This document shows, piece after piece, positions 1 to 64,000 of a stretch of DNA of 64,000 bases. The DNA lies in the sequence record MZ234018.1, one strand, 5' to 3'. Under the pieces are notes generated by a model that worked only from the letters and a program-made list of their open reading frames with translations, ran no database searches and was not told the origin of the DNA. The number at the start of each line of letters is the position of its first letter. Position 1 is the first letter of the stretch. The translations under genes were made by a program, and so were the position numbers. Source of the stretch: Escherichia phage vB_EcoM-101117BS1.

Positions 1-392
1 CCGAAACTGTTCTTTGGACTGCAGCACAGGTCGGTAAACAAGCTTGGGACTCTTCCGATGTTAACATGAGCGATATTGCAGAATCTGCTGGTCTTCCAGC
101 AACAGCTGATTTTATGCTTGCGGTCATTGAAACCGAGGAGCTAGCAGCTGCTGAACAACAACTCATTAAGCAAATCAAATCACGATATGGCGATAAGAAT
201 AAGTGGAATAAGTTTTTAATGGGTGTTCAAAAGGGAAATCAGAAATGGGTAGAAATTGAACAAGATTCTACTCCAACTGAAGTGAGTGAAGTAGCAGGTT
301 CACAACAGATTCAGGCTGAACAGAATCGCTATCAAAGAAACGAATCAGCTCGAGCTCAGTTAGATGCTTTGGCAAATGAATTAAAATTTTAG
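1..392 (+). CDS. 41: DNA helicase gp41, C-terminal part (ORF enters from the window edge)
   Basis: Frame open from position 3 to stop at 392; acidic tail ending DALANELKF; lies directly upstream of dmd/61.x/61 as in T4. Confidence 0.7.
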   Translation, partial: ETVLWTAAQVGKQAWDSSDVNMSDIAESAGLPATADFMLAVIETEELAAAEQQLIKQIKSRYGDKNKWNKFLMGVQKGNQKWVEIEQDSTPTEVSEVAGSQQIQAEQNRYQRNESARAQLDALANELKF

Positions 393-421
393 TTTACAAG
401 CTGACAAGACTATGGTATAGT
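392..421 (+). promoter_or_regulatory. phage early (sigma70-type) promoter
   Basis: GTTTAC -35 at 392-397, about 18-bp spacer, TATAGT-like -10; 30 bp upstream of dmd. Confidence 0.55.
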
Positions 422-450
422 AGTCTTGTTGGTTAAATGAGGAGATTGTT

Positions 451-633
451 ATGGAATTGGTAAAGGTAGTTTTTATGGGGTGGTTTAAGAATGAAAGCAT
501 GTTTATTAAAGAAATCACAATGATGAAAGATGACGTTCAATGGGCTACTACTCAATATGCTGAAGTTAATAAAGCATTAGTTAAAGCTTTCATTGATGAC
601 AAGAAAGTGTGCGAAGTGGATTGCCGAGGATAA
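451..633 (+). CDS. dmd: Dmd antitoxin (inhibitor of RnlA/LsoA endoribonuclease toxins)
   Basis: 60-aa ORF MELVKVVFMGWFKNESMF...; length and sequence match my recollection of T4 Dmd; GAGGAG RBS. Confidence 0.9.
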   Translation: MELVKVVFMGWFKNESMFIKEITMMKDDVQWATTQYAEVNKALVKAFIDDKKVCEVDCRG

Positions 634-634
634 T

Positions 635-892
635 ATGCATATTGTTTTATTTAAACCTACTCCGTATAACGTCAGGAAAAATACTCAATTCAAAGCACTT
701 ATTGCAGATACGTGGGAATTGGTGTTAGATATTCCAGCAGAAGAAAGTCCTCCATTTGGTCGAGTGGAATTTATTAAGTTTGCTGTACGTCCTACGAAGA
801 GGCAGATTCGTCAGTATAAAAGGTATTTTCGTAAAATCGTTAAGCTAGAGAAACAGTTTGTAACATGTGATTACGCAGAAGTTTTAAAATAG
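635..892 (+). CDS. hypothetical protein at the T4 61.4 position (85 aa, basic C-terminal half)
   Basis: ATG at 635 with GAGGA RBS; ORF-track start 593 overlaps dmd and is probably not used. Confidence 0.6.
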   Translation: MHIVLFKPTPYNVRKNTQFKALIADTWELVLDIPAEESPPFGRVEFIKFAVRPTKRQIRQYKRYFRKIVKLEKQFVTCDYAEVLK

Positions 893-894
893 CT

Positions 895-925
895 GTTTAC
901 TTTTGTTGGAAATTGAGATACTATA
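895..925 (+). promoter_or_regulatory. phage early promoter
   Basis: GTTTAC at 895-900, 18-bp spacer, TACTAT -10; upstream of sp. Confidence 0.5.
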
Positions 926-952
926 TAAACATAAACTACTGAGGAGATTATC

Positions 953-1246
953 ATGAAAAAATTTATTTTTGCTACAATTTTTACTTTGGCTTCTTGTGCT
1001 GCTCAGCCTGCTATGGCAGGATATGATAAAGATTTGTGTGAATGGTCTATGACTGCAGATCAGACTGAAGTTGAAACTCAAATTGAAGCGGATATTATGA
1101 ATATCGTTGAGCGCGATCGTCCTGAAATGAAAGCTGAAGTGCAAAAACAACTTAAGTCTGGTGGTGTAATGCAGTATAATTATGTTCTGTATTGCGATAA
1201 AAACTTTAATAACAAAAATATCGTAACCGAAATCACAGGCGAATAA
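953..1246 (+). CDS. sp: Spackle-like periplasmic superinfection-exclusion protein
   Basis: 97 aa, N-terminal signal peptide MKKFIFATIFTLASCAAQPAMA; GAGGAG RBS; position between 61.4 and 61.2. Confidence 0.8.
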   Translation: MKKFIFATIFTLASCAAQPAMAGYDKDLCEWSMTADQTEVETQIEADIMNIVERDRPEMKAEVQKQLKSGGVMQYNYVLYCDKNFNNKNIVTEITGE

Positions 1247-1247
1247 T

Positions 1248-1880
1248 ATGATTTATTATATGCACAAAAATCCACCGTTTAAATACGGTAAATTTCCTGA
1301 TGCACAATGTTATAATATAACGCCTGATGAAAATAACCGTGGATATCTTATTGGCACAATTTTTGTAATTGTTAAAGATAACGAAATCGTTGCCTGGGCA
1401 GATTTTAAAGGTACAACATATGATGTTAATCCGGTGCCTTTCACATATTACAATTTAATGGATTTGGCATACGATTATAATTGGTTTAATCATGACACTT
1501 TGGCTCATATTGAAGGTGTAGGATTTGATATTTCATATTCGGAATACACTTTAAGCCCTATGAGTCGAGCCCATAAAGAACCTGAATATTTTTCATTTAG
1601 GAAACGTGTAAACTTTAAACGCAGCACAGAGTATGTCGGTGGAATCTTTGTTAAAGATAATCGAATTATTCGTATTAATTATCCTTTGAGCGTTAGTCAA
1701 AAAGATATTGATGTTGATTTAGATTTCACTGAAAATAATATTAATAATATTGCTTCTGTGTATTTTGGTATCGATCACAAAATTGTAATATGTGGATATG
1801 AATTACCGTTTGAAGAACAGCCTAAAGTAAAAGTTTCTATTGACGATCAAATTTTTAATGCTTTTATGAATAAAGGTTAA
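1248..1880 (+). CDS. 61.2-like protein with two internal VKDN-module repeats (possible anti-DarT factor AdfA homolog)
   Basis: 210 aa; two copies of a module containing I/V-F-V-K-DN; C-terminal SIDDQIFNAFMNKG shared with the next ORF; AdfA link is from memory. Confidence 0.65.
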   Translation: MIYYMHKNPPFKYGKFPDAQCYNITPDENNRGYLIGTIFVIVKDNEIVAWADFKGTTYDVNPVPFTYYNLMDLAYDYNWFNHDTLAHIEGVGFDISYSEYTLSPMSRAHKEPEYFSFRKRVNFKRSTEYVGGIFVKDNRIIRINYPLSVSQKDIDVDLDFTENNINNIASVYFGIDHKIVICGYELPFEEQPKVKVSIDDQIFNAFMNKG

Positions 1881-1884
1881 TATG
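1837..1884. repeat. 48-bp direct repeat, copy 1 (3' end of 61.2 plus start of next ORF)
   Basis: ctattgacgatcaaatttttaatgcttttatgaataaaggttaatatg; 45/48 identical to 2195-2242. Confidence 0.9.
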
Positions 1885-2238
1885 TATAGTTCTGAATTTT
1901 CATATTTAAAAATGGAAAAAATTTCATACGATTTTATAGATGAAAAGGTTTATTACAGTTTCCATGAACCGCGTTTTAATAGTGAGGTTGGGTTTATTGT
2001 AGTAAAAGACAATTTCATTTTAAAGATATATTCGGCATTAAAGGATTTTCACTACGAAAATATTAACCTAAAATTTGATAAAGAAAACGTTCGTAATTGT
2101 GCAGTAACAATTACAGGAAATAAAGGTACATGTGTTATGCTATCTGATGAAATTAATGATTTGCTAAATGATGCAGAAAATATTACTGCGCCATCTATTG
2201 ATGACCAAATTTTTAATGCTTTTATGAATAGAGGTTAA
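1882..2238 (+). CDS. 61.1-like protein, single VKDN module, paralog of 61.2
   Basis: 118 aa; GFIVVKDNFIL motif; same C-terminal 14 residues as 61.2. Confidence 0.65.
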   Translation: MYSSEFSYLKMEKISYDFIDEKVYYSFHEPRFNSEVGFIVVKDNFILKIYSALKDFHYENINLKFDKENVRNCAVTITGNKGTCVMLSDEINDLLNDAENITAPSIDDQIFNAFMNRG

Positions 2239-2242
2239 TATG
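2195..2242. repeat. 48-bp direct repeat, copy 2 (3' end of 61.1 plus start of next ORF)
   Basis: Near-identical to 1837-1884; the two copies bracket the 61.1 ORF. Confidence 0.9.
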
Positions 2243-2404
2243 AAAACATATAAAGAATTTATTAAAGAAGATATGGTCGCTGGAGATTCAGGTGGTAATC
2301 CTGAAAATATCTCTACTGGAACAACATCAGGTGCTGTAGTAAATAAAGGTCCTGAACAGATTCCTAAAAAGAAAAAAGAGGAATCTAAAGAAAAAGAAGA
2401 GTAA
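2240..2404 (+). CDS. small Lys/Glu-rich hypothetical protein (54 aa)
   Basis: ATG 2240 overlaps the previous stop; ends 2 nt before the gene 61 ATG; not in the ORF track (under 60 aa). Confidence 0.45.
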   Translation: MKTYKEFIKEDMVAGDSGGNPENISTGTTSGAVVNKGPEQIPKKKKEESKEKEE

Positions 2405-2406
2405 AA

Positions 2407-3435
2407 ATGTCATCAATACCTTGGATTGATAATGAGTTTGCGTATCGTGCATTGGCTCATTTACCTAAATTCACACAAGTAAATAATAGTTCAACTTTTA
2501 AATTGCGGTTTAGATGTCCTGTTTGTGGAGATTCAAAAACCGACCAGAATAAAGCTCGTGGATGGTATTATGGTGATAATAATGAAGGAAATATTCATTG
2601 TTATAACTGTAATTATCATGCACCAATCGGAATATATTTAAAGGAGTTTGAACCTGATTTATATCGTGAGTATATCTTTGAAATAAGAAAAGAAAAAGGT
2701 AAAAGTCGTCCAGTAGAAAAACCTAAAGAACTTCCTAAGCAACCTGAGAAGAAAATAATTAAATCTCTTCCGTCATGTGTTAGATTAGATAAACTGGCGG
2801 AAGACCATCCAATTATAAAATATGTAAAAGCTCGTTGTATTCCAAAGGATAAATGGAAATATCTTTGGTTTACAACCGAATGGCCTAAATTAGTTAATAG
2901 CATAGCACCGGGAACATACAAAAAGGAAATTTCTGAGCCTCGTCTTGTTATTCCAATTTATAATGCTAATGGAAAAGCTGAGTCTTTTCAAGGACGTGCA
3001 TTAAAGAAAGATGCTCCTCAAAAATATATCACCATTAAAGCTTATCCTGAGGCAACAAAAATTTACGGTGTTGAACGAGTTAAAGATGGTGATGTATATG
3101 TTCTAGAAGGACCTATAGATTCACTTTTTATTGAAAATGGTATAGCTATTACAGGTGGTCAATTAGACCTAGAAGTTGTTCCATTTAAAGATAGACGAGT
3201 GTGGGTTTTAGATAATGAACCTCGTCACCCTGACACTATCAAACGAATGACTAAATTAGTTGATGCTGGAGAAAGGGTTATGTTTTGGGATAAATCTCCC
3301 TGGAAATCAAAAGATGTCAATGATATGATTAGAAAGGAAGGTGCAACCCCTGAACAAATTATGGAATATATGAAAAATAATATTGCCCAGGGGTTGATGG
3401 CTAAAATGCGGCTATCTAAATATGCTAAGATTTAA
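2407..3435 (+). CDS. 61: DNA primase gp61
   Basis: 342 aa; N-terminus MSSIPWIDNEFAYRALAHLP; zinc ribbon CPVCG...CYNC; TOPRIM-like acidic motifs. Confidence 0.95.
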   Translation: MSSIPWIDNEFAYRALAHLPKFTQVNNSSTFKLRFRCPVCGDSKTDQNKARGWYYGDNNEGNIHCYNCNYHAPIGIYLKEFEPDLYREYIFEIRKEKGKSRPVEKPKELPKQPEKKIIKSLPSCVRLDKLAEDHPIIKYVKARCIPKDKWKYLWFTTEWPKLVNSIAPGTYKKEISEPRLVIPIYNANGKAESFQGRALKKDAPQKYITIKAYPEATKIYGVERVKDGDVYVLEGPIDSLFIENGIAITGGQLDLEVVPFKDRRVWVLDNEPRHPDTIKRMTKLVDAGERVMFWDKSPWKSKDVNDMIRKEGATPEQIMEYMKNNIAQGLMAKMRLSKYAKI

Positions 3436-3632
3436 ATCAACCCAACTAAAGCAAATGCTAAATCTACAAATGTATCAAGAGTAACTACTGGAATATTAAT
3501 ACCATGCGCAATTGCAACAGGTGATAGAATAAAGTTCCAGAGTAAAATTCCTACCATAGCAGAAATAGTAAAAGCTATACGTTTTTTATTACCTTTTATG
3601 GCATTAACAAGTGCCATTAATTTTTGTACCAT
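3432..3632 (-). CDS. candidate antisense small membrane protein (66 aa)
   Basis: Only ORF in the 61-56 interval; strong AAGGAGGA SD 4-5 nt before its ATG; two hydrophobic segments; stop overlaps the gene 61 stop. Confidence 0.35.
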   Translation of the reverse strand: MVQKLMALVNAIKGNKKRIAFTISAMVGILLWNFILSPVAIAHGINIPVVTLDTFVDLAFALVGLI

Positions 3633-3644
3633 ATGTCCTCCTTA

Positions 3645-3669
3645 TTGCTTTATATATTTATTGTATAAT
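3645..3669 (+). promoter_or_regulatory. candidate MotA-dependent middle promoter for gene 56
   Basis: MotA-box-like TTGCTTTA at 3645-3652, 11 bp, TATAAT at 3664-3669. Confidence 0.45.
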
Positions 3670-3703
3670 TAATCTACTAACCCATGAATTGAAAGGAAAA
3701 ATA

Positions 3704-4222
3704 ATGGCTTACTTTAATGAATGTGCTCATTTGATCGAAGGTGTTGATAAAGCAAATCGTGCATATGCTGAGAATATTATGCACAATATTGACCCACTGC
3801 AGGTTATGCTTGATATGCAGCGGCATTTACAGATTCGTTTGGCTAATGATAAACCAGAAACAAATCGTCATCCTGATTCACTTGAAACCGCAGGAGAAGT
3901 TCTTGCTTGGTTGCGAAACCAAGACGATTATATCGCAGATGAAACTCGCGAACTATATACTTCTCTTGGTGGTATGAGTAATGGTGAAAAAGAAGCTTCT
4001 GCTGTATGGAAACCTTGGAAGAAACGTTATTCTGAAATGCAATCCAAGAAAATTCAAGATTTATCTCCCGAAGATCAGCTTGAAATTAAATTTGAACTGA
4101 TTGACCAATTTCACTTTTTCATGAATAAATTTATTGCTCTTGGAATGTCAGCTGAAGAAATCTTTAAACTTTATTACCTGAAAAATGCTGAAAACTTCGC
4201 TCGTCAAGACCGAGGTTATTAA
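3704..4222 (+). CDS. 56: dCTP pyrophosphatase gp56 (probable)
   Basis: 172 aa from ATG 3704; position between 61 and soc; ORF-track start 3611 looks like a non-coding extension. Confidence 0.7.
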   Translation: MAYFNECAHLIEGVDKANRAYAENIMHNIDPLQVMLDMQRHLQIRLANDKPETNRHPDSLETAGEVLAWLRNQDDYIADETRELYTSLGGMSNGEKEASAVWKPWKKRYSEMQSKKIQDLSPEDQLEIKFELIDQFHFFMNKFIALGMSAEEIFKLYYLKNAENFARQDRGY

Positions 4223-4422
4223 TGGCTCGTTTAAATAAGCGTCAGCTTAAGAAAGCCCATAAGAAACGTATTGACCAGCTATTTAAAGATTATAACAAGG
4301 AGCTCGTATGTGAGCTCTTAACTAATCAACTTCGTATGGTTGATTGGGTTATAGAAGAAGGTCCTGACGAAATTTTTGTCAGCGAAGAAGCCTTAAAATT
4401 AATTATAGAGCATTCAAAATGA
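4222..4422 (+). CDS. hypothetical protein (66 aa) between 56 and soc
   Basis: ATG overlaps the gene 56 stop (TAATG); basic N-terminus. Confidence 0.55.
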   Translation: MARLNKRQLKKAHKKRIDQLFKDYNKELVCELLTNQLRMVDWVIEEGPDEIFVSEEALKLIIEHSK

Positions 4423-4628
4423 AATTTGATTTCTACGCGTGGCAAAAAGCCGGGAGACCGGCTACTCGAGCATTTGGTTCTGATGGATATAATATTAGAG
4501 CCCATTGGAAATTTAATGCTCCAGAAGATTATTCTCCGGTAATTATTAACGGTGATGTTGTTATATTAACTAAAATCGGATATTTTAACGTTCCGCGAGA
4601 ATTTATTATAAATAATCATGTAATTTAA
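4419..4628 (+). CDS. hypothetical protein (69 aa) between 56 and soc
   Basis: ATGA stop/start overlap with the previous ORF. Confidence 0.55.
   Translation: MKFDFYAWQKAGRPATRAFGSDGYNIRAHWKFNAPEDYSPVIINGDVVILTKIGYFNVPREFIINNHVI
4607..4614 (+). promoter_or_regulatory. late promoter (TATAAATA) for soc
   Basis: Exact TATAAATA about 30 bp upstream of the soc ATG. Confidence 0.55.
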
Positions 4629-4644
4629 ATAAAAGGAGAATTAC

Positions 4645-4902
4645 ATGGCTAGTACTCGCGGTTATGTTAATATCAAAACATTTGACCAAGCAGTTGATGG
4701 TGGTACAATTCAGGGTAAAGAAATTTCTGTAGCTTTCCCTCTTTATTCTGATGTTCACAAAATTTCTGGTGCTCATTATCAGACATTCCCTTCTGAAAAA
4801 GCAGCATATTCTACAGTATATGAAGAAAATCAGCGTACTGAATGGATCACTGCTAATGAAGGTCTTTGGACTGTTACGCCAACTCCAGGTATTGGTGGTT
4901 AA
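4645..4902 (+). CDS. soc: small outer capsid protein Soc
   Basis: 85 aa; MASTRGYVNIKTF...EISVAFPLYSDVHKISGAHYQTFPSEKAAYSTVYEENQRTEWI matches my recollection of T4 Soc. Confidence 0.85.
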   Translation: MASTRGYVNIKTFDQAVDGGTIQGKEISVAFPLYSDVHKISGAHYQTFPSEKAAYSTVYEENQRTEWITANEGLWTVTPTPGIGG

Positions 4903-4907
4903 AATTT

Positions 4908-4934
4908 AAGGAATCCTTCGGGGTTCCTTTTTTC
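4908..4934 (+). terminator. intrinsic terminator after soc
   Basis: Hairpin AAGGAATCC-TTCG-GGGTTCCTT followed by a T-run. Confidence 0.7.
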
Positions 4935-4943
4935 GTTTTTGCA

Positions 4944-4973
4944 GTTTACATATCAAAATGAGTATGGTATAAT
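4944..4973 (+). promoter_or_regulatory. phage early promoter
   Basis: GTTTAC 4944-4949, 18-bp spacer, TGGTATAAT extended -10. Confidence 0.6.
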
Positions 4974-4999
4974 AGAATTATCTTATAGAGGAGAGCACT

Positions 5000-5206
5000 A
5001 TGTTAAATCGTTGGATTAAACCAAATGAAGATTTAGATATTATCATTTCACGGCATGTAATGAAGAAATATGAACTGCAACCATGGTCTACAGAAGTTGT
5101 TGTTCATTCATTTATGATGTACGCAGATGGTTCTGTCGAATTTAATGCAGAAATTCGATATGATTATGGCGAAAAGCAAGTCGAATTCAAGAGAGGCTTT
5201 TTGTAA
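5000..5206 (+). CDS. hypothetical protein (68 aa)
   Basis: ATG with GAGGAGAG RBS. Confidence 0.55.
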   Translation: MLNRWIKPNEDLDIIISRHVMKKYELQPWSTEVVVHSFMMYADGSVEFNAEIRYDYGEKQVEFKRGFL

Positions 5207-5547
5207 TGTTTATCTTTAATTGGTTTAAAAGTTTCTTTACAGATTTTTTCTCTACAACTCCCGGAGAAGGTGTAGTTCCTATTTCAAATGACTACCTTCC
5301 TTTAACTGTAGTTGAGTATGTTTATATGGGAGATGGAACAGTAGAAGCAGTTACTATGACTTATGAAGAAGCCCAAGAATATTATAAAAATCCTTGGCGC
5401 TGGTCAACACCTACTACATCATCTAATGCACAGAAAACACAGTCTAGTTCTGATTCATATGATACAAATGTTCCTGTTCATGTATGGACGGGCGATTCAT
5501 GTGGAAGTTCTTGTGATTCTAGTTGTTCATCTACATCTTGTGATTGA
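5206..5547 (+). CDS. hypothetical protein with Cys/Ser-rich C-terminal tail (113 aa)
   Basis: C-terminus [18 protein letters not shown]; ATG overlaps the previous stop. Confidence 0.55.
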
Positions 5548-5555
5548 GGAAAATT

Positions 5556-6041
5556 ATGGAAGCAATTTTGTTTGAAATGTCTATCAATAGCATTAGTATG
5601 GCGTTTGTCAAGGATGTTCCAATTACCGTAGCAGTAATGATTGATAAAAGATATGACAATAACATGTATCTAGTAGAAGATTTTATTTCAATGCCAATTC
5701 CAGAAGATGTTGAAATAAAACTTAAAAAGATCGGAATTATTGAAACTGTACAAAATTCTCCATTTATGGCAATTCAAGCATTTACTAAATCTAACTATAT
5801 TGATGTTGCTGAAGCATATTATAATAATAAACCGTTATCCTTCTATTCATATGATTCAATATATGATTGGAAAATAGATAAAGGAAATAAATTTATAATT
5901 ACGGACGAAAGTGCGCTATCATATTTTATTACCTCTTTATGGAATAATTTAAATCCAAATTTGCTAAAAATTCATAAATTTGACAATGCTCCTACTATTG
6001 TTTTAGGTAAAATAAATGAAAGCTCTCAAGAAGATTCTTGA
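5556..6041 (+). CDS. hypothetical protein (about 161 aa)
   Basis: ATG 5556 with GAGGA RBS; ORF-track start 5544 is a TTG overlapping the previous stop. Confidence 0.55.
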
Positions 6042-6219
6042 ATGGTTCAATAGACCAAACTCAATGTACATTGATGATGGTTGGGTTGAACAAGCAAATA
6101 AAGAAATGCAGAACGAATCGGAAGAATGGATGAAATCAATGATTAGTGCTGAGAAAGAAAAGAAATTAGAACGCTCAGCGCTTAAATTGATGAGAGACAT
6201 CTATGGGGATAAATCGTGA
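6016..6219 (+). CDS. hypothetical protein (67 aa)
   Basis: ORF overlapping the 3' end of the previous gene in another frame. Confidence 0.45.
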
Positions 6220-6227
6220 ACAAAGAT

Positions 6228-6380
6228 ATGACGCTGGAAGAGGCTAAAGCTAAAGCAAATGAAGCACTGGATTTGCTTCTTAAAATTGGCAGTAAAATGA
6301 TGGAAGAAAATGAGAAATATATCCAGGAAAACAAAATTCCCGATGGTCCATTAGTAGGCAAAAGGAAATCCCATGATTGA
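6228..6380 (+). CDS. small hypothetical protein (50 aa)
   Basis: Fills the gap between two called ORFs; end overlaps the next start. Confidence 0.35.
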
Positions 6381-6843
6381 AGTAGCAAAACATTATTCAA
6401 TAGAATTTATGTCTAAAGAAGGTAAATCAGTAAATACACTTGATAAAAAGTGCTCATTAATTATTCCTTTAGCAGAAAATCCGGATATTTTAATTAAAGA
6501 TATAAAAGAAAGAAAATATCCAGAAAATATTATTCTAATTATAAAGCATACTGAAGATATTTTGCAGAATACAGATTCACCATTTTCTTCTTCTGAAGCT
6601 TTAACTATTAAAGGCTATAAAAGAGCTCATGAATATGGTCTTTTTGACATGTTTGAAGATGATAAAGTTAAATTAGCGAGTCAGCCTTTTAAAAGTAAAA
6701 CATTCATTATTGAAGATATTAAAGATATAAATGCATTTGTTAAGATGGTCTGGGCTCATTTTGACGTTGGACTACGCTGGAGAATGTCCGAAGAAGAAAG
6801 AAAGATTGCTGAAGCTAATCGTCATTTTGGTTTTTATCGCTAG
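6373..6843 (+). CDS. hypothetical protein (156 aa), mrh-region
   Basis: Position between soc and modB; no motif recognised. Confidence 0.55.
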
Positions 6844-6851
6844 GAATTAAT

Positions 6852-7034
6852 ATGGATTTATTTGAGATGTTAGAAGATAATCATTCTACGAATATCCAGA
6901 ATGATTCTAGTGATTATAAGAAAGAGTACCGTATAGTATTACAGAATTATGGAATTGAAGCCCCAGATGCTCTTCTAGAAGAACTAGCTTCATACCATCT
7001 TGACCCTCCGCCCTGGGCTCCCTGGGCAAAATAA
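6852..7034 (+). CDS. hypothetical protein (60 aa)
   Basis: ATG with GGAA RBS; acidic. Confidence 0.45.
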   Translation: MDLFEMLEDNHSTNIQNDSSDYKKEYRIVLQNYGIEAPDALLEELASYHLDPPPWAPWAK

Positions 7035-7045
7035 TTCAAAAAGTT

Positions 7046-7076
7046 GTTTACTTTCCTTTCTATCGATGATATGATA
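7046..7076 (+). promoter_or_regulatory. phage early promoter
   Basis: GTTTAC 7046-7051, 18-bp spacer, TATGAT -10; upstream of modB. Confidence 0.55.
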
Positions 7077-7101
7077 GCTTCTGAAGTATACGGAGGCTAT
7101 C

Positions 7102-7725
7102 ATGATTATTAATCTTGCAGATGTTGAACAGTTATCTATAAAAGCTGAAAGCGTTGATTTTCAATATGATATGTATAAAAAGGTCTGTGAAAAATTTACT
7201 GACTTTGAACAATCCGTTCTTTGGCAATGTATGGAAGCCAAAAAGAATGAAGCTCTTCATAGGCAGTTGAATAAAATCATTAAAAAGCATTTAACTAAAT
7301 CACCTTATCAGTTATATCGTGGTATATCAAAATCAACAGAAGAACTTATTAAAGATTTACAAGTTGGAGAAGTGTTTTCAACGAATAGAGTAGATTCATT
7401 TACTACTAGTTTGCTCACAGCATGTTCTTTTTCTTACGCTGAATATTTTACTAAAATAATACTTCGCTTAAAAACTAATAAAGCTTTTAATTATTCTGAC
7501 CATATCAGCGATATTATACTTTCTTCTCCTAATACTGAGTTTAAGTACACGTATGAAGATACTGATGGATTAGATTCAGAGCGTACTGATAACTTAATGA
7601 TGATTGTGCGTGAACAGGAATGGATGATTCCAATTGGAAAGTATAGAATAACTTCTATTTCAAAAGAAAAATTACACGATTCATTTGGAACATTTAAAGT
7701 TTATGATATTGAGGTAGTTGAATGA
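7102..7725 (+). CDS. modB: ADP-ribosyltransferase ModB
   Basis: 207 aa; R-S-E-type ART motifs (YRGISKS, STNRV, EQEWMIP); paralog of the next ORF. Confidence 0.8.
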   Translation: MIINLADVEQLSIKAESVDFQYDMYKKVCEKFTDFEQSVLWQCMEAKKNEALHRQLNKIIKKHLTKSPYQLYRGISKSTEELIKDLQVGEVFSTNRVDSFTTSLLTACSFSYAEYFTKIILRLKTNKAFNYSDHISDIILSSPNTEFKYTYEDTDGLDSERTDNLMMIVREQEWMIPIGKYRITSISKEKLHDSFGTFKVYDIEVVE

Positions 7726-8324
7726 AATACTCAGTAATGCAACTAAAAGATTTTAAAATAAAATCAATGGATGCATCGGTGCGTGCTTCTATTCGTGAAG
7801 AATTACTTTCTGAAGGGTTTAATTTATCTGAAATTGAACTTTTAATTCATTGTATTACTAATAAACCAGATGACCATACTTGGTTAAATGAAATAATCAA
7901 ATCTCGTTTGGAACCAAACGATAAACCTCTTTGGAGAGGTGTTCCAGCTGAGACTAAACAAGTATTAAATCAAGGAATTGATATTATTACATTTGATAAA
8001 GTAGTATCAGCTTCATATGATAAAAATATAGCTCTACATTTTGCTTCTGGTTTAGAATATAACACACAAGTTATTTTTGAATTCAAAGCTCCTATGGTAT
8101 TCAATTTCCAGGAGTATGCTATAAAAGCTCTACGCTGTAAAGAATACAATCCAAACTTTAAGTTTCCGGATAGTCATCGTTATCGTAATATGGAATTAGT
8201 TTCAGATGAACAAGAAGTAATGATACCAGCTGGAAGTGTATTTAGAATTGCAGATAGATATGAGTACAAAAAGTATTCAACATACACTATCTATACTCTT
8301 GATTTTGAAGGATTTAATCTATAA
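7722..8324 (+). CDS. modA: ADP-ribosyltransferase ModA
   Basis: 200 aa; WRGVP, SASY, DEQEVMIP motifs; ATGA overlap with modB. Confidence 0.8.
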   Translation: MKYSVMQLKDFKIKSMDASVRASIREELLSEGFNLSEIELLIHCITNKPDDHTWLNEIIKSRLEPNDKPLWRGVPAETKQVLNQGIDIITFDKVVSASYDKNIALHFASGLEYNTQVIFEFKAPMVFNFQEYAIKALRCKEYNPNFKFPDSHRYRNMELVSDEQEVMIPAGSVFRIADRYEYKKYSTYTIYTLDFEGFNL

Positions 8325-8381
8325 TGGAAGGACTTAGATTCATTATACCATGAAAGTTTTAAAGCATTTTTACATAAAGTT

Positions 8382-8411
8382 GTTTACAAGTTAAGGTAAA
8401 AATGTTATAGT
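8382..8411 (+). promoter_or_regulatory. phage early promoter
   Basis: GTTTAC 8382-8387, 18-bp spacer, TATAGT -10; upstream of srd. Confidence 0.55.
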
Positions 8412-8450
8412 ATAAGTAGTAGTTAACCGTCCGTAAGATGTGAGAAAAAT

Positions 8451-9197
8451 ATGAAGCTGTCTAATAATCAAATTCGTAAAATTAAACGTCGTCTAGAGCA
8501 TACTCAGGCATCTGCAAAAAGACGTTCTAAAGATTTTAACTTAGACTTCAATTACATTAAGAACATTTTAGATCAAAAAGTTTGTGCTTACTCGGGAGAA
8601 CCTTTTGATAATCGTATTGAAGGAGAGAAATTATCATTAGAACGTTTTGATAATAACATTGGATACATTAAAGGGAATGTTATTGCAGTAAAGAAAAAGT
8701 ATAATACATTTCGTTCTGATTATACTTTAGAAGAGTTGATTGAAAAACGGGATTTATTTGCTTTGCGAATTGGTCGTTCATCTGCGAAAAAAGTTCATAA
8801 ACTAAATTTAGATGAAAAGAAATGGGCTAAAATCAAAAAGACTTATAATCAAATTAAAGCTATACAGAAAAAACGTGAAAACCGAATTGAACACATTTCT
8901 CAGCTTTCTAAATCAAAACAGACCTCTGACATTAAGCTAAGGATTATAGCACTTAAAGCACGTATTGATGGTTCTCGCATAGCAGAAGGCGCTGAAGTTG
9001 TTAAATTGAACGTTCTTCTTAAAGGCTCGGATTGGAAAATTGTGAAAAAGCTGTCAGAAGCAGAAATGCAATATGATATGTGTGATAAAATTATTCAAGG
9101 TGTAGAGCGGTATCAAAATTTGTCTTTTATTGATAAACTTAAACTGAAAAGAGGATACCCGCTAAATTGTTCAATTTTTAAACTTATCCGAGGATAA
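8451..9197 (+). CDS. srd: Srd-like protein (probable)
   Basis: 248 aa, basic; position between modA and dda as in T4. Confidence 0.55.
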   Translation: MKLSNNQIRKIKRRLEHTQASAKRRSKDFNLDFNYIKNILDQKVCAYSGEPFDNRIEGEKLSLERFDNNIGYIKGNVIAVKKKYNTFRSDYTLEELIEKRDLFALRIGRSSAKKVHKLNLDEKKWAKIKKTYNQIKAIQKKRENRIEHISQLSKSKQTSDIKLRIIALKARIDGSRIAEGAEVVKLNVLLKGSDWKIVKKLSEAEMQYDMCDKIIQGVERYQNLSFIDKLKLKRGYPLNCSIFKLIRG

Positions 9198-9198
9198 T

Positions 9199-9510
9199 AT
9201 GGTTTATGTATATGCGATAGTTTACCGAGACAAAGACGGATTTACGGCGCCAGTTCCACTTGATGAACATCGTCCTGCTGTGTTTTTTGAAAGAGAGATT
9301 GCTGATAGAGTTTTTACTACTCTCAAAGACCAATATAAACTAGCTTTAGGTATGGGAATTCCAAGACTAGTTGAGACTCCACGCAAGTTTTGGTTTAATA
9401 AAATAGAAGTTAAACATGTTAAGCCTGATGTAGATACACAAAGATTATATCAACGAATTCTAGATACTGGGCGTATTGTTAGTATTCCAATTGCAGGGAC
9501 TTTCCGATGA
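9199..9510 (+). CDS. hypothetical protein (103 aa), dda.1 position
   Basis: ATG 2 nt after the previous stop; overlaps the dda start. Confidence 0.6.
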   Translation: MVYVYAIVYRDKDGFTAPVPLDEHRPAVFFEREIADRVFTTLKDQYKLALGMGIPRLVETPRKFWFNKIEVKHVKPDVDTQRLYQRILDTGRIVSIPIAGTFR

Positions 9511-10826
9511 CATTTGATGATTTGACAGAAGGCCAGAAAAATGCCTTTAACATCGTTATGAGGGCTATTAAAGAAAAGAAACATCATGTAACTATTAATG
9601 GACCTGCTGGTACTGGTAAGACTACTCTTACTAAGTTCATCATTGAAGCCTTAATATCTACAGGCGAAACTGGCATTATTTTAGCAGCTCCTACTCATGC
9701 AGCTAAAAAGATTCTTTCAAAACTGTCGGGGAAAGAAGCGAGTACTATTCACAGTATTCTTAAAATTAACCCAGTTACGTATGAAGAAAACGTTCTTTTT
9801 GAACAGAAGGAAGTACCAGATTTAGCTAAATGCAGGGTATTAATCTGCGACGAAGTGTCAATGTATGATAGAAAGCTATTTAAAATTCTGCTTTCAACTA
9901 TTCCACCATGGTGTACTATAATTGGAATAGGCGATAATAAGCAAATTAGACCTGTTGACCCAGGAGAAAACACTGCTTATATCAGTCCGTTCTTTACACA
10001 CAAAGATTTTTATCAGTGTGAACTCACTGAAGTTAAACGCAGTAATGCTCCTATTATTGATGTAGCTACTGACGTTCGTAACGGTAAGTGGATTTATGAT
10101 AAAGTTGTTGACGGGCATGGAGTACGTGGATTTACTGGTGATACCGCTTTACGCGATTTTATGGTAAATTATTTTTCAATCGTCAAATCTTTAGATGATT
10201 TGTTTGAAAATCGCGTAATGGCATTTACGAATAAATCTGTTGACAAGTTAAATAGCATTATTCGTAAAAAGATTTTTGAAACTGATAAAGATTTTATTGT
10301 CGGTGAAATTATTGTAATGCAGGAACCATTAATTAAAACATATAAAATTGATGGAAAGCCTGTGTCAGAAATTATTTTTAATAACGGACAATTAGTTCGT
10401 ATTATAGAAGCAGAGTATACATCAACGTTTGTTAAAGCTCGTGGTGTTCCTGGAGAATATCTAATTCGTCATTGGGATTTAACAGTAGAAACTTATGGCG
10501 ATGATGAATATTATCGTGAAAAGATTAAAATAATTTCATCTGACGAAGAATTGTATAAGTTTAACCTATTTTTAGGTAAAACTGCAGAAACTTATAAAAA
10601 TTGGAACAAAGGCGGAAAAGCTCCGTGGAGTGATTTTTGGGATGCTAAATCACAGTTTAGTAAAGTGAAAGCACTTCCTGCATCAACATTCCATAAAGCT
10701 CAGGGTATGTCTGTAGACCGTGCTTTCATTTATACGCCTTGTATTCATTATGCAGATGCTGAATTGGCTCAACAACTTCTTTATGTTGGTGTTACCCGTG
10801 GTCGTTATGACGTATTTTATGTGTGA
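9507..10826 (+). CDS. dda: Dda DNA helicase (SF1B)
   Basis: 439 aa; Walker A GPAGTGKT; sequence matches my recollection of T4 Dda. Confidence 0.95.
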   Translation: MTFDDLTEGQKNAFNIVMRAIKEKKHHVTINGPAGTGKTTLTKFIIEALISTGETGIILAAPTHAAKKILSKLSGKEASTIHSILKINPVTYEENVLFEQKEVPDLAKCRVLICDEVSMYDRKLFKILLSTIPPWCTIIGIGDNKQIRPVDPGENTAYISPFFTHKDFYQCELTEVKRSNAPIIDVATDVRNGKWIYDKVVDGHGVRGFTGDTALRDFMVNYFSIVKSLDDLFENRVMAFTNKSVDKLNSIIRKKIFETDKDFIVGEIIVMQEPLIKTYKIDGKPVSEIIFNNGQLVRIIEAEYTSTFVKARGVPGEYLIRHWDLTVETYGDDEYYREKIKIISSDEELYKFNLFLGKTAETYKNWNKGGKAPWSDFWDAKSQFSKVKALPASTFHKAQGMSVDRAFIYTPCIHYADAELAQQLLYVGVTRGRYDVFYV

Positions 10827-10832
10827 GGATAT

Positions 10833-11093
10833 ATGATTAACATCAATTCAAAATATTTAAATCGTCTAATAGATGGTATAAGGAAGCATACTAATAAGCA
10901 AGATAATCTTAATGTTATGGTAACAGGAGCTGAGCTCCTTCATAAGCTTTATCTTATAAGTGATACTATATTAGCAATTAAACGAATTGAAAAACAATCA
11001 TATCACAGTAATACAGATACGGTAATTACACTAGATGAAAGTGTCTGTAAATTACTAATTAAATTTGAGGAAGCTATTCGTGGAAATAACTAA
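10833..11093 (+). CDS. hypothetical protein (86 aa)
   Basis: ATG with GAGGA RBS. Confidence 0.55.
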   Translation: MININSKYLNRLIDGIRKHTNKQDNLNVMVTGAELLHKLYLISDTILAIKRIEKQSYHSNTDTVITLDESVCKLLIKFEEAIRGNN

Positions 11094-11325
11094 AGATCAG
11101 TTTTATCTTCTTCAGGATAAAGTTAGCGAAATTTATGAAATTGCTCATGGTAAAAATCGTGAAACTGTAAAAATTGAATCTAGTAAGTTGATGCTTCAAT
11201 TAGAAGAAATTGAACGAGATTTAATTGCGTTAGAATTCTTTTGTGGTGAAGTGAAAACTGTTACAATCAATGATTACGTTTTAGGCGAAATTAGCTATCT
11301 TTATGAGGCGATTATTAATGATTGA
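11065..11325 (+). CDS. hypothetical protein (start uncertain; TTG 11065 or GTG 11080)
   Basis: No in-frame ATG near the 5' end; GAGGA precedes GTG 11080. Confidence 0.45.
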   Translation: MRKLFVEITKDQFYLLQDKVSEIYEIAHGKNRETVKIESSKLMLQLEEIERDLIALEFFCGEVKTVTINDYVLGEISYLYEAIIND

Positions 11326-11560
11326 ATTAAGTTGGTACCAGTTTAAATCTCTTATGACAAATGTTAAAGCTGTCATTGAGAAAAATTCTGGTCCTGAAAA
11401 TATTACTATTCGCGAAAAAGCTTTAAAGATAATATACAGTCTTGAAGAGATGCAAAAAGATATTGAATCTATGGCAAAATTTATTGATGAGCCCATTAAT
11501 AAAGTTTATATCCAAGATTATACTGTAGGTCAAATTCGCGATTTAGCGAGGAAAGTTTAA
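11303..11560 (+). CDS. hypothetical protein (80-85 aa; ATG 11303 or 11318)
   Basis: Ends 1 nt into the dexA ATG. Confidence 0.5.
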   Translation: MRRLLMIELSWYQFKSLMTNVKAVIEKNSGPENITIREKALKIIYSLEEMQKDIESMAKFIDEPINKVYIQDYTVGQIRDLARKV

Positions 11561-12243
11561 TGTTTGATTTTATTATAGATTTTGAAACAATGGGAAGTGG
11601 TGAAAAAGCAGCTGTTATTGATTTGGCTGTAATTGCTTTTGACCCTAACCCGGAAGTTGTTGAAACATTCGATGAATTAGTTTCACGTGGCATTAAAATC
11701 AAATTTGATTTAAAAAGCCAAAAAGGACATCGTCTTTTTACTAAAAGCACTATCGAATGGTGGAAGAATCAATCTCCCGAAGCTCGAAAAAATATTGCGC
11801 CATCAGATGAAGATGTAAGCACTATCGATGGTATTGCAAAATTTAATGATTACATCAATGCACATAATATCGATCCTTGGAAATCTCAAGGCTGGTGCCG
11901 TGGAATGTCGTTTGATTTTCCAATTTTAGTCGATCTCATTCGCGATATTCAACGTCTTAACGGCGTTTCAGAGAATGAGCTTGATACATTTAAGTTAGAA
12001 CCTTGTAAATTTTGGAATCAGCGTGATATTCGTACCAGAATTGAAGCACTTCTCCTTGTTCGTGATATGACCACGTGTCCTCTTCCAAAAGGAACCTTAG
12101 ATGGATTCGTTGCGCATGATTCTATTCATGACTGTGCGAAAGACATCCTGATGATGAAGTATGCTTTGCGCTATGCTATGGGTCTTGAAGATGCTCCGTC
12201 AGAGGAAGAGTGCGATCCTCTATCTCTTCCAACAAAACGATAA
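11560..12243 (+). CDS. dexA: exonuclease A (DnaQ-like 3'-5' exonuclease)
   Basis: 227 aa; N-terminal FIIDFETMG exonuclease motif. Confidence 0.9.
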   Translation: MFDFIIDFETMGSGEKAAVIDLAVIAFDPNPEVVETFDELVSRGIKIKFDLKSQKGHRLFTKSTIEWWKNQSPEARKNIAPSDEDVSTIDGIAKFNDYINAHNIDPWKSQGWCRGMSFDFPILVDLIRDIQRLNGVSENELDTFKLEPCKFWNQRDIRTRIEALLLVRDMTTCPLPKGTLDGFVAHDSIHDCAKDILMMKYALRYAMGLEDAPSEEECDPLSLPTKR

Positions 12244-12249
12244 AAAGTT

Positions 12250-12280
12250 GTTTACTTCCTCGGTTAGTTGTGGTATTATA
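12250..12280 (+). promoter_or_regulatory. phage early promoter
   Basis: GTTTAC 12250-12255, 18-bp spacer, TGGTATTAT. Confidence 0.55.
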
Positions 12281-12306
12281 ACATCATAGCTACTGAGGAT
12301 AATAAA

Positions 12307-12819
12307 ATGAAAATTTATCGTGTTGAATCATCGTTTAGTGCATTAAATGATGATAGTGGTATAATGAAAATTAGGCAAGAGTTATGCGTTCAATCAACTC
12401 CTTATCGTGGATTTGATTCTATGAAAACTCGAACTTGGTTAAAATTTTGTGGTATTAATTCATCATCATTTCATCATCATAGCGATAATTATGAAAGCCA
12501 TGAAAGTATTCCTATTCCACACGATGATAAGTTATTAGTTGAAAATGCTAATGATGTTATTAAAACTAAATGGAATAAAGATTATTCACGAATTGAAAAT
12601 TATATTCCATTATGGTTTATTGCATTATATCATTTTGCTTTCGCTAGTGAATATGATATGATGAGATGGTTCACTCGAGAAGAGCGTGAAGACTTAAAAG
12701 AACGTGGAATGTACATTGCGATTTATGAAGTGCCAGATGATCAAGTTATCATTGGTGGGCATCAAGTAATGTTTCGCAAATCGCATGCTGAATTAAAAGG
12801 CTTTATTACCTTAGACTAA
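12307..12819 (+). CDS. motB: MotB-like protein (probable)
   Basis: 170 aa from ATG 12307; ORF-track start 12268 is a TTG inside the promoter; position after dexA. Confidence 0.5.
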   Translation: MKIYRVESSFSALNDDSGIMKIRQELCVQSTPYRGFDSMKTRTWLKFCGINSSSFHHHSDNYESHESIPIPHDDKLLVENANDVIKTKWNKDYSRIENYIPLWFIALYHFAFASEYDMMRWFTREEREDLKERGMYIAIYEVPDDQVIIGGHQVMFRKSHAELKGFITLD

Positions 12820-12829
12820 AGAGAAAATT

Positions 12830-13330
12830 ATGATTAAAATTAATACTACGTATCAAATGAAAAAACCGTCTGAAATTGATTTCCAGACAATGTCGAATAC
12901 GACTGATAGCAAGTTTTGGGAACTTCTTGGTACAACTGGCGGATATCCTTTTACTGTTATTAGTGTTAATAGCGGAATTCTCATTGGTACAGTGTACATG
13001 GAAATTAGAAACTATTATGGAAGGGTATCATCATTCATCATCTATGAAGAAGATTTCAATTTATTGACAGAAATTGAAAAAGAAGAACAAGAAAAATCCC
13101 ATATTGATATGGATTTAGTTTCTATGTATGTAACACCAGTTGAAAAAATTGAAGACCCGACTGATTTGTTGTGTAAGGCAGTTTATATTCGTCGTCCATT
13201 CGCGAATCCGATTGGCGGTTGGGTAACTGATCAGTGGATTGAAGATGGTGTTGAACTTCTGAACGTAGTTCATGCTGGAGAGTACTCTGTAGTTCCTCGC
13301 AGCGCAGTGATTAATGTTCGTGTAAGCTAG
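12830..13330 (+). CDS. hypothetical protein (166 aa), shares C-terminal domain with 13404-13895
   Basis: C-terminal TDQWIEDGVELLNVVHAGEYSVVPRS. Confidence 0.6.
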   Translation: MIKINTTYQMKKPSEIDFQTMSNTTDSKFWELLGTTGGYPFTVISVNSGILIGTVYMEIRNYYGRVSSFIIYEEDFNLLTEIEKEEQEKSHIDMDLVSMYVTPVEKIEDPTDLLCKAVYIRRPFANPIGGWVTDQWIEDGVELLNVVHAGEYSVVPRSAVINVRVS

Positions 13331-13360
13331 TTTACAAACTCTTGGGACCAGAGTATAATG
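13330..13360 (+). promoter_or_regulatory. phage early promoter
   Basis: GTTTAC 13330-13335, 18-bp spacer, TATAAT 13354-13359. Confidence 0.6.
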
Positions 13361-13403
13361 GTCCTGCGGAGTATAAAATCTTTTTAACAAGTGAGAGATA
13401 ATT

Positions 13404-13895
13404 ATGAATATTAATATCGGTGAAATTGCTCGTGTATCTGATAAATCCCGTTCTAAAGCAGCAGGAAAATTGGTTGAAGTCGTAAGCATTCAGCTTAAAC
13501 ATGGTGTTAAAGATGAAGATTCTGAAGTAAAAGTGCGTATCATTCCTAAAGATGGAATGTCTAAACCTCAGTTTGGTTATGTTCGATGGAAATTTCTTGA
13601 GCCTGCGTTTTTGAAAGCTGTTCCCGCTAAAGGAATTGAAACGATTGATACTTCGCATGTAGGTGTAGACTTTAAGTGGAAACTCGGTCAAGCTATCAAG
13701 TTCGTTGCTCCTTATGAGTTTGAATTTACTGAAGGTGAGGAAGGTGTTGTTAACCGTACTCGCGCTATGTGTGCATACATTACTGATCAATGGGTAGAAG
13801 ATGGCGTTAAATTATACAACGCGGTATTTTTAGGAACATACAAAGTCATTCCTGAAAGTTGGATTAAACACTACAGCAAAGCTCGCTATGCATAA
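13404..13895 (+). CDS. hypothetical protein (163 aa), paralogous C-terminal domain
   Basis: C-terminal TDQWVEDGVKLYNAVFLGTYKVIPES. Confidence 0.6.
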   Translation: MNINIGEIARVSDKSRSKAAGKLVEVVSIQLKHGVKDEDSEVKVRIIPKDGMSKPQFGYVRWKFLEPAFLKAVPAKGIETIDTSHVGVDFKWKLGQAIKFVAPYEFEFTEGEEGVVNRTRAMCAYITDQWVEDGVKLYNAVFLGTYKVIPESWIKHYSKARYA

Positions 13896-13908
13896 AGTTT
13901 AAAATTTT

Positions 13909-13950
13909 TCATAAAACTATATACATCAGTAGTTGATTATGGTACTATAT
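13909..13950 (+). promoter_or_regulatory. early promoter within a repeated promoter/leader cassette (degenerate copy)
   Basis: ttttcataaaac...TGGTACTAT followed by conserved leader atcaactactgatacag. Confidence 0.45.
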
Positions 13951-13991
13951 CAATATCAACTACTGATACAGAAAATAACTTGGAGAATAAA

Positions 13992-14261
13992 ATGGAAAAC
14001 TTAATTATCATCGAGCAATCTTTCAATGATTATGGTATGGCTTATGGTTATCGTGCGATAATGGAAGATTCTCGTGGATGTGTTATCGATATTGCTGAAT
14101 GTAAAGATTTACTGCAGCTTTTGAAGATTGTTCGTAAAAATTGGGATTGTGAAAACATTAAAGCTCGTGTTGTAACGGAAGAAGAAACTGTTTTTCATGA
14201 TGTAAAATTCGCTAAAGGTGCTGCTACTCTTCTGAAACGTATCGCTCCACTGTTTAATTAA
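13992..14261 (+). CDS. hypothetical protein (89 aa)
   Basis: ATG 13992 after TGGAG RBS; ORF-track start 13980 is a TTG. Confidence 0.55.
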   Translation: MENLIIIEQSFNDYGMAYGYRAIMEDSRGCVIDIAECKDLLQLLKIVRKNWDCENIKARVVTEEETVFHDVKFAKGAATLLKRIAPLFN

Positions 14262-14274
14262 TGAGGAAATTGTA

Positions 14275-14490
14275 ATGAAACGTAAAATTGTTCAGAATTG
14301 CACTAATGACGAATTTGAAGATGTATTATTTGATCCAGATTTGGTAGTGGTTCAAAAGGAACATACCGTTAAGTTTACTCACTTGACTTCGGTTTATGTG
14401 TATGAAAAGGTTGGTGATAAACAACCGATTTATGGTGTATTCCGTGAAATCACTGAAGACGGTACAACTTACTGGAAGGAAATTTATTAA
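14275..14490 (+). CDS. hypothetical protein (71 aa), possibly cef
   Basis: Length and position consistent with T4 cef; sequence not verified. Confidence 0.45.
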
Positions 14491-14915
14491 TGGCTATTAG
14501 ATTTGAAGTTAATAAATGGTATCAATTTAAAAATAAACAAGCTCAAGAAAATTTTATTAAAGACCATACTGATAACGGAATTTATGCACGACGTTTAGGT
14601 ATGCATCCTTTTAAAATTTTAGATGTTGACCATCTTGGTCGTCCTACTAAAATTGTGACATCTACTGGCACAGTTGGATATGCAACACATGGTGATATCC
14701 TTGACGAAAACTTTATCTGGCTCTCTACTAACGAAGCCGAGTTCTTTGATGAAGTTGAAAATCCATACCAGGCAGCTGAAGAGCAAGAGCAGGAAGAGAA
14801 AGAGCAAGAACAAATAGAAGATTTCACAGAATTTCCTGTCATGAAAGTTACTATTAAAAATAATGAACAGGCATGGTCCTTGTATCAAATGCTGAAAGCA
14901 CACTTTAAGGAATAA
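14490..14915 (+). CDS. acidic protein (141 aa), possibly GoF
   Basis: Length and position consistent with T4 goF; Glu/Gln-rich segment [12 protein letters not shown]. Confidence 0.45.
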
Positions 14916-14917
14916 TT

Positions 14918-15094
14918 ATGCCAATGTATGATTATAAATGCCAATCCGAAGATTGCGGGCATGAATATGAAAAAATTAAAAAGATTTCTGAACGAGAAAA
15001 TGATGTTTGCCCTAAATGTCATCGTTTGTCTACTCGTCGGCCTTCTGCTCCTAAGCATGTGAATGGTGGTTTTTACGATTTACTTAAAGGGTAA
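14918..15094 (+). CDS. FmdB-like zinc-ribbon protein (58 aa)
   Basis: MPMYDYKCQSEDCGHEYE...CPKCH: two CxxC pairs; not in the ORF track. Confidence 0.55.
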   Translation: MPMYDYKCQSEDCGHEYEKIKKISERENDVCPKCHRLSTRRPSAPKHVNGGFYDLLKG

Positions 15095-15096
15095 TT

Positions 15097-15468
15097 ATGT
15101 TTAAAATCGGTAAGAAATATTGCATTCGTGAAGGTGAAGAACAGAAATATCTACTTTCTGCTAGTAATAGGAATAGTTCTATTAATGCTGTAATATTGAC
15201 TAGTGAATTTATCGTTGAAGATATGAAAGGTCATAATGTTACAATGATTAGTACAGCATCTGGAAATGATGGAAAAATTCTTCATAGTTGTCAGAGTAAT
15301 GTTCTAATTTATGATGAAGAATTTGACTTCTTCAAAGAAGTTTCCGAAGATTTTGATTTTGAATGTACTATTACTATGAAATCTGGTGACCCTCTTTCTT
15401 TTACAGTTAAAGATGAAAGAAGTCGCTTGAGAATTATTAGTCTTCTTCAAGCCATTAAATTTAAGTGA
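15097..15468 (+). CDS. hypothetical protein (123 aa)
   Basis: ATG 3 nt after the previous stop. Confidence 0.55.
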   Translation: MFKIGKKYCIREGEEQKYLLSASNRNSSINAVILTSEFIVEDMKGHNVTMISTASGNDGKILHSCQSNVLIYDEEFDFFKEVSEDFDFECTITMKSGDPLSFTVKDERSRLRIISLLQAIKFK

Positions 15469-15473
15469 AAATT

Positions 15474-15734
15474 ATGAAATATATTAATCGTTCTATTGCA
15501 GCATTAGTATTAGCAGTGTCTTTAGTAGGATGTACTGATGCTGATAATGCAACCAAAGTTTTGTCTTCAAGTGGTTTTACGAATATCGAAATCACTGGAT
15601 ATAACTGGTTCGGTTGCTCTGAAAATGATTTCCAACATACTGGATTTCGTGCTGTTGGACCTACCGGGCAGAAAGTAGAAGGAACAGTATGTTCTGGGCT
15701 GTTCTTTAAGGATTCAACTATTCGTTTTAAATAA
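15474..15734 (+). CDS. putative lipoprotein (86 aa)
   Basis: Signal peptide with lipobox LVGC (MKYINRSIAALVLAVSLVGCTD). Confidence 0.55.
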   Translation: MKYINRSIAALVLAVSLVGCTDADNATKVLSSSGFTNIEITGYNWFGCSENDFQHTGFRAVGPTGQKVEGTVCSGLFFKDSTIRFK

Positions 15735-15753
15735 AAAGGCCTTCGGGCCTTTA
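15735..15753 (+). terminator. hairpin terminator
   Basis: AAAGGCC-TTCG-GGCCTTT. Confidence 0.55.
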
Positions 15754-15778
15754 GCTTTATGATTACCGGAGTATAATA
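15752..15778 (+). promoter_or_regulatory. candidate middle promoter for gene 39
   Basis: MotA-box-like TAGCTTTA, 13 bp, TATAAT 15773-15778. Confidence 0.35.
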
Positions 15779-15804
15779 TTCCCGAAACCAAACGAGGATA
15801 AGTG

Positions 15805-17622
15805 ATGATTAAGAATGAAATTAAAATTCTGAGCGATATTGAACATATCAAAAAGCGTAGCGGCATGTACATTGGCTCTTCAGCTAATGAAATGCATGAG
15901 CGCTTTCTGTTTGGTAAATGGGAAAGTGTTCAGTATGTACCTGGTCTTGTTAAGCTTATTGATGAAATTATCGATAACTCAGTAGATGAAGGTATTCGTA
16001 CTAAGTTTAAATTCGCAAATAAAATTAATGTTACTATTAAAAACAATCAAGTAACAGTTGAAGATAACGGTCGTGGTATTCCGCAGGCAATGGTTAAAAC
16101 ACCTACCGGTGAAGAAATTCCTGGTCCTGTTGCTGCATGGACTATTCCAAAAGCAGGTGGTAACTTTGGTGATGATAAAGAACGCGTCACTGGCGGTATG
16201 AATGGTGTTGGTTCTAGTTTGACAAACATTTTTTCTGTGATGTTTGTCGGTGAAACTGGTGATGGTCAAAATAATATTGTAGTTCGTTGTTCAAATGGCA
16301 TGGAAAATAAATCATGGGAAACTATTCCTGGAAAATGGAAAGGAACTCGTGTTACTTTCATTCCTGATTTTATGTCATTTGAAACTAATGAGCTGTCCCA
16401 AGTTTATCTTGACATTACATTAGATCGTCTCCAGACACTTGCTGTTGTTTATCCTGATATTCAATTTACCTTTAATGGTAAAAAGGTTCAGGGCAATTTT
16501 AAGAAATATGCACGCCAATATGATGAGCATGCTATTGTTCAAGAACAAGAAAATTGTTCTATTGCGGTTGGTCGTTCACCGGATGGTTTTCGTCAATTAA
16601 CATACGTCAATAACATTCATACTAAGAATGGTGGCCATCACATTGACTGTGTTATGGATGATATTTGTGAAGACCTTATTCCACAAATCAAACGTAAGTT
16701 CAAAATTGATGTGACTAAAGCACGCGTTAAAGAATGTTTGACTATCGTTATGTTTGTCCGTGATATGAAAAACATGCGATTTGATTCTCAAACTAAAGAG
16801 CGTTTGACTTCTCCATTTGGCGAAATTCGTAGTCATATTCAGCTTGATGCTAAAAAGATTTCACGCGCTATTCTAAATAATGAAGCAATTCTAATGCCGA
16901 TTATCGAAGCTGCTTTGGCTCGTAAATTGGCAGCAGAAAAAGCAGCTGAAACTAAAGCAGCTAAAAAGGCCTCTAAGGCAAAGGTTCATAAACATATTAA
17001 AGCGAATCTTTGCGGTAAAGATGCTGACACTACTCTTTTCTTGACTGAGGGTGATTCTGCTATCGGATATCTTATTGATGTTCGTGATAAAGAACTTCAC
17101 GGTGGTTATCCATTGCGTGGTAAAGTTCTTAATAGCTGGGGTATGTCATATGCCGATATGCTTAAAAACAAAGAACTATTTGATATTTGCGCAATCACTG
17201 GTCTAGTTCTTGGTGAAAAAGCTGAAAACTTGAATTATCATAATATTGCTATTATGACTGATGCTGACCATGATGGTCTAGGAAGCATTTATCCTTCTCT
17301 GCTCGGGTTTTTTAGTAATTGGCCAGAATTGTTTGAACAAGGACGAATTCGCTTTGTCAAAACTCCTGTAATCATCGCTCAGGTCGGTAAAAAACAAGAA
17401 TGGTTTTATACAGTCGCTGAATATGAGAGTGCCAAAGATGCTCTACCTAAACATAGCATCCGTTATATTAAGGGACTTGGCTCTTTGGAAAAATCTGAAT
17501 ATCGTGAGATGATTCAAAACCCAGTATATGATGTTGTTAAACTTCCTGAGAACTGGAAAGAGCTTTTTGAAATGCTCATGGGAGATAATGCTGACCTTCG
17601 CAAAGAATGGATGAGTCAGTAG
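15805..17622 (+). CDS. 39: DNA topoisomerase II large subunit gp39, fused 39+60 form
   Basis: 605 aa from ATG 15805; GHKL ATPase motifs plus TOPRIM (LTEGDSA, DADHDG) in one ORF. Confidence 0.95.
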   Translation: MIKNEIKILSDIEHIKKRSGMYIGSSANEMHERFLFGKWESVQYVPGLVKLIDEIIDNSVDEGIRTKFKFANKINVTIKNNQVTVEDNGRGIPQAMVKTPTGEEIPGPVAAWTIPKAGGNFGDDKERVTGGMNGVGSSLTNIFSVMFVGETGDGQNNIVVRCSNGMENKSWETIPGKWKGTRVTFIPDFMSFETNELSQVYLDITLDRLQTLAVVYPDIQFTFNGKKVQGNFKKYARQYDEHAIVQEQENCSIAVGRSPDGFRQLTYVNNIHTKNGGHHIDCVMDDICEDLIPQIKRKFKIDVTKARVKECLTIVMFVRDMKNMRFDSQTKERLTSPFGEIRSHIQLDAKKISRAILNNEAILMPIIEAALARKLAAEKAAETKAAKKASKAKVHKHIKANLCGKDADTTLFLTEGDSAIGYLIDVRDKELHGGYPLRGKVLNSWGMSYADMLKNKELFDICAITGLVLGEKAENLNYHNIAIMTDADHDGLGSIYPSLLGFFSNWPELFEQGRIRFVKTPVIIAQVGKKQEWFYTVAEYESAKDALPKHSIRYIKGLGSLEKSEYREMIQNPVYDVVKLPENWKELFEMLMGDNADLRKEWMSQ

Positions 17623-17651
17623 TTTACTTTACCACAAGGATGTGGTATAAT
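17622..17651 (+). promoter_or_regulatory. phage early promoter
   Basis: GTTTAC 17622-17627, 18-bp spacer, TGTGGTATAAT. Confidence 0.6.
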
Positions 17652-17676
17652 TAATTGGGCAAATGAGGATATTGAA

Positions 17677-17880
17677 ATGAAATCATATAAAGTAAATTTA
17701 GAACTTTTTGATAAAGCAGTTCATCGAGAATATAGAATCATTCAACGCTTTTTCGATATGGGAGAAGCCGAAGAATTTAAAAACCGCTTTAAAGATATTA
17801 GAGATAAAATTCAATCCGACACCGCAACTAAAGATGAACTACTAGAAGTTGCTGAAGTTATTAAGCGTAATATGAATTAA
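17677..17880 (+). CDS. hypothetical protein (67 aa), rIIA.1 position
   Basis: ATG with GAGGA RBS. Confidence 0.55.
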
Positions 17881-17890
17881 TGAGGAAATT

Positions 17891-20068
17891 ATGATTATCA
17901 CCACTGAAAAAGAAACAATTCTTGGTAATGGTTCTAAATCAAAAGCATTTAGCATCACAGCATCTCCTAAAGTATTTAAAATTCTGTCATCTGATTTGTA
18001 TACAAACAAAATTCGCGCAGTAGTCCGTGAATTGATTACCAACATGATTGATGCCCATGCTCTCAATGGAAATCCTGAAAAATTTATCATACAAGTTCCT
18101 GGACGTTTAGACCCACGATTTGTTTGTCGAGATTTTGGTCCGGGTATGAGTGATTTTGATATTCAAGGTGATGATAATTCTCCTGGGTTGTATAATTCAT
18201 ACTTCAGTTCATCTAAAGCTGAATCTAATGACTTTATTGGCGGATTTGGTTTAGGTTCTAAATCTCCATTTAGTTATACTGATACGTTTAGTATTACTTC
18301 GTATCACAAAGGTGAAATTCGTGGTTATGTAGCTTACATGGATGGCGATGGTCCACAAATTAAACCTACATTCGTAAAAGAAATGGGTCCAGATGATAAA
18401 ACTGGTATTGAAATCGTAGTTCCAGTTGAAGAAAAAGACTTTAGAAACTTTGCTTATGAAGTTTCTTATATCATGCGACCATTCAAAGATTTGGCTATCA
18501 TTAATGGTCTTGACCGCGAAATTGATTATTTTCCGGATTTTGATGATTATTATGGCGTAAATCCAGAAAGATACTGGCCTGATCGCGGTGGATTATATGC
18601 TATCTATGGCGGTATTGTTTATCCTATCGATGGTGTTATTAGAGACCGTAACTGGCTAAGCATTCGCAATGAAGTGAATTACATTAAGTTTCCAATGGGT
18701 TCACTTGATATTGCTCCATCTCGCGAGGCTCTTTCACTGGATGATCGCACTCGTAAAAATATTATTGAACGAGTTAAAGAACTCAGTGAGAAAGCATTTA
18801 ATGAAGATGTAAAACGATTTAAAGAATCTACATCTCCTCGTCATACATATCGTGAATTGATGAAGATGGGGTATTCTGCTCGAGATTATATGATTAGTAA
18901 TTCAGTCAAATTCACGACTAAAAATCTGTCATATAAGAAAATGCAGAGCATGTTTGAACCTGACAGTAAGTTATGTAATGCAGGCGTGGTGTATGAAGTA
19001 AATCTTGACCCTCGACTGAAGCGTATTAAGCAAAGTCATGAAACTTCAGCCGTTGCATCAAGTTATCGTCTGTTTGGTATTAATACGACAAAAATTAATA
19101 TTGTTATTGATAATATTAAAAATCGTGTTAATATTGTCCGTGGATTAGCACGTGCATTAGATGATAGTGAATTTAATAACACCTTAAATATTCATCACAA
19201 TGAGCGTCTTCTGTTTATTAATCCGGAAGTAGAATCACAGATTGATTTGCTTCCTGACATTATGGCGATGTTTGAAAGTGATGAAGTTAACATTCATTAT
19301 TTGTCAGAAATTGAAGCTTTAGTTAAAAGCTATATTCCAAAGGTAGTTAAAAGTAAAGCTCTTCGTCCTAAAGCTGCTACAGCATTTAAATTTGAAATTA
19401 AAGATGGGCGATGGGAAAAAGAGGAACTATTTACACTTACGTCAGAAGCAGATGAAATTACTGGTTATGTAGCGTATATGCATCGTTCTGATATTTTCTC
19501 TATGGATGGTACTACATCGCTTTGTCATCCATCTATGAATATTTTGATTCGTATGGCTAATCTTATTGGCATTAATGAATTTTATGTTATTCGTCCGCTT
19601 TTGCAGAAAAAGGTAAAAGAGCTTTGTCAGTGCCAATGTATTTTTGAAGCTTTACGTGATTTATATGTAGATGCTTTTGATGATGTAGATTATGATAAGT
19701 ATGTAGGTTATTCAAGTTCAGCTCAACGATATATTGATAAAATTATCAAGCATCCTGAACTAGATTTTATGATGAAGTACTTCAGTACAGATGAAGTTTC
19801 TGAAGAATATACACGACTTGGTAATATGGTTAGTTCATTACGCGGTGTATATTTCAACGGTGGAAAAGATACCATCGGTCATGATATCTGGACAGTAACT
19901 AATCTCTTTGATGAATTATCACGTAATGCTTCAAAAAATAGTGATAAAATGGTTGCTGAGTTTACCAAGAAATTCCGTATTGTTTCCGACTTCATCGGTT
20001 ATCGCAACTCTTTAAGTGATGATGAAGTTTCCCAAATCGCTAAAACTATGAAGGCCCTTGCGGCCTAA
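17891..20068 (+). CDS. rIIA: rIIA protein
   Basis: 725 aa; N-terminal GHKL-like motifs ([25 protein letters not shown]); followed by rIIB. Confidence 0.9.
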
Positions 20069-20079
20069 TAAGGAAAATT

Positions 20080-21018
20080 ATGTACAATATTAAATGCCTG
20101 ACCAAAAACGAACAATCTGAAATTGTTAAATTGTATTCAAGTGGTAATTACACCCAACAGGAATTGGCTGATTGGCAAGGTGTATCGGTTGACACAATCC
20201 GTCGTGTTTTGAAAAATGCTGAAGAAGCTAAACGCTCTAAAGTTACTATTAGCGGTGATATTACAGTTAAAGTTAATAGCGATGCAGTTATTGCTCCAGT
20301 TGCTAAATCTGACATTATTTGGAATGCATCTAAAAAATTCATTTCAATTACTGTTGACGGTGTAACTTATAACGCAACTCCTAATACTCATTCAAACTTC
20401 CAGGAAATTCTTAATCTGCTTGTAGCGGATAAGCTGGAAGAAGCTGCACAAAAAATTAATGTTCGCCGTGCTGTTGAAAAATATATTTCCGGCGATGTTC
20501 GAATTGAAGGTGGAAGCTTGTTCTATCAAAATATCGAATTGCGGTCTGGTTTGGTTGATCGTATTCTTGACTCGATGGAAAAAGGCGAAAACTTTGAATT
20601 TTATTTTCCGTTCTTGGAAAATCTGCTGGAAAACCCAAGCCAAAAAGCGGTATCTCGACTCTTTGATTTCTTGGTAGCAAACGATATTGAAATTACAGAA
20701 GATGGTTACTTCTATGCTTGGAAAGTAGTTCGCAGCAATTACTTTGACTGTCACTCAAACACCTTTGATAACAGTCCGGGTAAAGTAGTTAAAATGCCGC
20801 GTACTCGTGTGAATGACGATGATACACAAACTTGTTCTCGTGGTCTGCATGTGTGTTCTAAATCTTATATTCGTCACTTCGGTGGTTCAACCAGCCGAGT
20901 TGTAAAAGTTAAAGTACATCCACGCGATGTAGTATCAATTCCGATTGATTACAACGATGCTAAAATGCGTACCTGCCAATACGAAGTAGTTGAAGACGTT
21001 ACTGAACAATTTAAATAA
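20080..21018 (+). CDS. rIIB: rIIB protein
   Basis: 312 aa; N-terminus MYNIKCLTKNEQSEIVKLYSSGNYTQQELADWQGVS. Confidence 0.9.
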   Translation: MYNIKCLTKNEQSEIVKLYSSGNYTQQELADWQGVSVDTIRRVLKNAEEAKRSKVTISGDITVKVNSDAVIAPVAKSDIIWNASKKFISITVDGVTYNATPNTHSNFQEILNLLVADKLEEAAQKINVRRAVEKYISGDVRIEGGSLFYQNIELRSGLVDRILDSMEKGENFEFYFPFLENLLENPSQKAVSRLFDFLVANDIEITEDGYFYAWKVVRSNYFDCHSNTFDNSPGKVVKMPRTRVNDDDTQTCSRGLHVCSKSYIRHFGGSTSRVVKVKVHPRDVVSIPIDYNDAKMRTCQYEVVEDVTEQFK

Positions 21019-21033
21019 GGGCTTCGGCCCTTA
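21018..21033 (+). terminator. hairpin after rIIB
   Basis: AAGGGC-TTCG-GCCCTT. Confidence 0.5.
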
Positions 21034-21046
21034 ACTAAGGAAAATT

Positions 21047-21241
21047 ATGTTAGGTTATCAAGCACGAGTAAAAGAAGAATACGATCAATTAATGCTCAAA
21101 ATTAATGCACTGAGTAAATTTTTAGAAAGCACAAAGTTTCTAACGGTTAGTGCAGTTGAGCAAGAACTGCTACTTTCACAGTTCATCTCAATGAAATCTT
21201 ATGCTGAATGTTTAGAGAAAAGAATTGCACAATTCAAATAA
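21047..21241 (+). CDS. hypothetical protein (64 aa)
   Basis: ATG with AAGGAAAA RBS. Confidence 0.5.
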   Translation: MLGYQARVKEEYDQLMLKINALSKFLESTKFLTVSAVEQELLLSQFISMKSYAECLEKRIAQFK

Positions 21242-21243
21242 AT

Positions 21244-21268
21244 AAGGGCTTCGGCCCTTTTGTTTTAA
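21244..21268 (+). terminator. intrinsic terminator
   Basis: AAGGGC-TTCG-GCCCTTTTGTTTT. Confidence 0.65.
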
Positions 21269-21323
21269 GGGAAACTATGATTTTGTATGAATATCAGTGA
21301 TTCCGACGTAAAAGGAAAGTTTA

Positions 21324-21881
21324 ATGCAGAAAACGAATCCGGGTTTACAGAGACTATTTCAGATTCCGACATTTACCCTATCGAACAGTGACTTGACTAG
21401 TGAAATGAAGGTCAAAATTGCTGATACAGCAAGATACTCTTTAAAACAAAACCCGAACCAGGATAAAGCAGAAGTTATCGAAAGATGCCGTATCGCTGTG
21501 TACGCAGAGTTTTTTGTGGCAGATTGGCTAAGCGGATATGTCAATAAAGGCCAAGAAAATGTCGATGATCCGTACACGTATGCATGGGATGTTTTAGCGC
21601 ATCCAAAATATTGCGGGCTTCGTGTAGAAGTCAAAACACATCAAACTGACTCGCGTTGGATTTCGGTAACAACGGGATGCAGCGGAGAGTATCCATATGG
21701 TTCTGGAATAAATTTAGGGCCCATTCTAAATCATCAAGTCGCTGACTGTATAATTATATTCAACACTAAAGAAATTCATCCAGGTGTCATCCAGTACACT
21801 CCGAAGTTCATCGGTGACAGAGAAGACCTTCGTAGGGTTGTAAGAAAAAGCAACTACAACGGATGGTATCTTTCCATTTAA
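21324..21881 (+). CDS. denB: endonuclease IV DenB (probable)
   Basis: 185 aa; position after rIIB as in T4. Confidence 0.7.
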   Translation: MQKTNPGLQRLFQIPTFTLSNSDLTSEMKVKIADTARYSLKQNPNQDKAEVIERCRIAVYAEFFVADWLSGYVNKGQENVDDPYTYAWDVLAHPKYCGLRVEVKTHQTDSRWISVTTGCSGEYPYGSGINLGPILNHQVADCIIIFNTKEIHPGVIQYTPKFIGDREDLRRVVRKSNYNGWYLSI

Positions 21882-21898
21882 AAAAATTTCACAAAACA

Positions 21899-21928
21899 GT
21901 TTACATACCACAAGGACCGTGGTACTAT
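21899..21928 (+). promoter_or_regulatory. early promoter within a repeated promoter/leader cassette
   Basis: GTTTACA...TGGTACTATACAACTATCAACTACTGATAC. Confidence 0.55.
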
Positions 21929-21965
21929 ACAACTATCAACTACTGATACGGATTTGGAGAATAAA

Positions 21966-22229
21966 ATGAAATTTAAATTTTATTACGCTAAACATAAAAT
22001 AACTGATGAGTTTGTGTCAGTTGAATATTCTAGCGATGATGAAGGCATGATTTATACTCGCTTAGGATTATCGCATTGGGAGTCTGATCAGCCTTATTTT
22101 TCAACTCCCGAAGAAATTACACGCTTAATTAATGGTCATATGAATGACCACTGGAATGTAATTCTTTCAGATAGTCTTAAAGCGGCTATTAATAGTAATG
22201 AAATGAAAATCGCTGAGATTGAGCTATGA
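21966..22229 (+). CDS. hypothetical protein (87 aa)
   Basis: ATG 21966 after TGGAG RBS; ORF-track start 21954 is a TTG. Confidence 0.5.
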   Translation: MKFKFYYAKHKITDEFVSVEYSSDDEGMIYTRLGLSHWESDQPYFSTPEEITRLINGHMNDHWNVILSDSLKAAINSNEMKIAEIEL

Positions 22230-22312
22230 GTTCATTATGGTGGTGTTTTATTTGGTTAATTAGTATTCCAGTAATTTGTTTAACATTTACTTTTGTAATG
22301 AGGTTATTATGA
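22226..22312 (+). CDS. tiny hydrophobic peptide (28 aa)
   Basis: ATGA overlap with previous stop; MSSLWWCFIWLISIPVICLTFTFVMRLL. Confidence 0.3.
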   Translation: MSSLWWCFIWLISIPVICLTFTFVMRLL

Positions 22313-22407
22313 AAATTTTGAATTCTGTACTTATTGCTTGCGCGTGGTGGGTTGCACAGGTTTCAGCGGTAGTAGTTGGTATTCACATTTATTACGAATA
22401 TTTTTAA
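22309..22407 (+). CDS. tiny hydrophobic peptide (32 aa)
   Basis: ATGA overlap; MKILNSVLIACAWWVAQVSAVVVGIHIYYEYF. Confidence 0.3.
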   Translation: MKILNSVLIACAWWVAQVSAVVVGIHIYYEYF

Positions 22408-22414
22408 AAAAGTT

Positions 22415-22444
22415 GTTTACAAGACTGTTCTTCCGTGGTATTAT
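22415..22444 (+). promoter_or_regulatory. phage early promoter
   Basis: GTTTAC 22415-22420, 18-bp spacer, TGGTATTAT. Confidence 0.55.
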
Positions 22445-22472
22445 TACTCTATCAACTACGGAGGAACAGAAA

Positions 22473-22586
22473 ATGAAAAAGATTATTAAAGCTATATGGA
22501 ATGTAGTTATAATATTAATAGTTTTGAGTATATTCCCAATCGTTTTAATGATTGATGTATTAAACGCTTACTTTGGATTTATGTGA
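22473..22586 (+). CDS. tiny membrane peptide (37 aa)
   Basis: GGAGGA RBS; one hydrophobic helix. Confidence 0.4.
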   Translation: MKKIIKAIWNVVIILIVLSIFPIVLMIDVLNAYFGFM

Positions 22587-22593
22587 GGAAAAT

Positions 22594-22791
22594 ATGAAGC
22601 GTAAACGCAGTGCTTTTACATTTATTGAATGGTTTTTCGATAATATTTTTCCGGCTTTATTCATTTTCATGCTGATTTTTGCGCTAGGTTCAGTTGTAGT
22701 TGGAATCTATTTGATGGCAGTAGTCGGAATGGATATTCATCAAAATGGTTTAAAATCCGTAGTTGAAACAATTTGGAATGGTGTAAAATGA
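22594..22791 (+). CDS. small membrane protein (65 aa)
   Basis: ATG 22594 after GAGGAAAAT; hydrophobic core. Confidence 0.5.
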   Translation: MKRKRSAFTFIEWFFDNIFPALFIFMLIFALGSVVVGIYLMAVVGMDIHQNGLKSVVETIWNGVK

Positions 22792-22898
22792 TGAATTTAC
22801 TAAACATTTGGTTTTATATTCTTATGTTTTACATTGGTGCAAATTTTCCGTATTGGATGGGATGGTCAACAACTGCATTTGGATTTTATACTCCTTGA
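22788..22898 (+). CDS. tiny hydrophobic peptide (36 aa)
   Basis: ATG overlaps previous stop. Confidence 0.3.
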   Translation: MMNLLNIWFYILMFYIGANFPYWMGWSTTAFGFYTP

Positions 22899-22906
22899 GG
22901 TGAATT

Positions 22907-23122
22907 ATGAAAATCTTTAAAGATGTAAAAGTTGGTGAAATTTTCTGTTTAGATAACGGTGATCAGTTAATTCGTATTTCACCTCTTAAGAGCACCAGCG
23001 AGAAAATGACAGTTAACGCTACTTTAGCAAATAACAGTAATGAACGTTTCTGTATTGAAAATGATACTGAAACTTATACTGTAGAAGAGTTTTGGGAATT
23101 GAGCGTCGACTGCGACGATTAA
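22907..23122 (+). CDS. hypothetical protein (71 aa)
   Basis: ATG with GAGG RBS; acidic. Confidence 0.5.
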   Translation: MKIFKDVKVGEIFCLDNGDQLIRISPLKSTSEKMTVNATLANNSNERFCIENDTETYTVEEFWELSVDCDD

Positions 23123-23182
23123 TTTATCGGGCCGTATGTATTCATGCGGCCTTGGAGTAGAAAATAATTAGAGGAAATTAAC

Positions 23183-23638
23183 ATGAAATATATGACTGTT
23201 ACTGATTTGAATAATGCAGGCGCAACTGTTATTGGTACAATCAAGGGCGGTGAATGGGTTTTTGGAACTCCGCATAAAGACATTTTGTCTAACCCTGGAT
23301 TTTACTTTTTAGTGAGCAAATTTGGTGGTCCATTTGATAGTCCGTGTGTATCTGCACGATTTTATGTAGGTAATCAGCGTTCTAAACAAGGGTTCAGTGC
23401 AGTTCTAAGTCATATTCGTCAGCGTCGGTCTCAGCTTGCGCGTACTATTGCAAATAACAATGTTCCATACACAGTATTTTATCTTCCTGCTTCTAAGATG
23501 AAACCTTTGACGACAGGATTTGGAAAAGGTCAGTTAGCTTTGGCGTTTACTCGTAATCATCATTCTGAGTATCAAACGCTTGAAGAAATGAACCGTATGT
23601 TGGCTGATAACTTTAAATTTGTTTTGCAGGCATACTAA
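23183..23638 (+). CDS. ndd: Ndd nucleoid disruption protein
   Basis: 151 aa; position between denB and stp; GAGGAAA RBS. Confidence 0.8.
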
Positions 23639-23811
23639 TGAAAGCTCTATTTGTAATGGGTTACCTATTAGTTTTAGCCTTATTCACATTGACTGGAATC
23701 TTTACGGCTTTAGGTCTACCTCTTAATGATAATGTGGCTGTCGTGATGTGTGTAGGTGGCGGATTTATCTGTTTTGAACGTTTATGCAAAATGTGTGGTG
23801 TGTATGAGTAA
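23638..23811 (+). CDS. small membrane protein (57 aa)
   Basis: ATG overlaps the ndd stop (TAATG); hydrophobic; Cys-rich C-terminus. Confidence 0.4.
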
Positions 23812-23884
23812 TTTCCATAACGAACATGTGATGCAGTTCTATCGTAACAATCTTAAAACCAAAGGCGTCTTCGGACGCCAGTGA
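23804..23884 (+). CDS. stp: Stp peptide (26 aa; modulator of the PrrC anticodon nuclease / EcoprrI)
   Basis: [26 protein letters not shown] matches my recollection of T4 Stp. Confidence 0.8.
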
Positions 23885-23891
23885 GGAAAAT

Positions 23892-24047
23892 ATGAAATTT
23901 GTTCACGGTATAGCCTTTTTCTGTTGGTTCTTTTTATGCATCGGAACAGTAATAACCGGAGAAACTTCAGTATTTTTGCAAGCATCAGCTCAGGGCGTAT
24001 TAGCGATTTTATCATTATTCGCGTACATTGGTTCTAAAAATAGTTGA
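23892..24047 (+). CDS. small membrane protein (51 aa), possibly Ac
   Basis: 51 aa hydrophobic; position between stp and 52; paralog of the next ORF. Confidence 0.45.
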   Translation: MKFVHGIAFFCWFFLCIGTVITGETSVFLQASAQGVLAILSLFAYIGSKNS

Positions 24048-24057
24048 GGAGAATATT

Positions 24058-24216
24058 ATGAATATCGCAAAATTATTAGGAGTTATTTCATTTATTTGTT
24101 GGATAGTAGCATGTGTTTTAACTATCTGTATCGATGCTAGCAGTGTGTTTTCACAAGCTTTAGCCCAGGGTATGTGTGCATATTTAACATTTGTGTTGTT
24201 ATCTACTAATGATTAA
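24058..24216 (+). CDS. small membrane protein (52 aa), paralog of 23892-24047
   Basis: ATG 24058 after GAGGAG; shares the SVF-QA-AQG core. Confidence 0.45.
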   Translation: MNIAKLLGVISFICWIVACVLTICIDASSVFSQALAQGMCAYLTFVLLSTND

Positions 24217-24353
24217 GAAAATCTTGGGCTATTCATTAGCCCTTGCTACTTTATTAGTAGCACTATATTATGGAGTAATGTTCGGATTAATTCAAGTCGT
24301 GCTTTTCATTTCTGATGTTATTATGGCACTACATTCACTAGTATGGTAAATTT

Positions 24354-25682
24354 ATGCAACTGAATAATCGCGATTTAAAAAGTATCATTGATAATGAAGC
24401 ATTGGCTTATGCTATGTACACGGTTGAAAATCGTGCTATTCCAAATATGATTGATGGATTTAAGCCAGTTCAACGATTTGTTATTGCTCGAGCTCTTGAT
24501 TTGGCACGAGGAAATAAAGATAAGTTTCACAAACTCGCTTCTATTGCAGGTGGTGTAGCGGACCTTGGATATCATCATGGTGAAAACTCTGCGCAAGACG
24601 CAGGTGCTTTGATGGCTAACACTTGGAATAATAACTTTCCTCTGTTAGATGGTCAAGGAAACTTCGGTTCTCGTACTGTCCAAAAGGCAGCAGCAAGTCG
24701 TTATATTTTTGCTCGTGTAAGTAAAAATTTCTATAACGTATATAAAGATACTGAATATGCTCCGGTACATCAAGATAAAGAACACATTCCGCCTGCTTTC
24801 TATTTGCCTATTATTCCTACTGTTCTTCTTAATGGCGTTTCCGGTATTGCAACTGGTTATGCAACTTACATTCTTCCTCATAGTGTTTCTTCTGTTAAGA
24901 AAGCTGTACTGCAAGCTCTTCAAGGAAAGAAAGTAACTAAACCGAAGGTAGAATTCCCAGAATTTCGTGGTGAAGTCGTTGAAATTGATGGGCAATATGA
25001 AATTCGTGGAACATATAAGTTTACTTCACGAACTCAAATGCATATCACTGAGATTCCGTATAAGTATGATCGTGAAACTTACGTGAGTAAAATCTTAGAC
25101 CCACTTGAAGATAAAGGCTTCATTACATGGGATGATGCTTGCGGTGAGCACGGTTTTGGATTCAAAGTTAAATTCCGCAAAGAATATTCTTTGAGCGATA
25201 ATGAAGAAGAACGCCATGCAAAAATTATGAAAGACTTCGGGTTGATTGAGCGTCGTTCTCAGAATATTACGGTTATTAATGAGAAAGGAAAACTGCAAGT
25301 TTACGATAACGTAGTTGATTTAATCAAAGACTTCGTCGAAGTTCGTAAAACTTATGTCCAAAAACGAATTGATAACAAAATTAAAGAAACTGAGTCAGCT
25401 TTTCGTTTAGCCTTTGCCAAGGCACATTTCATTAAGAAAGTAATTTCAGGTGAAATTGTTGTACAGGGTAAAACTCGTAAAGAACTGACCGAAGAACTTT
25501 CGAAAATCGATATGTATTCTTCTTATGTTGATAAACTAGTTGGAATGAATATTTTTCATATGACTTCCGACGAAGCAAAGAAACTTGCTGAAGAAGCTAA
25601 AGCTAAAAAAGAAGAAAACGAATATTGGAAAACTACTGATGTAGTTACTGAATACACCAAAGATTTAGAGGAAATCAAATGA
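24354..25682 (+). CDS. 52: DNA topoisomerase II medium subunit gp52 (GyrA-like)
   Basis: 442 aa; topoisomerase A-subunit homology; N-terminus MQLNNRDLKSIIDNEALAYAMYTVENRAIPNMIDGFKPVQRF. Confidence 0.95.
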   Translation: MQLNNRDLKSIIDNEALAYAMYTVENRAIPNMIDGFKPVQRFVIARALDLARGNKDKFHKLASIAGGVADLGYHHGENSAQDAGALMANTWNNNFPLLDGQGNFGSRTVQKAAASRYIFARVSKNFYNVYKDTEYAPVHQDKEHIPPAFYLPIIPTVLLNGVSGIATGYATYILPHSVSSVKKAVLQALQGKKVTKPKVEFPEFRGEVVEIDGQYEIRGTYKFTSRTQMHITEIPYKYDRETYVSKILDPLEDKGFITWDDACGEHGFGFKVKFRKEYSLSDNEEERHAKIMKDFGLIERRSQNITVINEKGKLQVYDNVVDLIKDFVEVRKTYVQKRIDNKIKETESAFRLAFAKAHFIKKVISGEIVVQGKTRKELTEELSKIDMYSSYVDKLVGMNIFHMTSDEAKKLAEEAKAKKEENEYWKTTDVVTEYTKDLEEIK

Positions 25683-25828
25683 GTCCATTCATTGGTATTA
25701 CAAGCGCTGCATTAGTATCTGGTAGCATTTTACTGGCGGGTTTAGGCGTTGTTCCAGCAGTAGCAGGAGGTCTTCTTGCGTTCGGCATTCAACGTGTTAT
25801 CATGACAGTTATCACAGTCATGCAGTAA
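25679..25828 (+). CDS. small membrane peptide (49 aa)
   Basis: ATGA overlap with the gene 52 stop; Gly/Ala-rich hydrophobic. Confidence 0.4.
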   Translation: MSPFIGITSAALVSGSILLAGLGVVPAVAGGLLAFGIQRVIMTVITVMQ

Positions 25829-25833
25829 TTTTA

Positions 25834-25864
25834 GGGAGAGCCGAGGCTCTCCCTTTTTTATTTT
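25834..25864 (+). terminator. intrinsic terminator
   Basis: GGGAGAGCC-GA-GGCTCTCCC followed by TTTTTT. Confidence 0.75.
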
Positions 25865-25884
25865 AAAATTTTTTTCACAAAACG

Positions 25885-25924
25885 GTTTACAACCAAAGCA
25901 TACTGTGGTACTATACAACTATCA
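25885..25924 (+). promoter_or_regulatory. early promoter within a repeated promoter/leader cassette
   Basis: ttttcacaaaacGGTTTACA...TGGTACTATACAACTATCAACTACTGATAC. Confidence 0.6.
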
Positions 25925-25955
25925 ACTACTGATACAGAATTACGGAGATTAGAAA

Positions 25956-26591
25956 ATGTCTAAAGTAACTTACATCATCAAAGCTTCTAACGATGTTCTG
26001 AATGAAAAAACTGCTGCGATTTTAATTACCATTGCTAAGAAAGATTTCATTACAGCTGCGGAAGTTCGTGAGGTGCATCCAGATTTAGGTAACGCAGTAG
26101 TTAATAGTAATATTGGGGTGTTGATTAAAAAAGGCCTGGTGGAGAAATCTGGTGATGGATTAATCATTACTGGTGAAGCTCAGGATATTATTTCAAATGC
26201 AGCAACTTTATACGCGCAAGAAAATGCTCCGGAACTACTGAAAAAACGAGCAACTCGTAAAGCTCGTGAGATTACTTCTGATATGGAAGAAGATAAAGAC
26301 CTCATGTTAAAACTTTTAGATGAAAATGGATTTGTTCTTAAAAAGGTCGAAACTTATCGCAGTAACTATCTCGCTATTTTAGAAAAACGCACTCACGGAA
26401 TTCGTAATTTTGAAATTAACAACAATGGAAATATGCGAATTTTTGGATACAAAATGATGGAACATCATATTCAGAAATTTACTGACATCGGAATGTCATG
26501 TAAAATCGCTAAAAACGGTAATGTGTATCTTGACATTAAACGCTCGGCAGAAAACATTGAAGCTGTAATCACTGTAGCATCTGAACTGTGA
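25956..26591 (+). CDS. motA: MotA middle-transcription activator
   Basis: 211 aa; MSKVTYIIKASNDVLNEKTAAILITIAKKDFITAAEVREVHPDLGNAVVNSNIGVLIKKGLVEKSGDGLIITGEAQD. Confidence 0.9.
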   Translation: MSKVTYIIKASNDVLNEKTAAILITIAKKDFITAAEVREVHPDLGNAVVNSNIGVLIKKGLVEKSGDGLIITGEAQDIISNAATLYAQENAPELLKKRATRKAREITSDMEEDKDLMLKLLDENGFVLKKVETYRSNYLAILEKRTHGIRNFEINNNGNMRIFGYKMMEHHIQKFTDIGMSCKIAKNGNVYLDIKRSAENIEAVITVASEL

Positions 26592-26601
26592 GGAATAAAT
26601 A

Positions 26602-26931
26602 ATGAACAAGTTAGAAATTGTTAATGAACTTCGTCGTTGCGCAGAACCCACTCAAGAGGGGTGGGACATCTGGTATCATGGAGCTTATCTTGGAACTATC
26701 GTAAAGATTAAGACTGGTAAATACATGATTATTCGTGAAAGTAAAGATGCTCCAGTAGGTATTCGCAATAATTTTATGGCAGCGATAAGTTCATTTACTG
26801 ATGCAGCTTACGAAATTTACCTTGCCGATTATAAAGAATATCAGCAGTCACAACCGGTTATTCGTTCAATTGGTGTTAACAAAGCTCAGCAGAAAACTTT
26901 GTGGCAACGTATTAAAGGATGGTTTAAATGA
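26602..26931 (+). CDS. hypothetical protein (109 aa)
   Basis: ATG with GAGGAATAAA RBS. Confidence 0.55.
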
Positions 26932-27389
26932 AAACTTTTAAAGAACGTTTAGCTCTGTTAAATAAAGCTTTGTCGCGTGAGACTCCGGAAAGTCTGGCTG
27001 CTAAATTAGCTTCTTACGGTGGTGAATATACAGAACAAAATGTTTTAGATGAAGTTCCTGAAATCTGTTGGCAGACTGCATATTGGGATGAAAAACAAAA
27101 GTATCAACGACGAATTGTCTGTGCAGCCAACCGTTTTAAATTAAAAGATGGACGAACTCTTATTATTCCAGGTGCTCGTCATTATTCTAAAGATATGGCC
27201 GAAGTTTTAGATGTAGTTAAACCTCAATTAGTTACTCAACAAGTTTGTGATGATGACCAAGGGTTTATTGACCAATATAGTAATTATTGGACACGTGAAG
27301 AAGCAATGATTATTGCAACTTACGCTGGACAAGTACGTATTGAACGCGGTGGTAGTGAAAAAGAACTTTACTCTGAGGACCTTTACTAA
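26928..27389 (+). CDS. hypothetical protein (153 aa)
   Basis: ATGA overlap with the previous stop. Confidence 0.55.
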
Positions 27390-27685
27390 TGAATATTAAA
27401 AAGTTTCAAATTGATGGAATTATGAATCAAATCCAGGCATTAGAATATGCCAATAAAATGATGTCAACTAATTGGGGAATTTATGCCAATGAACCGGCGT
27501 TTCAGTTCTGTAATATGGAATTCGCCAAAAAGCTCGTAGGAAAAGATTATGTGTGTCCATTTAGTTCTCCAGTAAATGGAATGCTAAAACCTGCTTTACG
27601 CGATCTTTATATTGCGATGAACGAAGAAATGATAAAAGAGTTAAAACGTCAACTGAAGGTGATTCAATTTGGCCAGGGAAATTAA
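27389..27685 (+). CDS. hypothetical protein (98 aa)
   Basis: ATG overlaps the previous stop. Confidence 0.55.
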   Translation: MNIKKFQIDGIMNQIQALEYANKMMSTNWGIYANEPAFQFCNMEFAKKLVGKDYVCPFSSPVNGMLKPALRDLYIAMNEEMIKELKRQLKVIQFGQGN

Positions 27686-27887
27686 TTCAAAATCCGATTA
27701 TTTTAATTCTCTCAATGATAAAGATAAAAATCTAATACGGCATTTTATTGTTGAGATGGGATATACGGATACACGCGATTTAAGAGAACATATATTTGAA
27801 TGTGGTGTAGCTAAAAAGTTTTCATTCACATGCAAATGTTTGAGAGAGGTAATTCAGCACTATGAACAATTTAGTCGCAAAGCATAA
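27669..27887 (+). CDS. hypothetical small protein (TTG start; alternative ATG 27756)
   Basis: Overlaps the previous gene by 17 nt; start uncertain. Confidence 0.35.
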   Translation: MAREINSKSDYFNSLNDKDKNLIRHFIVEMGYTDTRDLREHIFECGVAKKFSFTCKCLREVIQHYEQFSRKA

Positions 27888-27970
27888 TTTTAATAAAGCT
27901 TCTGTTCATAAAGATAAGAAGAAAGCGTTTAAAGAATCTAATCGCAAACAGAAACATAAGGGGAAGGTCT

Positions 27971-28249
27971 ATGATTATTGATTCTCAGTCTGTGGTTCAA
28001 TACACAATCAAAATTGATATTCTAGAAAAGCTATATAAGTTTCTACCAAACCTATACCATTCAATTGTTAATGAATTAGTTGAAGAACTACATCTCGAGA
28101 ATAATGATTTCTTGATTGGAACTTATAAAGACCTCTCAAAAGCAGGATATTTTTACGTAATTCCAGCTCCAGGAAAAAGTATCGATGATGTATTAAAAAC
28201 TATAATGATTTATGTCCATGATTATGAAATTGAAGATTATTTCGAATGA
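27971..28249 (+). CDS. arn: Arn anti-restriction protein
   Basis: 92 aa, acidic; position between motA and asiA. Confidence 0.8.
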   Translation: MIIDSQSVVQYTIKIDILEKLYKFLPNLYHSIVNELVEELHLENNDFLIGTYKDLSKAGYFYVIPAPGKSIDDVLKTIMIYVHDYEIEDYFE

Positions 28250-28398
28250 GTCATAATCTTGAAAAGGTAATCGAGCATAATGTAGCTCAGGAACGCGAGT
28301 CGTTCAAGGAATTCGTAGAAAAAATTTTTGAAGAAAATAACACAGACCAGTTTACAAATCAAGCGTCTGATGATATTATAATAAAGTCAACTAATTGA
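28246..28398 (+). CDS. small acidic hypothetical protein (50 aa)
   Basis: ATGA overlap with the arn stop; contains the asiA promoter, so coding status is uncertain. Confidence 0.3.
   Translation: MSHNLEKVIEHNVAQERESFKEFVEKIFEENNTDQFTNQASDDIIIKSTN
28350..28380 (+). promoter_or_regulatory. phage early promoter for asiA
   Basis: GTTTAC 28350-28355, 18-bp spacer, TATTAT. Confidence 0.55.
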
Positions 28399-28410
28399 GT
28401 GGTATAGTTA

Positions 28411-28683
28411 ATGAATAAAAACATTGATACAGTTCGTGAAATTATTACTGTTGCATCTATTTTGATTAAATTTTCCAGAGAAGATATTGTTGAGAATCGT
28501 GCTAATTTTATTGCATTTCTGAATGAGATTGGAGTAACGCATGAAGGTAGAAAATTAAATCAGAATTCATTCCGTAAAATTGTTTCTGAATTAACTCAAG
28601 AAGATAAGAAAACCCTCATCGACGAATTCAACGAGGGTTTTGAGGGTGTATATCGATATCTAGAGATGTATACGAACAAATAA
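28411..28683 (+). CDS. asiA: AsiA anti-sigma70 factor
   Basis: 90 aa; MNKNIDTVREIITVASILIKFSREDIVENRANFIAFLNEIGVTHEGRKLNQNSFRKIVSELTQEDKKTLIDEFNEGFEGVYRYLEMYTNK. Confidence 0.9.
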   Translation: MNKNIDTVREIITVASILIKFSREDIVENRANFIAFLNEIGVTHEGRKLNQNSFRKIVSELTQEDKKTLIDEFNEGFEGVYRYLEMYTNK

Positions 28684-29340
28684 TTATTTAGCCCTTCCTA
28701 ATATTCTGGCCGCCTGAGCACATATTGATTCAAGGCGGTCATTACTTATATGATCATTTCTATACCAGTACATTGTTATTGTTCCAGCATAGATATTATC
28801 CAAATTAAAATATGGACAACTATACATGTAGTTTATTTCGGGAGTAGGCTTTTTAGTTGGTAAAAAAGCAAATTTTGAGTCAGAATAATAATGACGTCCA
28901 TTTAAATGAACTATATATTCATCCATAGTTTTATCAACAGGATATCCTCCAAGTGATTTTTCAGTTATTGTTGAAGGTAATCTTCCTTCGTATGCTATAA
29001 TATCAACAAAATAGTTTAAGTTTTTAGGGCGGAAAGAATACACCGCACTAAAGTCTGCCTCAGATGATATATGAACTATCTGGAGTTGTTCCAGGGCGAC
29101 AGATTCAAAGCGTGCATTTCTTTCCTTTTCAATAATTTCACTGTATGTTTCATACTTTGATTGCTTATAGTACTCAAAGAAACTATCTCCCCTATACCAA
29201 ACAATCGCCATCATAAATAAAAGAATTACGACAGCTACCCGGGAAGCAAGAACCTTCCCAGTAGCGTTATCTTTGAACAAGCGATCTAGAACACCAAACA
29301 GAATATCAGAGGGCGAAAATGATATTCTAGGTGCTGCCAT
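28684..29340 (-). CDS. t: holin T
   Basis: 218 aa; N-terminal transmembrane helix plus large periplasmic domain; AAGGAGGG RBS; convergent with asiA. Confidence 0.9.
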   Translation of the reverse strand: MAAPRISFSPSDILFGVLDRLFKDNATGKVLASRVAVVILLFMMAIVWYRGDSFFEYYKQSKYETYSEIIEKERNARFESVALEQLQIVHISSEADFSAVYSFRPKNLNYFVDIIAYEGRLPSTITEKSLGGYPVDKTMDEYIVHLNGRHYYSDSKFAFLPTKKPTPEINYMYSCPYFNLDNIYAGTITMYWYRNDHISNDRLESICAQAARILGRAK

Positions 29341-29357
29341 AGACCCTCCTTTTAAGA

Positions 29358-29365
29358 TATTTATA
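29358..29365 (-). promoter_or_regulatory. late promoter (TATAAATA) for t
   Basis: TATAAATA on the minus strand, overlapping the 3' end of gene 38. Confidence 0.5.
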
Positions 29366-29912
29366 CGTAATGCTTGAATAAACGCTTATACCAAGGTTTC
29401 CGTTCTTTTTCAGGCCATGAAGGGAATTCACCACCTAAATGCTCATGCTTTTCTAAAAGAGCAAAGAACCGCTTAAGGTTTTTATAATAAAATTTTTCCT
29501 TTTTATTGGCGACAGAAGCTTCAATCATATTATTTAAAACTTGGAACTCTTTATATAATTCTTCAATTTTTCTATTACGAATTAAAACTCGCTTATATGT
29601 TTCGTCTTCTTTCCAACCGTCATCAGTCCATATATCAAATTCGCCAGGCTCATCAAAAGTTATACCAACCGGGCTTCCAATTTCACTTATAAAAATTTCT
29701 TCTTTATTAAAAGTCCATGCTCGTTTTCCGCGATGGTCTTCTTCATAAATCCAATCCTGAGTACGTTCATCAAATACAACTGCATATCCTTCTTTAGGTT
29801 CTAAAGGTTTTTTAATTGTTGAATGAGCAGGAAGACCGAGGCCTTTAACCGGTTTGTAATTTTCTTCTTTGTAAAATTCTTTAGTGTCAAAATAATAATG
29901 ATATATTTTCAT
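29361..29912 (-). CDS. 38: gp38, distal tail-fibre assembly chaperone (T4 type)
   Basis: 183 aa; MKIYHYYFDTKEFYKEENYKPVKGLGLP... Confidence 0.9.
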   Translation of the reverse strand: MKIYHYYFDTKEFYKEENYKPVKGLGLPAHSTIKKPLEPKEGYAVVFDERTQDWIYEEDHRGKRAWTFNKEEIFISEIGSPVGITFDEPGEFDIWTDDGWKEDETYKRVLIRNRKIEELYKEFQVLNNMIEASVANKKEKFYYKNLKRFFALLEKHEHLGGEFPSWPEKERKPWYKRLFKHYV

Positions 29913-29939
29913 ATTTAGAAGGGGCCGAAGCCCCTCTCC
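29913..29939 (-). promoter_or_regulatory. gene 38 translation-initiation hairpin (split RBS)
   Basis: GGAGAGG then hairpin GGGGC-TTCG-GCCCC then CTTCTAAAT then ATG; the hairpin brings the SD close to the AUG. Confidence 0.6.
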
Positions 29940-32900
29940 TTATGCTAAACGAACGATATAGTTAAAAGCAATGTTTTTAACCGTGTTTTCTGTATTACCT
30001 GTACTATTTACAGTGATAGTATGACCATGCGAGCCAATTGCTACCTTGTGGGTATGAGCACCGATACCTACAGTATGGGTATGAGCACCAATACCTACTG
30101 TGTGAGCATGGTTACCTGTAGTGCTTGTAGTACCAGACCAAGTATGAGTATGAGCACCGTCTGAAGAAGTTTTGGCTATATTCGACCCTGCAGTAGCACC
30201 GTTCACGGTTCCAGTGAATTTAGCGTTGGCGTTTGCACCTACACTATTATATCCGTCATAGAATATGTTATTGGGTATGCCGGCTTGTATCTGAGGACCT
30301 GAGCGCGCATGTTGGTGTGCACCAGCAGAACTCGTAGTACCGCTTACAGTATGAGAGTGGTTACCTGTGGTATTGCTAGTCTTAGTGCCATAGTCAAAGC
30401 TACTTGTCGTCTTAGTACCATAATCAAAACTCGACGTAGTTTTAGTACCCAAGTCAGTACTTGAAGCCGATGCACTATGGCTATGAGCCTTAACACCATC
30501 GGCTTCTGCGCTTAATACAGCTCGACCACTTGGTTTACCTTTAATAGTTTGCCCGCGCATATCTGGAATTACGCCAGATGGGTAAGCCATAGCCAATTTT
30601 GGGTATGCAGACTTATCAAAAGTCTGGCCTTCCATAATAGCGTAACCGTCAGGAGGAGTATCCGTTGGCCATGGAATAGGAGCACCGATTGGGTAACTCG
30701 ATACAATATCGGTTTTAAGTGATTCAATTGTACTGTTTAAATTAGCAAAATTGCCAGAACCACCTGTAATATTGCCGTCTGTACCTAAATAAACTGAACC
30801 ACCAGCAGAAACACGCTTAGGAGATATAAAATCACCATTTTTGTTAAATTCCCAACCTAAATCCTTTATAATAGCGCCAGTCGAACCGCCATCGCCGCCT
30901 TTATGATAATGAACTCTGAAGTTACCGCCGTTAATTAGAGTTCCCAGAGAATAACAACTGTTTCCTTGGACATATCGTTGTTTCAAAATAGGAACGTAAG
31001 TACTTTTATCTGTACGATTAATATTCATATAGAATGGAGCACGAACGTTTTCATTATTTTGTGAAGCAAAAGACCCTGCACCAGCCGGGCGAACTGTGTC
31101 AGTACATTCAGCATCAATATAAGCTGCTTGTCCTACCTGCATACGGTAATTAGGAGAAATGCGACTATTACTAGTAACAACAACAAGTTTGGTATCGTTG
31201 TCCACAGTAATCATATTACCGCCAGCGCCATCATCGCCTAACGTAACAGAATGGCGCATTTGTACCATACCATTATTAAGACTAATACTAAGTGGGCGGA
31301 GATTACTTATTCCACCACTTTCACCGGCATCTTTAGGAGTCGGGATAATATGTAATGCTGTTTCTGAGCGACGGAAAATAGCACCGTATTCGGCATTCCA
31401 AATTCTTAATGCATCAGCAGTTCCACCAATTTTTACTTGTCCAGTAATAGAAGAACCACCTTGGACAAACAAACCATTAGACATGGTAACATTACCGACT
31501 AAAGTGCTTAATCCATTAACTTTAAAACTTCCGTCAGTAATAATACTTCCTCTAGCATTAACTTGTCCATTGAACTGGGTTACAACAGGCCCAGTAGTTT
31601 CAGAGCCACTTGGAGCCACACGCTGTGAATAAAAATAATATCCTTGTCCATCAGCTACTTCAAAAACCGTTTCACGATTACGATCGCCAGATGCGTTAAA
31701 TGAATTACCCCATGCTTTAACAGTTACATAGCTTTTATTCTGACCAGCACGAGTACCGCCTTCCCACAAAATTTGCTTAGTGCCATCAATTGTAGTAGTT
31801 GGAGCGAATGTTAGCCCAGCAGTAGAATTATTAGCTGCTAAATATATGCCATTATATATTGAAAGCTGCTTAACAGATGTAATACCGCCATCAGCATAAA
31901 ACATTACATTATTAGAGCCAGTTACCAATTTCAAAATACCCGGGTTAACTTCCATGCCTTCTTGAGTATTAATATTAGTTTTGCCTTTACCACGGAAATA
32001 GTGGTTCATTTTTCCGCCTGAGTTATAGCCAATATGCGTCTGGCCGTCTCCAGCAGTGTTTTCATCAGCTTGTGTTTGAACCGATAAAAACGCGGCGTTG
32101 GTTCCAGGCATAATCCATGTTGTACCTTGGTCCTCGGAACGACCAAAAATCGCTTTACGGGTACTACGGAAACTATCAGGAGTAATAGATGCTAAAGAAA
32201 GACCACTAGCAACTAAATCATATACTCCAGTTTTTTTGTATGATAAGCCTGTTGATGCATCACCGATAACTATATAACATTCGCCCATTGCTCCAGCGGA
32301 GCCGTAGTTATTAATGTTTTCATCTGTTGTAATTGTACCAATTGCGAGTGAGCGTCGTAATACTAAAGCCCCATCATTACGAAGACCCATTTGTTTATTA
32401 ACGGCTGTATTACCAGTCCACCAAGAAAGTTCATCACTTTTTCCGGTTTGCGCAGAAGCTAATTCATGATAAATTGTACCGCCTGATTTAGCTCGAACTT
32501 TACGAAGATAGTTTATACCATTTTCTTCGCCTGTTCCAGGATAAACATATTGAACTAATGATTGCGAATCGTATTGTCCAAATGCTTTTGTATCTAAAAT
32601 AATATTTTTAGTATTAATCTGAGGCGAAGTAATATTTCCAATAGCTGCAATATTTCCAGATGTAGTTATACTACCTCCTGATACTGCTAAACCTCCACCG
32701 TCAACAGTAAATCCGCCGTCACGTCGAAACGTCCAATATTTCGAATCGCCAGATTCATTGATATAATGAATCTTCAACGAACCTTCAGAAACTAAAGTAC
32801 CTAATGAAAAAGTTCCATCTTTAAAGCGCTGTTTAATTATAGGATTATATTCAGATGTGAAAGTAGCTGAGCTTAAATCTACAAAAATTGGAGCTTTCGC

Positions 32901-33215
32901 AGTATGTTGACCGGACCAAGCCCCACTTCCAGTAGTACGATAATTAAACTCAATATATCCACCGCTTGCTACAATTTGCGGACCAATTAAATTAAATTTT
33001 CCAGTCTGTGTATAATCACCAGTTTGAGTGATATTACCACTGATATTACCGCCAGTAGAAATGCTTAAATCGATGATATTTCCTGAATCATCTTTAGTAA
33101 AAATTGTTCTATCTTTTAAGTTTATAGCCAATTCACCTTCGGCTAATACTGAAGCAGCAGGACGTGCACCTGCGGTTTTGCTTCTTTTAAATTGTATTTG
33201 TTTTAAAGTAGCCAT
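29940..33215 (-). CDS. 37: gp37, long tail-fibre distal subunit (receptor-binding tip)
   Basis: 1091 aa; C-terminal His-box repeats and ...[11 protein letters not shown] end; T4-type. Confidence 0.9.
30015..30116 (-). repeat. tandem Hx[10 protein letters not shown] repeats in the gp37 tip
   Basis: [34 protein letters not shown]; about 24-bp nucleotide units repeated. Confidence 0.85.
30366..30455 (-). repeat. tandem 30-bp repeats encoding [10 protein letters not shown] in gp37
   Basis: [30 protein letters not shown]. Confidence 0.85.
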
Positions 33216-33223
33216 AAGTCCTC

Positions 33224-33889
33224 TTAATAATAGCCGAAATCTTGAACAGAATCCTTAATTACGATTTGGTCAAATCGTGGAACGTGTGAAGGTTGAGATG
33301 CAGGATTCTGCGAGAAAAAGTTTGGCGCTGTTAAATTACCTATCATGGTGTCACCAGACCGTAGCACCCTAGAGTTTGCATTTGCCGTAACAGTATTTAT
33401 TGCTCCATCAACATAGTCCTTTCTAGTAAGGTCATTCGCTGCTATAGGAGCAGCCGCATCACTTCTTACTTGACCTGCTGCCGACACAACGCCTTTTGTA
33501 CTAATATCACCATTACGTGCATTAATTACAACAGTTCGAGCTGCTGAACCTTGTGATGATTTAAAACCAATACCATTCCACGAAACAATATCGATATTTG
33601 CTACAGCAAAAGTAGCATTATCACCGTTACCTGGATAAACACCGCATGGGTTTGTGTTGTTTACAGCATACGGAACTTGAATTCCACCGTTAAATGTTAC
33701 CTTTGATGCATAAGTACCACCATTAGCTTTAGAAACGAAATCGTTATCAGCAGCTTGTGGTTTATTATATTCTGAATATATTTTAAATGATTTATAGAGT
33801 ACATCGTCACCGGCTGGATTCAATGGAAAATTTCCTTGATGCCAAATGACAGAGCCTCCGGTTGTTGAACCTACTTTTAAATCAGCCAT
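33224..33889 (-). CDS. 36: gp36, tail-fibre distal-half small subunit
   Basis: 221 aa; directly upstream of 37. Confidence 0.85.
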
Positions 33890-33912
33890 TGTATGCCCCT
33901 TTATTTTAATAG

Positions 33913-33920
33913 TATTTATA
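33913..33920 (-). promoter_or_regulatory. late promoter (TATAAATA) for gene 36
   Basis: TATAAATA on the minus strand about 25 bp upstream of the gene 36 ATG. Confidence 0.55.
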
Positions 33921-33947
33921 AAGAAAAAGGGAACCCGAAGGCTCCCT
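33921..33947 (-). terminator. hairpin terminator after gene 35
   Basis: Minus strand GGGAGCC-TTCG-GGTTCCC followed by TTTTTCTTT. Confidence 0.6.
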
Positions 33948-33951
33948 CAAT

Positions 33952-35067
33952 TTATACTTCTCTAAATTCTTGCCCAAACACTTTACCAGTTTTAGATGAT
34001 GCTTGCGTAGGAAGTACCATTATATCCGGAGGTGAAGCGGATTCACAGATATAATTAACACGAATACCGTTGACGCCAAATTCAGCAGGTTTTGAAATAC
34101 CGCCGTTTCTTGATACTTCAGAAAAGCTTAAATTTCTCATGCCACCTTGGCCAGCTTTAGCAGTTCTTTGTGCATATATCGTAAATCCTACAGCGTTTTC
34201 TGGAACAACTACATAATCTTCCTTTAATTCCCATGACCCAGCTTGTCCGGTAAATTCAGCTTGTGTCGAGGAAATATATCCGTTAGATGCATTATAAAAA
34301 CGGATAGATATATTTGTTGTTCCAAGAGCAAGTAAATCGGCATCAGCATATAACTGAGCTTTAAGATAAAGAACGTCACCAGGAATTAAATTATAATCAG
34401 AGAGTTTACTTATAGTAGCTGAAGTTGGTAGACGCGCAATTTCGTTATTAGTTCCACCAACCGCTGACATGAATTGCTCAACGCTTTCATACGTTCTTCT
34501 TGGAAACCCGGTAGCTCCGACGTCTTCTAAACTGTCAAATACAACATCTAAAATAGTTTGATAATCATCTGTGCTTTTTCTATTACTTAATTTAACATGC
34601 TCTAATGCAATAGCTCTTTTAGAAGAAGTATAAAAAGCAGCATATGATACGTCGAATCTTGACAATATAGAATCAGATGGAAAAGCAGACGTTCCGGCGG
34701 TTCTTAACCAAGATACTACTTCAGGAGGAAAATTAACCTTTCCACTAGTTAATATAGCGACAATTCGATTATTCGTCAAAGAATTCATGAAACTAACAAA
34801 AGCAGCTGATGTAGTATCATTTGAAGTCGAAAAAGCATATGACTTACTATCAACTAATGCTCCGGTGGAAGGGTCAAAAACTCTTAAATGAAGACCTGCG
34901 CTAAATGTTTGACTTCCTACAGGATTATCCTGAAATTTAACGTATGGTCCTGCTGTAGAAAGCGGGCAAGAACCCGCTATACTTATTTTGTATCTTACTG
35001 AATTACTTTCCGATAAAAATGGCGTTTGGACATATCCTTGTCCAAACTCTGCCATAAATTTTTCCAT
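33952..35067 (-). CDS. 35: gp35, tail-fibre hinge
   Basis: 371 aa; between 34 and 36. Confidence 0.85.
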   Translation of the reverse strand: MEKFMAEFGQGYVQTPFLSESNSVRYKISIAGSCPLSTAGPYVKFQDNPVGSQTFSAGLHLRVFDPSTGALVDSKSYAFSTSNDTTSAAFVSFMNSLTNNRIVAILTSGKVNFPPEVVSWLRTAGTSAFPSDSILSRFDVSYAAFYTSSKRAIALEHVKLSNRKSTDDYQTILDVVFDSLEDVGATGFPRRTYESVEQFMSAVGGTNNEIARLPTSATISKLSDYNLIPGDVLYLKAQLYADADLLALGTTNISIRFYNASNGYISSTQAEFTGQAGSWELKEDYVVVPENAVGFTIYAQRTAKAGQGGMRNLSFSEVSRNGGISKPAEFGVNGIRVNYICESASPPDIMVLPTQASSKTGKVFGQEFREV

Positions 35068-35075
35068 AATACCTC

Positions 35076-38000
35076 TTATTCAACCCATTCAAATTTAACC
35101 GTTTTATTCACTGGGTCAGGAATAATGCGAACATTACCAATTCGTAAGAAATCACGAATAGTAAGATTACCCATTGTGGCATTATCAGATGGTAAAGCAC
35201 CGATATCAGATGGTTGAGGAGGGTTACCTCCATCAAATACCTGAACAAAACTTGACCAAGAGTTTTTGGTTTTCTGCCATGTACGTGTCCAGCGAGTGGT
35301 ACGCGCGTCTGGCGTCGTTGGATAAGTAATCCAATCTTGGTAAAGCGAATCAAGTGTGTTACCAAACTGAGTCAGTGTACCAGGAGATTTAACTTCTTCG
35401 CCACGTTCTAAGTATGGAAGCCCAGTCACTTCATTAGTTTTTTCAACCATTTTAAAATAACCCGGGAACTGGTTATAAGTGGCTGAATCGTTAATATCAA
35501 TTGACCAGAATCCTACCGTATCAGATGTTGGCGCACGGGTATATAAATCAGATGTTTTAGTACCCTGAGAACGAATTCTCGAGTTAACAGTTAAACCGCC
35601 TGAATTTATAGTAGCACCTTTGGCAATGATTAAGCTTTCACCAATTGTGACTTGACCGGATTGATTATTAATTGATAATGGACGTAATCCATTAAATCCA
35701 CCGGTCTGATCACCAGATGCAGTAAGCATAAAATATGTACTGCCGCCATCATTCCTGATAAAGAATCCATAATCACCGTTTATTGCTCTGAAAGCATTTG
35801 CAGACTTGCTAATGAATTCACCATTGGCTGTAACTGAACTACCAAATGTTGCTACGCCATTCGCATTCAATGAACCGGAAGCGTTAACATTTATTGGCAT
35901 CACAGTACCATTAATGCTAAACGTAATATTACCAGCTTTATTACGTTGAGAATAAAAGTGATTAGATGTTTCATCACCAACTTCAAATACAGTAGAACGT
36001 GTTGTATCTGATCCACCACCAAACTGATTTCCCCAAACTCTGATAGTCATCGTCTGCGCTGGGTTAGTTCCAGTTTGAGGTCCTTTCTCAAAAATCAGAC
36101 GAGTTGCCGTTCCAGTATTAGAAATAGTTAATGTACTATTTGCCGAAACTGAACCACCAAACGCAGCAGTACTAGATGATACAAGAGGGGCACTCAGATT
36201 CGTTTGTTGGGTTAAGGTTAGTGAACCATTAACTGTCTGCGCAATGTCCCTACGAATGAACTGAGATGAATCTAGACCATCCAATAAATTACTATCTACA
36301 GCTTTTGCTTTTAACGGCAAATAATTTGCTAATACACGGTTTAATTCATATGGTGATACCGCATAGCTATTTTTCTCATACAGTTCTAAATCTTGGGTAG
36401 AACCGACTGTATCATTACCAACGAATGTAATTGAACCAGATGAAGTTTTAACAAAACCTCTTATCGCAGTAGTAGCTGCCCAGGTAGGTTCACTCTGCAC
36501 AATCCATTTTAAATTTTTTGGAGATACAGCAGTATTTGCTGATGTTCCAGTCACAGTTTCAGACTGAGTTGCAACTTTAATAACACCTTCTTGCGATTCG
36601 GTAGATTTAGTACCTAAAAGCTTTTTAGGAGTTATTAAAACATTATCTAATGTTCCTGCAGCAGCTTCAACCTGTGTAGCTACACGAAGTGTACCACGCT
36701 GTGTCTCATTTGCTTCAAGAATATTAAGGGTATAATGGTCCCAGAGAGTTCCTGATTCAACTAATCCAGATAGAGCAACAACAGAAGTACGATCAGTACT
36801 ATTAAATCTAGTTTTAATTTTTAATGGTGTAGAGATACGAGTATCGTCGACGCCTGCGTCGAATTCAACTTGTGTAGCAATTTCAGCTATACCACTTAAA
36901 CTTTCAGTTGCTCTACGGTCATTTAAAGTTTTAGGAGTGACTGCACGAGTATAATCAGTTCCTGTATTAACTTCACTTTGTGTAGCAATTTCAATTAAAC
37001 CAATTCTTCCATCAGTTGATGTCTTTTTATGTAACGTTTCTGGCGTTACAACAGCATTTGCCCATCCTTCCTGACTTTGTCCAGCAATTACTTCACTTTC
37101 AACTGCTAAAATTACTGCACCTTGCTGTGTTGGAGTAGCTTTATACTGATCCAAAGCTTTAGGTGAAACAACTAAATTATTAGTGTTTTTATTATAAACA
37201 TTCGTACCATTTAATTCACGACTAGAAGCTGGAGTAGCACCTGCAGTAGATACAAAAGTTACAATACCAGATAATGATTCAGAACCTTGACGAGCTTGAA
37301 GCTTTTTAGGAGTGATGATTGTAGTATCATCGGTTCCTGTATTAGTTTCTTGCTGCGTAGCAATTTCAGCAACACCTCTGCGAGTTTCTGTAGCAGTTCT
37401 TTCATTCAGCTTTTTAGGAGTAATGATAAGGTCATCTGCAAAAGAGAATGTGGTGTTCTGATTCACTTGAGCAGTAGTTGCTATTCTTGCGATACCTCTA
37501 CGAGTTTCTGTAGCAGTACGGTTAGCTAATGTTTCTGGAGTAATTGCTAATTCTTTTTGTGGAGAATTTTCTAAATCGACGTTAGCTTGAGCTTGTGTAG
37601 CTAAAGCAATTACGCCTAATCTTGCTCTAGTAGAATCATTTAAAGAATCTACTCTTTCTACGGTTGGAACATTTTGCTGTACAACCCAGTATTTTCCATC
37701 AGAATCTTCAATATATGCAAGCTCTAGAACTGGAACATAATTAGTTTCACCATTAAAAACTAATTCTTGAACTGTAACCCACTCAGCTTCAGGCGGATAT
37801 TCTGAGCGTTTTGGGAATTGCAGTAATTGAACTGAAGAAGCAATTTTATCTTCGCCTGCAGCTTTGATTTTAACTGTTTGTCCTTTTCTCATGTAATTCA
37901 TGGAAATTTTAACAGTATCACCAACAGAAATATCAGTAGGAAGCTGAAGCTCAATTGTTTGGGTTGTTCCGTTATTCGCACCAAATACCATAACTTCTTC

Positions 38001-38945
38001 GTTTGGACGAATATTAGAATTAGTCGTTATAATGCGTAAACGTGCTTTACTATCCCCGTCAAACAATCTCCACAATTTCTCATTATCATCAAACATCAAG
38101 AAACCGTCAATCGATGTACGGCCTTCAATGGAATGAGTTCCAACTTCTTGTACTGAAGTCGTTTCATCGTATGTAGTAACAATTGTATGATAAAGTGGAT
38201 TCAGTTTATCTAAATCAACGAAATTAATAATATCGCCATGATTAGCAAATCTTGGAAGTTTAACATTAATTGGTGCAGCAGAAGTAAATCTACGTACGAT
38301 AAAATCGTTGGATTGCGCTTGATAAGTATTCGCTGGTGTTACAACTATAGCTTCTCTACTATAATCAGCAACATACATTTGCCACAGACGATTACTAAAA
38401 ATTAAAACTAGCTGTGACTTTGGATGAGTCATTAGTACTGAACGTACTTGTTCACCTCTGAAGTTTACAATACTTTGCACTGGAGCTACAATTAAAACTT
38501 GATTAACTCCAGGTTTTCCTCCAATATCTTGGAGAACGATAGTATCACCGTCAATTGGGGTAGATGGTAAAGTAAATGTAATATCATTACCAGCTGCAGT
38601 GTTAACCGAAATAGCTTCACCAGATTTTAATTGATATGAACCAGATGAGACTGTAATCCAGTTAGCATCGGTACGTAATGCTCTCCAGCGTCCGCTATTA
38701 AAAGCTCCTGCCGGTTTTGAAATATCATTTATAGCAGCCCAAAAGCGGTTATCATAAATGATTACAAAATCTTTTAAATATCCACGAGTTGGATCGTATT
38801 GTTGAACTGTGTTTTCTTGAATTAGGTAATCAACGTTAACACCGTCAGTTCCTACGGCACGATCAGCTAAAGCTACGTTGATTATTTTATCACCACCTGC
38901 GTCCAGACCATCTTCTGCTCTGAACTTTCTTTTAATCTCGGCCAT
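35076..38945 (-). CDS. 34: gp34, long tail-fibre proximal subunit
   Basis: 1289 aa; repeated TPKKL/ATETRRG-type fibre motifs. Confidence 0.9.
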   Translation of the reverse strand: MAEIKRKFRAEDGLDAGGDKIINVALADRAVGTDGVNVDYLIQENTVQQYDPTRGYLKDFVIIYDNRFWAAINDISKPAGAFNSGRWRALRTDANWITVSSGSYQLKSGEAISVNTAAGNDITFTLPSTPIDGDTIVLQDIGGKPGVNQVLIVAPVQSIVNFRGEQVRSVLMTHPKSQLVLIFSNRLWQMYVADYSREAIVVTPANTYQAQSNDFIVRRFTSAAPINVKLPRFANHGDIINFVDLDKLNPLYHTIVTTYDETTSVQEVGTHSIEGRTSIDGFLMFDDNEKLWRLFDGDSKARLRIITTNSNIRPNEEVMVFGANNGTTQTIELQLPTDISVGDTVKISMNYMRKGQTVKIKAAGEDKIASSVQLLQFPKRSEYPPEAEWVTVQELVFNGETNYVPVLELAYIEDSDGKYWVVQQNVPTVERVDSLNDSTRARLGVIALATQAQANVDLENSPQKELAITPETLANRTATETRRGIARIATTAQVNQNTTFSFADDLIITPKKLNERTATETRRGVAEIATQQETNTGTDDTTIITPKKLQARQGSESLSGIVTFVSTAGATPASSRELNGTNVYNKNTNNLVVSPKALDQYKATPTQQGAVILAVESEVIAGQSQEGWANAVVTPETLHKKTSTDGRIGLIEIATQSEVNTGTDYTRAVTPKTLNDRRATESLSGIAEIATQVEFDAGVDDTRISTPLKIKTRFNSTDRTSVVALSGLVESGTLWDHYTLNILEANETQRGTLRVATQVEAAAGTLDNVLITPKKLLGTKSTESQEGVIKVATQSETVTGTSANTAVSPKNLKWIVQSEPTWAATTAIRGFVKTSSGSITFVGNDTVGSTQDLELYEKNSYAVSPYELNRVLANYLPLKAKAVDSNLLDGLDSSQFIRRDIAQTVNGSLTLTQQTNLSAPLVSSSTAAFGGSVSANSTLTISNTGTATRLIFEKGPQTGTNPAQTMTIRVWGNQFGGGSDTTRSTVFEVGDETSNHFYSQRNKAGNITFSINGTVMPINVNASGSLNANGVATFGSSVTANGEFISKSANAFRAINGDYGFFIRNDGGSTYFMLTASGDQTGGFNGLRPLSINNQSGQVTIGESLIIAKGATINSGGLTVNSRIRSQGTKTSDLYTRAPTSDTVGFWSIDINDSATYNQFPGYFKMVEKTNEVTGLPYLERGEEVKSPGTLTQFGNTLDSLYQDWITYPTTPDARTTRWTRTWQKTKNSWSSFVQVFDGGNPPQPSDIGALPSDNATMGNLTIRDFLRIGNVRIIPDPVNKTVKFEWVE

Positions 38946-38979
38946 TCTCCCGGGCTCCTATTGTGTTTTCAATAATAAG

Positions 38980-38987
38980 TATTTATA
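38980..38987 (-). promoter_or_regulatory. late promoter (TATAAATA) for gene 34
   Basis: TATAAATA on the minus strand about 35 bp upstream of the gene 34 ATG. Confidence 0.55.
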
Positions 38988-38990
38988 CTT

Positions 38991-39020
38991 GTTTACTTTA
39001 AGATTCGGATGGTATATAAT
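38991..39020 (+). promoter_or_regulatory. phage early promoter for rnh (divergent from the gene 34 late promoter)
   Basis: GTTTAC 38991-38996, 18-bp spacer, TATAAT 39015-39020. Confidence 0.6.
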
Positions 39021-39049
39021 AGAAATCTCACTAATTGAACGAGGTTCAT

Positions 39050-39967
39050 ATGGATTTAGAAATGATGCTGGATGAAGATTACAAAGAAGGAATCTGCTTA
39101 ATTGACTTTAGTCAAATTGCGCTTTCAACTGCTTTGGTAAACTTCCCAGATAAAGAAAAAATTAATTTATCAATGGTTCGTCATTTGATATTGAACTCAA
39201 TTAAGTTTAATGTTAAAAAAGCAAAAACGCTTGGATACACTAAAATTGTACTGTGTATTGATAACGCGAAATCTGGATACTGGCGTCGTGATTTTGCTTA
39301 CTATTACAAGAAAAACCGTGGAAAAGCGCGAGAAGAATCTACTTGGGACTGGGAAGGTTATTTTGAATCCAGCCATAAAGTTATAGATGAATTGAAAGCT
39401 TATATGCCATACATTGTTATGGATATTGATAAGTATGAAGCAGATGACCACATTGCTGTTCTTGTTAAAAAGTTCTCTTTAGAAGGACACAAGATTTTAA
39501 TCATTTCATCTGATGGTGACTTTACTCAACTTCACAAATATCCAAATGTTAAGCAATGGTCACCGATGCATAAGAAATGGGTTAAAATTAAAAGCGGTTC
39601 TGCTGAAATTGACTGTATGACTAAAATCCTTAAAGGCGACAAAAAGGATAACGTTGCTTCAGTTAAAGTACGATCTGACTTTTGGTTTACCAGAGTTGAA
39701 GGTGAACGAACTCCTTCAATGAAAACTTCAATCGTTGAAGCTATTGCTAATGACCGTGAGCAAGCTAAGGTGCTTCTCACAGAATCTGAATATAATCGTT
39801 ATAAAGAAAATTTAGTTCTAATTGATTTTGATTATATTCCTGATAATATTGCTTCAAACATTGTGAATTACTATAATTCATATAAATTACCACCGCGTGG
39901 CAAAATTTATTCATATTTTGTAAAAGCGGGTCTTTCTAAATTAACTAATAGCATTAATGAATTTTGA
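39050..39967 (+). CDS. rnh: RNase H (FEN-type 5'-3' exonuclease)
   Basis: 305 aa from ATG 39050 (MDLEMMLDEDYKEGICLIDFSQ...); ORF-track start 39035 is a TTG. Confidence 0.9.
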   Translation: MDLEMMLDEDYKEGICLIDFSQIALSTALVNFPDKEKINLSMVRHLILNSIKFNVKKAKTLGYTKIVLCIDNAKSGYWRRDFAYYYKKNRGKAREESTWDWEGYFESSHKVIDELKAYMPYIVMDIDKYEADDHIAVLVKKFSLEGHKILIISSDGDFTQLHKYPNVKQWSPMHKKWVKIKSGSAEIDCMTKILKGDKKDNVASVKVRSDFWFTRVEGERTPSMKTSIVEAIANDREQAKVLLTESEYNRYKENLVLIDFDYIPDNIASNIVNYYNSYKLPPRGKIYSYFVKAGLSKLTNSINEF

Positions 39968-39975
39968 GGTGAATA

Positions 39976-40245
39976 ATGGCTAAAAAAGAAATGGTTGAAT
40001 TTGATGAAGCTATCCATGGCGAAGACTTGGCTAAATTTATTAAAGAAGCATCTGATCATAAACTGAAAATTTCCGGTTATAATGAACTGATTAAAGATAT
40101 TCGAATTCGTGCCAAAGATGAACTTGGTGTTGATGGTAAGATGTTTAATCGTCTATTAGCTTTGTATCATAAAGATAACCGTGATGTGTTTGAAGCTGAA
40201 ACTGAAGAGGTAGTTGAACTTTATGACACAGTTTTCTCTAAATGA
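39976..40245 (+). CDS. dsbA: DsbA, dsDNA-binding late-transcription protein
   Basis: 89 aa; position between rnh and 33. Confidence 0.75.
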   Translation: MAKKEMVEFDEAIHGEDLAKFIKEASDHKLKISGYNELIKDIRIRAKDELGVDGKMFNRLLALYHKDNRDVFEAETEEVVELYDTVFSK

Positions 40246-40561
40246 TATTCGCCCGGTCGATGAGACCGGTCTTTCAGAAAAAGAACTTTCAATTAAGAAA
40301 GAAAAGGATGAAATAGCAAAGCTTCTTGATCGTCAAGAAAATGGATTTATTATTGAAAAAATGGTAGAAGAGTTTGGAATGAGTTATCTTGAAGCTACGA
40401 CAGCATTCTTGGAAGAAAATTCTATTCCTGAAACTCAATTTGCTAAATTTATTCCTTCGGGTATAATTGAAAAAATTCAGTCAGAAGCTATTGACGAAAA
40501 TCTTTTACGTCCTTCTGTTGTTCGTTGTGAAAAAACTAATACATTAGATTTTCTACTATGA
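40223..40561 (+). CDS. 33: gp33, late-transcription co-activator
   Basis: 112 aa from ATG 40223; ORF-track start 40214 is a TTG. Confidence 0.8.
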   Translation: MTQFSLNDIRPVDETGLSEKELSIKKEKDEIAKLLDRQENGFIIEKMVEEFGMSYLEATTAFLEENSIPETQFAKFIPSGIIEKIQSEAIDENLLRPSVVRCEKTNTLDFLL

Positions 40562-41211
40562 TTAAACTCCGCATGCCTGCTGGTGGTGAAAGATACATTG
40601 ATGGTAAATCAGTTTATAAATTATACTTAATGATAAAACAGCATATGAATGGAAAGTATGATGTTATTAAGTATAATTGGTGCATGCGGGTGTCTGATGC
40701 CGCTTATCAAAAGCGAAGGGATAAGTATTTTTTCCAGAAGTTATCAGAAAAATATAAATTAAAGGAACTTGCTTTAATCTTTATAAGTAATTTGGTTGCT
40801 AACCAAGATGCTTGGATTGGTGACATCTCTGACGCTGATGCACTTGTGTTTTATCGTGAATATATCGGACGCTTAAAGCAAATTAAATTTAAGTTTGAAG
40901 AAGATATTCGCAACATTTATTATTTTAGTAAAAAAGTTGAAGTTTCTGCTTTTAAAGAAATCTTTGAATATAATCCAAAGGTTCAGTCAAGTTATATTTT
41001 TAAACTACTTCAATCGAATATAATTTCGTTTGAGACGTTTATCTTGCTTGATTCGTTTTTAAATATAATCGATAAACATGATGAACAGACTGATAATTTA
41101 GTCTGGAATAATTATTCTATAAAGTTAAAGGCTTATAGAAAAATTTTAAATATTGATTCACAGGAAGCTAAAAAAGTTTTTATTGAAACTGTGAAATCTT
41201 GTAAGTATTAA
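40558..41211 (+). CDS. 59: gp59 helicase loader
   Basis: 217 aa; MIKLRMPAGGERYIDGKSVYKLYLMIKQHMNGKYDVIKYNWCMRVSDAAYQKRRDKYFFQ. Confidence 0.9.
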   Translation: MIKLRMPAGGERYIDGKSVYKLYLMIKQHMNGKYDVIKYNWCMRVSDAAYQKRRDKYFFQKLSEKYKLKELALIFISNLVANQDAWIGDISDADALVFYREYIGRLKQIKFKFEEDIRNIYYFSKKVEVSAFKEIFEYNPKVQSSYIFKLLQSNIISFETFILLDSFLNIIDKHDEQTDNLVWNNYSIKLKAYRKILNIDSQEAKKVFIETVKSCKY

Positions 41212-41236
41212 TTGCTTATTATAAATAGATTATAAT
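41212..41236 (+). promoter_or_regulatory. overlapping middle (MotA box TTGCTTAT + TATAAT) and late (TATAAATA 41220-41227) promoters for gene 32
   Basis: MotA box 41212-41219, TATAAT 41231-41236, TATAAATA 41220-41227. Confidence 0.55.
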
Positions 41237-41309
41237 TATCTCACTGACCAGCTATGAGGTCATACATCGTCATAGCACCAACTGTTAATTAAATTAAAAG
41301 GAAATAAAA
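41237..41309 (+). promoter_or_regulatory. gene 32 mRNA leader (autogenous translational operator region)
   Basis: A/U-rich unstructured leader ending aaaggaaataaaaATG, preceded by a structured segment. Confidence 0.5.
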
Positions 41310-42218
41310 ATGTTTAAACGTAAATCTACTGCTGAACTCGCTGCACAAATGGCTAAACTGGCTGGAAATAAAGGTGGTTTTTCTTCTGAAGATAAAGGCG
41401 AGTGGAAACTGAAACTCGATAATGCGGGTAACGGTCAAGCAGTAATTCGTTTTCTTCCGTCTAAAAATGATGAACAAGCACCATTCGCAATTCTTGTAAA
41501 TCACGGTTTCAAGAAAAATGGTAAATGGTATATTGAAAACTGTTCATCTACCCACGGTGATTACGATTCTTGCCCAGTATGTCAGTACATCAGTAAAAAT
41601 GATTTGTACAACACTGACAATAAAGAGTACAGTCTTGTTAAACGTAAAACTTCTTATTGGGCTAATATTCTTGTTGTAAAAGACCCAGCTGCTCCAGAAA
41701 ATGAAGGTAAAGTATTTAAATATCGTTTCGGTAAGAAAATCTGGGATAAAATCAACGCGATGATTGCGGTTGATGTTGAAATGGGTGAAACTCCGGTTGA
41801 TGTAACTTGTCCGTGGGAAGGTGCTAACTTTGTACTGAAAGTTAAACAGGTTTCTGGATTTAGTAACTACGACGAATCTAAATTCCTGAATCAATCTGCG
41901 ATTCCAAACATTGACGATGAATCTTTCCAGAAAGAACTGTTCGAACAAATGGTTGACCTTTCTGAAATGACTTCTAAAGATAAATTCAAATCGTTTGAAG
42001 AACTGAGCACTAAATTCGGTCAAGTCATGGGAACTGCTGTGATGGGCGGTGCCGCTGCAACTGCTGCTAAGAAAGCTGATAAAGTTGCTGATGATTTGGA
42101 TGCATTCAATGTTGATGACTTCAATACAAAAACTGAAGATGATTTTATGAGCTCAAGCTCTGGCAGTTCATCTAGTGCTGATGACACGGACCTAGATGAC
42201 CTTTTGAATGACCTTTAA
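41310..42218 (+). CDS. 32: gp32 single-stranded DNA-binding protein
   Basis: 302 aa; zinc site C-x8-H...C-x2-C ([14 protein letters not shown]); acidic C-terminus. Confidence 0.95.
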
Positions 42219-42240
42219 TAGATTATATTACTAATTAATT

Positions 42241-42269
42241 GGGGACCCTAGAGGTCCCCTTTTTTTATT
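42241..42269 (+). terminator. intrinsic terminator after gene 32
   Basis: GGGGACC-CTAGA-GGTCCCC followed by TTTTTTT. Confidence 0.75.
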
Positions 42270-42290
42270 TCAAAAATTTTTCACAAAACG

Positions 42291-42320
42291 GTTTACATTC
42301 TTGTCCTTCCATGGTACTAT
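42291..42320 (+). promoter_or_regulatory. early promoter within a repeated promoter/leader cassette
   Basis: tttttcacaaaacGGTTTACA...TGGTACTATACAACTATC. Confidence 0.6.
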
Positions 42321-42363
42321 ACAACTATCGGCAATACTGCTGATGATTAAAGAGGAAAATAAT

Positions 42364-42594
42364 ATGGCTAAAGTTGATATTGACATCGTTGATTTTGAAT
42401 ATATTGAAGAGATTATTCGTAATCGTTATCCTGAACTTAGTATCACAAGTATTCATGATGATCCCAATTATTGCAATTTTTCTATTGTCATTGAAGGTCC
42501 TCTTGAAGACCTTACCCGCTTTATGACTAATGAATATTGTGATGGCATGGATTCTGAAGACGCAGAATTTTACATGGGACTGATTGAACAATAA
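42364..42594 (+). CDS. hypothetical acidic protein (76 aa)
   Basis: ATG 42364; ORF-track start 42301 is a TTG inside the promoter. Confidence 0.5.
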
Positions 42595-42601
42595 TTATCA
42601 A

Positions 42602-42620
42602 GGGGCTATTTGATAGCCCC
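42602..42620 (+). terminator. hairpin without T-run (weak terminator or processing site)
   Basis: GGGGCTA-TTTGA-TAGCCCC. Confidence 0.35.
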
Positions 42621-42640
42621 GTTAAAATGAGGAAATCAAA

Positions 42641-43027
42641 ATGGAAGTTGGAAAAACTTATATCATTAACCCTTTATTTAAAAATGACTTTGCTAACGAG
42701 TGCCGTTGCAATGTGATGATGCTAAATTTAATAGAGAAGCACGGACCTAGTTTTGTTGTAGATGAAATGGAAAGTGATGATTGTGCTGGTGAATGTGTGG
42801 TACGTGTAACTATGGAAGATGGCACTGAATACATGGCGGGTGGCCCACTTGAGACGTATTTTGAGATTTACTCTGAAGAATTCAAATACTTTACTGAGGT
42901 AACTTTAGAAAAGCCTCAATCCGCTAATGAAGGTATAGTTTCTGGCGTAACAAAAATTCACTGCATTGTTGACGAAAACAATGTAGATGAAATCATTGAA
43001 CTTTTGCGAAAAACTTTCAAAAAGTAG
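42641..43027 (+). CDS. hypothetical protein (128 aa)
   Basis: ATG with GAGGAAA RBS. Confidence 0.55.
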   Translation: MEVGKTYIINPLFKNDFANECRCNVMMLNLIEKHGPSFVVDEMESDDCAGECVVRVTMEDGTEYMAGGPLETYFEIYSEEFKYFTEVTLEKPQSANEGIVSGVTKIHCIVDENNVDEIIELLRKTFKK

Positions 43028-43056
43028 TTTACAACGGGCTATGGTAATGATACTAT
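43027..43056 (+). promoter_or_regulatory. phage early promoter
   Basis: GTTTAC 43027-43032, 18-bp spacer, TACTAT. Confidence 0.5.
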
Positions 43057-43082
43057 AGCCTTATCAACTTGAGGAGAATAAA

Positions 43083-43325
43083 ATGAGATTACAACGTCAG
43101 AGCATCAAAGATTCGGAAGTTAGAGGTAAATGGTATTTTAATATCATCGGTAAAGATTCTGAACTTGTTGAAAAAGCTGAACATCTTTTACGTGATATGG
43201 GGTGGGAAGATGAATGCGATGGATGTCCTCTTTATGAAGACGGAGAAAGCGCAGGATTCTGGATTTACCATTCTGACGTTGAACAGTTTAAAGCTGATTG
43301 GAAAATTGTGAAAAAGTCTGTTTAA
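43083..43325 (+). CDS. hypothetical protein (80 aa)
   Basis: GAGGAGAATAAA RBS. Confidence 0.55.
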   Translation: MRLQRQSIKDSEVRGKWYFNIIGKDSELVEKAEHLLRDMGWEDECDGCPLYEDGESAGFWIYHSDVEQFKADWKIVKKSV

Positions 43326-43335
43326 GGAAAATAAT

Positions 43336-44162
<827 letters not shown>

Positions 44163-44181
44163 AATAACGCGTGGCGGAAAT

Positions 44182-44529
44182 ATGAATTTTAATTATTACC
44201 CTATTCTATTAGAAAAAGATGAGAAACAGCCAAAGTGGCAGGGTCCTCAGTTTATTAAAGGCGTTTATCAATTAGTAGTTCCTAAAGACAAGATTTATAG
44301 TAGTTGTTTCACTGAATCCGCTTGCAGTATTTTCGGTAATAGTTCTCCGTATTGGAATTTTGACATAAAGCTGGATAGAAATATTGATATTTGGTTGAAA
44401 GCTATGGATATTGGTAATATCACGTTTGATGAGAATAATTATCATATTATTGGTCGTTTTTCCAAACGCGGTAAAGAATTATATTTCACACCTGAAATTG
44501 AGAGAAAATTTGATGCTAAACCGTATTGA
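44182..44529 (+). CDS. hypothetical protein (115 aa)
   Basis: Between frd and td. Confidence 0.55.
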   Translation: MNFNYYPILLEKDEKQPKWQGPQFIKGVYQLVVPKDKIYSSCFTESACSIFGNSSPYWNFDIKLDRNIDIWLKAMDIGNITFDENNYHIIGRFSKRGKELYFTPEIERKFDAKPY

Positions 44530-44574
44530 TTATTTAGCTTCATAAAATGTATTATAATTTATATAAGGTACTAA

Positions 44575-45435
44575 ATGAAACAATACCAAGATTTAATTAA
44601 AGACATTTTTGAAAATGGCTATGAAACCGATGACCGAACGGGCACAGGAACAATTGCTCTGTTCGGTACTAAATTGCGTTGGGATTTAACCAAAGGTTTT
44701 CCTGCAGTAACAACTAAGAAGCTCGCCTGGAATGCATGCATTGCTGAGCTAATATGGTTTTTATCAGGAAGCACAAATGTTAATGATTTACGATTAATTC
44801 AACACGATTCGTTAATCCAAGGCAAAACAGTTTGGGATGAAAATTACGAAAATCAGGCAAAAGATTTAGGATACCATAGCGGTGAACTTGGTCCAATTTA
44901 TGGAAAACAGTGGCGTGATTTTGGCGGTGTAGACCAAATTATAGAAGTTGTTGATCGTATTAAAAAACTGCCAAATGATAGGCGTCAAATTGTTTCTGCG
45001 TGGAATCCAGCTGAACTTAAATATATGGCATTACCTCCTTGTCATATGTTCTATCAGTTTAATGTGCGTAATGGCTATTTAGATTTGCAGTGGTATCAAC
45101 GTTCGGTAGATGTTTTCCTCGGTCTTCCATTTAATATTGCATCATATGCTACGTTAGTTCATATTGTAGCTAAGATGTGTAATCTTATTCCGGGAGATTT
45201 GATATTTTCTGGTGGTAATACTCATATCTATATGAATCACGTAGAACAATGTAAAGAAATTTTGCGTCGTGAACCTATGGATTTATGCGAATTACAATTA
45301 AAATTTCCAGATGAATTTGATGAATGGGACACAGAATCGCAGGTATTTTGGTTGAGTCAATTTGCAAAGCCTCATAATTTTGTTCTTAACAACTATGTAT
45401 CTCATCTGCCAATTAAAGGAAAAATGGCGGTATAA
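44575..45435 (+). CDS. td: thymidylate synthase, uninterrupted
   Basis: 286 aa in one ORF; active-site LPPCHMFYQF. Confidence 0.95.
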   Translation: MKQYQDLIKDIFENGYETDDRTGTGTIALFGTKLRWDLTKGFPAVTTKKLAWNACIAELIWFLSGSTNVNDLRLIQHDSLIQGKTVWDENYENQAKDLGYHSGELGPIYGKQWRDFGGVDQIIEVVDRIKKLPNDRRQIVSAWNPAELKYMALPPCHMFYQFNVRNGYLDLQWYQRSVDVFLGLPFNIASYATLVHIVAKMCNLIPGDLIFSGGNTHIYMNHVEQCKEILRREPMDLCELQLKFPDEFDEWDTESQVFWLSQFAKPHNFVLNNYVSHLPIKGKMAV

Positions 45436-45458
45436 TTTTAATTTAATTGAGAGGATAT

Positions 45459-45722
45459 ATGATTTTACGATTTAAAGATACTTCTGGCGTTGTTCTTTTT
45501 ACACTTCCTAACCCAAGCGAGTTAGAAGTTCCAGGACCAGAACAGCCTATTACCATTTATGGTAAAAAATACTATACTCATAAAATGACTCGTGAGTATT
45601 TTGATAATAAAATTTCCACAGTTAAAACTTCTTCTGACTGTTACTACGATATTACTGTTTTAACGGAAAAACAATATGACGAATTATTCCAGCGTGGGCC
45701 GTCTATGCCGGGTAGTGAATAA
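45459..45722 (+). CDS. hypothetical protein (87 aa)
   Basis: ATG 45459 after GAGAGGA; ORF-track start 45447 is a TTG. Confidence 0.5.
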
Positions 45723-46002
45723 ATACAAATCCGACTTTGATGTTAATATTCACCGCGGTACATTTTGGGGAAATTACGTCGGTAAAGATGCTGGCAGCCG
45801 GGAGGCTGCCATTGAATTATTCAAAAAAGATTTTATACGTCGAATTAAATCCGGAGAAATAACTAAAGCACATTTAGAGCCTTTACGTGGAATGAGGCTA
45901 GGATGCACATGTAAACCAAAGCCGTGTCATGGTGATATAATAGCTCATATAGTTAACCGATTGTTTAAAGACGATTTTCAAGTTGAGGACTTATGCAATT
46001 AA
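45676..46002 (+). CDS. hypothetical protein with C-x-C-x4-C-H-G-D motif (108 aa)
   Basis: [17 protein letters not shown] near the C-terminus; overlaps neighbours at both ends. Confidence 0.45.
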
Positions 46003-48257
46003 TTAATGTTATCAAAAGTAGTGGTGTTTCTCAGAGCTTTGACCCACAAAAAATTATTAAAGTTTTATCTTGGGCAGCTGAAGGAACATCGGTAGATCCT
46101 TATGAATTATATGAAAATATTAAATCTTATCTCCGTGATGGAATGACAACTGATGATATTCAGACTATTGTCATTAAGGCCGCTGCGAATTCTATTTCGG
46201 TTGAAGAGCCTGATTATCAATATGTAGCTGCACGTTGTCTAATGTTCGCTCTTCGTAAGCATGTTTATGGGCAGTATGAACCACGTTCATTTATTGACCA
46301 TATTTCTTACTGTGTAAATGAAGGTAAATACGACCCTGAATTATTGTCAAAATATTCAGCAGAAGAAATTACATTTTTAGAATCAAAAATTAAGCACGAG
46401 CGGGATATGGAATTTACTTATTCCGGGGCGATGCAATTAAAAGAAAAATATCTAGTTAAAGATAAAACCACTGGTCAAATTTATGAAACTCCACAGTTTG
46501 CATTTATGACTATTGGAATGGCATTGCATCAAGATGAACCTGTTGATAGATTAAAACACGTTATCCGTTTTTATGAAGCAGTATCTACTCGACAGATTTC
46601 ATTGCCAACTCCTATTATGGCTGGTTGCCGTACTCCGACTCGACAGTTTAGTTCATGTGTTGTTATTGAGGCAGGTGATTCATTAAAGTCTATCAATAAG
46701 GCTTCCGCTTCAATTGTTGAATATATCTCTAAACGCGCTGGAATTGGTATTAACGTTGGTATGATTCGTGCTGAAGGTTCTAAGATTGGCATGGGTGAAG
46801 TACGCCATACCGGTGTTATTCCTTTTTGGAAACATTTTCAGACTGCTGTTAAATCATGCTCACAGGGTGGAATTCGTGGCGGCGCTGCTACTGCTTATTA
46901 TCCTATTTGGCATTTGGAAGTTGAAAATCTTCTCGTTTTGAAAAATAACAAAGGTGTAGAAGAAAACCGCATTCGTCATATGGATTATGGTGTTCAACTG
47001 AATGATCTAATGATGGAACGTTTTGGAAAGAACGATTACATTACTTTGTTCAGTCCACATGAAATGGGTGGAGAGCTTTATTATTCTTATTTTAAAGACC
47101 AAGACCGTTTCCGTGAATTATACGAAGCAGCAGAAAAAGACCCTAATATTCGTAAAAAGCGCATTAAAGCCCGTGAACTATTTGAATTGCTCATGACTGA
47201 ACGCTCAGGAACAGCAAGGATTTATGTGCAGTTCATTGATAATACGAATAACTATACTCCGTTTATTCGTGAAAAGGCACCTATTCGTCAGAGTAACTTG
47301 TGCTGTGAAATTGCTATTCCAACAAATGATGTGAATAGCCCTGATGCTGAAATTGGATTGTGCACGTTATCTGCATTTGTGTTGGATAACTTCGATTGGC
47401 AAGACCAAGATAAAATTAATGAATTAGCAGAAGTTCAAGTTCGTGCTCTTGATAATCTTTTGGATTACCAAGGATATCCAGTTCCTGAAGCAGAAAAAGC
47501 TAAAAAGCGTCGAAACCTTGGTGTAGGTGTTACTAACTATGCAGCTTGGCTGGCAAGTAACTTTGCTTCTTATGAAGATGCTAACGATTTAACACATGAA
47601 CTATTTGAGAGATTACAGTATGGACTCATTAAAGCATCCATTAAGCTCGCCAAAGAAAAAGGACCTTGTGAATATTATTCAGACACTCGTTGGTCTCGAG
47701 GCGAATTACCTATCGACTGGTACAATAAAAAGATTGACCAAATCGCAGCTCCAAAATACGTTTGTGACTGGTCGTCGCTGCGGGAAGACCTTAAGCTCTT
47801 TGGCATCCGTAATAGCACATTATCAGCACTTATGCCATGTGAGTCATCTTCCCAAGTTTCTAACAGTACAAACGGTATCGAGCCTCCACGTGGACCAGTC
47901 TCTGTTAAAGAATCAAAAGAGGGCTCCTTTAATCAAGTCGTGCCCAATATTGAGCATAACATAGACCTCTATGATTATACATGGAAATTAGCTAAGAAAG
48001 GTAATAAACCTTATCTTACGCAGGTAGCTATTATGCTGAAATGGGTATGTCAATCAGCTTCAGCGAATACATATTATGACCCACAGATTTTTCCAAAAGG
48101 AAAGGTTCCAATGTCAATAATGATTGATGACCTTTTGTATTTTTGGTATTTTGGCGGAAAAAATTTCTATTATCATAATACCCGTGATGGTTCTGGTACT
48201 GATGATTATGAAATAGAAACTCCAAAAGCTGAAGATTGTTCATCCTGTAAATTATGA
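45993..48257 (+). CDS. nrdA: ribonucleotide reductase large subunit
   Basis: 754 aa; class I RNR motifs including NLCCEIAIP. Confidence 0.95.
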   Translation: MQLINVIKSSGVSQSFDPQKIIKVLSWAAEGTSVDPYELYENIKSYLRDGMTTDDIQTIVIKAAANSISVEEPDYQYVAARCLMFALRKHVYGQYEPRSFIDHISYCVNEGKYDPELLSKYSAEEITFLESKIKHERDMEFTYSGAMQLKEKYLVKDKTTGQIYETPQFAFMTIGMALHQDEPVDRLKHVIRFYEAVSTRQISLPTPIMAGCRTPTRQFSSCVVIEAGDSLKSINKASASIVEYISKRAGIGINVGMIRAEGSKIGMGEVRHTGVIPFWKHFQTAVKSCSQGGIRGGAATAYYPIWHLEVENLLVLKNNKGVEENRIRHMDYGVQLNDLMMERFGKNDYITLFSPHEMGGELYYSYFKDQDRFRELYEAAEKDPNIRKKRIKARELFELLMTERSGTARIYVQFIDNTNNYTPFIREKAPIRQSNLCCEIAIPTNDVNSPDAEIGLCTLSAFVLDNFDWQDQDKINELAEVQVRALDNLLDYQGYPVPEAEKAKKRRNLGVGVTNYAAWLASNFASYEDANDLTHELFERLQYGLIKASIKLAKEKGPCEYYSDTRWSRGELPIDWYNKKIDQIAAPKYVCDWSSLREDLKLFGIRNSTLSALMPCESSSQVSNSTNGIEPPRGPVSVKESKEGSFNQVVPNIEHNIDLYDYTWKLAKKGNKPYLTQVAIMLKWVCQSASANTYYDPQIFPKGKVPMSIMIDDLLYFWYFGGKNFYYHNTRDGSGTDDYEIETPKAEDCSSCKL

Positions 48258-48308
48258 TATAATTTGACTCACGGACGAGTCACCAACTATTAACTAAGCG
48301 GAAAATTT

Positions 48309-49487
48309 ATGAGCACAGTTTTTAATACAAATCCAGTTGATGTTTTAAAAGAACCTATGTTTTTTGGTTCAGGTCTTGGTATTGCGCGTTATGATATTCA
48401 ACGCCATAAAGTTTTTGAAGATTTAACCGAAAAGCAATTATCATTTTTCTGGCGTCCTGAAGAAGTAAACTTAATGATGGATGCTGCACAGTTTAATAAG
48501 CTTCCTCAGTATCAGCAAAATATTTTTACTAATAATCTGAAGTATCAATCACTTTTGGATAGCATTCAGGGTCGTGCGCCGTCTGCTGTACTTATGTCAT
48601 TAATTTCAGACCCAAGCCTTGATACATGGGTTGCTACGTGGACTTTTAGTGAAACTATTCACTCTCGTTCATATACACATATCATGCGAAATCTTTATAC
48701 TGATCCATCGAAGGTATTTGATGAGATTGTATTAGATGAAGCTATTATGAAACGTGCTGAATCCATTGGACGTTATTATGATGATGTTCTGACTAAAACT
48801 CGTTATTGGGAAAACGCTAAAGCTGATATCGAATACCAAAAAGAAATTAATGCAGACGAAGATGTTATTGAAGATGCTATTGAGCATGAGACATATTGGA
48901 AGCGTGAGCTAATGAAATCTCTTTACCTCTGTTTGCATGTAATCAACGCATTGGAAGCTATTCGTTTTTATGTATCTTTCGCATGTACCTTTAACTTCCA
49001 TAAGAACATGGAAATTATGGAAGGCAATGCAAAGATTATGAAGTTCATTGCACGTGATGAGCAGCTTCATCTTAAAGGTACACAATATATTATTCGTCAA
49101 CTTCAATCTGGTACTGATGGCGATGAATGGGTTAAAATTGCTCAAGAGTGTGAACAAGAAGCAGTTGATATTTTCATGGAAGTTAACCGCCAAGAAAAAG
49201 ATTGGGCAGTTCATTTATTTAAAGATGGCGATGTTCCTGGATTAAATACAAATAGCATGTGGAGCTTTATTGATTACTTAACTGTATCTCGTATGAAACA
49301 GTGTGGTCTTCCATGCCCAATTACCGATGCTCCGGTTAAACATCCATATCCTTGGATTCGTGAATATCTTAATTCTGATAATGTTCAATCCGCGCCACAA
49401 GAAGTAGAACTGTCATCTTACCTTGTTGCACAGATTGATAATGATGTTGATGATAAAGTTATGATGAGTTTTAAAAAATATTTTTAA
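48309..49487 (+). CDS. nrdB: ribonucleotide reductase small subunit, uninterrupted
   Basis: 392 aa in one ORF; ferritin-like di-iron/tyrosyl-radical protein. Confidence 0.9.
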   Translation: MSTVFNTNPVDVLKEPMFFGSGLGIARYDIQRHKVFEDLTEKQLSFFWRPEEVNLMMDAAQFNKLPQYQQNIFTNNLKYQSLLDSIQGRAPSAVLMSLISDPSLDTWVATWTFSETIHSRSYTHIMRNLYTDPSKVFDEIVLDEAIMKRAESIGRYYDDVLTKTRYWENAKADIEYQKEINADEDVIEDAIEHETYWKRELMKSLYLCLHVINALEAIRFYVSFACTFNFHKNMEIMEGNAKIMKFIARDEQLHLKGTQYIIRQLQSGTDGDEWVKIAQECEQEAVDIFMEVNRQEKDWAVHLFKDGDVPGLNTNSMWSFIDYLTVSRMKQCGLPCPITDAPVKHPYPWIREYLNSDNVQSAPQEVELSSYLVAQIDNDVDDKVMMSFKKYF

Positions 49488-49491
49488 GGAG

Positions 49492-49514
49492 TGGGCCGCA
49501 AGGCCCATTTTATT
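49492..49514 (+). terminator. intrinsic terminator after nrdB
   Basis: TGGGCC-GCAA-GGCCCA followed by TTTTATT. Confidence 0.65.
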
Positions 49515-51102
<1,588 letters not shown>

Positions 51103-51105
51103 GCT

Positions 51106-51135
51106 GTTTACAAGTCCCTCATGTTGTGTTACAGT
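51106..51135 (+). promoter_or_regulatory. phage early promoter
   Basis: GTTTAC 51106-51111, 18-bp spacer, TACAGT. Confidence 0.45.
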
Positions 51136-51166
51136 AGTCTTACTGACATAACATGAGGACTTTATG

Positions 51167-51670
51167 ATGGATTTACAGCTTATTACTACTGAAATGGTCG
51201 TTGAAGCATACGGTGATACTACAGATGGGATTTCTGTATTCAAAGGAAATCGTCGAGTTGGATATATCACCGATCTTAAGAAAGATTTAGCTAAGCAAGT
51301 CAAGCGGAAAACGACCATTAAAGAATATCGAAATCGTCGTCTTGAGCAAGCCCGTGATATGCTTCCTGATGCGGTTGAGGAGATGAAAGTCTTTTTAGAA
51401 AATCAACTCGCTAAGTATGATTGTGAAGTGTTCATTAATCAGACTCAACCTAATGTTCATATCAATAGCTGTAAATGCTATATTATCGTTAATCCTTTAA
51501 CGGGAAAACATCGTCTTGGAATTAGTAATCCAAATCGTAGCGCATCAGATATGGCAGAAGATGTTGCGGCATGCTTTAAAATTTCTAAATCTCCGGCGGA
51601 ACATCATATTTTAATTAACGGTCTTTCTCAAGACGATATTATAGAGGTTATTAAAACTTTATGCAATTAA
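51167..51670 (+). CDS. alc: Alc (inhibitor of host transcription on cytosine-containing DNA)
   Basis: 167 aa; MDLQLITTEMVVEAYGDTTDGISVFKGNRRVGYITDLKKDLAKQVKRK. Confidence 0.8.
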   Translation: MDLQLITTEMVVEAYGDTTDGISVFKGNRRVGYITDLKKDLAKQVKRKTTIKEYRNRRLEQARDMLPDAVEEMKVFLENQLAKYDCEVFINQTQPNVHINSCKCYIIVNPLTGKHRLGISNPNRSASDMAEDVAACFKISKSPAEHHILINGLSQDDIIEVIKTLCN

Positions 51671-52014
51671 GTAATACGACAGCAGGCTTGTTATTAATTG
51701 TAATTGCATTGGGCGGAACTTCTTTAATTTTAAAAAATAAAATTGAAAGATTAGAAACGTCTGTTGTAGAAATTACAAAAACGGCCAATGAAAACGCTTT
51801 AGCATTAAATAATTTGCGAATTCAGTATAATTATATTGATGCGATGAATAATAAAAATCGTGAGGCAATTGCTGCTATTGAGCGTGAAAATGAAAAACTG
51901 CGCAAAGACGCAAAGAAGGCGGATGTGGTGACTCATAAGCCAGGATTGGTTGAAAAACAAATCAACAACTCCTTCAACAAGTTCGCAGAAGACATCCAGG
52001 ACCTTTCTAAATGA
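51661..52014 (+). CDS. membrane-anchored coiled-coil protein (117 aa)
   Basis: N-terminal transmembrane helix; heptad-like segment. Confidence 0.55.
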   Translation: MQLSNTTAGLLLIVIALGGTSLILKNKIERLETSVVEITKTANENALALNNLRIQYNYIDAMNNKNREAIAAIERENEKLRKDAKKADVVTHKPGLVEKQINNSFNKFAEDIQDLSK

Positions 52015-52310
52015 TTAAACTATCAACAGTAATATTATCTATTGGTCTTCTAGTTGGTTGTTCGACAAAGCCTCTAGAAGTAAAGAAAGAAACAGTTCAT
52101 CCTAATTGGCCTGTACAAATAAAGTCATATGATGAAGCTAAACTATCTTGGCAAGTTAAAGTTATTGATGGTAAAGCTTGGGTCGGTATGCCATTTGAAG
52201 ATTCCCAGGAATTTCGCATTTGGCTTAATGATGTAAAACGATATGTACATGATCAGAAAACTATGATATGTTATTATCGTCAAGAGTTAAAAGAGGATAA
52301 ATGCAAATGA
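52011..52310 (+). CDS. putative lipoprotein (99 aa)
   Basis: Signal peptide with lipobox LLVGCS. Confidence 0.55.
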   Translation: MIKLSTVILSIGLLVGCSTKPLEVKKETVHPNWPVQIKSYDEAKLSWQVKVIDGKAWVGMPFEDSQEFRIWLNDVKRYVHDQKTMICYYRQELKEDKCK

Positions 52311-52531
52311 TTTCATGGCATCAATTTGAACATCTCAAAGGATTGATTTATGAATCCGAGATGGCTGCAATGATTTATGGACGCCAGATTCAACGGTTAG
52401 AATCTTTACCTCCAACTAATGATGTTTTATTAGCTCAATCTCGGGCTAATCTTAAAAATGAATACCAAAATAAGTGGGGTAAAGCATCTAAAGACTTGCA
52501 TGATTATATTCAATCATTGGTTGAGAAATAA
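52301..52531 (+). CDS. hypothetical protein (76 aa)
   Basis: Overlapping start/stop with neighbours. Confidence 0.5.
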   Translation: MQMISWHQFEHLKGLIYESEMAAMIYGRQIQRLESLPPTNDVLLAQSRANLKNEYQNKWGKASKDLHDYIQSLVEK

Positions 52532-52534
52532 TAA

Positions 52535-53760
<1,226 letters not shown>

Positions 53761-53948
53761 TGGCGTGGCATCATGAAACTTGGTCTATTGTTATTGTAAA
53801 TAGTGGTTTAGTTGGTACTAGTAATGGCAATTTTGTGTATTCACTAGTGAAATAAGAGCTTGGGAGGAATGCCTTAAATTAAGAGAAAAGAATCCTGATA
53901 TTGAACTAACAGTAAAGAAAACTAAACTACCTTTACCATGGAAAACTT

Positions 53949-54149
53949 ATGAATAATATAGAAAAGATTTATCGTCTTTGTGATAAAATTGAAAAAGAAA
54001 AGAAATATCTATTTTGTTTATGGCCTATTGTTGATGGAAGAGTAGGCTTAGATGTTCTTGATTATGAAACAGAAGACAAAGTAGATGGTTCAACTTTTGA
54101 TAATGCGTTGGATGTTATTGATTGGCTTGAAGAAAATTATGTGAGGTAA
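53949..54149 (+). CDS. hypothetical protein (66 aa)
   Basis: Acidic small ORF. Confidence 0.5.
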   Translation: MNNIEKIYRLCDKIEKEKKYLFCLWPIVDGRVGLDVLDYETEDKVDGSTFDNALDVIDWLEENYVR

Positions 54150-54151
54150 AT

Positions 54152-54427
54152 ATGTTTCCGACTTATTCTAAAATCGTAGAAGTAGTGTTTAGTCAAATTA
54201 TTGCTAATAATATGTTTGAAAAGCTTGATAACGCAGCCGAACTTCGAATCCATGCTCAAGTGACTCATGTATTAAACACTTTGCTTCCAGACCAGGTGGA
54301 TTCTGTTGCCATTACGCTGTATCCAGGTTCCGCGCATATCATTGTCGTATTCGGTCTTGATGCTGAGTTAGTTATCAAAGGCGACATTCGCTTTGAATCT
54401 CAAACTGCGGAATTCAAAGCGATTTAA
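54152..54427 (+). CDS. hypothetical protein (91 aa)
   Basis: GAGGTAAAT RBS. Confidence 0.55.
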   Translation: MFPTYSKIVEVVFSQIIANNMFEKLDNAAELRIHAQVTHVLNTLLPDQVDSVAITLYPGSAHIIVVFGLDAELVIKGDIRFESQTAEFKAI

Positions 54428-54429
54428 TA

Positions 54430-54459
54430 GTTTACTTTACAGTAGAGTTGTGATATTAT
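54430..54459 (+). promoter_or_regulatory. phage early promoter
   Basis: GTTTAC 54430-54435, 18-bp spacer, TATTAT. Confidence 0.55.
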
Positions 54460-54489
54460 GGCTCTATCAAACAAATGAGGAAATTGAAA

Positions 54490-55017
54490 ATGAGCGAATG
54501 GTTTGAAGAAGATAAGGTTTATCGCTTTAAAGCTGGATATAAAGATATTTTTAATGAAACTTGCGGGGCTAATAAACGAATTGCTCAGTTTATTGGGGAA
54601 AATTCATTTAAAGTAAAAATTGATCCCGCGAAAAATGTTATTAGCATTAAACGTGAAATTGACGATTACTGGTATAAAGCTGTTGATGTAATGGGTGAAT
54701 GCTATAAAGATAGCCCATTATTTTCAATTACTTATATGTCAGAATATTATTTTTTCGAAGAAGTTCAAAAAGATGATTCTGTCAGTAAATTTGAAATTAA
54801 AACTGATAAAGAAATTAAATGGAAAGTAGTAGGTATTACTGGTTGTATGTTTTATATCTATGCTCAAACTGATACGAAGGAAGAAGCTAAAAAGAAAGCT
54901 CTAGAATATCTTGAAGAGTATGAAGAAGGCCCGGTAATGATTACTCAAGATGCTGAATTAGTTTCTGTCAAATTAGTTAAAAACGTTGAAAGTAAGGAGC
55001 TGGGATCAACATGCTAA
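54490..55017 (+). CDS. hypothetical protein (175 aa)
   Basis: ATG 54490 after GAGGAAATTG; ATG 54475 lies too close to the promoter. Confidence 0.55.
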   Translation: MSEWFEEDKVYRFKAGYKDIFNETCGANKRIAQFIGENSFKVKIDPAKNVISIKREIDDYWYKAVDVMGECYKDSPLFSITYMSEYYFFEEVQKDDSVSKFEIKTDKEIKWKVVGITGCMFYIYAQTDTKEEAKKKALEYLEEYEEGPVMITQDAELVSVKLVKNVESKELGSTC

Positions 55018-55247
55018 GTGAAAAACCGATTACTGTTAAAGAATTCCAAGAAAAAGTTAAGCTATTTGCACAGGAATTGGTAAATAAGGTTTCTGAACGA
55101 TTTCCAGAAACATCGGTTCGTGTTATTACCGAAACTCCTCGTTCAGTATTAGTAATTGTGAATCCAGGTGATGGTGACCAAATAACACATCTTAAACTGG
55201 ATTTTGATGGATTAGTTGAAGCACAAAGGGTGTATGGCGTACTATGA
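55011..55247 (+). CDS. hypothetical protein (78 aa)
   Basis: Overlaps neighbours by a few nt. Confidence 0.5.
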   Translation: MLSEKPITVKEFQEKVKLFAQELVNKVSERFPETSVRVITETPRSVLVIVNPGDGDQITHLKLDFDGLVEAQRVYGVL

Positions 55248-55582
55248 TGAATTTAACTGATATAATTGATAATTGTCTTGAAAATGATACTGGCGATCAT
55301 AGAGCGCTTGATTCTGAAACAGCACAGTTCATTAGAATAACTTTAATGAATGATACTCTAGTGAATAGTATTCATCCTTCTGTGTATGATGCTATTATTG
55401 TGACGAAATATCCAGTTGAGCTTCACAAAAAGATGGCTGGTGCAATTTTTATTGATAAGAAAAACCGCTTTAAAGATGGGCAGAATATAATTAGTTCTGT
55501 TATTAAAAGTATAACTAAACTTCGTCACGAAATTTATCGTGTTGAAACTGCTAAATCTGCTTATCTGGTGATTATGAAATGA
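55244..55582 (+). CDS. hypothetical protein (112 aa)
   Basis: ATGA overlaps at both ends. Confidence 0.55.
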   Translation: MMNLTDIIDNCLENDTGDHRALDSETAQFIRITLMNDTLVNSIHPSVYDAIIVTKYPVELHKKMAGAIFIDKKNRFKDGQNIISSVIKSITKLRHEIYRVETAKSAYLVIMK

Positions 55583-56160
55583 AAGCGAGTACAGTACTTC
55601 AAATTGCATATTTAGTATCACAAGAATCAAAATGTTGCTCCTGGAAGGTAGGAGCAGTAATTGAAAAGAATGGACGTATTATTTCTACCGGATATAACGG
55701 TTCTCCGGCAGGTGGTGTGAATTGCTGCGATTATGCTGCCGAGCAAGGTTGGTTGTTGAATAAACCTAAACATACTATCATTCAAGGTCATAAGCCTGAA
55801 TGTGTATCATTTGGTTCAACTGATCGTTTTGTCTTGGCGAAAGAACATCGTAATGCTCACTCTGAATGGTCGTCTAAAAATGAAATTCATGCTGAACTAA
55901 ATGCGATTTTGTTTGCTGCACGAAACGGTTCTTCAATTGAAGGTGCTACTATGTATGTAACACTTTCTCCTTGTCCGGATTGTGCAAAAGCCATAGCTCA
56001 ATCTGGAATTAAAAAACTGGTTTATTGCGAAACATACGATAAAAATAAACCTGGCTGGGATGATATTCTGCGAAATGCAGGTATTGAAGTGTTTAATGTT
56101 CCTAAGAAAAACTTGAATAAGTTAAATTGGGAAAATATCAACGAATTCTGTGGTGAATAA
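55579..56160 (+). CDS. cd: dCMP deaminase
   Basis: 193 aa; zinc-binding HAE and PCPDC motifs. Confidence 0.9.
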   Translation: MKASTVLQIAYLVSQESKCCSWKVGAVIEKNGRIISTGYNGSPAGGVNCCDYAAEQGWLLNKPKHTIIQGHKPECVSFGSTDRFVLAKEHRNAHSEWSSKNEIHAELNAILFAARNGSSIEGATMYVTLSPCPDCAKAIAQSGIKKLVYCETYDKNKPGWDDILRNAGIEVFNVPKKNLNKLNWENINEFCGE

Positions 56161-56396
56161 TGAAATTTCGTTTGGTACAGCTCACAGCAATTAGTTCTTA
56201 TTCTAACGAGAACATTTCATTTGCTGTAGAGTATAAGAAATATTTTTTCTCTAAATGGAAACAGTATTATAAGTCAGAATGGGTTTGTATTGATAGGCCG
56301 TATAGTTGGAAATCTGATTTAGAAAAATGCCAAAAGTTGCTTTCCACTCTTAAAGAACGTGGAACAACTCATATTAAAACTGTAATAGGTAAATAA
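56160..56396 (+). CDS. hypothetical protein (78 aa)
   Basis: ATG overlaps the cd stop. Confidence 0.5.
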   Translation: MKFRLVQLTAISSYSNENISFAVEYKKYFFSKWKQYYKSEWVCIDRPYSWKSDLEKCQKLLSTLKERGTTHIKTVIGK

Positions 56397-56705
56397 ATGA
56401 AACTGACAACTGAACAGAAAGTAGCAATTCGTGAAATTTTGAAAACTAAATTGTCCATGGGTATTTCAAACGTGGTTTTTGAAAAGTCTGATGGTACTAT
56501 TCGTACTATGAAAGGCACCCGTGATGCTGACTTTATGCCAACTATGCAAACCGGTAAATTGACTGAATCTACTCGGAAAGAATCTACTGATATGATTCCG
56601 ATATTTGATGTTGAACTCGGTGCATGGCGAGGTTTTTCTATTGACAAATTGATTTCCGTTAATGGCATGAAAGTTGAGCATTTGCTTCAATTTATTGGTA
56701 AATAA
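56397..56705 (+). CDS. hypothetical protein (102 aa)
   Basis: ATG 1 nt after the previous stop. Confidence 0.55.
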   Translation: MKLTTEQKVAIREILKTKLSMGISNVVFEKSDGTIRTMKGTRDADFMPTMQTGKLTESTRKESTDMIPIFDVELGAWRGFSIDKLISVNGMKVEHLLQFIGK

Positions 56706-56706
56706 A

Positions 56707-56731
56707 TGCTTTAAGAATTATTTGTTATTAT
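56707..56731 (+). promoter_or_regulatory. candidate MotA-dependent middle promoter for gene 31
   Basis: TGCTTTA 56707-56713, 12 bp, TATTAT. Confidence 0.45.
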
Positions 56732-56761
56732 TAATTCATCTGTTAACAAAAAGGAAAAACG

Positions 56762-57097
56762 ATGTCTGAAGTACAACAGCTACCAATTCGTGCTGTCGGT
56801 GAATATGTTATTTTAGTTTCTGAACCTGCGCAAGCCGGTGATGAAGAAGTTACAGAATCAGGACTTATTATTGGTAAACGTGTCCAAGGTGAAGTTCCTG
56901 AACTGTGTGTAGTTCACTCTGTTGGTCCTGATGTTCCTGAAGGTTTCTGCGAAGTTGGTGATTTGACTTCTCTTCCAGTTGGTCAAATTCGAAACGTTCC
57001 GCATCCTTTTGTAGCTCTAGGTCTTAAGCAGCCAAAAGAAATTAAACAAAAATTTGTTACCTGTCACTATAAAGCTATTCCGTGTCTTTATAAGTGA
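56762..57097 (+). CDS. 31: gp31 co-chaperonin (GroES analogue)
   Basis: 111 aa; [39 protein letters not shown]. Confidence 0.9.
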
Positions 57098-57105
57098 TAT
57101 AAATA
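57098..57105 (+). promoter_or_regulatory. late promoter (TATAAATA)
   Basis: Exact TATAAATA immediately after the gene 31 stop, upstream of rIII. Confidence 0.45.
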
Positions 57106-57223
57106 ATAATATGAATTGAGTTTCAATTCTATGTGGTAGTCTACAACTGAGAGATCTGTCGAAAGAAGATGAAATTCAGAAGAACGTGACTACCGAGTTT
57201 TAATCTCTAACGAGAATTTTTAA

Positions 57224-57472
57224 ATGATTAAACAATTACAACACGCTCTTGAACTGCAACGAAACGCATGGAATAATGGTCACGAAAACTATGGCGCATC
57301 TATTGATGTTGAAGCCGAAGCTCTTGAAATCCTGCGTTATTTCAAACATCTGAATCCTGCTCAAACTGCATTAGCTGCTGAGCTTCAGGAAAAAGATGAA
57401 CTTAAATATGCTAAGCCTCTGGCTTCTGCCGCACGAAAAGCAGTTCGTCACTTTGTGGTAACACTGAAGTAA
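57224..57472 (+). CDS. rIII: RIII lysis-inhibition accessory protein
   Basis: 82 aa; position between 31 and the 30.x genes. Confidence 0.8.
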   Translation: MIKQLQHALELQRNAWNNGHENYGASIDVEAEALEILRYFKHLNPAQTALAAELQEKDELKYAKPLASAARKAVRHFVVTLK

Positions 57473-57666
57473 TTTATTGGAGAGTCACTGCCTTAGTGTG
57501 AAGTTAAAACGAGGAGCCGTCGAACTTTGTTTTACGGTGTACCTCTTGAATGTTGACGAGGTTTATGGTTATCCTGTCGGTAAATATTCAAAACCTAAGT
57601 ACCCCTTGAGGGCTTGCGCAGGCAATGCCAATAAGTCCTGCATTTTCATTTAAAAGAGAATTTATA

Positions 57667-57843
57667 ATGGCAAAACAAGCTAAAGCAAAGAAAGCAGTTG
57701 AAAAGAAAGTTGGTGATTCTAAACGCGCTGGTTACAAGCGTGGGTCGAACTCTCGTATCAATCAAACTGTTGAGAAGATCATGCGCCGAGCACGTGCGGT
57801 TCTTCGAGATGATGCTTCTCGTTTTGGTAAGCAGAAAGCATAA
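57667..57843 (+). CDS. small basic protein (58 aa)
   Basis: MAKQAKAKKAVEKKVGDSKRAGYKRGSNSR...; an upstream in-frame ATG at 57625 is also possible. Confidence 0.5.
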   Translation: MAKQAKAKKAVEKKVGDSKRAGYKRGSNSRINQTVEKIMRRARAVLRDDASRFGKQKA

Positions 57844-57846
57844 GTT

Positions 57847-57876
57847 AAGGACTCCTTCGGGAGTCCTTTTTTATTT
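57847..57876 (+). terminator. intrinsic terminator
   Basis: AAGGACTCC-TTCG-GGAGTCCTT followed by TTTTATTTT. Confidence 0.75.
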
Positions 57877-57896
57877 TCCAAAGATTGCACAAAGTT

Positions 57897-57926
57897 GTTT
57901 ACAGTATGACTCCTTTGTGATAGTAT
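57897..57926 (+). promoter_or_regulatory. phage early promoter
   Basis: GTTTAC 57897-57902, 18-bp spacer, TAGTAT. Confidence 0.5.
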
Positions 57927-57953
57927 TATCTTACACAAACAAAGGAGAATAAA

Positions 57954-58322
57954 ATGAAAATCAATCTTAACTCATACATCAAAGGTAAAGACCACGACGG
58001 CTATAAAGCTATCGAAACTAAAGAACTTCAGTGGCACTTATACAAAGAACAATTTGAATTTGTAGGTTGCATGACTCCTGAAGGTCCTTCTGATGATTTC
58101 TCTTGGAAAATAATGTTAACTAACTTTTTTACTGGAGATACATACGAATTAAAAACTTTGATTCTTGGTAAAATTCGCTGTGAGACTTATGAAGATAAAG
58201 AAACTGGTTACTCTGAAGATGTTACGTGGTATCAAAATGGTCGTATTACCGCTGACCTCTTGATTGAAAAAATGAAAGCCAAAGGTGAATTAAATTTAGA
58301 TAATTGGATTAAAGTTGCATAA
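57954..58322 (+). CDS. hypothetical protein (122 aa)
   Basis: AAAGGAGAATAAA RBS. Confidence 0.6.
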   Translation: MKINLNSYIKGKDHDGYKAIETKELQWHLYKEQFEFVGCMTPEGPSDDFSWKIMLTNFFTGDTYELKTLILGKIRCETYEDKETGYSEDVTWYQNGRITADLLIEKMKAKGELNLDNWIKVA

Positions 58323-58326
58323 AATA

Positions 58327-58355
58327 GTTTACTTTGGTACAGGATATGATATTAT
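58327..58355 (+). promoter_or_regulatory. phage early promoter
   Basis: GTTTAC 58327-58332, 17-bp spacer, TATTAT. Confidence 0.5.
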
Positions 58356-58392
58356 ATACCTGTACCGCAATTAAACATCTCGGAGAATAAAA

Positions 58393-58758
58393 ATGAATTA
58401 CATCAACTTTGAACGTAAATATGTTTCTAACGGTATTGCAGGTTCTATTGATACTATCTGCCTTTGGAAACATCAAAATGGATCAGTATGCGAAATTGAA
58501 CAGTATATGACTCCTAACTACGTTTATATGCGATTTGAAAATGGCATCACGGTTTCAATCACGAAAGAAGGTTCTTCTTTTAAAATCGCATTGGATGATG
58601 ATTTTCGTCAACGCGATTTAGGGACTCATCCTTGCTGGAATGGCGTTAATCGCAAGCTTCTGGTTAAAACTTGGATTCGTCATATTCTGAGTAACAGAGC
58701 TAAACCTGAACATCTCGAAGCAATCTTTGATGTAGTTCTTAACGAATTTGATATTTAA
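58393..58758 (+). CDS. hypothetical protein (121 aa)
   Basis: CGGAGAATAAAA RBS. Confidence 0.6.
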   Translation: MNYINFERKYVSNGIAGSIDTICLWKHQNGSVCEIEQYMTPNYVYMRFENGITVSITKEGSSFKIALDDDFRQRDLGTHPCWNGVNRKLLVKTWIRHILSNRAKPEHLEAIFDVVLNEFDI

Positions 58759-58800
58759 AAATAAATGAGGGGCTTTGGCCCCCTTACTGAGGAAAATATT

Positions 58801-59088
58801 ATGTTTATGACTACTTATTTTGACACCCGCAAAAATTTCTGTGAAGTGGTTTTCTCAAAGGCGCCCAAAGACCTTCCTGCTCATTTGCAACCTACTAGCG
58901 AATCTATTAAAAACTACGTTGATGTGGTTTGTCCTTTAGAGTTCCGTACTGTAAATGGGCGTGATACTTTAGCTATCACTAAACTCAATCGCGAAATTGA
59001 CATTGACCCTTCAATTGCGCGCGAAATTAATATCTCTGATATTGGTGGTGGTAATGTTAAATCGCATGGTTTTCAGATGAGGTTCTAA
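58801..59088 (+). CDS. hypothetical protein (95 aa)
   Basis: ATG 58801 after GAGGAAAAT; ORF-track start 58765 lies in a hairpin. Confidence 0.55.
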   Translation: MFMTTYFDTRKNFCEVVFSKAPKDLPAHLQPTSESIKNYVDVVCPLEFRTVNGRDTLAITKLNREIDIDPSIAREINISDIGGGNVKSHGFQMRF

Positions 59089-59285
59089 TGAAATTCTTTT
59101 TAGGTCAAACTGTTGAATTAAAGGGAATTGGTATACCTGGATTAATTTCTAAGGTTTTACCTGCATTTAAATTGGGAGATGTTCAAGTAAAAGATGCTTA
59201 TATTGTTTCCTGGGTAGATGGAAATGAAGACCTTCGTATGGGTGATGAATTATCTCCTATCTATGGATTAAAGGAATTAGTATGA
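59088..59285 (+). CDS. hypothetical protein (65 aa)
   Basis: ATG overlaps the previous stop. Confidence 0.5.
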   Translation: MKFFLGQTVELKGIGIPGLISKVLPAFKLGDVQVKDAYIVSWVDGNEDLRMGDELSPIYGLKELV

Positions 59286-59488
59286 ATATAATTAATAAGA
59301 TTTTTGGAATTCAGTACATTAAGGTCACATATAAAGTAACAGATAAAAATCCGTATACAGATGAACATGAAGAACCACAAGTTAAGTCTATTATATTAGA
59401 AAAGGACCCTAACTGGCCAGTTGAATTTCGTCTTCCTTGCTATGGTCATTGGGCTGATGTTGAAATTATAAGCATTGAAAATGTCTGA
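59282..59488 (+). CDS. hypothetical protein (68 aa)
   Basis: ATGA overlap. Confidence 0.5.
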   Translation: MNIINKIFGIQYIKVTYKVTDKNPYTDEHEEPQVKSIILEKDPNWPVEFRLPCYGHWADVEIISIENV

Positions 59489-59939
59489 GTTAGAGATTAG
59501 AAGCAATTTTAGGTGGCCATCATGTGCATTAAGTAATTTCGCCAAATGGCCTTTCGTTATGGATGGTATTCAATTTGGAGGTCTTGAAGGATTCCTCCAA
59601 GGGTGCAAGGTGAAAAATGTTGAACAACAACGTCGTATATTTGGGTTATCCGGGCTTGCCGCCCAACAAGCTGGAAGGTCTTATGCAAGAGCTCAGGACC
59701 GTGGGACCCTCTTCTGGCTGGGAGTTCCATTTTCAAGATACTCCCCAGCGTGGAAAGAGTTGTATACAAATGCATATTTTGAAGCAGCGATTCAAAACAA
59801 GGGGTTTCGTGATGCCTTACAAGCCTCAAAAGGAAAAGTTTTGAAGCACAGCATGGCTAGTGGTCTAACAAAAGATGATACAATACTAACCGAAGCTGAA
59901 TTTATTGATGTGTTAAACCTATTAAGAGACTCTCTATGA
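59481..59939 (+). CDS. NADAR-like (YbiA/DUF1768-type) protein, putative ADP-ribose/N-glycoside hydrolase
   Basis: ALSNFAKWPFVMDGIQFGGLEGFLQGCKV resembles the NADAR FSNF..WP...DG....E.yfQa.Kf core; 152 aa. Confidence 0.55.
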   Translation: MSELEIRSNFRWPSCALSNFAKWPFVMDGIQFGGLEGFLQGCKVKNVEQQRRIFGLSGLAAQQAGRSYARAQDRGTLFWLGVPFSRYSPAWKELYTNAYFEAAIQNKGFRDALQASKGKVLKHSMASGLTKDDTILTEAEFIDVLNLLRDSL

Positions 59940-60775
59940 AGCCTACTATTTTGACTGATATTGATGGAGTATGTTTAAGCTGGCAATCAGGCCTTCCTTA
60001 TTTTGCTCAGAAATATAATCTTCCGTTAGAACATATTTTAAAAATGATCCAAGATGAGAAATTTATTTCTCCTGGTAAACTCTTTAATTGTGATGAAGAA
60101 CTTGGCGTCAAGTTAATTGAAAAATACAATCGTTCAGATTTTATTCGTTACTTGTCTCCATATAAAGATGCCCTGTGTGTAATTAACAAATTAAAAGAAG
60201 ATTATAATTTTGTAGCTGTTACAGCATTGGGTGATTCTATTGATGCTTTGCTGAATCGTCAATTTAATTTGAATGCTCTTTTTCCTGGTGCCTTCTCAGA
60301 AATATTGATGTGTGGTCATGATTCTTCAAAAGAAGAGTTGTTCAAAAAGGCAAAAGAGAAATATAACGTAATTTGTTATATTGACGATCTCGCTCACCAC
60401 TGCGATCATGCGAGTGAAATATTAAATGTTCCAGTTTATTGGATGGCTCGAGGAGAGCGTGACAGTATTCCAAAAACTGCACAGCGAGTTTATACATGGA
60501 ATGATGTAGAGAATAAGCTTTTTCCATCGAAGGAAAATAAAGAAAGTTTTGATAGTGAAAAATTTATAAAAGATGTAATTGAGAAGATGATCAAAAACGA
60601 TTCTTTTCCTTGGAACACTACCTGGAGAACTCCTGGATTTAATCCTTATAATCATCTATATCATCCATATCAGACACATCCGTTTCAGACATGGAACTAT
60701 ATTAAACCTGGTGGCATAGAGTATTTGTATAATAGACCTACTAGTGGTGATAATATTTTCCAAGGAGCATTCTAA
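59936..60775 (+). CDS. HAD-superfamily phosphatase-like protein with aromatic/His/Pro-rich C-terminal tail
   Basis: Motif I ILTDIDGV at the N-terminus, later YIDD; tail FPWNTTWRTPGFNPYNHLYHPYQTHPFQTWNY. Confidence 0.55.
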   Translation: MKPTILTDIDGVCLSWQSGLPYFAQKYNLPLEHILKMIQDEKFISPGKLFNCDEELGVKLIEKYNRSDFIRYLSPYKDALCVINKLKEDYNFVAVTALGDSIDALLNRQFNLNALFPGAFSEILMCGHDSSKEELFKKAKEKYNVICYIDDLAHHCDHASEILNVPVYWMARGERDSIPKTAQRVYTWNDVENKLFPSKENKESFDSEKFIKDVIEKMIKNDSFPWNTTWRTPGFNPYNHLYHPYQTHPFQTWNYIKPGGIEYLYNRPTSGDNIFQGAF

Positions 60776-61044
60776 TGTTTGTCGTTCACACTATTTATGA
60801 AAATGAAGGTAATACTACACGTGATTACGGTCACGTAAATCAATTTTTTAGATGCAATCCAGAATTCCGAGCTCAAAAAGACGAACGAATTTTTAAAAAA
60901 TGTGTAGAGCAAGGTTTCATTTACGTCAAGCACTGGATGCAAGGAAATAAAGTTAGAACAACGTACCACAGGTCTTTGACTGAGCTTAATGATGAATTGA
61001 TTTATAATAGAGCTGTAAACCAAACTCTAAAGGATGAACAATGA
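60775..61044 (+). CDS. hypothetical protein (89 aa)
   Basis: AAGGAG RBS; ends at the ligase start. Confidence 0.55.
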   Translation: MFVVHTIYENEGNTTRDYGHVNQFFRCNPEFRAQKDERIFKKCVEQGFIYVKHWMQGNKVRTTYHRSLTELNDELIYNRAVNQTLKDEQ

Positions 61045-62504
61045 TTCTTAAAATTCTGAACGAAATAGCATCTATTGGTTCAACTAAGCAGAAGCAAGCA
61101 ATTCTTGAAAAGAATAAAGATAATGAATTGCTTAAACGAGTATATCGTCTGACTTATTCTCGTGGGTTACAGTATTATATCAAGAAATGGCCTAAACCTG
61201 GTATTGCTACCCAGAGTTTTGGAATGTTGACTCTTACCGATATGCTTGACTTCATTGAATTCACGTTAGCTACTCGGAAATTGACTGGAAATGCGGCGAT
61301 TGAGGAATTAACTGGATACATCACCGATGGTAAAAAAGATGATGTTGAAGTTTTGCGTCGGGTGATGATGCGAGACCTTGAATGCGGTGCATCAGTATCT
61401 ATTGCAAATAAAGTTTGGCCAGGTTTAATTCCTGAACAACCTCAAATGCTGGCAAGTTCTTATGATGAAAAAGGCATTAATAAGAATATCAAATTTCCAG
61501 CCTTTGCCCAATTAAAAGCTGATGGAGCTCGGTGCTTTGCCGAAGTCAGAGGTGATGAATTAGATGATGTTCGTCTTTTATCACGAGCTGGCAATGAATA
61601 TCTAGGATTAGATCTTCTTAAGGAAGAGTTAATCAAAATGACTGCTGAAGCCCGCCAGATTCATCCAGAAGGTGTGTTAATTGATGGCGAATTGGTATAC
61701 CATGAGCAAGTTGAAAAGGAACCAGAAGGCCTAGATTTTCTTTTTGATGCTTATCCTGAAATTAGTAAAGCTAAAGAATTCGCCGAAGTAGCTGAATCAC
61801 GTACTGCATCTAATGGCATCGCCAATAAATCTTTAAAGGGAACCATTTCTGAAAAAGAAGCACAATGCATGAAGTTTCAGGTCTGGGACTATGTTCCATT
61901 AGTAGAAATATATGGTCTTCCAGCATTTCGTTTAAAATATGATGTACGTTTTTCTAAACTAGAACAAATGACATCAGGCTATGATAAAGTAATTTTAATT
62001 GAAAACCAAGTAGTAAATAACCTAGATGAAGCTAAGGTAATTTACAAAAAGTATATTGACCAAGGTCTTGAAGGTATTATTCTCAAAAATATCGATGGAT
62101 TATGGGAAAATGCTCGTTCAAAAAATCTCTATAAATTTAAAGAAGTAATTGATGTTGATTTAAAAATTGTAGGAATTTATCCTCACCGTAAAGACCCTAC
62201 TAAAGCAGGTGGTTTCGTTCTTGAATCAGAGTGTGGAAAAATTAAAGTAAATGCTGGTTCAGGCTTAAAAGATAAAGCCGGTGTAAAATCGCATGAACTT
62301 GATCGTACTCGCATTATGGAAAATCAAAATTATTATATTGGAAAAATTCTAGAGTGCGAATGCAACGGTTGGTTAAAATCTGATGGTCGCACTGATTACG
62401 TTAAATTATTTCTTCCGATTGCGATTCGTTTACGTGAAGATAAAACTAAAGCTAATACGTTCGAAGATGTATTTGGCGATTTTCATGAGGTAACTGGTTT
62501 ATGA
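61041..62504 (+). CDS. 30: ATP-dependent DNA ligase
   Basis: 487 aa; adenylation motif I KADG; MILKILNEIASIGSTKQKQAILEKNKDNELLKRVYRL. Confidence 0.95.
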   Translation: MILKILNEIASIGSTKQKQAILEKNKDNELLKRVYRLTYSRGLQYYIKKWPKPGIATQSFGMLTLTDMLDFIEFTLATRKLTGNAAIEELTGYITDGKKDDVEVLRRVMMRDLECGASVSIANKVWPGLIPEQPQMLASSYDEKGINKNIKFPAFAQLKADGARCFAEVRGDELDDVRLLSRAGNEYLGLDLLKEELIKMTAEARQIHPEGVLIDGELVYHEQVEKEPEGLDFLFDAYPEISKAKEFAEVAESRTASNGIANKSLKGTISEKEAQCMKFQVWDYVPLVEIYGLPAFRLKYDVRFSKLEQMTSGYDKVILIENQVVNNLDEAKVIYKKYIDQGLEGIILKNIDGLWENARSKNLYKFKEVIDVDLKIVGIYPHRKDPTKAGGFVLESECGKIKVNAGSGLKDKAGVKSHELDRTRIMENQNYYIGKILECECNGWLKSDGRTDYVKLFLPIAIRLREDKTKANTFEDVFGDFHEVTGL

Positions 62505-62689
62505 AAGCTTACTTAGAAACAATTGTCGTGGCTCAAAAAGAAGGTGGAGATGTTTCTACTTCTGTATCACAAATCATGATTGAATTTATAGATGCATATG
62601 CTTATAATAAATTCACAGAAACATTTGATGCCTATGAAAAAGGTCCAAAGTTTGAAATATATCGTACTCTCTTACCAATAGATTATTAA
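62501..62689 (+). CDS. hypothetical protein (62 aa)
   Basis: ATGA overlap with the ligase stop. Confidence 0.5.
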   Translation: MKAYLETIVVAQKEGGDVSTSVSQIMIEFIDAYAYNKFTETFDAYEKGPKFEIYRTLLPIDY

Positions 62690-62710
62690 AGGCCTTCGGG
62701 CCTTTAATTT
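62688..62710 (+). terminator. intrinsic terminator
   Basis: AAAGGCC-TTCG-GGCCTTT followed by AATTTTAT. Confidence 0.6.
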
Positions 62711-62718
62711 TATAAATA
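62711..62718 (+). promoter_or_regulatory. late promoter (TATAAATA) for alt
   Basis: Exact TATAAATA about 20 bp upstream of the alt ATG. Confidence 0.55.
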
Positions 62719-62738
62719 GAATAAACACTAGAGAGGAT

Positions 62739-64000
62739 ATGATGGAACTCATTACAGAATTATTTGACGAAGATACTACTCTTCCGATTACAAACTTAAA
62801 TCCAAAGAAGAAAATACCACAAATTTTTTCAGTTCATGTTGATGATGCAATTGAACAACCAGGCTTTCGTTTATGTACCTATACATCTGGAGGTGATACT
62901 AATCGTGATTTAAAAATGGGCGACAAAATGATGCATATTGTTCCTTTTACATTAACTGCTAAAGGTTCAATTGCTAAATTAAAAGGTCTTGGTCCAAGCC
63001 CAATTAATTATATCAATTCAGTTTTTACTGTTGCAATGCAAACAATGCGTCAATATAAAATTGATGCTTGTATGCTTCGTATTCTTAAGTCTAAAACTGC
63101 CGGCCAAGCTCGACAAATTCAAGTTATTGCTGATAGACTTATCCGTAGTCGTTCAGGTGGCAGATACGTCCTTCTTAAGGAACTCTGGGATTATGATAAA
63201 AAGTATGCATATATTCTTATACATCGCAAAAATGTATCACTAGAAGACATTCCAGGGGTTCCGGAAATTAGTACCGAGCTCTTTACTAAGGTTGAATCGA
63301 AGGTCGGTGATGTTTATATTAATAAAGATACTGGAGCTCAAGTAACCAAAAATGAAGCAATTGCAGCATCTATTGCGCAAGAAAATGATAAACGTTCTGA
63401 CCAAGCTGTAATCGTTAAAGTTAAAATTTCCCGTAGAGCAATTGCACAAAGCCAGTCATTGGAATCTTCTAGATTTGAAAGTGAATTATTCCAGAAGTAT
63501 GAATCTACAGCAGCTAATTTTAATAAACCAGCTACTGCACCTTTAATTCCCGAAGCAGAAGAAATGAAAATTGGAATTAATTCATTAGCTTCTAAAACAA
63601 AGGCAGCAAAAATTATTGCTGAAGGAACGGAAGATGAACTTCACTATGATTATAAATTCTTTCCAATGAGTCAAGTCGGTGAAGTTTCAGAAAAAATTAA
63701 AGAAGTAATTTTTAATGCAATTAAAAATGAACCAACTACTTCAATAAAATGTTTAGAGAAATACGCAGCAGCTATAAATCAATTCTTTGAAGATTATAAA
63801 GATAAATGGCTTGCTAATCATAATAAAAATCGTAAAGGACAACCAGATGAAGTCTGGGAAGAAATAACTAAAAATTCCTGGAACGCAGCAAAAACTAAAT
63901 TCCTCAAACGAATGATTTACAGTTTTTCTGGAATTGGTGCTGGTCCAATGATTGATATTACTATTGCCCGCGATGGTTCTAAATATACTCCATCACAAAA
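62739..64000 (+). CDS. alt: Alt ADP-ribosyltransferase (packaged), N-terminal about 420 codons; continues past the window
   Basis: Open frame to the window end; MMELITELFDEDTTLPITNLNPKKKIPQIFSVHVDDAIEQPGF...; not in the ORF track because no stop is reached. Confidence 0.85.
   Translation, partial: MMELITELFDEDTTLPITNLNPKKKIPQIFSVHVDDAIEQPGFRLCTYTSGGDTNRDLKMGDKMMHIVPFTLTAKGSIAKLKGLGPSPINYINSVFTVAMQTMRQYKIDACMLRILKSKTAGQARQIQVIADRLIRSRSGGRYVLLKELWDYDKKYAYILIHRKNVSLEDIPGVPEISTELFTKVESKVGDVYINKDTGAQVTKNEAIAASIAQENDKRSDQAVIVKVKISRRAIAQSQSLESSRFESELFQKYESTAANFNKPATAPLIPEAEEMKIGINSLASKTKAAKIIAEGTEDELHYDYKFFPMSQVGEVSEKIKEVIFNAIKNEPTTSIKCLEKYAAAINQFFEDYKDKWLANHNKNRKGQPDEVWEEITKNSWNAAKTKFLKRMIYSFSGIGAGPMIDITIARDGSKYTPSQ

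Follow-up and report, generated by a model that had tools for sequence, protein, structure and literature searches.

The window analysed here, a 64,000-nucleotide stretch of the genome of Escherichia phage vB_EcoM-101117BS1 (sequence record MZ234018.1), carries between genes 41 and 61 Pfam matches to Dmd, DUF7279, Spackle and AdfA, in that order, at positions 451–1880 (Table 1). This co-location corresponds to the 'anti-TA island' proposed for phage T4, which is formed by dmd, tifA (61.4) and adfA (61.2) and whose remaining local genes are regarded as candidate anti-toxin factors (Srikant, Guegler and Laub, 2022; PMC9391042). The stop codon of sp is followed by TATG, from which adfA starts, and adfA is followed by an ORF of 118 codons, gene 61.1 and the primase gene. 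The 118-aa ORF had itself been labelled 61.1 in the original prediction, which proved incorrect: T4 has no counterpart of it (a 358-bp gap), and the T4 gene of that name is the 54-aa ORF immediately downstream.

Table 1. Features of the sp-to-61 region and its upstream neighbours (positions in the window).
Feature	Position	Strand	Basis
dmd, anti-RnlA	451–633	+	Pfam Dmd, E 1.5e-45
61.4/tifA, anti-ToxN	635–892	+	Pfam DUF7279, E 3.7e-20
sp (spackle, T4 61.3), conserved anchor to the left of the variable interval	953–1246	+	Pfam T4_Spackle, E 5.8e-45; annotated sp in T4, RB14 and 303Ecol101PP
adfA (T4 gene 61.2), 210 aa, anti-DarT factor A, two modules and C-terminal tail	1248–1880	+	Pfam PF23813, phrog_3781
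Module motif FVIVKDN, AdfA N-half, predicted β-hairpin turn	1362–1382	+	Sequence; match to 118-like profile
Module motif IFVKDN, AdfA C-half	1644–1661	+	Sequence reading; alignment to the 118-aa protein
Codon AAT (Asn167), equivalent of RB69 AdfA residue 164	1746–1748	+	Alignment to AdfA of Mosigvirus SF
Tail repeat, copy 1	1836–1884	+	SIDDQIFNAFMNKG, stop TAA, AAAGG (Shine–Dalgarno-like), ATG of the 118-aa ORF; repeat search
118-aa single-module AdfA paralog, variable cassette	1882–2238	+	Pfam AdfA C-half, phrog_4122; annotated RB32ORF033c in the RB14 record
Module motif IVVKDN, 118-aa protein	1996–2013	+	Sequence reading; alignment to AdfA
Tail repeat, copy 2	2194–2242	+	SIDDQIFNAFMNRG, stop, AGAGG, ATG of 61.1; repeat search
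Gene 61.1, 54 aa, conserved anchor on the right	2240–2404	+	T4 annotation; phrog_1823, E 7e-34
Primase gene 61, directly after 61.1	2407–3435		

The ORF that directly follows sp occupies the same genomic position as the published adfA and is a full-length member of its family, matching Pfam PF23813 over profile positions 1–211 of 211 (E 3.2e-139; 461.7 bits, cutoff 27). Since T4 61.2 has been equated with adfA (PMC9391042, PMC11257639), the tentative naming of this gene as AdfA was borne out. An NCBIfam search gave no match, no relative of AdfA was found by sequence among solved structures (top match at E 0.35) and a Foldseek search against BFVD returned family members only. AdfA is among the few anti-DarT factors that have been characterised, and its deletion from T4 has no phenotype. 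AdfA, anti-DarT factor A, is the product of gene 61.2 of RB69 and T4 (LeRoux et al., 2022, as reported in the citing papers PMC11257639 and PMC9391042).

The module from which AdfA appears to be built would combine a β-hairpin formed around (V/I)VKDN with one more strand and with a helix whose first residues are (P/D)F-x3-N. The earlier suggestion of two such modules in AdfA is moderately supported: each half contains the motif (1362–1382 and 1644–1661), but direct alignment of the N-half with the C-half extends over 11 residues only (hhalign, P 0.002). The N-half aligns with the broader 118-like family profile over 39 columns (hhalign, P 6.6e-4), and the AlphaFold2 (AF2) model of AdfA, of low to moderate confidence (pLDDT 66.6), predicts the order strand–hairpin–strand–helix twice, followed by a tail helix.

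The 118-aa protein departs from this two-module architecture of ~210 residues in having a single module, which aligns only to AdfA residues ~110–210. It exceeds the cutoff of the Pfam AdfA profile on the C-half (31.9 bits, cutoff 27; E 1.1e-7; profile positions 113–211 only), matches phrog_4122 (E 2e-72) and ends in the same tail as AdfA. The resemblance of the two neighbouring ORFs had been expected to extend beyond this tail, and it does so: with the tail removed, the modules can still be aligned, the body matching AdfA in a single hmmsearch comparison (E 1e-5) and over ~57 collinear hhalign columns at 35% identity. These alignments identify the 118-aa ORF as paralogous to AdfA, specifically to its C-terminal half. 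Its body has no DNA similarity to adfA, and the duplication must therefore be ancient. The AF2 model of the 118-aa protein (pLDDT 82.6) has the same strand–hairpin–strand–helix order as that of AdfA, and in both models the tail helix reaches a pLDDT of only ~55–60.

Both genes terminate within one 49-nt repeat family, the two copies of which are identical at 46 of 49 positions and lie 358 nt apart from start to start; the 48-bp repeat noted previously (45/48) is this feature less one base. The common C-terminal tail of the two ORFs was confirmed as SIDDQIFNAFMNKG in AdfA and SIDDQIFNAFMNRG in the 118-aa protein (consensus SIDDQIFNAFMN(K/R)G), and, as had been read from the sequence, each copy also contains the stop codon TAA, a purine-rich spacer and the ATG of the next gene. 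Upstream of position 1836 the in-register identity between the copies falls at once to the random level (10–60% per 10-mer). A degenerate back-translation of DDQIFNAFM has two exact matches in the 64-kb window, compared with none in 100 shuffles. The direct repeat brackets the paralog because the tandem genes encode the same tail.

The tail is the common denominator of a wider family. Word-indexed protein searches returned close relatives only, and the remaining families were seen only by an exhaustive HMM scan of 1.84 billion representatives, which yielded five real clusters, all ending in DDQIFNAFM(N/K)RG. A sixth tail-bearing family, in which the tail is likewise kept, was found in Dhakavirus. 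Two long matches (1,658 and 1,921 aa, with eight stretches each) look compositional and were set aside. Counterparts of the 118-aa protein occur at ~36–47% identity in other genera and in metagenomes. The C-terminal peptide common to these families has the form DDQIFNAFM(N/K)R(G/D), and its last codons overlap a Shine–Dalgarno-like sequence, the stop codon and the next ATG.

This overlap raises the question of whether the element is mainly a nucleotide or RNA signal at gene boundaries, acting in translational coupling or mRNA processing, with the peptide being secondary. Its last two sense codons indeed supply a GAGG-like Shine–Dalgarno sequence for the next gene, 5 nt from the ATG, and a 14-nt remnant, TAGAGG(T/C)TAATATG, is kept after sp in genomes that lack an upstream tail-bearing gene. 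However, behaviour of the kind expected of a translation-start region is confined to these 3′ 14 nt, no secondary structure is common to the two copies (z +1.65, unstructured, versus z −1.74), whose folds differ and are unremarkable, and DDQIFNAFM is invariant in all families, metagenomic ones included, while third-codon positions vary among genera. A primarily RNA-level role is accordingly considered very unlikely. Neither a promoter-like site nor a terminator-like hairpin was found at 1836–1884 or 2194–2242.

A census of layouts over Tequatrovirus genomes, in which the 118 body was found in 298 phage records, revealed four arrangements between sp and 61.1. Both genes are present, in the order sp–adfA–118–61.1, in 157 records (counted as adfA-to-118 junctions), 303Ecol101PP being one phage of this kind; ~141 records, including RB14 and T2, have sp–118–61.1, with the 118-aa gene as the sole family member (97% identity for the T2 copy); T4 and T6 have sp–adfA–61.1, without the 118 cassette; and ~30 records, for example G3F10, have neither gene. 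Genomes of Tequatrovirus in which adfA stands alone number roughly 200. All sampled relatives that share the gene content of the window also possess the repeat, in agreement with what had been anticipated for such a comparison. The insertion or deletion of the 118 cassette appears as a single 358-bp gap both between CrRp10 and T4 and between RB14 and G3F10. The prediction that recombination would delete or duplicate the whole cassette is supported as regards natural presence and absence by exactly one 358-bp period, but no tandem duplicate was identified. Similarly, the description of the locus as copy-number-variable holds for presence/absence variation and not for copy numbers above one, and the anti-defence role ascribed to it is putative where the 118-aa protein is concerned. 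In the survey, two records of which match the 118 body at two places, no genome that carries the 118 cassette twice was identified.

A similar polymorphism was observed in a second lineage. In the Gaprivervirus phages VR25 and VR20 a 145-aa tail-bearing gene is followed by a 118-like gene of 117–119 aa, which is missing from VR26 as one 361-bp gap; in 30 of 86 records, at least 80% of a query that spans the two genes is covered.

Loss of adfA follows a different course. The corresponding gaps measure 615–623 bp and leave the junction TAAT-TAGAGGTTAATATG, at which microhomology was sought and none was found, so that not every event in this interval is mediated by the tail. Deletion through TGAATA was considered and rejected, as the observed TAAT-TAGAGG is 4 nt longer than the product of such an event. 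In phage CT01, adfA has been split into half-size ORFs by a frameshift deletion.

An indication of how cassettes are exchanged comes from the relative L010, the adfA of which is nearly identical to that of the window and the 61.1 similar, while the 118 body is 18% divergent. The differences number 2/588 in the adfA body, 1/49 in tail 1, 55/309 in the 118 body (from 1885), 2/49 in tail 2 and 5/162 in 61.1. The left breakpoint therefore falls within tail 1, somewhere from 1845 to 1884, and to the right of tail 2 the divergence is back at the level of the flanks; the comparison reveals an allelic swap of the cassette body with its left breakpoint within the upstream tail.

Within the window, 11 of the 14 tail codons are identical between the two copies, against 7.7 expected (P of at least 11, 0.05), an identity that only marginally exceeds what a conserved peptide and codon bias would produce. 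Across Tequatrovirus, the tail of T4 and T6 61.2 is identical to the 118 tail of the window (copy 2) at 49 of 49 positions, including a rare AGA codon, and 14 of 14 identical codons would arise from codon usage alone with a probability of 1e-4. In Mosigvirus, the tails of AdfA orthologs show differences at 5 of the 49 positions; the paralogous tails of Tequatrovirus resemble one another more than AdfA tails of different genera do, although the latter are orthologous. Moreover, the synonymous variants GAC-GAT and GAT-GAC occupy different tail copies in different genomes.

These observations bear on the main competing explanation, in which the repeat is a passive by-product of a conserved peptide, strong A+T codon bias and the standard T4 initiation junction, and cassettes move by general microhomology or illegitimate recombination, with ORF-preserving events being selected and the tail DNA playing no particular part as a joint. 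The exact 358-bp indels could indeed have come about by selection for intact ORFs after imprecise events. Such an explanation agrees with the marginal excess of codon identity in the window and with the tails of Mosigvirus, Dhakavirus and Gaprivervirus, which differ at 3–8 of 49 nt around an invariant peptide. It also accords with the location of the adfA-deletion junction and of the mosaic boundary between CrRp10 and the window (inside adfA, at ~1420), both outside the tail, and with the ability of T4 to generate deletions and amplifications at microhomologies of 6–10 bp anywhere (PMC9391042). A merely passive repeat does not, on the other hand, readily account for the L010 breakpoint inside tail 1 and the return to flanking-level divergence after tail 2, for the 49/49 identity of paralogous tails, for the shuffling of synonymous variants between tail copies or for an indel that equals one period exactly in two independent contexts and once more in a second genus. 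It is considered a rather unlikely account.

The explanation judged probable is that T-even phages use the sp-to-61 interval as a slot for interchangeable AdfA-module genes, which are exchanged through recombination in the DNA of their tails, and that the 118-aa protein is an inhibitor with a specificity of its own. The slot would hold members of one small, phage-restricted superfamily, in the window a two-module AdfA and its one-module paralog in tandem. Homologous recombination in the tail DNA, whether inside a single genome or between T-even phages that infect the same cell, would delete, insert or replace cassettes while leaving every ORF and translation start intact. The invariance of the tail peptide suggests a function common to all members, such as a shared contact or an assembly helix.

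As to what the 118-aa protein may do, the residue that sets DarT1 binding in AdfA offers a point of comparison. In RB69 AdfA, residue 164 is an arginine in the non-binding form, whereas histidine marks the allele that binds and neutralises E. coli DarT1; binding by AdfA(R164H) was seen in a two-hybrid assay (PMC11257639). In the AdfA of Mosigvirus SF, to which the window protein was aligned, the arginine of NINRIAS is residue 164 if the count begins at the MHKN start of the published primers (PMC11257639). The equivalent residue is arginine in the RB69-like SF, histidine in T4 and asparagine in the AdfA of the window (Asn167, in NINNIAS), which consequently lacks the DarT1-binding histidine allele. 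The 118-aa protein, the body of which is ~35% identical to the AdfA C-half, also has asparagine at this position, in contrast to both the binding histidine and the non-binding arginine of the published proteins. T2 lacking adfN forms no plaques on DarTG1 cells (PMC11825919) and, since its 118-aa protein is the 97% identical copy, the protein is not sufficient against the DarT1 of E. coli DarTG1; T4 AdfA is likewise not sufficient in the DarTG1 plaque assay (PMC11825919). By analogy, the 118-aa protein may bind a host toxin or defence protein stoichiometrically and thereby inhibit it, with a specificity unlike that of AdfA. This putative mode of action is modelled on the nearby AdfA, Dmd and TifA.

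Alternatively, the 118-aa ORF might be a functionless remnant of a partial adfA duplication that is being lost, hence its patchy distribution. T4 and T6 do without it to no known consequence, no phenotype of the 118-aa protein is known, T2 lacking adfN is DarTG1-sensitive although it carries the gene (PMC11825919), and the frameshift in CT01 demonstrates that adfA can become half-size ORFs. Against this, the ORF is intact and full-length throughout, and its dN/dS is 0.03 versus RB14, 0.33 versus the divergent L010 allele and 0.16 versus the Gaprivervirus counterpart; the gene is under purifying selection and is a real gene. A remnant is equally hard to reconcile with the 298 records that carry the body (in ~141 of them as the only family member), with the age of the duplication, with counterparts at ~36–47% identity in other genera and metagenomes and with the confident AF2 model. 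It is the least credible of the explanations considered here.

A more far-reaching proposal, and a rather unlikely one, is that the invariant tail of 12–14 residues is a docking or assembly peptide common to a superfamily of inhibitors, restricted to phages and directed at toxins or defence proteins, in which the modules set target specificity, T-even phages holding a plug-and-play array of them. As its partner one may envisage a surface that DarT-like toxins have in common, or else a hub of host or phage origin, for example a sliding clamp at the replication fork, the site of DarT action. Since the DNA of the tail would serve as recombination joint and as the translation start of the next gene as well, co-infecting phages of different genera could re-assort such cassettes with their ORFs unbroken. 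A clamp-binding peptide is speculation only, because the end of T4 gp43, ASLDFLFG, resembles SIDDQIFNAFMNRG only loosely.

Besides AdfA, three known systems help to place the locus. The T4 anti-TA island is the same locus as the sp-to-61 region of the window and is remodelled in T4 by recombination at short repeats (PMC9391042). In the published work, however, T4 lacks the 118 cassette and the changes are laboratory amplifications at 6–10-bp microhomologies around dmd–tifA, whereas the window cassette represents natural variation, concerns a different gene and is bounded by a 49-bp coding repeat common to paralogs. AdfB (ICP1 Gp145) and Dmd, both small proteins of phages, neutralise a toxin by binding it (PMC11481870). 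The mode proposed for the 118-aa protein would resemble theirs (a small, early product with no enzymatic signature, toxin binding and single-residue specificity), yet they have no sequence or fold relationship to it. The genomes of T4-type phages are reportedly shuffled through short conserved junctions, the promoter-early stem-loop (PeSL) cassettes of Arbiol, Comeau and Krisch (2010). There too, hyperplastic regions trade their small accessory genes as units bounded by short repeats; the junction in the window differs in that it is formed by the 3′ end of the coding sequence of the paralog before it, together with a Shine–Dalgarno sequence, stop codon and ATG, without a promoter or shared hairpin.

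The advance is a modest one: adfA and the T4 anti-toxin island were already known, and what is new is a half-size paralog that is gained, lost and swapped as a 358-bp cassette. AdfA would on this evidence not stand alone but belong to a small family, with one or two modules per protein, whose members are swapped in one slot, the 118-, 119-, 120-, 125- and 145-aa types become putative inhibitors, and the helix residue equivalent to 164 provides a defined position for variation in specificity. A coding repeat that doubles as recombination joint and translation start may also help to account for the movement of accessory genes among T-even phages with their operons left undamaged. Finally, the half-size paralog is present in T2, for which the literature states that it 'naturally lacks an adfA homolog', and the record is corrected in this respect.

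The stretch from sp to the primase gene 61 is tightly packed, with intergenic gaps of at most two bases and no terminator-like site found between the genes; over 900–2500 it is 100% identical to Escherichia phage 303Ecol101PP (Tequatrovirus). The 210-aa ORF is a full-length AdfA (anti-DarT factor A; PF23813, E = 3e-139), the name given to T4 gene 61.2 (PMC9391042, PMC11257639), which bears out an identification that the original prediction had offered tentatively. The same prediction wrongly named the adjacent 118-aa ORF 61.1: T4 and T6 lack such a gene, and their 61.1 is a 54-aa ORF. The 118-aa ORF corresponds to an RB14 gene annotated 'RB32ORF033c, similar to gp61.2', belongs to phrog_4122 and is matched by the C-terminal half of the Pfam AdfA model (31.9 bits, cutoff 27). 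Its dN/dS is 0.03 in comparison with RB14, 0.33 with a divergent allele and 0.16 with the counterpart from Gaprivervirus, and its body (the gene without the shared C-terminal tail) was found in 298 phage records; on these two grounds it is a genuine gene. In public annotation, the name '61.2' is attached in PP01 (NC_054930.1) to the feature overlapped by the 118-aa match and in VR7 (HM563683.1) to one of four features that the match overlaps; the name is an unreliable guide to the family member present. The true 61.1 matches phrog_2086 at positions 109–154 of the 156-position profile, which fits with its being the C-terminal part of a 155-aa Mosigvirus protein, as is seen in Mosigvirus SF (2906–3373 of that record), where the 54-aa sequence (DMVAGDSGG...GAVVNKGPEQIP) occupies this position.

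Features of the sp–61 region and its surroundings (window positions)
Feature	Coordinates	Remark
gene 41 (end)	66-392	
dmd	451-633	
61.4 / tifA	635-892	DUF7279
sp	953-1246	
adfA / 61.2	1248-1880	210-aa ORF
Repeat copy, tail 1	1836-1884	
118-aa ORF	1882-2238	variable cassette
Repeat copy, tail 2	2194-2242	
true 61.1	2240-2404	54-aa ORF
primase 61	2407-3435	

AdfA and the 118-aa protein share a C-terminal tail, encoded by a direct repeat of 49 nt that a repeat search recovered as two copies, 46/49 identical and spaced by 358 nt. The repeat is real, since the in-register identity of the copies falls to background level directly upstream and the back-translated peptide core matches exactly twice in the 64-kb window, but not once in 100 shuffles. 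Each copy codes for SIDDQIFNAFMN(K/R)G, followed by the stop TAA, a purine-rich AAAGG/AGAGG located 5 nt 5' of the next ATG, and that ATG itself. The tail peptide is predicted, with low confidence, to follow a flexible linker and fold as a short helix.

Similarity between the two proteins extends beyond the tail, as had been proposed. Without its 14-residue tail, the 118 body is collinear with AdfA residues ~110–175 (hmmsearch E = 1e-5 in a single comparison; hhalign 57 columns, 35% identity, P = 0.0017), making the 118-aa ORF a paralog of AdfA. The case for the two modules also proposed within AdfA is weaker: its N- and C-terminal halves match over 11 residues only, while a broader profile of 118-like proteins aligns with the N-terminal half over 39 columns (P = 6.6e-4) that take in the KDN hairpin and the (P/D)F-x3-N-h-x-(D/N)-h-A helix, and a strand–hairpin–strand–helix order is common to both halves and the 118-aa protein in AF2 models (pLDDT 66.6 for AdfA and 82.6 for the 118-aa protein). 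In Shigella phage CT01 (OK018184.1, 500–1062 of the compared record), adfA is split by a 49-bp frameshifting deletion in the inter-module linker into a 72-aa N-module ORF and a 101-aa ORF (C-module plus tail) with an internal Met start, and carries a 15-bp in-frame deletion just 5' of the tail; single-module genes may arise naturally in this way, or the locus may be a pseudogene.

Members of one superfamily interchangeably occupy the slot between sp and gene 61, and four layouts were observed in Tequatrovirus, with approximate record counts: (a) sp–adfA–118–61.1 (window, CrRp10, SG1; 157 records); (b) sp–adfA–61.1 (T4, T6; about 180–210, a rough estimate from a spread sample of relatives and subtraction); (c) sp–118–61.1 (RB14, T2; about 141, from 298 records that contain the 118 body less 157 that have an adfA-to-118 junction); and (d) sp–61.1 (G3F10; about 30, the 172 records covering an sp-to-61.1 query minus layout c). 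In T2 (AP018813.1; 2526–2882 of the compared record, minus strand), the paralog lies directly after sp and is 97% identical to that of the window. One gap of exactly 358 bp separates CrRp10 (layout a) from T4 (layout b), which are 96.4% identical elsewhere, and a single gap of precisely the same length separates RB14 (c) from G3F10 (d). In layouts c and d, the 3'-terminal 14 nt of the repeat, TAGAGG(T/C)TAATATG, persist after the sp stop. The outline of the original prediction, in which AdfA is followed by a paralog in a variable cassette bounded by the repeat, stands; its gene name was wrong, and the function and multi-copy variation that it proposed are conjectural.

Replacement of the cassette is illustrated by an IMG/VR relative (L010), also of layout a, which differs from the window at 2/588 positions in the adfA body, 1/49 in tail 1, 55/309 in the 118 body (starting at 1885, immediately 3' of the ATG), 2/49 in tail 2 and 5/162 in 61.1. 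The cassette body has been exchanged for another allele, with the left crossover inside tail 1, between 1845 and 1884, and the right limit at or near tail 2. The sp genes of the two phages differ by 7% (window 953–1246, L010 3501–3794) and the adjoining adfA bodies by only 0.3%, which suggests a further recombination boundary near the sp/adfA junction (TAATATG).

Conserved peptide and shared translation start account for most of the raw DNA identity of the tails. Given the codon usage of the window, 7.7/14 identical codons are expected for two independent copies of the peptide; tails 1 and 2 share 11/14 (P = 0.05), whereas the adfA tail of T4 or T6 and the 118 tail share 14/14 codons and 49/49 nt, including a rare AGA codon (P = 1e-4). 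The orthologous AdfA tails of Mosigvirus differ from these at 5/49 nt, and the bodies of the paralogs are wholly dissimilar in DNA sequence. The upstream tail ends in NKG (AAA) and the downstream tail in NRG (AGA) in all three layout-a genomes of the tail comparison, and the tail ends in NRG in the five layout-b genomes sampled, the outcome expected of a crossover within the 5' three-quarters of the repeat. GAC-GAT and GAT-GAC variants occur in different tail copies in different genomes. All these observations together point to exchange between the copies of the tail.

Cassettes are bounded by the tail junction, a boundary that holds both where the 118 cassette is lost and where it is replaced; recombination in the tail DNA is likely to drive both events. 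In the laboratory, T4 recombines in the same region even at 6–10-bp microhomologies (PMC9391042). Earlier work had already described AdfA, the anti-TA island and recombination at short repeats in T4. The half-size paralog family, the four-state polymorphism and the cassette swap are new, as is an invariant tail that serves as gene junction and, probably, also as recombination joint; no description of the paralog family, dual-role tail, polymorphism or swap was found in the searchable literature.

A module profile searched against 1.84 billion representative proteins returned five real clusters (the 118-aa type, AdfA, and 119-, 125- and 120-aa proteins), all ending in DDQIFNAFM(N/K)RG, with bodies at most 30–45% identical. 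No solved structure or convincing fold relative was found. Gaprivervirus VR25 and VR20 carry a 145-aa tail-bearing gene (phrog_8539 type), followed by a clearly 118-like 117–119-aa gene (EPRFN, GYIIVKDD, KKNVRDCA, ITGN) with its own tail, which VR26 lacks through a single 361-bp gap; a query over both genes was at least 80% covered in 30/86 related records. The 145-aa family likewise has the tail and a weak match in fold (Foldseek E = 5e-4), but no significant sequence similarity in its body. In Gaprivervirus, the gene after the tail is a 73-aa DUF7279/TifA-family ORF. At the DNA level, the tail (97.8% identity over 46 bp) is all that the 122-aa ORF33 of Dhakavirus C6 has in common with the Tequatrovirus genes. 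A 73-aa ORF, unannotated in C6, begins at the tail-junction ATG in C6 (about 2544–2765) and in another compared record, L013 (4229–4450). Since it belongs to DUF7279 (TifA/61.4 family, E = 9e-19), the genera of C6 and L013 appear to carry a TifA-family gene 3' of the AdfA-like gene.

The 118-aa protein is a candidate binder of a toxin or defence protein, by analogy with Dmd, TifA and AdfA, which are encoded nearby. T2 lacking adfN forms no plaques on DarTG1 cells (PMC11825919) even though it has the 118-aa gene, which argues against a simple anti-DarT1 role. T2 has been described as naturally devoid of an adfA homolog (PMC11825919), so that the paralog was overlooked. Residue 164 of RB69 AdfA, whose position falls within the (P/D)F-x3-N-h-x-(D/N)-h-A helix, sets DarT1 binding, and published work separates only Arg (no binding) from His (binding) at this position (PMC11257639). 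The equivalent residue is Asn both in the AdfA of the window (residue 167, 1746–1748) and in the 118-aa protein; His occurs in some close relatives, such as P0007. The first ~57 residues of AdfA fall into two very different allele classes, T4-type (MLYQMHKCKDTYKYKG...) and RB69-type (MIYYMHKNPPFKYGKF...), and the Tequatrovirus gene of the window has an RB69-type N-terminus (window 1248–1420 against T4 947–1120). In CrRp10, adfA changes allele at the equivalent of window position ~1420, a mosaic boundary within the gene.

Follow-up and report, generated by a model that had tools for sequence, protein, structure and literature searches.

A conserved and probably late small membrane-protein gene at the dam-less gene 61-56 junction of a Tequatrovirus

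The window analyzed in this study comprises 64,000 nucleotides of Escherichia phage vB_EcoM-101117BS1 (MZ234018.1), the first 9 kb of which carries, on the plus strand, the genes 41 - dmd - 61.4 - sp - 61.2 - 61.1 - 61 - 56 - soc - mrh - modB/modA, in the order of the T4 early region. Positions 2400-5000 match 554 phage records and are 100% identical to Escherichia phages 303Ecol101PP (OR062944) and vB-Eco-KMB22, both of which belong to Tequatrovirus; the closest complete genome is that of 303Ecol101PP (166,904 bp), with 99.4% identity over positions 1-9583 of the window. Gene 61 (2407-3435, plus strand, 342 aa), identified from the list of open reading frames, is 100% identical to a gene annotated as DNA primase in OR062944, and gene 56 (3704-4222, plus strand, 172 aa) encodes a dCTPase/dUTPase according to both a profile match (phrog_173, E=2.4e-44) and the OR062944 annotation. 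The gene 61 stop codon (TAA, 3433-3435) and the gene 56 start codon (ATG, 3704) delimit an interval of 268 bp (3436-3703), the length given in an earlier reading of this DNA that was made without database searches (hereafter the sequence-only reading). That reading gave the T4 map correctly, as the T4 annotation runs 61 - dam - 56 - segF - soc, and it was also right in placing two small ORFs at the segF position. These two genes occupy 4222-4628 on the plus strand (ORFs 4222-4422 and 4419-4628, encoding 66 aa and 69 aa, the second being DUF7422), and T2 has the same pair where T4 carries the homing endonuclease gene segF.

On the opposite strand of the 61-56 interval lies a conserved 66-aa gene (3432-3632, minus strand), an ortholog of RB69ORF029w belonging to phrog_2024, whose assignment draws on a PHROG match, its occurrence in 692 phage records, dN/dS values, an AlphaFold2 model and its presence in T4 and T2. 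Its stop codon (TAA, 3434-3432) overlaps the TAA of gene 61, the two coding sequences sharing 4 nt, and its Shine-Dalgarno sequence, AAGGAGGA (3636-3643, minus strand), can be read directly from the DNA and ends 3 nt ahead of the ATG. The opposite-strand ORF, its strong Shine-Dalgarno sequence and the overlap of the stop codons had all been pointed out in the sequence-only reading, and all were confirmed. AGGAG(G) precedes the ATG in all genera examined, while the 4-nt overlap with gene 61 is usual, not universal, among the other genera. On the plus strand, a scan located a terminator-like hairpin at 3598-3627 (8 bp stem, AACA loop, then a T-run; fold -8.9 kcal/mol, z = -1.96), which lies approximately 165 nt past the gene 61 stop and within codons 6-12 of the small gene. 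This hairpin, which is identical in sequence in T4 and T2, may act as a weak terminator of gene 61 transcripts. No minus-strand terminator was detected in gene 61 beyond the end of the small gene; therefore, a transcript of the small gene would run antisense into gene 61.

The two hydrophobic segments previously attributed to the encoded protein are present at residues 19-42 and 45-66, with mean Kyte-Doolittle hydropathies of 2.0 and 1.85, respectively. In the AlphaFold2 model (mean pLDDT 79), the protein consists of three helices (residues 2-14, 16-42 and 52-63). The N-terminal helix is basic and amphipathic, with five Lys/Arg residues up to residue 18, and is followed by a long hydrophobic helix that bears an invariant WN(F/Y) motif (WNF in the window protein). 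A loop, HGINIPVVT, whose conserved form is (H)G-x-x-(L/I)-P, leads from this helix to the short, hydrophobic helix 52-63, which bears Asp53 and Asp57. Under the positive-inside rule, a basic N-terminus is expected to be cytoplasmic. On these features, the protein is predicted to reside in the inner membrane with its Lys/Arg-rich N-terminus facing the cytoplasm and a single long transmembrane helix, and the (H)G-x-x-(L/I)-P loop with its acidic residue, together with the C-terminal hydrophobic helix, would be located at the periplasmic face. It is also conceivable that the second hydrophobic segment could form a true second transmembrane helix. For RB69ORF029w, a single transmembrane segment was predicted at residues 21-41 (PMC1524935 supplement).

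The small gene was identified by tblastn in 692 phage records, 502 of them at 90% identity or higher and the remaining 190 at 44-57% amino acid identity. On this comparative evidence, an ORF that is open and in the same place in 692 records, down to 44% amino acid identity, is far beyond chance. In addition to Tequatrovirus, it occupies the same slot between genes 61 and 56, on the opposite strand, in Mosigvirus (e.g., phages G2469 and RB69), Gaprivervirus (DK-13, TH40 and VR26), Dhakavirus (JS98, where it is unannotated), Jiaodavirus (KP179), Gelderlandvirus (Melville) and Kanagawavirus (CIP9), for a total of at least seven genera. T4 contains an intact copy (NC_000866, 17738-17938, plus strand) that adjoins dam and falls, unannotated, in the 309-bp gap left between gene 61 and dam; an intact copy likewise adjoins dam in T2, and the products of both copies match the window protein at 97-98% amino acid identity. 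The gene is missing from the annotations of T4 (NC_000866 and AF158101), T2 (LC348380) and JS98 (NC_010105, approximately 15370-15534), and the name RB69ORF029w is that of an RB69-specific ORF, given with neither a T4 gene name nor a similarity note.

The match of the window protein to phrog_2024 covers the full length of the profile (E=1.4e-31, residues 2-66 on profile positions 1-65 of 65), and phrog_2024/RB69ORF029w agrees with the small gene in size, position between genes 56 and 61, opposite-strand orientation and a predicted transmembrane helix, with no difference of substance from the window protein. Entries 100% identical to the window protein have been deposited under the name 'hypothetical protein'. 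The first, word-indexed protein search returned only relatives at 90% identity or higher, and the other genera were reached with an alignment query and a full profile search. Among 1.84 billion representative proteins, the profile search yielded 8 matches at E <= 0.001, all of them relatives from T4-like phages; the four remote matches all match phrog_2024 themselves, and the two of these that were tested by tblastn led to T4-like phages. A scan of IMG/VR returned 10 loci only. The relatives share the motif WN[FY]-x3-P-x-A-x3-G-x2-LP. This ORF was not found in the literature searched on T4 ribosome profiling and small proteins, transcription start sites and antisense RNA, RB69ORF029w/phrog_2024, or small membrane proteins of Tequatrovirus. 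In Gaprivervirus, the small gene is duplicated in tandem (positions 2495-2901 of locus L018, also in loci L006, L019 and L022) and is followed by a second paralog of approximately 65 aa (containing KKDKKLIMGFLALDIFLWNLLVVPIAATQGVHLPQV), which abuts either the primase gene or a homing-endonuclease gene.

The pattern of variation in the small gene is that of a protein-coding sequence under constraint. Pairwise dN/dS values range from 0.05 to 0.30 within Tequatrovirus and Mosigvirus and from 0.24 to 0.68 within Gaprivervirus; variation falls mostly on the third position of codons and least on the second, and the indels seen in alignments are whole codons. At 44-57% amino acid identity the frame is still open, although synonymous sites are near saturation (pS 0.6-0.77). 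One potential explanation for this conservation is that the ORF is untranslated and that the constraint acts on DNA or RNA, through the gene 61 3' UTR or terminator, the nearby origin, or the promoters. The plus-strand hairpin within the ORF and the position of the region next to a promoter that in T4 is linked to oriA would be in keeping with such a constraint. However, the low dN/dS in Tequatrovirus and Mosigvirus together with the scarcity of changes at codon position 2, the persistence of an open frame at such divergence, the conservation of the start codon and Shine-Dalgarno sequence, the restriction of gaps to whole codons and the existence of the tandem paralog in Gaprivervirus all argue against it, and inspection by eye of one Mosigvirus sequence did not reveal the hairpin; an untranslated ORF is thus very improbable. 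Judged from these comparisons, the 692 records and the conserved Shine-Dalgarno sequence and start codon, the small ORF is a genuine small membrane-protein gene under purifying selection, and the sequence-only reading was right to describe a membrane-peptide ORF here.

Immediately beyond the Shine-Dalgarno sequence of the small gene, and facing gene 56, is a predicted middle promoter of the MotA-dependent type (3643-3669, plus strand), assigned by by-eye alignment with T4 record X01416. It consists of the MotA box TATTGCTTTA (3643-3652), an 11-bp spacer and TATAAT (3664-3669). Middle promoters were recognized by a MotA box of the form (a/t)(a/t)(a/t)TGCTT(t/c)A near -30 and a TAnnnT -10 element 11-13 bp downstream, a description to which TATTGCTTTA-N11-TATAAT conforms. 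The element is the homolog of the annotated T4 promoter P(M)16.53, upstream of gene 56/oriA, and the MotA-box/TATAAT pair noticed in the sequence-only reading has thus been identified. Like the window promoter, P(M)16.53 has its MotA box followed by TATAAT at 11-13 bp and lies directly upstream of the gene 56 Shine-Dalgarno sequence. The two loci differ in that the window promoter abuts the Shine-Dalgarno sequence of the small gene and bears a late-promoter-like element on the opposite strand of its spacer, whereas in T4 the small gene Shine-Dalgarno sequence and the gene 56 promoter are approximately 0.9 kb apart. The corresponding site of RB69 carries a predicted middle promoter, Pm:16038 (PMC1524935 supplement). 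The same reading had put oriA in the segF/69 region; however, the T4 record places its rep_origin at the gene 56 5' end, with a note that the P(M)16.53 transcript primes oriA. By homology, an oriA-equivalent would be expected at the 5' end of gene 56 in the window.

The late-promoter-like element in this spacer, AATAAATA (3655-3662, minus strand), was identified by pattern search and cross-genus conservation and resembles gp55-type promoters, being the A(-13) variant of TATAAATA, the octamer expected at -13 to -6 in T4 late genes (gp55/gp33/gp45-dependent). It begins (reading 3662-3655) 29-30 nt upstream of the small gene ATG and sits within the 11-bp spacer of the opposite-strand middle promoter. 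Of the seven genera examined, six have ATAAATA 20-29 nt ahead of the ATG, and the sequence flanking it differs each time: T4 and T2 have GATAAATA, Mosigvirus has AATAAATA, Gaprivervirus and Jiaodavirus have CATAAATA, and Kanagawavirus has a perfect TATAAATA, while Gelderlandvirus has ATTAAATA in place of ATAAATA. In most genera examined, the element opens with A, G or C where the consensus has T. The 50 T4 late promoters listed by Geiduschek and Kassavetis (PMC2988020) include 32 with TATAAATA itself and nine with A at -13, the commonest variant, and the -13 position of late promoters is poorly conserved (Nolan et al. 2006, PMC1524935). In RB69, Nolan et al. (2006) called the middle promoter Pm:16038 but, with their late-promoter HMM, no site before RB69ORF029w (PMC1524935 supplement). 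It is possible that ATAAATA partly reflects the A/T-rich flank of the opposite-strand MotA box where the promoters nest, which they do in Mosigvirus, Gaprivervirus and Jiaodavirus, all of them cassette-free (see below), as well as in the window.

The orientation of the small gene bears on its time of expression. In T4, transcription in both directions is confined to the late class, early and middle transcripts all being counterclockwise (Geiduschek and Kassavetis, PMC2988020); since the small gene is clockwise, it would have to be late. In the arrangement proposed here, the gene would lie on the clockwise (late) strand with its late promoter nested in the spacer of the opposite-strand gene 56 middle promoter, and we infer transcription from a gp55-type promoter, initiating near 3649 and yielding a leader of approximately 17 nt. 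This predicted 5' leader, when folded, had no significant structure (z = -0.45). In the literature checked, no transcript, ribosome-profiling or proteomic evidence was found for the small gene, and the words 'antisense' and 'unannotated' are absent from the T4 omics text checked. Across the window, WATAAATA is depleted, with 13 copies found compared to 23.4 expected from shuffles (99 of 100 shuffles had at least 13), as would be expected if spurious late promoters were avoided. One of the copies, at 4607-4614 on the plus strand, lies just upstream of soc; the T4 record has a putative late promoter annotated there.

The sequence-only reading had further claimed that the window contains no dam gene and no ORF with a DPPY or NPPY motif, and both statements held. 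In tblastn searches with T4 Dam, the best match in the window had E=1.6, and no strict DPPY or NPPY motif occurs in window ORFs of at least 60 aa. The looser pattern [DNS]PP[YFW] has five matches in the window (SPPF, DPPF, NPPF, NPPW and SPPY); these were rejected as marks of a methyltransferase, Dam tblastn having found no similarity anywhere in the window. The whole genome of 303Ecol101PP, the closest relative, was likewise searched by tblastn and yielded no dam (best E=0.8), and the OR062944 annotation lists no DNA methyltransferase, gp42 being the sole methyltransferase in it. Over the genes on either side, the small gene and the middle promoter of gene 56, the T4 and T2 dam loci share 93-97% identity with the window. 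The difference from T2 is a sharp indel in which window 3643|3644 corresponds to 1744|3162 of the T2 locus (L002, LC348380), with window 3300-3643 aligning with T2 locus 1401-1744 and window 3644-3900 with 3162-3419. The additional T2 block, which the window is without, measures 1,417 bp, contains T2_032 (181 aa) and dam, and lies exactly between the small gene Shine-Dalgarno sequence and the MotA box. T4 has dam and a remnant of 032 consisting of its last 23 codons, at 100% identity (NC_000866, approximately 17,642-17,710). Because T4 keeps these 23 codons together with dam, it is a deletion derivative of the T2 type. KarlGJung retains about a third of 032, also a partial deletion of the cassette.

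The earlier suggestion that an antisense ORF is present instead of dam did not stand. A replacement of this kind, or gene swap, has in its favor the absence of dam and the fact that the ORF fills most of the 268-bp interval; however, T4 and T2 contain the same ORF together with dam, intact and at 97-98% amino acid identity, the edge of the indel lies outside the ORF, just beyond its Shine-Dalgarno sequence, and the ORF also occurs in genera without dam at the locus. The replacement explanation is refuted by these observations, with next to no probability remaining. Instead, dam would be absent from this phage as its lineage does not carry the 1.4-kb 032+dam cassette of T2-type phages.

T2_032 is located at 1824-2369 of the T2 locus (L002, LC348380), ahead of dam in T2-type phages. 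Its similarities are weak and sub-threshold, to the DpnII family in Pfam (E=0.0096) and to REase_II in PADLOC (E=1e-4). DpnII is a restriction enzyme that cuts GATC. In Klebsiella phage SmallBear_ER8 (L029), a 032 homolog (1935-2507, 43% identical) is directly upstream of a dam that is 60% identical. This pair in a Klebsiella T4-like phage is found at a different locus, between denB and ndd. The occurrence of the two genes together at separate loci suggests, at the level of sequence comparison, that 032 and dam constitute a mobile nuclease-plus-methylase cassette of two genes. T4 dam is thereby recast as the remnant of a mobile module, not a fixed part of the replication-gene cluster, with a nuclease-like partner weakly similar to a GATC-cutting enzyme.

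The distribution of the cassette indicates which state of the locus is the common one. Dam was found at 90% identity or higher in 182 records, 032 at 95% or higher in 148 and the small gene at 90% or higher in 502, all of these counts including RefSeq/GenBank duplicates and a few partial records; the first and last of them imply that approximately 64% of Tequatrovirus records are without dam. Six other genera have the order 61 - small gene - 56 without dam at the locus. From this dam-less layout in six genera and in approximately 64% of Tequatrovirus records, it follows that T4 and T2 carry an extra cassette and that the phage studied here is missing nothing unusual. The locus is largely ordinary: the lack of dam is the commonest state, the small ORF has been deposited hundreds of times as a hypothetical protein, and there is nothing new in kind. 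In a review of T4-related genomes, dam goes unmentioned.

A lack of dam could also have arisen secondarily, by clean deletion of 032 and dam from a T2-like ancestor. Compatible with such an event are the match of the flanks to T2, at 93-97% identity as far as a sharp junction, the partly deleted cassettes of T4 (23 codons of 032 left) and KarlGJung (approximately a third), and the free recombination of Tequatroviruses. However, the nested promoters are the same in the cassette-free Mosigvirus, Gaprivervirus and Jiaodavirus, and most Tequatrovirus records (approximately 64%) are without dam. Recombination with a cassette-free relative would, in addition, give the same outcome and is not really a separate explanation. 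Secondary deletion is therefore considered unlikely. Since six genera without dam have the order 61 - small gene - 56, and the promoters are nested in the three that were compared, the arrangement in the window is most simply regarded as ancestral. It is likely that the 268-bp interval is a compact and probably ancestral 61-56 junction, holding a real late-strand gene for a small inner-membrane protein, with a late promoter nested in the middle-promoter spacer, and that the cassette is not carried.

The function of the small protein is a separate matter. Searches against Pfam, NCBIfam, PADLOC, PDB sequences and BFVD folds gave no functional assignment, and its structural neighbors are family members only. 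Small size, one or two hydrophobic helices and predicted late expression are features that would suit a holin, pinholin or antiholin-like lysis protein, and two submitters have labeled relatives 'Holin' (OE5505, UniRef) or 'putative holin' (KP1079), in both cases unreferenced. Holins were recognized by at least one transmembrane domain and a highly charged hydrophilic C-terminal domain, together with a match to a holin profile or linkage to an endolysin. The transmembrane helix is present in the small protein; however, in place of a charged C-terminal domain it has a hydrophobic end (...FALVGLI), with its basic residues at the N-terminus, so that the charged tail typical of holins is absent. 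No holin family in Pfam, NCBIfam or PHROGs was matched, the best being phrog_11161 (E=0.012) for one remote homolog only, and the gene is unlinked to an endolysin, e and t being elsewhere in the genome. In addition, T, E, RI, RIII and the spanins already explain lysis in T4. Class II holins and pinholins (S21 68), as well as T4 Imm and Sp, are like the small protein in size, in having one or two hydrophobic helices, in being phage-encoded and in their predicted inner-membrane site. The class II holins differ from it in the absence of sequence or profile similarity, in the location of charge (N-terminal in the small protein, not C-terminal) and in endolysin linkage. Imm and Sp are products of early genes on the other strand than the small gene, sp being at 953-1246 of the window on the plus strand. 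A holin or related lysis protein is thus doubtful. As a guess that is more likely wrong than right, the protein could have a late role at the envelope, such as that of an accessory in lysis timing or in membrane-associated assembly.

The reference annotations of T4, T2 and JS98 omit a conserved, probably late small membrane-protein gene, which deserves a name and inclusion in omics reference files. The stronger proposition, that the T4 reference lacks a conserved late gene for a small inner-membrane protein acting as an unrecognised envelope factor (in lysis timing, lysis inhibition or membrane-bound assembly), with a late promoter interlocked with the oriA/gene 56 promoter, is improbable in this full form. 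If it is true, the interlocked late and oriA/gene 56 middle promoters may compete as infection proceeds.

Two further observations concern the remainder of the window. Outside the first 9583 positions, the blocks of the window that align with 303Ecol101PP are 90.7-98.2% identical to it and are separated by small unaligned gaps (e.g., approximately 42636-42937 and 58808-59428); this patchy identity to OR062944 fits the usual mosaicism of Tequatrovirus. In addition, an extra gene of 118 aa is present at 1882-2238, after gene 61.2 (1248-1880). The C-terminal part of its product matches AdfA in Pfam (anti-DarT factor A; E=1.1e-7) and phrog_4122; T4 has 61.2 alone at this site, whereas the phage studied here has a second, shorter AdfA-like gene added.

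Follow-up and report, generated by a model that had tools for sequence, protein, structure and literature searches.

A near-identical early-promoter block at four variable gene joints of a T4-like phage

The intergenic DNA ahead of motA in Escherichia phage vB_EcoM-101117BS1 (positions 25834–25955 of the window, by which is meant the whole stretch of 64,000 nucleotides of record MZ234018.1 that was analysed) carries a sequence block that recurs at three other intergenic sites, and the question that it raises is what the block is for and what keeps its copies alike. A preliminary description had seen in the four sites repeated cassettes of terminator, early promoter and leader, similar to the promoter-early-stem-loop elements (PeSLs) of T4-type genomes, and had added that the conserved leader could be a common regulatory or RNase target. 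The reading favoured here, which we hold to be very probable, is that the block is a strong early promoter with its ribosome site, doubling as a homology patch for phage recombination.

The window belongs to a T4-like phage (Tequatrovirus) and is 97–99% identical to T4-type genomes, in an orientation opposite to that of the T4 map (positions ~1–20080 correspond to T4 20000–1, and 20080–64000 to T4 168903–125000). The 2.5-kb stretch round the motA cassette is matched by hundreds of Tequatrovirus genomes at 95–99%, and the 122 nt at 25834–25955 are 99.2% identical to T4 163603–163724. All four sites are read on the + strand: site 1 (13909–13991) lies between motB and cef and precedes an 89-aa ORF (phrog_3720); site 2 (21886–21965) lies between denB and ndd and precedes an 87-aa ORF (phrog_2390); site 3 (25834–25955) follows motA.1 and its terminator and precedes motA; site 4 (42270–42363) follows the terminator of gene 32 and precedes frd.3. 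In position and orientation they stand ahead of genes that T4 expresses early, and the orthologs of motA and frd.3 are confirmed (MotA by Pfam and PHROGs, the frd.3 product by the Pfam family Phage_FRD3). The window also differs from T4 in its homing elements: it has no mobA / 60.1 / gene 60 split of the topoisomerase gene 39, which is a single 606-aa ORF, and segG, the td intron, the nrdB intron and mobE, all present in T4, are missing. These differences, at window positions 15802–17622, 41212/41248, 45123/45124, 48253–48309 and 48982/48985, are ordinary presence/absence.

Anatomy of the four sites and their promoter class

The order of elements can be read directly in the sequence and is the same at each site: an A/T-rich UP element (TTTTTTCACAAAAC), the –35 GTTTACA, a 14-nt spacer, the extended –10 TGGTACTAT, the discriminator ACAACT, the leader, a ribosome site GGAG or GAGG, and ATG. 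That one block stands at all four places was borne out, as the pattern TGGTACTATACAACTATC was found in the window at 13940, 21920, 25906 and 42312, always on the + strand and with 3, 0, 0 and 0 mismatches, respectively, against 0.06 matches expected in shuffles; the site at 13909–13991, with the three mismatches and a –35 that reads ATATACA, had been called degenerate. A gap of 15 nt had been claimed between the two halves of the block, and a search with that pattern gave no match because the actual distance between GTTTACA and TGGTACTAT (TGG) is 14 nt. The UP sequence TTTTTTCACAAAAC with upstream A/T runs is present at 4/4 sites, the A+T content of the 25 nt before the –35 being 80–84% at sites 2–4 and site 1 being A/T-rich by direct reading. 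The motif of the T4 early promoters (–35 GTTTAC(A/T), 17-nt hexamer spacing, TGn and TAnnnT) is exact at sites 2–4 and departed from at site 1 in the –35 already mentioned. GGAG or GAGG stands 6–8 nt ahead of the ATG at all four sites; the TGGAG/GGAG previously given as their ribosome site describes three of them, the fourth having GAGG.

The start of transcription was placed by a convention taken over from T4, whose GenBank and RefSeq records carry no promoter features; one T4 name, Pe133295 (a misc_feature), set against the position of its –10, puts the start seven bases beyond the end of the –10 hexamer. The predicted starts are thus 13955, 21935, 25921 and 42327, each being the A that opens ATCAAC or ATCGGC. 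Counted from them, the shared sequence is shorter than the about 25 nt of leader that had been proposed, since it reaches +17 and, in the frd.3 copy, only +3. The sequence ATCAACTACTGATAC is exact at 13955, 21935 and 25921 and is missing from the fourth site (42270–42363), which reads ATCGGCAATACTGCTGATG / ATCGGCAATACTG after ACAACT, whereas the three other copies are identical over +1 to +15 and two of them over +1 to +17.

Whether the four sites are more similar than unrelated early promoters would be was checked against the 16 other early promoters of the window, and they are closer to each other than these. Identity among the four sites was 0.71 in the UP element (0.38 among the other 16), 1.00 in the extended –10 (0.72), 0.75 in the discriminator (0.37) and 0.64 over +1 to +17 (0.33), while the spacer gave 0.29 in both groups.

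At site 1 the promoter (13896–13954) consists of the UP region, the degenerate –35 at 13919–13925 and the extended –10 TGGTACTAT at 13940–13948; the leader (13955–13991) begins ATCAACTACTGATACAG and carries GGAGAATAAAA from 13982, and the ATG is at 13992. Its orthologs in T4, T2, BGP and PM133 differ by the length of an upstream A/T run and by one downstream leader base only. Site 2 has its promoter at 21882–21934, after denB, with the UP element, the –35 GTTTACA at 21899–21905 and the extended –10 at 21920–21928, followed by a leader (21935–21965) made of ATCAACTACTGATACGG and then GGAGAATAAAA from 21956, and by the ATG at 21966. Site 3 opens with an intrinsic terminator after motA.1 (25833–25864), whose hairpin at 25833–25854 has 9 pairs (6 GC) and a loop of 4 and whose T run merges into the UP element; the motA early promoter (25865–25920) follows, with the –35 at 25885–25891, the extended –10 at 25906–25914 and the discriminator ACAACT, and the motA leader (25921–25955) consists of ATCAACTACTGATACAG and then GGAGATTAGAA from 25944, the motA ATG being at 25956. 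Site 4 is built in the same way after gene 32: an intrinsic terminator (42241–42266), identical in T4, with the hairpin GGGGACCCTAGAGGTCCCC at 42241–42259 and a T run; the frd.3 early promoter (42267–42326), with the UP element, the –35 at 42291–42297, the extended –10 at 42312–42320 and ACAACT; and a leader (42327–42363) with a 7-bp 5'-terminal hairpin at 42327–42344 (–7.6 kcal/mol, one of its pairs lost in T4), the Shine-Dalgarno sequence GAGG at 42352–42355 and the frd.3 ATG at 42364. The blocks had been said to stand often just after a GC hairpin, and this is so at sites 3 and 4, where the hairpin is followed by a T run, and not at sites 1 and 2. One related member with a short leader, which the preliminary description had passed over, lies at 22389–22480 (+) and reads GTTTACA-N14-TGGTATTAT tactct ATCAACTACGGAGGAACAG; there is complementarity between its spacer and the ribosome site.

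As to their class, about 20 sites of the window, on the early-gene strand, fit the T4 early-promoter (Pe) pattern. T4 early promoters are described as UP/–35/TGn/–10 promoters with additional consensus regions (Nolan et al., 2006, PMC1524935; Hinton, 2010, PMC2988021), and their logos have been compared across T4-like phages in the literature. The four sites share with them GTTTAC at –36 to –31, an A-rich UP element, the extended –10 with TGn, the placement upstream of early genes and the extra consensus outside the hexamers, site 3 being, at 99% identity, the motA promoter of T4. Nothing essential sets them apart from this class, of which they form the most consensus-like sub-family, with the –10 TACTAT instead of TATAAT; site 1 differs in its degenerate –35 and in being placed inside a 13-bp inverted repeat. 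The sub-family has about 8 near-identical copies per genome, T4 included, where the –10 elements are at 167062, 163649, 146851, 70672, 55360, 53919 and 27056 and the promoters before imm.1, e.8, nrdC.10 and nrdC.8 are among its members; the window holds the four copies and related ones. By BLAST it was found in 541 phage records, mostly at 6–8 places per genome (4–8 among the genomes listed), and an exact-pattern scan of IMG/VR with the 30-nt core gave 8 loci, a number insufficient for analysis at the population level. When 32 T4 early promoters were put together, their consensus included cTATCAAcTa at –2 to +8, also without the sub-family, so that the first bases of the "conserved leader" are a weak feature common to the whole class, and the remainder, TACTGATAC(A/G)G, is specific to the sub-family.

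Outside the genus, the Mosigvirus phiC120 has one nearly intact cassette of the sub-family (piece L017, 1201–1290), with ATCAACTACCGATACAG and TTGGAGAATGAAATG, ahead of an ORF of unannotated function; a single copy was found in that genome, and it is possibly a trace of cassette-borne transfer.

The leader as a ribosome site and as a candidate regulatory element

The proposal that the leader is an RNase target holds for its 3' end, where the GGAG ribosome site fits the RegB/S1 consensus, and is unsupported for the 5' block, which has no stable or conserved structure. The cleavage consensus of RegB with S1 in T4 early mRNAs is given as GG*AGRAYARAA (Durand et al., 2006, as cited in the review PMC3014915). 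The sequence GGAGAATAAAA fits it exactly at 13982 and 21956, the motA site (25944) fits at 10/11 positions, and at site 4, which has no GGAG, such a consensus site is absent. Sites 1–3 have the same placement, at intergenic ribosome sites of early transcripts, as the RegB/S1 sites of T4 early mRNAs, and their leaders are predicted to be unstructured there; the likeness is limited to the 3' end of the leader and does not extend to the conserved 5' block. A ribosome site that is an RNase target is in any case known biology.

The 5' block itself could be read in another way, namely that the segment –6 to +17 (ACAACT ATCAACTACTGATACAG) is a dedicated cis-regulatory element, be it a shut-off operator, an RNA tag or a 5' stability hairpin, which marks a co-regulated immediate-early subset. 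The identity of the three window copies noted above would agree with such a role, as would the occurrence of the block before motA, imm.1, e.8, nrdC.10 and ndd.6 in T4 and once in a Mosigvirus; the block furthermore contains a 5+5 palindrome, TATCA-N5-TGATA, and a hairpin starting at +1 is possible in all four leaders. The folding of the RNA argues against it: at sites 1–3 the 5' hairpin of the shared block has 4 bp and –0.6 kcal/mol (z = –1.3), no better than shuffles, an Rfam scan of the whole window gave no match, and the natural variants ACTACCGATAC (phiC120), ATCAACTGATAC (T2, A6-6) and ATCAACACTGATAC (BGP) break the pairing without compensation. The sequences thus do not behave as a structured cis-regulatory leader RNA, and a 5' hairpin acting as an mRNA stabiliser at sites 1–3 was rejected on the same values. 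The first 8 bases, moreover, belong to the general early-promoter consensus, and between orthologs the block has been changed or substituted no less often than the spacer, which looks neutral; strong purifying selection would be expected to leave the opposite pattern. We regard a dedicated cis-element as unlikely. A version of it in which –6 to +17 is the binding site, as DNA or as nascent 5' end, of a putative factor for the shut-off of early promoters, a mechanism described as incompletely understood (PMC3014915), seems slightly less likely still; if it were true, the block would mark a co-regulated set including motA, imm.1, e.8 and nrdC.10.

Mosaic modules and variable gene content at the joints

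The reading of the block as a promoter that also serves as a patch of homology draws on two comparisons, between copies within a genome and between orthologous sites of the window, T4, T2, BGP and PM133. Within one genome the spacer is at background identity (0.29) and both flanks are at 0.7–1.0, and a spacer that is unrelated between copies with near-identical flanks excludes that the block was simply duplicated as a whole in recent times. When orthologs in the five genomes are compared, the pattern is reversed, the spacer being stable and the leader altered or replaced. Among phages about 95% identical to each other, the spacer of the frd.3 promoter exists as two unrelated alleles: in T4 and BGP the spacer is aagcataaagcttta, which is that of the T4 nrdC.10 promoter, and in the window, T2 and PM133 it is at(t/c)cttgt(c/t)cttcca, which is that of the T4 e.8 promoter, with 0–2 differences in 15 between these alleles and the spacers of the other promoters. 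The linker GATACGGATTTGGAGAATAAAATG is found with three different spacers, and the spacer aagcataaagcttta with two different leaders. The contrast of spacer and flanks, the frd.3 alleles and the reticulate linkers together are the signature of recombination between paralogous cassettes, and to judge from these patterns paralogous cassettes have crossed over within the two conserved blocks, in addition to being selected for promoter strength.

It might be thought that selection is enough, each copy having been driven independently to the optimal promoter with no recombination between copies. The conserved segments are indeed known contacts of RNA polymerase (UP, –35, TGn, –10, discriminator), the spacer is unconserved between copies and all early promoters have the weak consensus at +1 to +8. 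Pure convergence of this kind is nevertheless very improbable in view of the reticulate sharing of linkers and spacers, of the two frd.3 alleles that each resemble the spacer of another promoter, and of ORF insertions bounded by duplicated leaders, which are described below.

Gene content at the joints bears on the same question, as content that did not vary among relatives would have spoken against modular exchange; gene or module content in fact differs at all four joints among these close relatives. Behind site 1 the window and T2 have an intact ORF, which carries the same internal deletion of ~200 bp in T4, BGP and PM133, while the promoter core and the palindrome are unchanged in all of these. 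At site 2 one and the same promoter leads into any of three leader/ORF modules, which part from each other after ATCA; the leader exists in a long state, a variant with a 3-nt deletion and a short state, ATCAGCTACGGAGG, and leader and downstream ORF are replaced in BGP, PM133 and T2. The ORF of the window type is found in 268 records and an unrelated T2/PST type in 118, BGP and PM133 have a third allele, and in T4 almost nothing is left. What separates the window from T4 itself at sites 1 and 2 is a microhomology deletion in the first ORF, between short A-rich repeats near the start codon, and not an exchange between cassettes. After both sites T4 retains no more than the region of the start codon, joined to the 3' end of the ORF whose intact form the window has; the fusion is in frame after site 2 (the last 8 codons being left) and out of frame after site 1.

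Site 3 has three leader states among the five genomes, and the motA.1–motA interval contains a 71-aa ORF in BGP and a different 75-aa ORF in PM133, each followed by a second stem-loop and early promoter; in PM133 a 21-nt stretch of the leader is directly repeated on either side of the inserted ORF. The BGP ORF is present in 17 records and the PM133 ORF in 142, among them members of Dhakavirus at 94–99% identity. They are assigned to phrog_6200 and phrog_10955 and lie at 14604–14819 of the BGP piece (L015) and 14565–14792 of the PM133 piece (L016), a place equivalent to window 25955/25956; the Dhakavirus genomes with copies 94–99% identical are JS98, IME08 and JS10. The ORF that follows site 2 in T2 is distantly related (33% identity over 33 aa) to the one that BGP has behind site 3, and one ORF family is therefore found at different promoter joints.

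The break points lie within the cassette, inside the leader and at differing positions, and crossovers inside the element are seen at sites 2, 3 and 4. When all differences between the window and T4 are counted, 6/46 break ends fall in the cassettes, which make up 3.5% of the window, against 1.6 expected (p = 0.005), a value calculated against whole-window coverage and still including any general preference of indels for intergenic DNA. In most single-ORF indels relative to T4 both ends are in short A-rich repeats at gene starts (AAATGAAA, TAAATGAAAA, ATGATTAA), as at window 10827–11057, 21972–22196, 44168–44571, 52542–52854 and 14000–14199, and small genes are gained or lost precisely from start codon to start codon.

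These results agree with the PeSL model. PeSLs were defined in RB49 and phi1, with mini-circle crossovers mapped between –10 and ATG (Arbiol et al., 2010, PMC2839356), and then for the pair T4/PST as TTTACW-N17-TAYWAT with a stem-loop upstream and Shine-Dalgarno sequence and ATG downstream (Comeau et al., 2014, PMC4122927), the swap of ndd.4/.5, which adjoins site 2, being shown as an example in the latter work. Sites 3 and 4 have the same composite of terminator stem-loop, early promoter, Shine-Dalgarno sequence and ATG, and the sites analysed here share with PeSLs the multiplicity of similar copies in variable regions and the insertion, deletion and replacement of ORFs with crossovers between –10 and ATG. 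The idea of PeSL-like cassettes flanking variable ORFs is thus supported, as all four joints vary, the breaks are inside the cassette and the literature describes the like. In its full sense it applies to sites 3 and 4, which have every sequence feature, and not to sites 1 and 2, which have no upstream GC stem-loop and so are plain early promoters. Conserved early-promoter repeats also bracket the small, highly variable genes of the internal-protein (IP) loci of T-even phages, which are different loci, outside the window; these repeats were proposed to confine shuffling there (Repoila et al., 1994, as cited in PMC2839356 and PMC4122927).

The phenomenon at the four sites is therefore already known, T4 early promoters being textbook matter and the idea of cassettes as linkers having been published in 2010 and extended to T4/PST in 2014; the present analysis confirms this picture independently on a new genome. 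Going beyond the published PeSLs, the –35/–10 spacer alone is exchanged, that is, modules are shuffled within the promoter, with an exchange as fine as a 14-nt spacer between two conserved blocks. A second detail added here is the circulation of the small ORFs that follow these promoters between Tequatrovirus and Dhakavirus, at 94–99% identity. In annotation, the blocks can serve to mark early transcription units and the likely places where accessory genes turn over.

In the mechanism that we propose, the host RNA polymerase would fire from the four sigma-70 early promoters immediately after infection, a promoter activity expected from T4. Upstream of motA (25833–25955) and frd.3 (42241–42363) the promoter is set directly on the T run of the preceding terminator and so forms an insulated terminator–promoter–RBS cassette, a PeSL, and at sites 1–3 the GGAG ribosome site would later be cut by RegB with ribosomal protein S1, as in T4. 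Two blocks are conserved, one of about 25–37 nt round the –35 and one of about 32 nt from the –10 to +17. They may have arisen as the best-fitting version of the general early-promoter consensus, which extends to about +8, and by reaching a length sufficient for the phage's own homologous recombination, reported for T4 to need less than 50 bp of homology (PMC2839356). Recombination at the blocks, again as known from T4, would then keep the copies alike, reshuffle the promoter modules and allow small ORFs to be inserted, deleted or replaced. That the copies are instead autonomous mobile elements (miniature-transposon or integron-type sites) moved by a dedicated recombinase, as their number per genome, the 94–99% identity of the same small ORFs in two genera and the possible helper protein raised by Arbiol et al. 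(PMC2839356) might suggest, is the least credible reading and was rejected, because the copies have no terminal inverted repeats, target-site duplications or associated recombinase gene around them, their break points vary in position, and so short a homology is enough for T4 recombination.

Inverted repeats straddling early-promoter –10 elements

Six early promoters of the window, site 1 among them, lie inside strong inverted repeats that straddle the –10 (392–450, 13915–13975, 22412–22475, 51103–51170, 57895–57960 and 58325–58385), and further straddling repeats are found at 13325–13385 and 43022–43085. One arm is in the –35/–10 spacer and the other in the discriminator and leader; at site 1 the repeat spans 13925–13967 (+), with arms at 13925–13937 (ATCAGTAGTTGAT) and 13955–13967 (ATCAACTACTGAT), and the read-through RNA folds at –20.2 kcal/mol (z = –6.0). 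Over the six promoters the fold energies of the read-through RNA range from –15 to –28 kcal/mol and z from –3.2 to –6.0, and the ribosome site is covered by the 3' arm in three of them (22439, 51130 and 57921). Nine or more complementary bases were counted in 5/20 promoters, against 3% of mismatched spacer/leader pairings.

It is possible that transcripts reading through from upstream are masked or processed in this way and that those initiated at the promoter are open. The late-promoter genes e, soc, 49 and I-TevI of T4 are known to have a similar arrangement; here it is at early promoters, for which no description of straddling repeats was found in the literature searched. Several single differences from T4 within the straddling repeats leave most of the fold energy in place, and the promoter with its –10 at 43051, a shorter example, has arms, in spacer and discriminator, that differ jointly from those of four relatives with the hairpin kept, reading GGGCTAT/ATAGCC in the window and GGGTAGTA/TATTACCC in T4, T2, BGP and PM133.

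Follow-up and report, generated by a model that had tools for sequence, protein, structure and literature searches.

Tandem repeats of a TuIb/Bas40-type gp37 as probable paired stem modules of a T4-type tail-fibre needle

The tandem repeats encoded near the 3′ end of gene 37 of Escherichia phage vB_EcoM-101117BS1 are very probably paired structural modules in the trimeric, metal-stapled stem of a T4-type gp37 needle, and not a hypermutable tract. The gene was analysed within a window of 64,000 nucleotides, the whole stretch taken from sequence record MZ234018.1. Its product is an already known long-stem, OmpC-type allele, that of TuIb and Bas40, published in 1990 and common to dozens of phages. 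The unit numbers of the two repeat arrays are coupled to each other across homologous needles, are invariant among relatives and vary independently of the type of receptor-binding tip that the stem carries.

Gene 37 encodes 1091 amino acids and T4 gp37 1026, as the initial annotation had correctly stated, and the two proteins align over their full length with 68% amino acid identity (pairwise protein alignment, 1102 columns). A 183-aa ORF and then a 218-aa holin-sized ORF lie on its 3′ side, and ORFs of 1289, 371 and 221 aa on its 5′ side, on the same strand; this order reads as the T-even long-tail-fibre module 34-35-36-37-38-t. The needle matches 2xgf_A (E = 2.3e-95, chain residues 2–242), with gaps that fall exactly at one decamer and one nonamer (HMMER). 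It contains eight HxH motifs, at aa 911, 953, 967, 1022, 1036, 1045, 1054 and 1063, with spacings of 42, 14, 55, 14, 9, 9 and 9 residues; the sequence NHAHT directly before the nonapeptides makes four HxH motifs at an exact 9-residue spacing. The homology to T4, the match to 2xgf and the eight motifs bear out the earlier recognition of the gene as a gp37 of T4 type whose needle carries HxH motifs. The parts of the needle and the repeat units are listed in Table 1.

Table 1. Gene 37, gene 38 and the parts of the gp37 needle in the window (positions of the whole stretch; aa, residues of gp37)
Feature	Position	Strand	Basis or remark
Gene 37, long tail fibre distal subunit, TuIb-type allele	29940..33215	(-)	ORF list; 1091 aa; T4 homology
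Gene 38, T4-type tail-fibre chaperone, 183 aa	29361..29912	(-)	181/183 identical to T4 gp38
Collar (knob, D10) domain, aa 844-891	30543..30686	(-)	Pfam PF07484 Collar, E = 2.3e-11; aligns to PDB 2xgf
First, collar-proximal HxH motif, AHSHS, aa 911-913	30477..30485	(-)	Identical to T4 H883/H885
Ascending-strand decamer array, FDY-type units	30360..30449	(-)	2 identical decapeptides and a degenerate third
FDY decapeptide copy 1, aa 923-932	30420-30449	(-)	Exact unit mapping
FDY decapeptide copy 2, aa 933-942	30390-30419	(-)	Exact unit mapping; same 10 residues as copy 1
Degenerate third decamer, aa 943-952	30360-30389	(-)	Exact unit mapping
Ascending 14-residue module, two HxH: NHSH aa 953, AHQH aa 967	30309..30359	(-)	Spacing mirrored on descending side
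Tip (head) insertion, aa 970-1021, presumed receptor-specificity segment	30153..30308	(-)	Equivalent to T4 tip 932-959 (PMC6957217)
Descending 14-residue module, two HxH: AHTH aa 1022, NHAH aa 1036	30102..30152	(-)	
Descending-strand nonapeptide array, three xxIGxHxH units, aa 1040-1066	30018..30098	(-)	
Nonapeptide VGIGAHTHT, aa 1040-1048	30072-30098	(-)	
Nonapeptide VGIGAHTHK, aa 1049-1057	30045-30071	(-)	
Nonapeptide VAIGSHGHT, aa 1058-1066	30018-30044	(-)	
C-terminal return into collar, conserved	29943..30017	(-)	25/25 residues identical to T4

The repeats first noticed in this C-terminal region are real, and consist of a decapeptide in two copies with a degenerate third and of three nonapeptides. 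Both arrays are detected by Tandem Repeats Finder, the decamers at 30377-30449 (period 30, 2.4 copies, score 83) and the nonapeptides at 30042-30097 (period 27, 2.2 copies, score 64); the coordinates originally given were right in substance and a few bases generous. An exact tandem duplication of 10 residues lies far beyond chance, and this one is kept in more than 100 distinct homologues. The DNA units are not near-perfect copies: 8 of 30 nt distinguish the two FDY decapeptides, each of these changes being synonymous (73% identity, longest exact run 8 nt), and 4 of 27 nt distinguish the first two nonapeptide units (85% identity, shared exact run 14 nt). A comparison of paralogous with orthologous units over 26 distinct loci, a guide to the age of the duplication that is limited by the shortness of the units and their saturation at synonymous sites, gave DNA identities of 0.75 within genomes and 0.68-0.72 between them. 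The window protein gave no match to the phage fibre repeat PF03335 at E <= 0.01, although this family is precomputed for many homologues. An AlphaFold2 monomer of aa 814-1091, built on a 45-sequence alignment, reached a mean pLDDT of 55 and a pTM of 0.23, a monomer being poorly suited to an interwoven trimer.

The possibility that repeat number differs from that of T4 was raised at the outset, and it does differ. T4 gp37 has one FDY unit (residues 895-904) and two nonapeptides (residues 984-1001), thus one decamer (30 nt) and one nonapeptide (27 nt) fewer than the window, as protein, HMMER and DNA alignments agree. The gap in length between the two proteins had prompted that suggestion. One extra unit of each kind does contribute, but the decapeptide (10) and the nonapeptide (9) make up only 19 of the 65 extra residues, the tip supplying 18 and the shaft a net 28. 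The T4 needle (PDB 2XGF) and that of the window have in common the collar, the HxH-stapled six-stranded stem and the tip insertion; their collars are 93% identical and their last 25 residues the same, whereas the tip of the window (aa 970-1021) is 15% identical to the T4 tip and 18 aa longer. The T4 needle has seven HxH motifs, spaced by 32, 14, 37, 14, 9 and 9 residues, against eight in the window, and seven iron atoms are seen in its crystal structure (PMC6957217).

In T4, the collar comprises residues 811-881 and 1010-1026, the stem residues 882-931 and 960-1009, and the tip residues 932-959 (PMC6957217). Because T4 residues 895-904 and 984-1001 fall within these published stem limits, both repeat arrays of the window can be assigned to the stem subdomain, outside the receptor-binding tip in which the initial annotation had placed them. 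Two inter-chain contacts described for T4, G921-F970 and H929-G964 (PMC6957217), taken with the symmetric limits of the stem, suggest that an ascending residue i stands opposite descending residue ~1891-i. T4 residues 895-904 would therefore be opposite ~987-996, and the FDY unit level with the HxH of a nonapeptide.

We propose that each chain rises from the collar to the tip and would then run back down. On the descending strand, each 9-residue xxIGxHxH unit would give one HxH, and three of these motifs, one from each chain, would bind a single iron ion octahedrally on the axis of the fibre. On the ascending strand, one 10-residue GTKxxSxFDY-type unit may pack at the level of each nonapeptide, and the ten residues against nine suggest that this strand follows a slightly longer, outer path per layer. 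With four 10/9 layers against three in T4, the allele is predicted to have eight metal sites instead of seven and a stem longer by one layer. Receptor choice would be made in the 52-residue tip held between the innermost His boxes, which is of the TuIb/Bas40 type and presumably directed to OmpC.

The support for paired layers comes from a counting rule that relates the two strands. Counted from the first HxH, the next ascending G.H.H comes at a distance of 10n+2, n being how many HxH motifs at 9-residue spacing the descending end has. We pooled 250 distinct complete needles, drawn from two word-indexed protein searches, 50%-identity cluster representatives, 80 IMG/VR loci and fetched genes, the last being the gp37 genes of 15 T-even phages with those of T4, teqdroes and teqhad. 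The arrays were matched in 249 of these 250 needles, a count that overstates the independent support, the needles being phylogenetically related. In three needles flagged as exceptions, one lost His or an internal deletion explains the departure from the rule. The value of n was 3 in 112 needles and 4 in 123 (two of them at 41 residues), while n = 5 was found nine times and n = 2 and n = 6 once each. Among 12 fetched T-even gp37s, n is 4 in 11, and PhiZZ23 has n = 3, as T4. The 14-residue HxH modules are symmetric as well, with ascending and descending numbers of (1,1) in 134 needles, (0,0) in 112 and (2,2) in two. Matched arrays and symmetric 14-residue modules together argue for a stem built of paired layers. 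This pairing is a modest regularity, and possibly one that was unreported before.

The needle of the window resembles the receptor-binding proteins of the T4/lambda Stf family (PMC9659904), in which a C-terminal region of ~215 aa has conserved flanks and a variable central segment. In that family too a gp38/Tfa-like chaperone adjoins the fibre gene, and more than 2500 homologues are found in databases. The N-terminal fibre bodies are unrelated to one another, and the number of modules ranges from 2 to 6. Five homologous fibres (P0135, P0249, P0241, P0248 and locus L097) are built of five or six layers (n = 5 or n = 6) and carry two 14-residue modules on either side, so that prophage and metagenomic fibres span a wide range of needle lengths.

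The one needle with unmatched arrays was found on a 10.5-kb IMG/VR contig (IMGVR_UViG_3300030021_000020, our loci L004 and L096) that carries an intact gp37 of 1089 aa, gp38 and a holin. Its gp37 has 84% amino acid identity to that of the window, and its needle (L004:1501-2307) contains two FDY units and two nonapeptides, not three, the only real exception among the 250. Exactly one 27-nt nonapeptide unit is missing, with the same junction as in T4. A degenerate-DNA scan of IMG/VR for a 17-residue peptide gave no second unmatched case, and returned only L004 and one fibre with n = 5 that obeys the rule. L004 may represent a genuine loss of a unit or an assembly error; either the coupling of the arrays is not absolute or this contig is misassembled. 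A unit of the 27-bp array can thus be lost, and nothing ties the loss in L004 to host range.

The allele itself is found in many phages. Fourteen phage records contain the whole of gene 37 at 99% nucleotide identity or more, and identity reaches 99.8% with FelixPlatter (Bas40), KMB22 and Ozark. The last 576 nt match 207 phage records, and the 60 matches listed, which go down to 84.5% identity, are all equal in length over the stretch that aligns. Unit copy number is constant among the close and moderately distant T-even relatives that have been sequenced; copy-number polymorphism was absent from close relatives, both among the 60 matches listed of the 207 and among the sequenced relatives, and only the distant L004 varies. 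The reference gp37 of TuIb (X55191), a protein of the kind in which an identical repeat number was set beforehand as the result that would speak against the initial annotation, has the same two FDY units and three nonapeptides, with 263 of 267 C-terminal residues identical. Relative to the window, TuIb has three substitutions in the tip (F1000I, T1003S and N1005S) and a fourth, K1057T, in the second nonapeptide. Its gene 37 is followed downstream by genes 38 and t, and its gp38 is the same at 183 of 184 translated positions, stop codon included. The TuIb gene 37 sequence was reported by Montag, Hashemolhosseini & Henning (1990, J Mol Biol 216:327, cited in PMC9659904), and TuIb is listed with an OmpC-type receptor (PMC9659904). 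For Bas40 FelixPlatter, dependence on OmpC was demonstrated by complementation (PMC8594841).

Differences between the window and its closest relatives are few. FelixPlatter shows 5 nt differences over 3276 nt, with the same length and repeats, and has D941N in the second FDY unit; only point substitutions, and no indels, separate the window from FelixPlatter, KMB22, Ozark and teqhad. The gene 37 of teqdroes, 18 nt shorter, was considered as a repeat variant and rejected, its length being explained by an in-frame deletion of 6 codons (ITDGSF, aa 559-564) in the shaft; this gene (L002) is otherwise 99.3% identical to that of the window. In the GenBank records of both teqhad and teqdroes, the nonapeptide stretch is annotated as a repeat_region. 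Four codons of the window have private non-synonymous changes, S119F, T737K, E772K and T1057K (codon 1057, 30045-30047), three of them gains of lysine, and private synonymous changes number zero. The private changes of FelixPlatter, KMB22 and Ozark in gene 37 are likewise all non-synonymous. Such changes are suggestive of selection on the fibre, in numbers that are small. We propose that the long-stem form is old, widespread and fixed and would move among phages by recombination in the conserved flanks, the gene probably changing over short time scales by point substitutions.

Tip type and stem length assort independently. Among 99 tip-type clusters, five hold one tip on stems of different n (3 and 4, and in one cluster 3, 4 and 6), with the arrays always matched; the tip of PhiZZ23, for instance, stands on a stem of n = 3 in that phage and of n = 4 in P0005. 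The occurrence of one tip type on stems of different n indicates that specificity travels with the tip cassette and not with stem length. This agrees with published descriptions of recombination in the conserved flanks (PMC9659904; Tetart 1998 as cited in PMC3157838). T4 (n = 3) and the Bas40/TuIb type (n = 4) both use OmpC (PMC8594841, PMC9659904).

The initial annotation regarded slippage in the repeats as a plausible route to a change of host range, a proposal that these results do not support. It amounts to reading the 30-bp and 27-bp arrays as contingency repeats whose unit number rises or falls through replication slippage or unequal recombination, a reading that we consider very unlikely. 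One 27-nt unit of the window is indeed cleanly absent from T4 and L004, and the two VGIGAHTH copies share their exact run of 14 nt, but the FDY copies have at most 8 exact nt in common and differ at 8 of 30 positions. Tetart et al. (1996, in J Mol Biol 258:726) are said to have described T4 host-range mutants with in-frame tandem duplications in the C-terminal adhesin region of gp37, which would favour such a mechanism; these duplications reportedly arise under selection, have conserved His-box sequence at their junctions and include the specificity segment. The window differs from them, since a tip-inclusive tandem duplication of this type was not found in its gp37: it has one tip segment (aa 970-1021), and repetition is confined to the decamers and nonamers of the stem, which are old, diverged and fixed. 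Copy number shows zero changes in the 60 phage records listed, at 84-99.8% identity, or in the sequenced close relatives. One tip type is found on different stem lengths, and T4 and the Bas40/TuIb type share a receptor despite their different n. With arrays that change together and are matched in all but one needle, slips in one array alone are evidently either not tolerated or not retained. A duplication that arose recently in this phage only, for example in a laboratory host-range mutant, would agree with the four private non-synonymous changes and with the place of T1057K inside the second nonapeptide. It is refuted by the equal unit numbers in the TuIb sequence deposited as X55191, in many prophage fibres and in no fewer than 17 records of at least 99% identity, and by the divergence of the copies at synonymous sites.

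A different role for the repeats would be that of a length ruler, in which n is adaptively tuned from 2 to 6 so that the tip reaches its receptor through LPS or O-antigen of different depth. We regard this as unlikely. Discrete length classes do exist across T-even and prophage fibres, and the independent assortment of tip type and stem length is as expected of a separately selectable trait; however, needles with n = 3 (T4) and n = 4 (Bas40, TuIb) both use OmpC on K-12, and neutral drift of module number under the registry constraint explains the pattern equally well. In its broadest form, which we likewise put forward as speculation with little chance of being right, the paired decamer/nonamer layers would be a general evolvable ruler of iron-stapled needles in the fibres of T-even phages and of lambdoid and other prophages, with n running from 2 to 6 and a stem length selected to match envelope depth. 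Length would change there by two coordinated gains or losses of units, and unmatched forms like L004 would be intermediates, still viable, in which the tip is displaced in register or twist.

For this phage, the reading of the arrays as paired stem modules makes the repeats a normal part of the stem architecture of a known gp37, and of little consequence. The counting rule is useful for the annotation of fibres and for predicting the number of their metal sites. It also sets a design constraint on chimeric tail-fibre tips, where both arrays should be altered together and tips exchanged at the His boxes.

Some further observations concern the neighbourhood of the needle. Within the needle region of gp37, conservation relative to T4 is confined to the collar and the final 25 residues. 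The gp38 protein is 99% identical to that of T4, yet the needle that it has to fold exceeds the T4 needle by 37 residues and bears a tip unrelated to that of T4. The spacer from the stop codon of gene 37 to the ATG of gene 38 (29913-29939) contains a GGGGC-UUCG-GCCCC tetraloop hairpin at 29921-29934 (-), with an MFE of -15.6 kcal/mol and z = -3.1, and the sole Shine-Dalgarno-like GGAG lies ~25 nt upstream of the ATG. The arrangement resembles the split ribosome-binding site known from T4 gene 38, where a hairpin draws the Shine-Dalgarno sequence close to the start codon. Finally, an antisense ORF of 157 aa lies within gene 37 at 31159-31632 (+), and a similar one of 146 aa occupies the equivalent place in L004 (663-1103, (-)); the Gly/Ser/Thr-rich codon usage in the shaft of the fibre probably gives rise to it incidentally.

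Follow-up and report, generated by a model that had tools for sequence, protein, structure and literature searches.

Structures of NADAR proteins and their de-ADP-ribosylation of guanine were described by Schuller et al. 2023 (PMC11543638), where a phage variant carrying His was also noted, and the NADAR families are told apart by a residue of the last strand, the YbiA family having Glu there, the DarG1/BC4488 family Asp and the phage gp30.3 proteins His (PMC11543638, PMC11125620). The role of the latter protein in T4 was addressed by Johannesman, Carlson and LeRoux 2024 (PMC11257639), whose phage crosses mapped DarTG1 resistance to gene 30.3, renamed adfN: its deletion sensitised T4 and T2 to DarTG1 by ~4 logs, ectopic AdfN rescued RB69 on DarTG1, and T4 AdfN became inactive upon the E36A or K43A replacement. 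In the same study, purified T4 AdfN stripped ADP-ribose from DarT1-modified DNA and did not bind DarT1, and its activity was largely restricted to T-even infections, for which hydroxymethylated DNA is the authors' favoured, as yet unproven explanation. In vitro, T4 gp30.3 hydrolysed guanosine-ADPr but not thymidine-ADPr (2024 Toxins paper, PMC11125620); cytidine-ADPr was not removed by the T4 NADAR, and G-ADPr was taken off RNA (2026, PMC12945103). Furthermore, a 2025 transposon screen lost adfN insertions only on DarTG1 hosts (HIDEN-SEQ preprint 10.1101/2025.11.20.689424). T4 AdfN did not rescue uninfected cells from DarT1 toxicity and protected only during T-even infection (PMC11257639, PMC11125620); because this rescue is missing in uninfected E. 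coli, we consider the term "antitoxin" inaccurate for AdfN. The methods of PMC11125620 give the construct as "gp30.3; residues 1-208", yet gp30.3 has 152 aa and T4 gp61.2 (AdfA) has 208 aa, and the "1-208" probably reflects a misprint or the length of a tagged construct.

Several described proteins resemble AdfN to a lesser or greater extent. [quoted passage not shown] AdfA (gp61.2) is an anti-DarT factor as AdfN is, but a non-enzymatic DarT1 binder (PMC11257639), whereas AdfM (Tk.4) is a T4 anti-DarT macrodomain directed against DarTG2, i.e. thymidine-ADPr (HIDEN-SEQ preprint 10.1101/2025.11.20.689424). DarG1 (BC4488 family, e.g. the Geobacter lovleyi NADAR 8bat), the antitoxin of DarTG1, possesses Asp where AdfN has His and a basic N-terminal extension which AdfN lacks; moreover, AdfN is not encoded beside darT and, in contrast to an antitoxin, leaves DarT1 toxicity in uninfected cells unrelieved. 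E. coli YbiA (2b3w), a housekeeping riboflavin-intermediate N-glycosidase encoded in a LexA-controlled operon, has an N-terminal extension and E125, whereas AdfN has H123. The NADAR of Phytophthora nicotianae (8bau) comes from a eukaryote, contains additional elements at the N-terminus and as insertions, and has E125 as its distinguishing residue.

We analysed a stretch of 64,000 nucleotides from Escherichia phage vB_EcoM-101117BS1 (MZ234018.1), here called the window, which is a Tequatrovirus genome. The features discussed below, with the evidence on which each is placed, are:

1248..1880, + strand: homolog of adfA (gene 61.2), the other described anti-DarT1 factor (homology)
59481..59939, + strand: adfN (T4 gene 30.3), 152 codons and a stop (ORF read, PF08010, T4 synteny)
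59481..59488, + strand: 8-nt overlap of 30.4 and adfN (ORF coordinates)
59586..59588, + strand: E36, codon GAA, catalytic Glu corresponding to E48 of YbiA and E43 of the Phytophthora NADAR (hmmsearch/hhalign alignment)
59607..59609, + strand: K43, codon AAG, catalytic/ADP-ribose-binding Lys corresponding to K55 of YbiA and K50 of the Phytophthora NADAR (alignment)
59617..59844, + strand: ORF 30.3', located within adfN in the +1 frame and also annotated for T4 (ORF list, T4 comparison)
59847..59849, + strand: H123, codon CAC, the residue ending the last strand by which the clade is defined (model and hhalign register)
59892..59933, + strand: C-terminal helix, residues 138-151, gone in the inactive RB69 allele and intact here (model, DNA alignment)
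59936..59939, + strand: ATGA, 4 nt shared by the adfN stop and the 30.2 start (ORF coordinates)
59936..60775, + strand: gene 30.2, HAD-superfamily hydrolase with a 5'(3')-deoxyribonucleotidase-like fold (motifs, model, Foldseek)

The gene order around adfN is exactly that of T4 (30.8, 30.7, 30.6, 30.5, 30.4, 30.3, 30.2, 30.1, 30 encoding the ligase, alt.1, alt), and over the surrounding 4.7 kb many T4-like E. coli phages show 96-97% identity. The initial annotation, made from the sequence alone, had placed the ORF next to DNA ligase; the ligase is indeed present at 61041-62504, but two genes downstream and not directly adjacent. The reading frame extends from the ATG at 59481 to the TGA at 59937-59939. 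A program-made ORF list starts it at TTG 59475, two codons earlier, but we take ATG 59481 as the start since the T4 annotation and all homologs begin there. The product of 152 aa with NADAR core motifs, as first described, was recovered, all quoted motifs (LSNFAKWPFVMDGIQF, EGFLQGCKV and W..ELYTNAYFEAAIQNKGFRDALQASKGKVLKH) being found in the translation. It is identical to T4 gp30.3 at 150/152 positions, with the two exceptions (K22Q, M125I) both falling at positions variable within the family, and matches PF08010 (Phage_30_3) over the full model length with 234 bits (gathering cut-off 36, E=5.3e-70). This score, homologs in 1510 phage records and 12 synonymous against 2 non-synonymous substitutions with regard to T4 show that the ORF is not a chance one. 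Hence, window AdfN is like T4 AdfN in length, neighbours, E36/K43/H123 and the C-terminal helix, and differs by the two replacements and by being paired with another adfA allele (N164, RB69-like backbone).

We are highly confident that this ORF is adfN and that its product removes guanine-linked ADP-ribose from phage DNA, thereby defeating DarTG1. The present analysis established which gene this is, its fold, its catalytic residues and the integrity of the allele, and activity and phenotype are taken from the T4 literature; by analogy, the window allele would behave as T4 AdfN. An NADAR-type ADP-ribose hydrolase countering DarT, as initially proposed, has been demonstrated experimentally for T4 AdfN, which is 99% identical (PMC11257639, PMC11125620, HIDEN-SEQ preprint). 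In the mechanism that we propose, host DarT1 would ADP-ribosylate guanine in replicating phage DNA, and AdfN, made during infection, would cleave the ribose-guanine N-glycosidic bond via E36, K43 and H123, leaving a clean template on which replication could resume, and the abortive-infection defence of DarTG1 would be neutralised. Its target would be the DNA lesion, attacked enzymatically, with the toxin left unbound, and the enzyme would be specific for guanine-linked ADP-ribose, but act neither on the thymidine-linked (DarT2) nor on the cytidine-linked form. AdfN would be efficient only in T-even infection, probably through a preference for hydroxymethylcytosine DNA, although a T-even co-factor may serve as an alternative explanation.

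Pfam holds the gp30.3 proteins in a separate family, PF08010, and its NADAR model, PF08719, gave no match to the adfN product alone at E<=1, meaning that the profile search originally suggested as a check fails for the single protein. Likewise, a single-sequence phmmer search of the PDB retrieved just a spurious ATP pyrophosphatase match (E=0.62). As no direct PF08719 match was available, NADAR membership was shown by profile and structure instead. A profile of 62 aligned full-length adfN homologs had E. coli YbiA as its sole match in the PDB (E=0.0055), 24 of the 62 proteins individually matched PF08719 (best E 1.5e-7), and hhalign of the same alignment against YbiA yielded 94.2% probability (E=1.1e-7) over adfN residues 15-122. 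Furthermore, the AlphaFold2 model built on this alignment (pLDDT 93.5, pTM 0.89) forms a single compact domain with the YbiA-like arrangement of an alpha-helical core flanked by small beta sheets, for which Foldseek found only YbiA (2b3w, E=1.7e-4, TM 0.68) and the ADP-ribose-bound Phytophthora NADAR (8bau). The second suggested check, a comparison of the predicted structure with YbiA, was therefore positive. The adfN product is a NADAR-fold enzyme and an intact orthologue of T4 AdfN. It comprises the core domain only (152 aa), homology with YbiA beginning at residue 15 versus residue 27 of YbiA.

The spacing of E36 and K43, 7 residues, equals that of E43 and K50 in Phytophthora 8bau. E36 is invariant in 62/62 of the aligned homologs, as is H123 in this alignment, and among 148 representatives drawn from 50%-identity clusters E36 is kept in 144 and K43 in 145. 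In the model, H123 directly follows the strand 120-122, and since hhalign puts K122 opposite YbiA V124, H123 stands opposite YbiA E125. The adfN product thus carries His at the position where the YbiA family has Glu and the DarG1/BC4488 family Asp; it also lacks the N-terminal extension of the latter and a darT neighbour, as no DarT-like gene was found beside adfN, whose neighbours are 30.4 and 30.2. Having His123, AdfN is a member of the phage His-type clade, which comprises 1,677 clusters at E<=1e-3, and the label "YbiA-type" given at first has to be dropped in favour of this separate clade. It is hardly conceivable that AdfN acts as a YbiA-type housekeeping N-glycosidase on riboflavin-pathway intermediates, given that the residue corresponding to E125 is His, and remains so in 142/148 representatives, that the N-terminal 26 residues of YbiA are missing, and that the genetics indicate DarTG1.

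The strong conservation of the AdfN catalytic residues also bears on whether AdfN might block DarT1 stoichiometrically by binding, like AdfA(R164H), and not by catalysis, a behaviour for which there is a precedent in another phage NADAR said to work without enzymatic activity (PMC11257639 discussion). For T4 AdfN this is effectively refuted, as a two-hybrid interaction with DarT1 was absent, E36A and K43A lose function, and the purified enzyme strips ADPr from DNA (PMC11257639); for the window protein we give it next to no credence, and retain catalytic removal of the lesion.

As already recognised in the initial annotation, the window also encodes the ADP-ribosyltransferases of the phage, with alt from 62742 to the window end and modB/modA at 7102-8321, besides the 61.2-like gene listed above (1248-1880). 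Alt, ModA and ModB act on protein arginines, whereas all tested NADAR activity was on base-linked ADPr. AdfN could chiefly serve this phage ADP-ribosylation, either editing the products of the three enzymes or degrading soluble ADPr signals, with the anti-DarT effect being secondary. Besides the shared location in the window, this is supported by a 2022 survey that had already published the idea of T4-like NADARs as early genes together with ARTs and regarded soluble ADPr derivatives as the preferred candidates for their substrates (PMC9503650), and by the removal of G-ADPr from RNA by the T4 NADAR in vitro (PMC12945103). However, adfN is dispensable on K-12 and essential specifically with DarTG1, and it adjoins no ART gene, alt lying 2.8 kb away with four genes in between. 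Together with the mismatch in substrates, these points render such a primary role very improbable, and we keep DarTG1-dependent guanine modification as the target. As to alt itself, its residues 1-416 share ~71% identity with T4 alt, compared with 99-100% for the ligase and alt.1 on its flank, which points to a putatively mosaic or fast-evolving allele.

Broken adfN alleles are not rare. The only natural loss-of-function allele described so far, that of RB69, a phage sensitive to DarTG1 (PMC11257639), contains an extra T at gene position 411, leading to TGA after T137 and loss of the terminal helix, as seen in a DNA alignment with the RB69 record; this T is absent from window adfN and from T4. 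Frameshift hybrids of the adfN and 30.3' frames (P0014 and P0016, one of them from phage vB_Eco_NR1) and deletions in which the C-terminal part of AdfN has become joined to the N-terminus of gp30.7, gp30.8 or gp30.4 (P0015, P0051, P0094) were also encountered. As all five lack the catalytic half or H123, sensitivity to DarTG1 is predicted for the corresponding phages, although some of these public alleles may be assembly artefacts. That the window carries such a decaying or inactive allele is nevertheless extremely unlikely, as its frame runs to full length, no catalytic residue is missing, the C-terminal helix is retained, and the differences from T4 are the 12 synonymous and 2 non-synonymous ones given above. 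Furthermore, a 100%-identical AdfN protein is encoded by phage FriedrichZschokke (Bas41), which is DarTG1-resistant; Bas35-47, T2, T4 and T6 all are, with RB69 as the sole sensitive phage (PMC11257639). We hence regard the allele as very probably functional.

Upstream, gene 30.4 (68 aa, 59282-59488) ends with a stop at 59486-59488, and no strong Shine-Dalgarno sequence was found upstream of the adfN start; this, together with the 8-nt overlap, suggests that adfN translation is probably coupled to that of 30.4. A strong terminator-like hairpin (9-bp stem and T-run, 57847-57868) followed by two extended -10 TG promoter-like sites (57898-57926, 58328-58355) lies upstream of 30.8 and 30.7 and is the likely start of the transcription unit bearing adfN. 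A promoter scan returned 23 sigma-70-like sites versus 20.5 +/- 4.2 in shuffled sequence, i.e. no enrichment, and for this reason no promoter is claimed for adfN itself.

Downstream, the 4-nt overlap noted at first was recovered, as a 279-aa ORF starts at 59936 and the shared letters are ATGA, and its designation as a HAD phosphatase is supported at the fold level. The gp30.2 protein, 96% identical to T4 gp30.2, displays the four HAD motifs (DxD; S/T; K; DD) and a Rossmannoid fold with a cap: among 48 homologs, D8-x-D10-G11, K132 and D150-D151 are invariant, and T96 nearly so. Foldseek with its model matched 105 HAD structures at E<=0.001, the best being 2jao, a cytosolic 5'(3')-deoxyribonucleotidase (E=1.5e-8), to which the gp30.2 profile has a weak match as well; the Pfam models gave none. 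Residues 1-220 are modelled confidently and the tail is disordered, and this C-terminal tail of ~55 residues is aromatic/Pro-rich and variable or absent among homologs.

The overlap had also been taken to suggest co-translation of adfN and 30.2; as a sign of a functional pair we do not accept it. ATGA-type junctions occur at 30.5/30.4, 30.1/30 and 30/alt.1 as well, and each of the seven junctions between 30.6 and alt.1 has an overlap of 1-8 nt. In distant phages the adjacency is mostly lost: an Acinetobacter phage alone has gp30.2 beside adfN, a Proteus phage has it five genes off, and the Karamvirus, Rhizobium and Ralstonia phages have no gp30.2 within 3 kb of adfN; in distant phages gp30.2 tracks the ligase and not adfN. 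In addition, none of ten long family members is a HAD fusion, and the text of the T4 transposon screen names adfN alone for DarTG1. Given the seven overlapping junctions, the tracking of the ligase, the missing fusions and the screen, the 4-nt overlap is no evidence of a functional pair. It is very unlikely that gp30.2 would be the phage helper behind the T-even restriction of AdfN beyond hydroxymethylation, e.g. by processing the product or an intermediate of de-ADP-ribosylation, with the 30.3-30.2 pair constituting the whole anti-DarTG1 system here.

Within adfN, ORF 30.3' is open in the window and 85% identical to its T4 counterpart, compared with 98.7% for adfN. All of the T4 differences in the overlap (11/11) are silent in the adfN frame and change the 30.3' product, which gives no indication that a 30.3' protein is under selection. 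The substitution pattern hence lends no support to 30.3' as a real overlapping gene.

The second anti-DarT1 factor is less readily interpreted. Window AdfA is 83% identical to RB69 AdfA and 73% to T4 AdfA, the latter two being 68% identical to each other, and has Asn at position 164, the significance of which was described in PMC11257639: RB69 carries the non-neutralising R164, and T4 has His. An Asn164 allele is not described in that paper, and as the residue is neither Arg nor His, activity cannot be inferred from it, leaving AdfN as the only anti-DarTG1 factor in the window with a confidently predictable function. Immediately downstream, a 118-aa ORF (1882-2238) replaces the 54-aa gene 61.1 of T4. 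Its sequence is 32% identical to the C-terminal half of AdfA, of which it is a diverged paralog, and a near-identical C-terminal motif, SIDDQIFNAFMNRG, occurs in both.

Distant homologs of the His-type domain occur in rather different settings. In five proteins (P0250, P0259, P0274, P0315, P0345) the domain, with E, K and H kept, is fused to other domains, the partners including a GDSL hydrolase, Lgt, a RodA/FtsW-like membrane domain and BspA-type leucine-rich repeats; these predicted fusion proteins suggest that the clade has cellular, possibly envelope-associated uses. In Klebsiella phage KaAlpha (Karamvirus) and Ralstonia phage RSP15 (Ackermannviridae), the adfN homolog lies within tRNA gene clusters (L005, L008), and in Rhizobium phage P10VF (Pootjesviridae, L007) it adjoins a DNA helicase near denV and is mis-annotated as "putative homing endonuclease". 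A bacterial origin or DarT neighbourhood was considered for the His-type homologs on long contigs and rejected, as these contigs are jumbo-phage-like and DarT is not nearby. In the jumbo-phage-like metagenomic contigs L011-L014 (up to 308 kb, P0041), the gp30.3 homolog is located three genes from a NUDIX hydrolase and close to a Thg1-like gene, on the opposite strand; this neighbourhood may be an ADP-ribose-processing one.

The adfN gene is already known; publications of 2023-2026 covered its fold, its catalytic residues, which substrates it accepts and what it does in vivo. The main value of our study is one of validation, since a very divergent NADAR missed by the Pfam NADAR model, as well as its anti-DarT role, was read from raw sequence. 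Residual novelty resides only in side questions on the T-even restriction of AdfN, on what H123 contributes, on the N164 allele of AdfA and on cellular fusions of the His-type domain. For the phage itself, the presence of an intact adfN means that it should plate on E. coli carrying DarTG1, which bears on host-range prediction and on the design of phage therapy.
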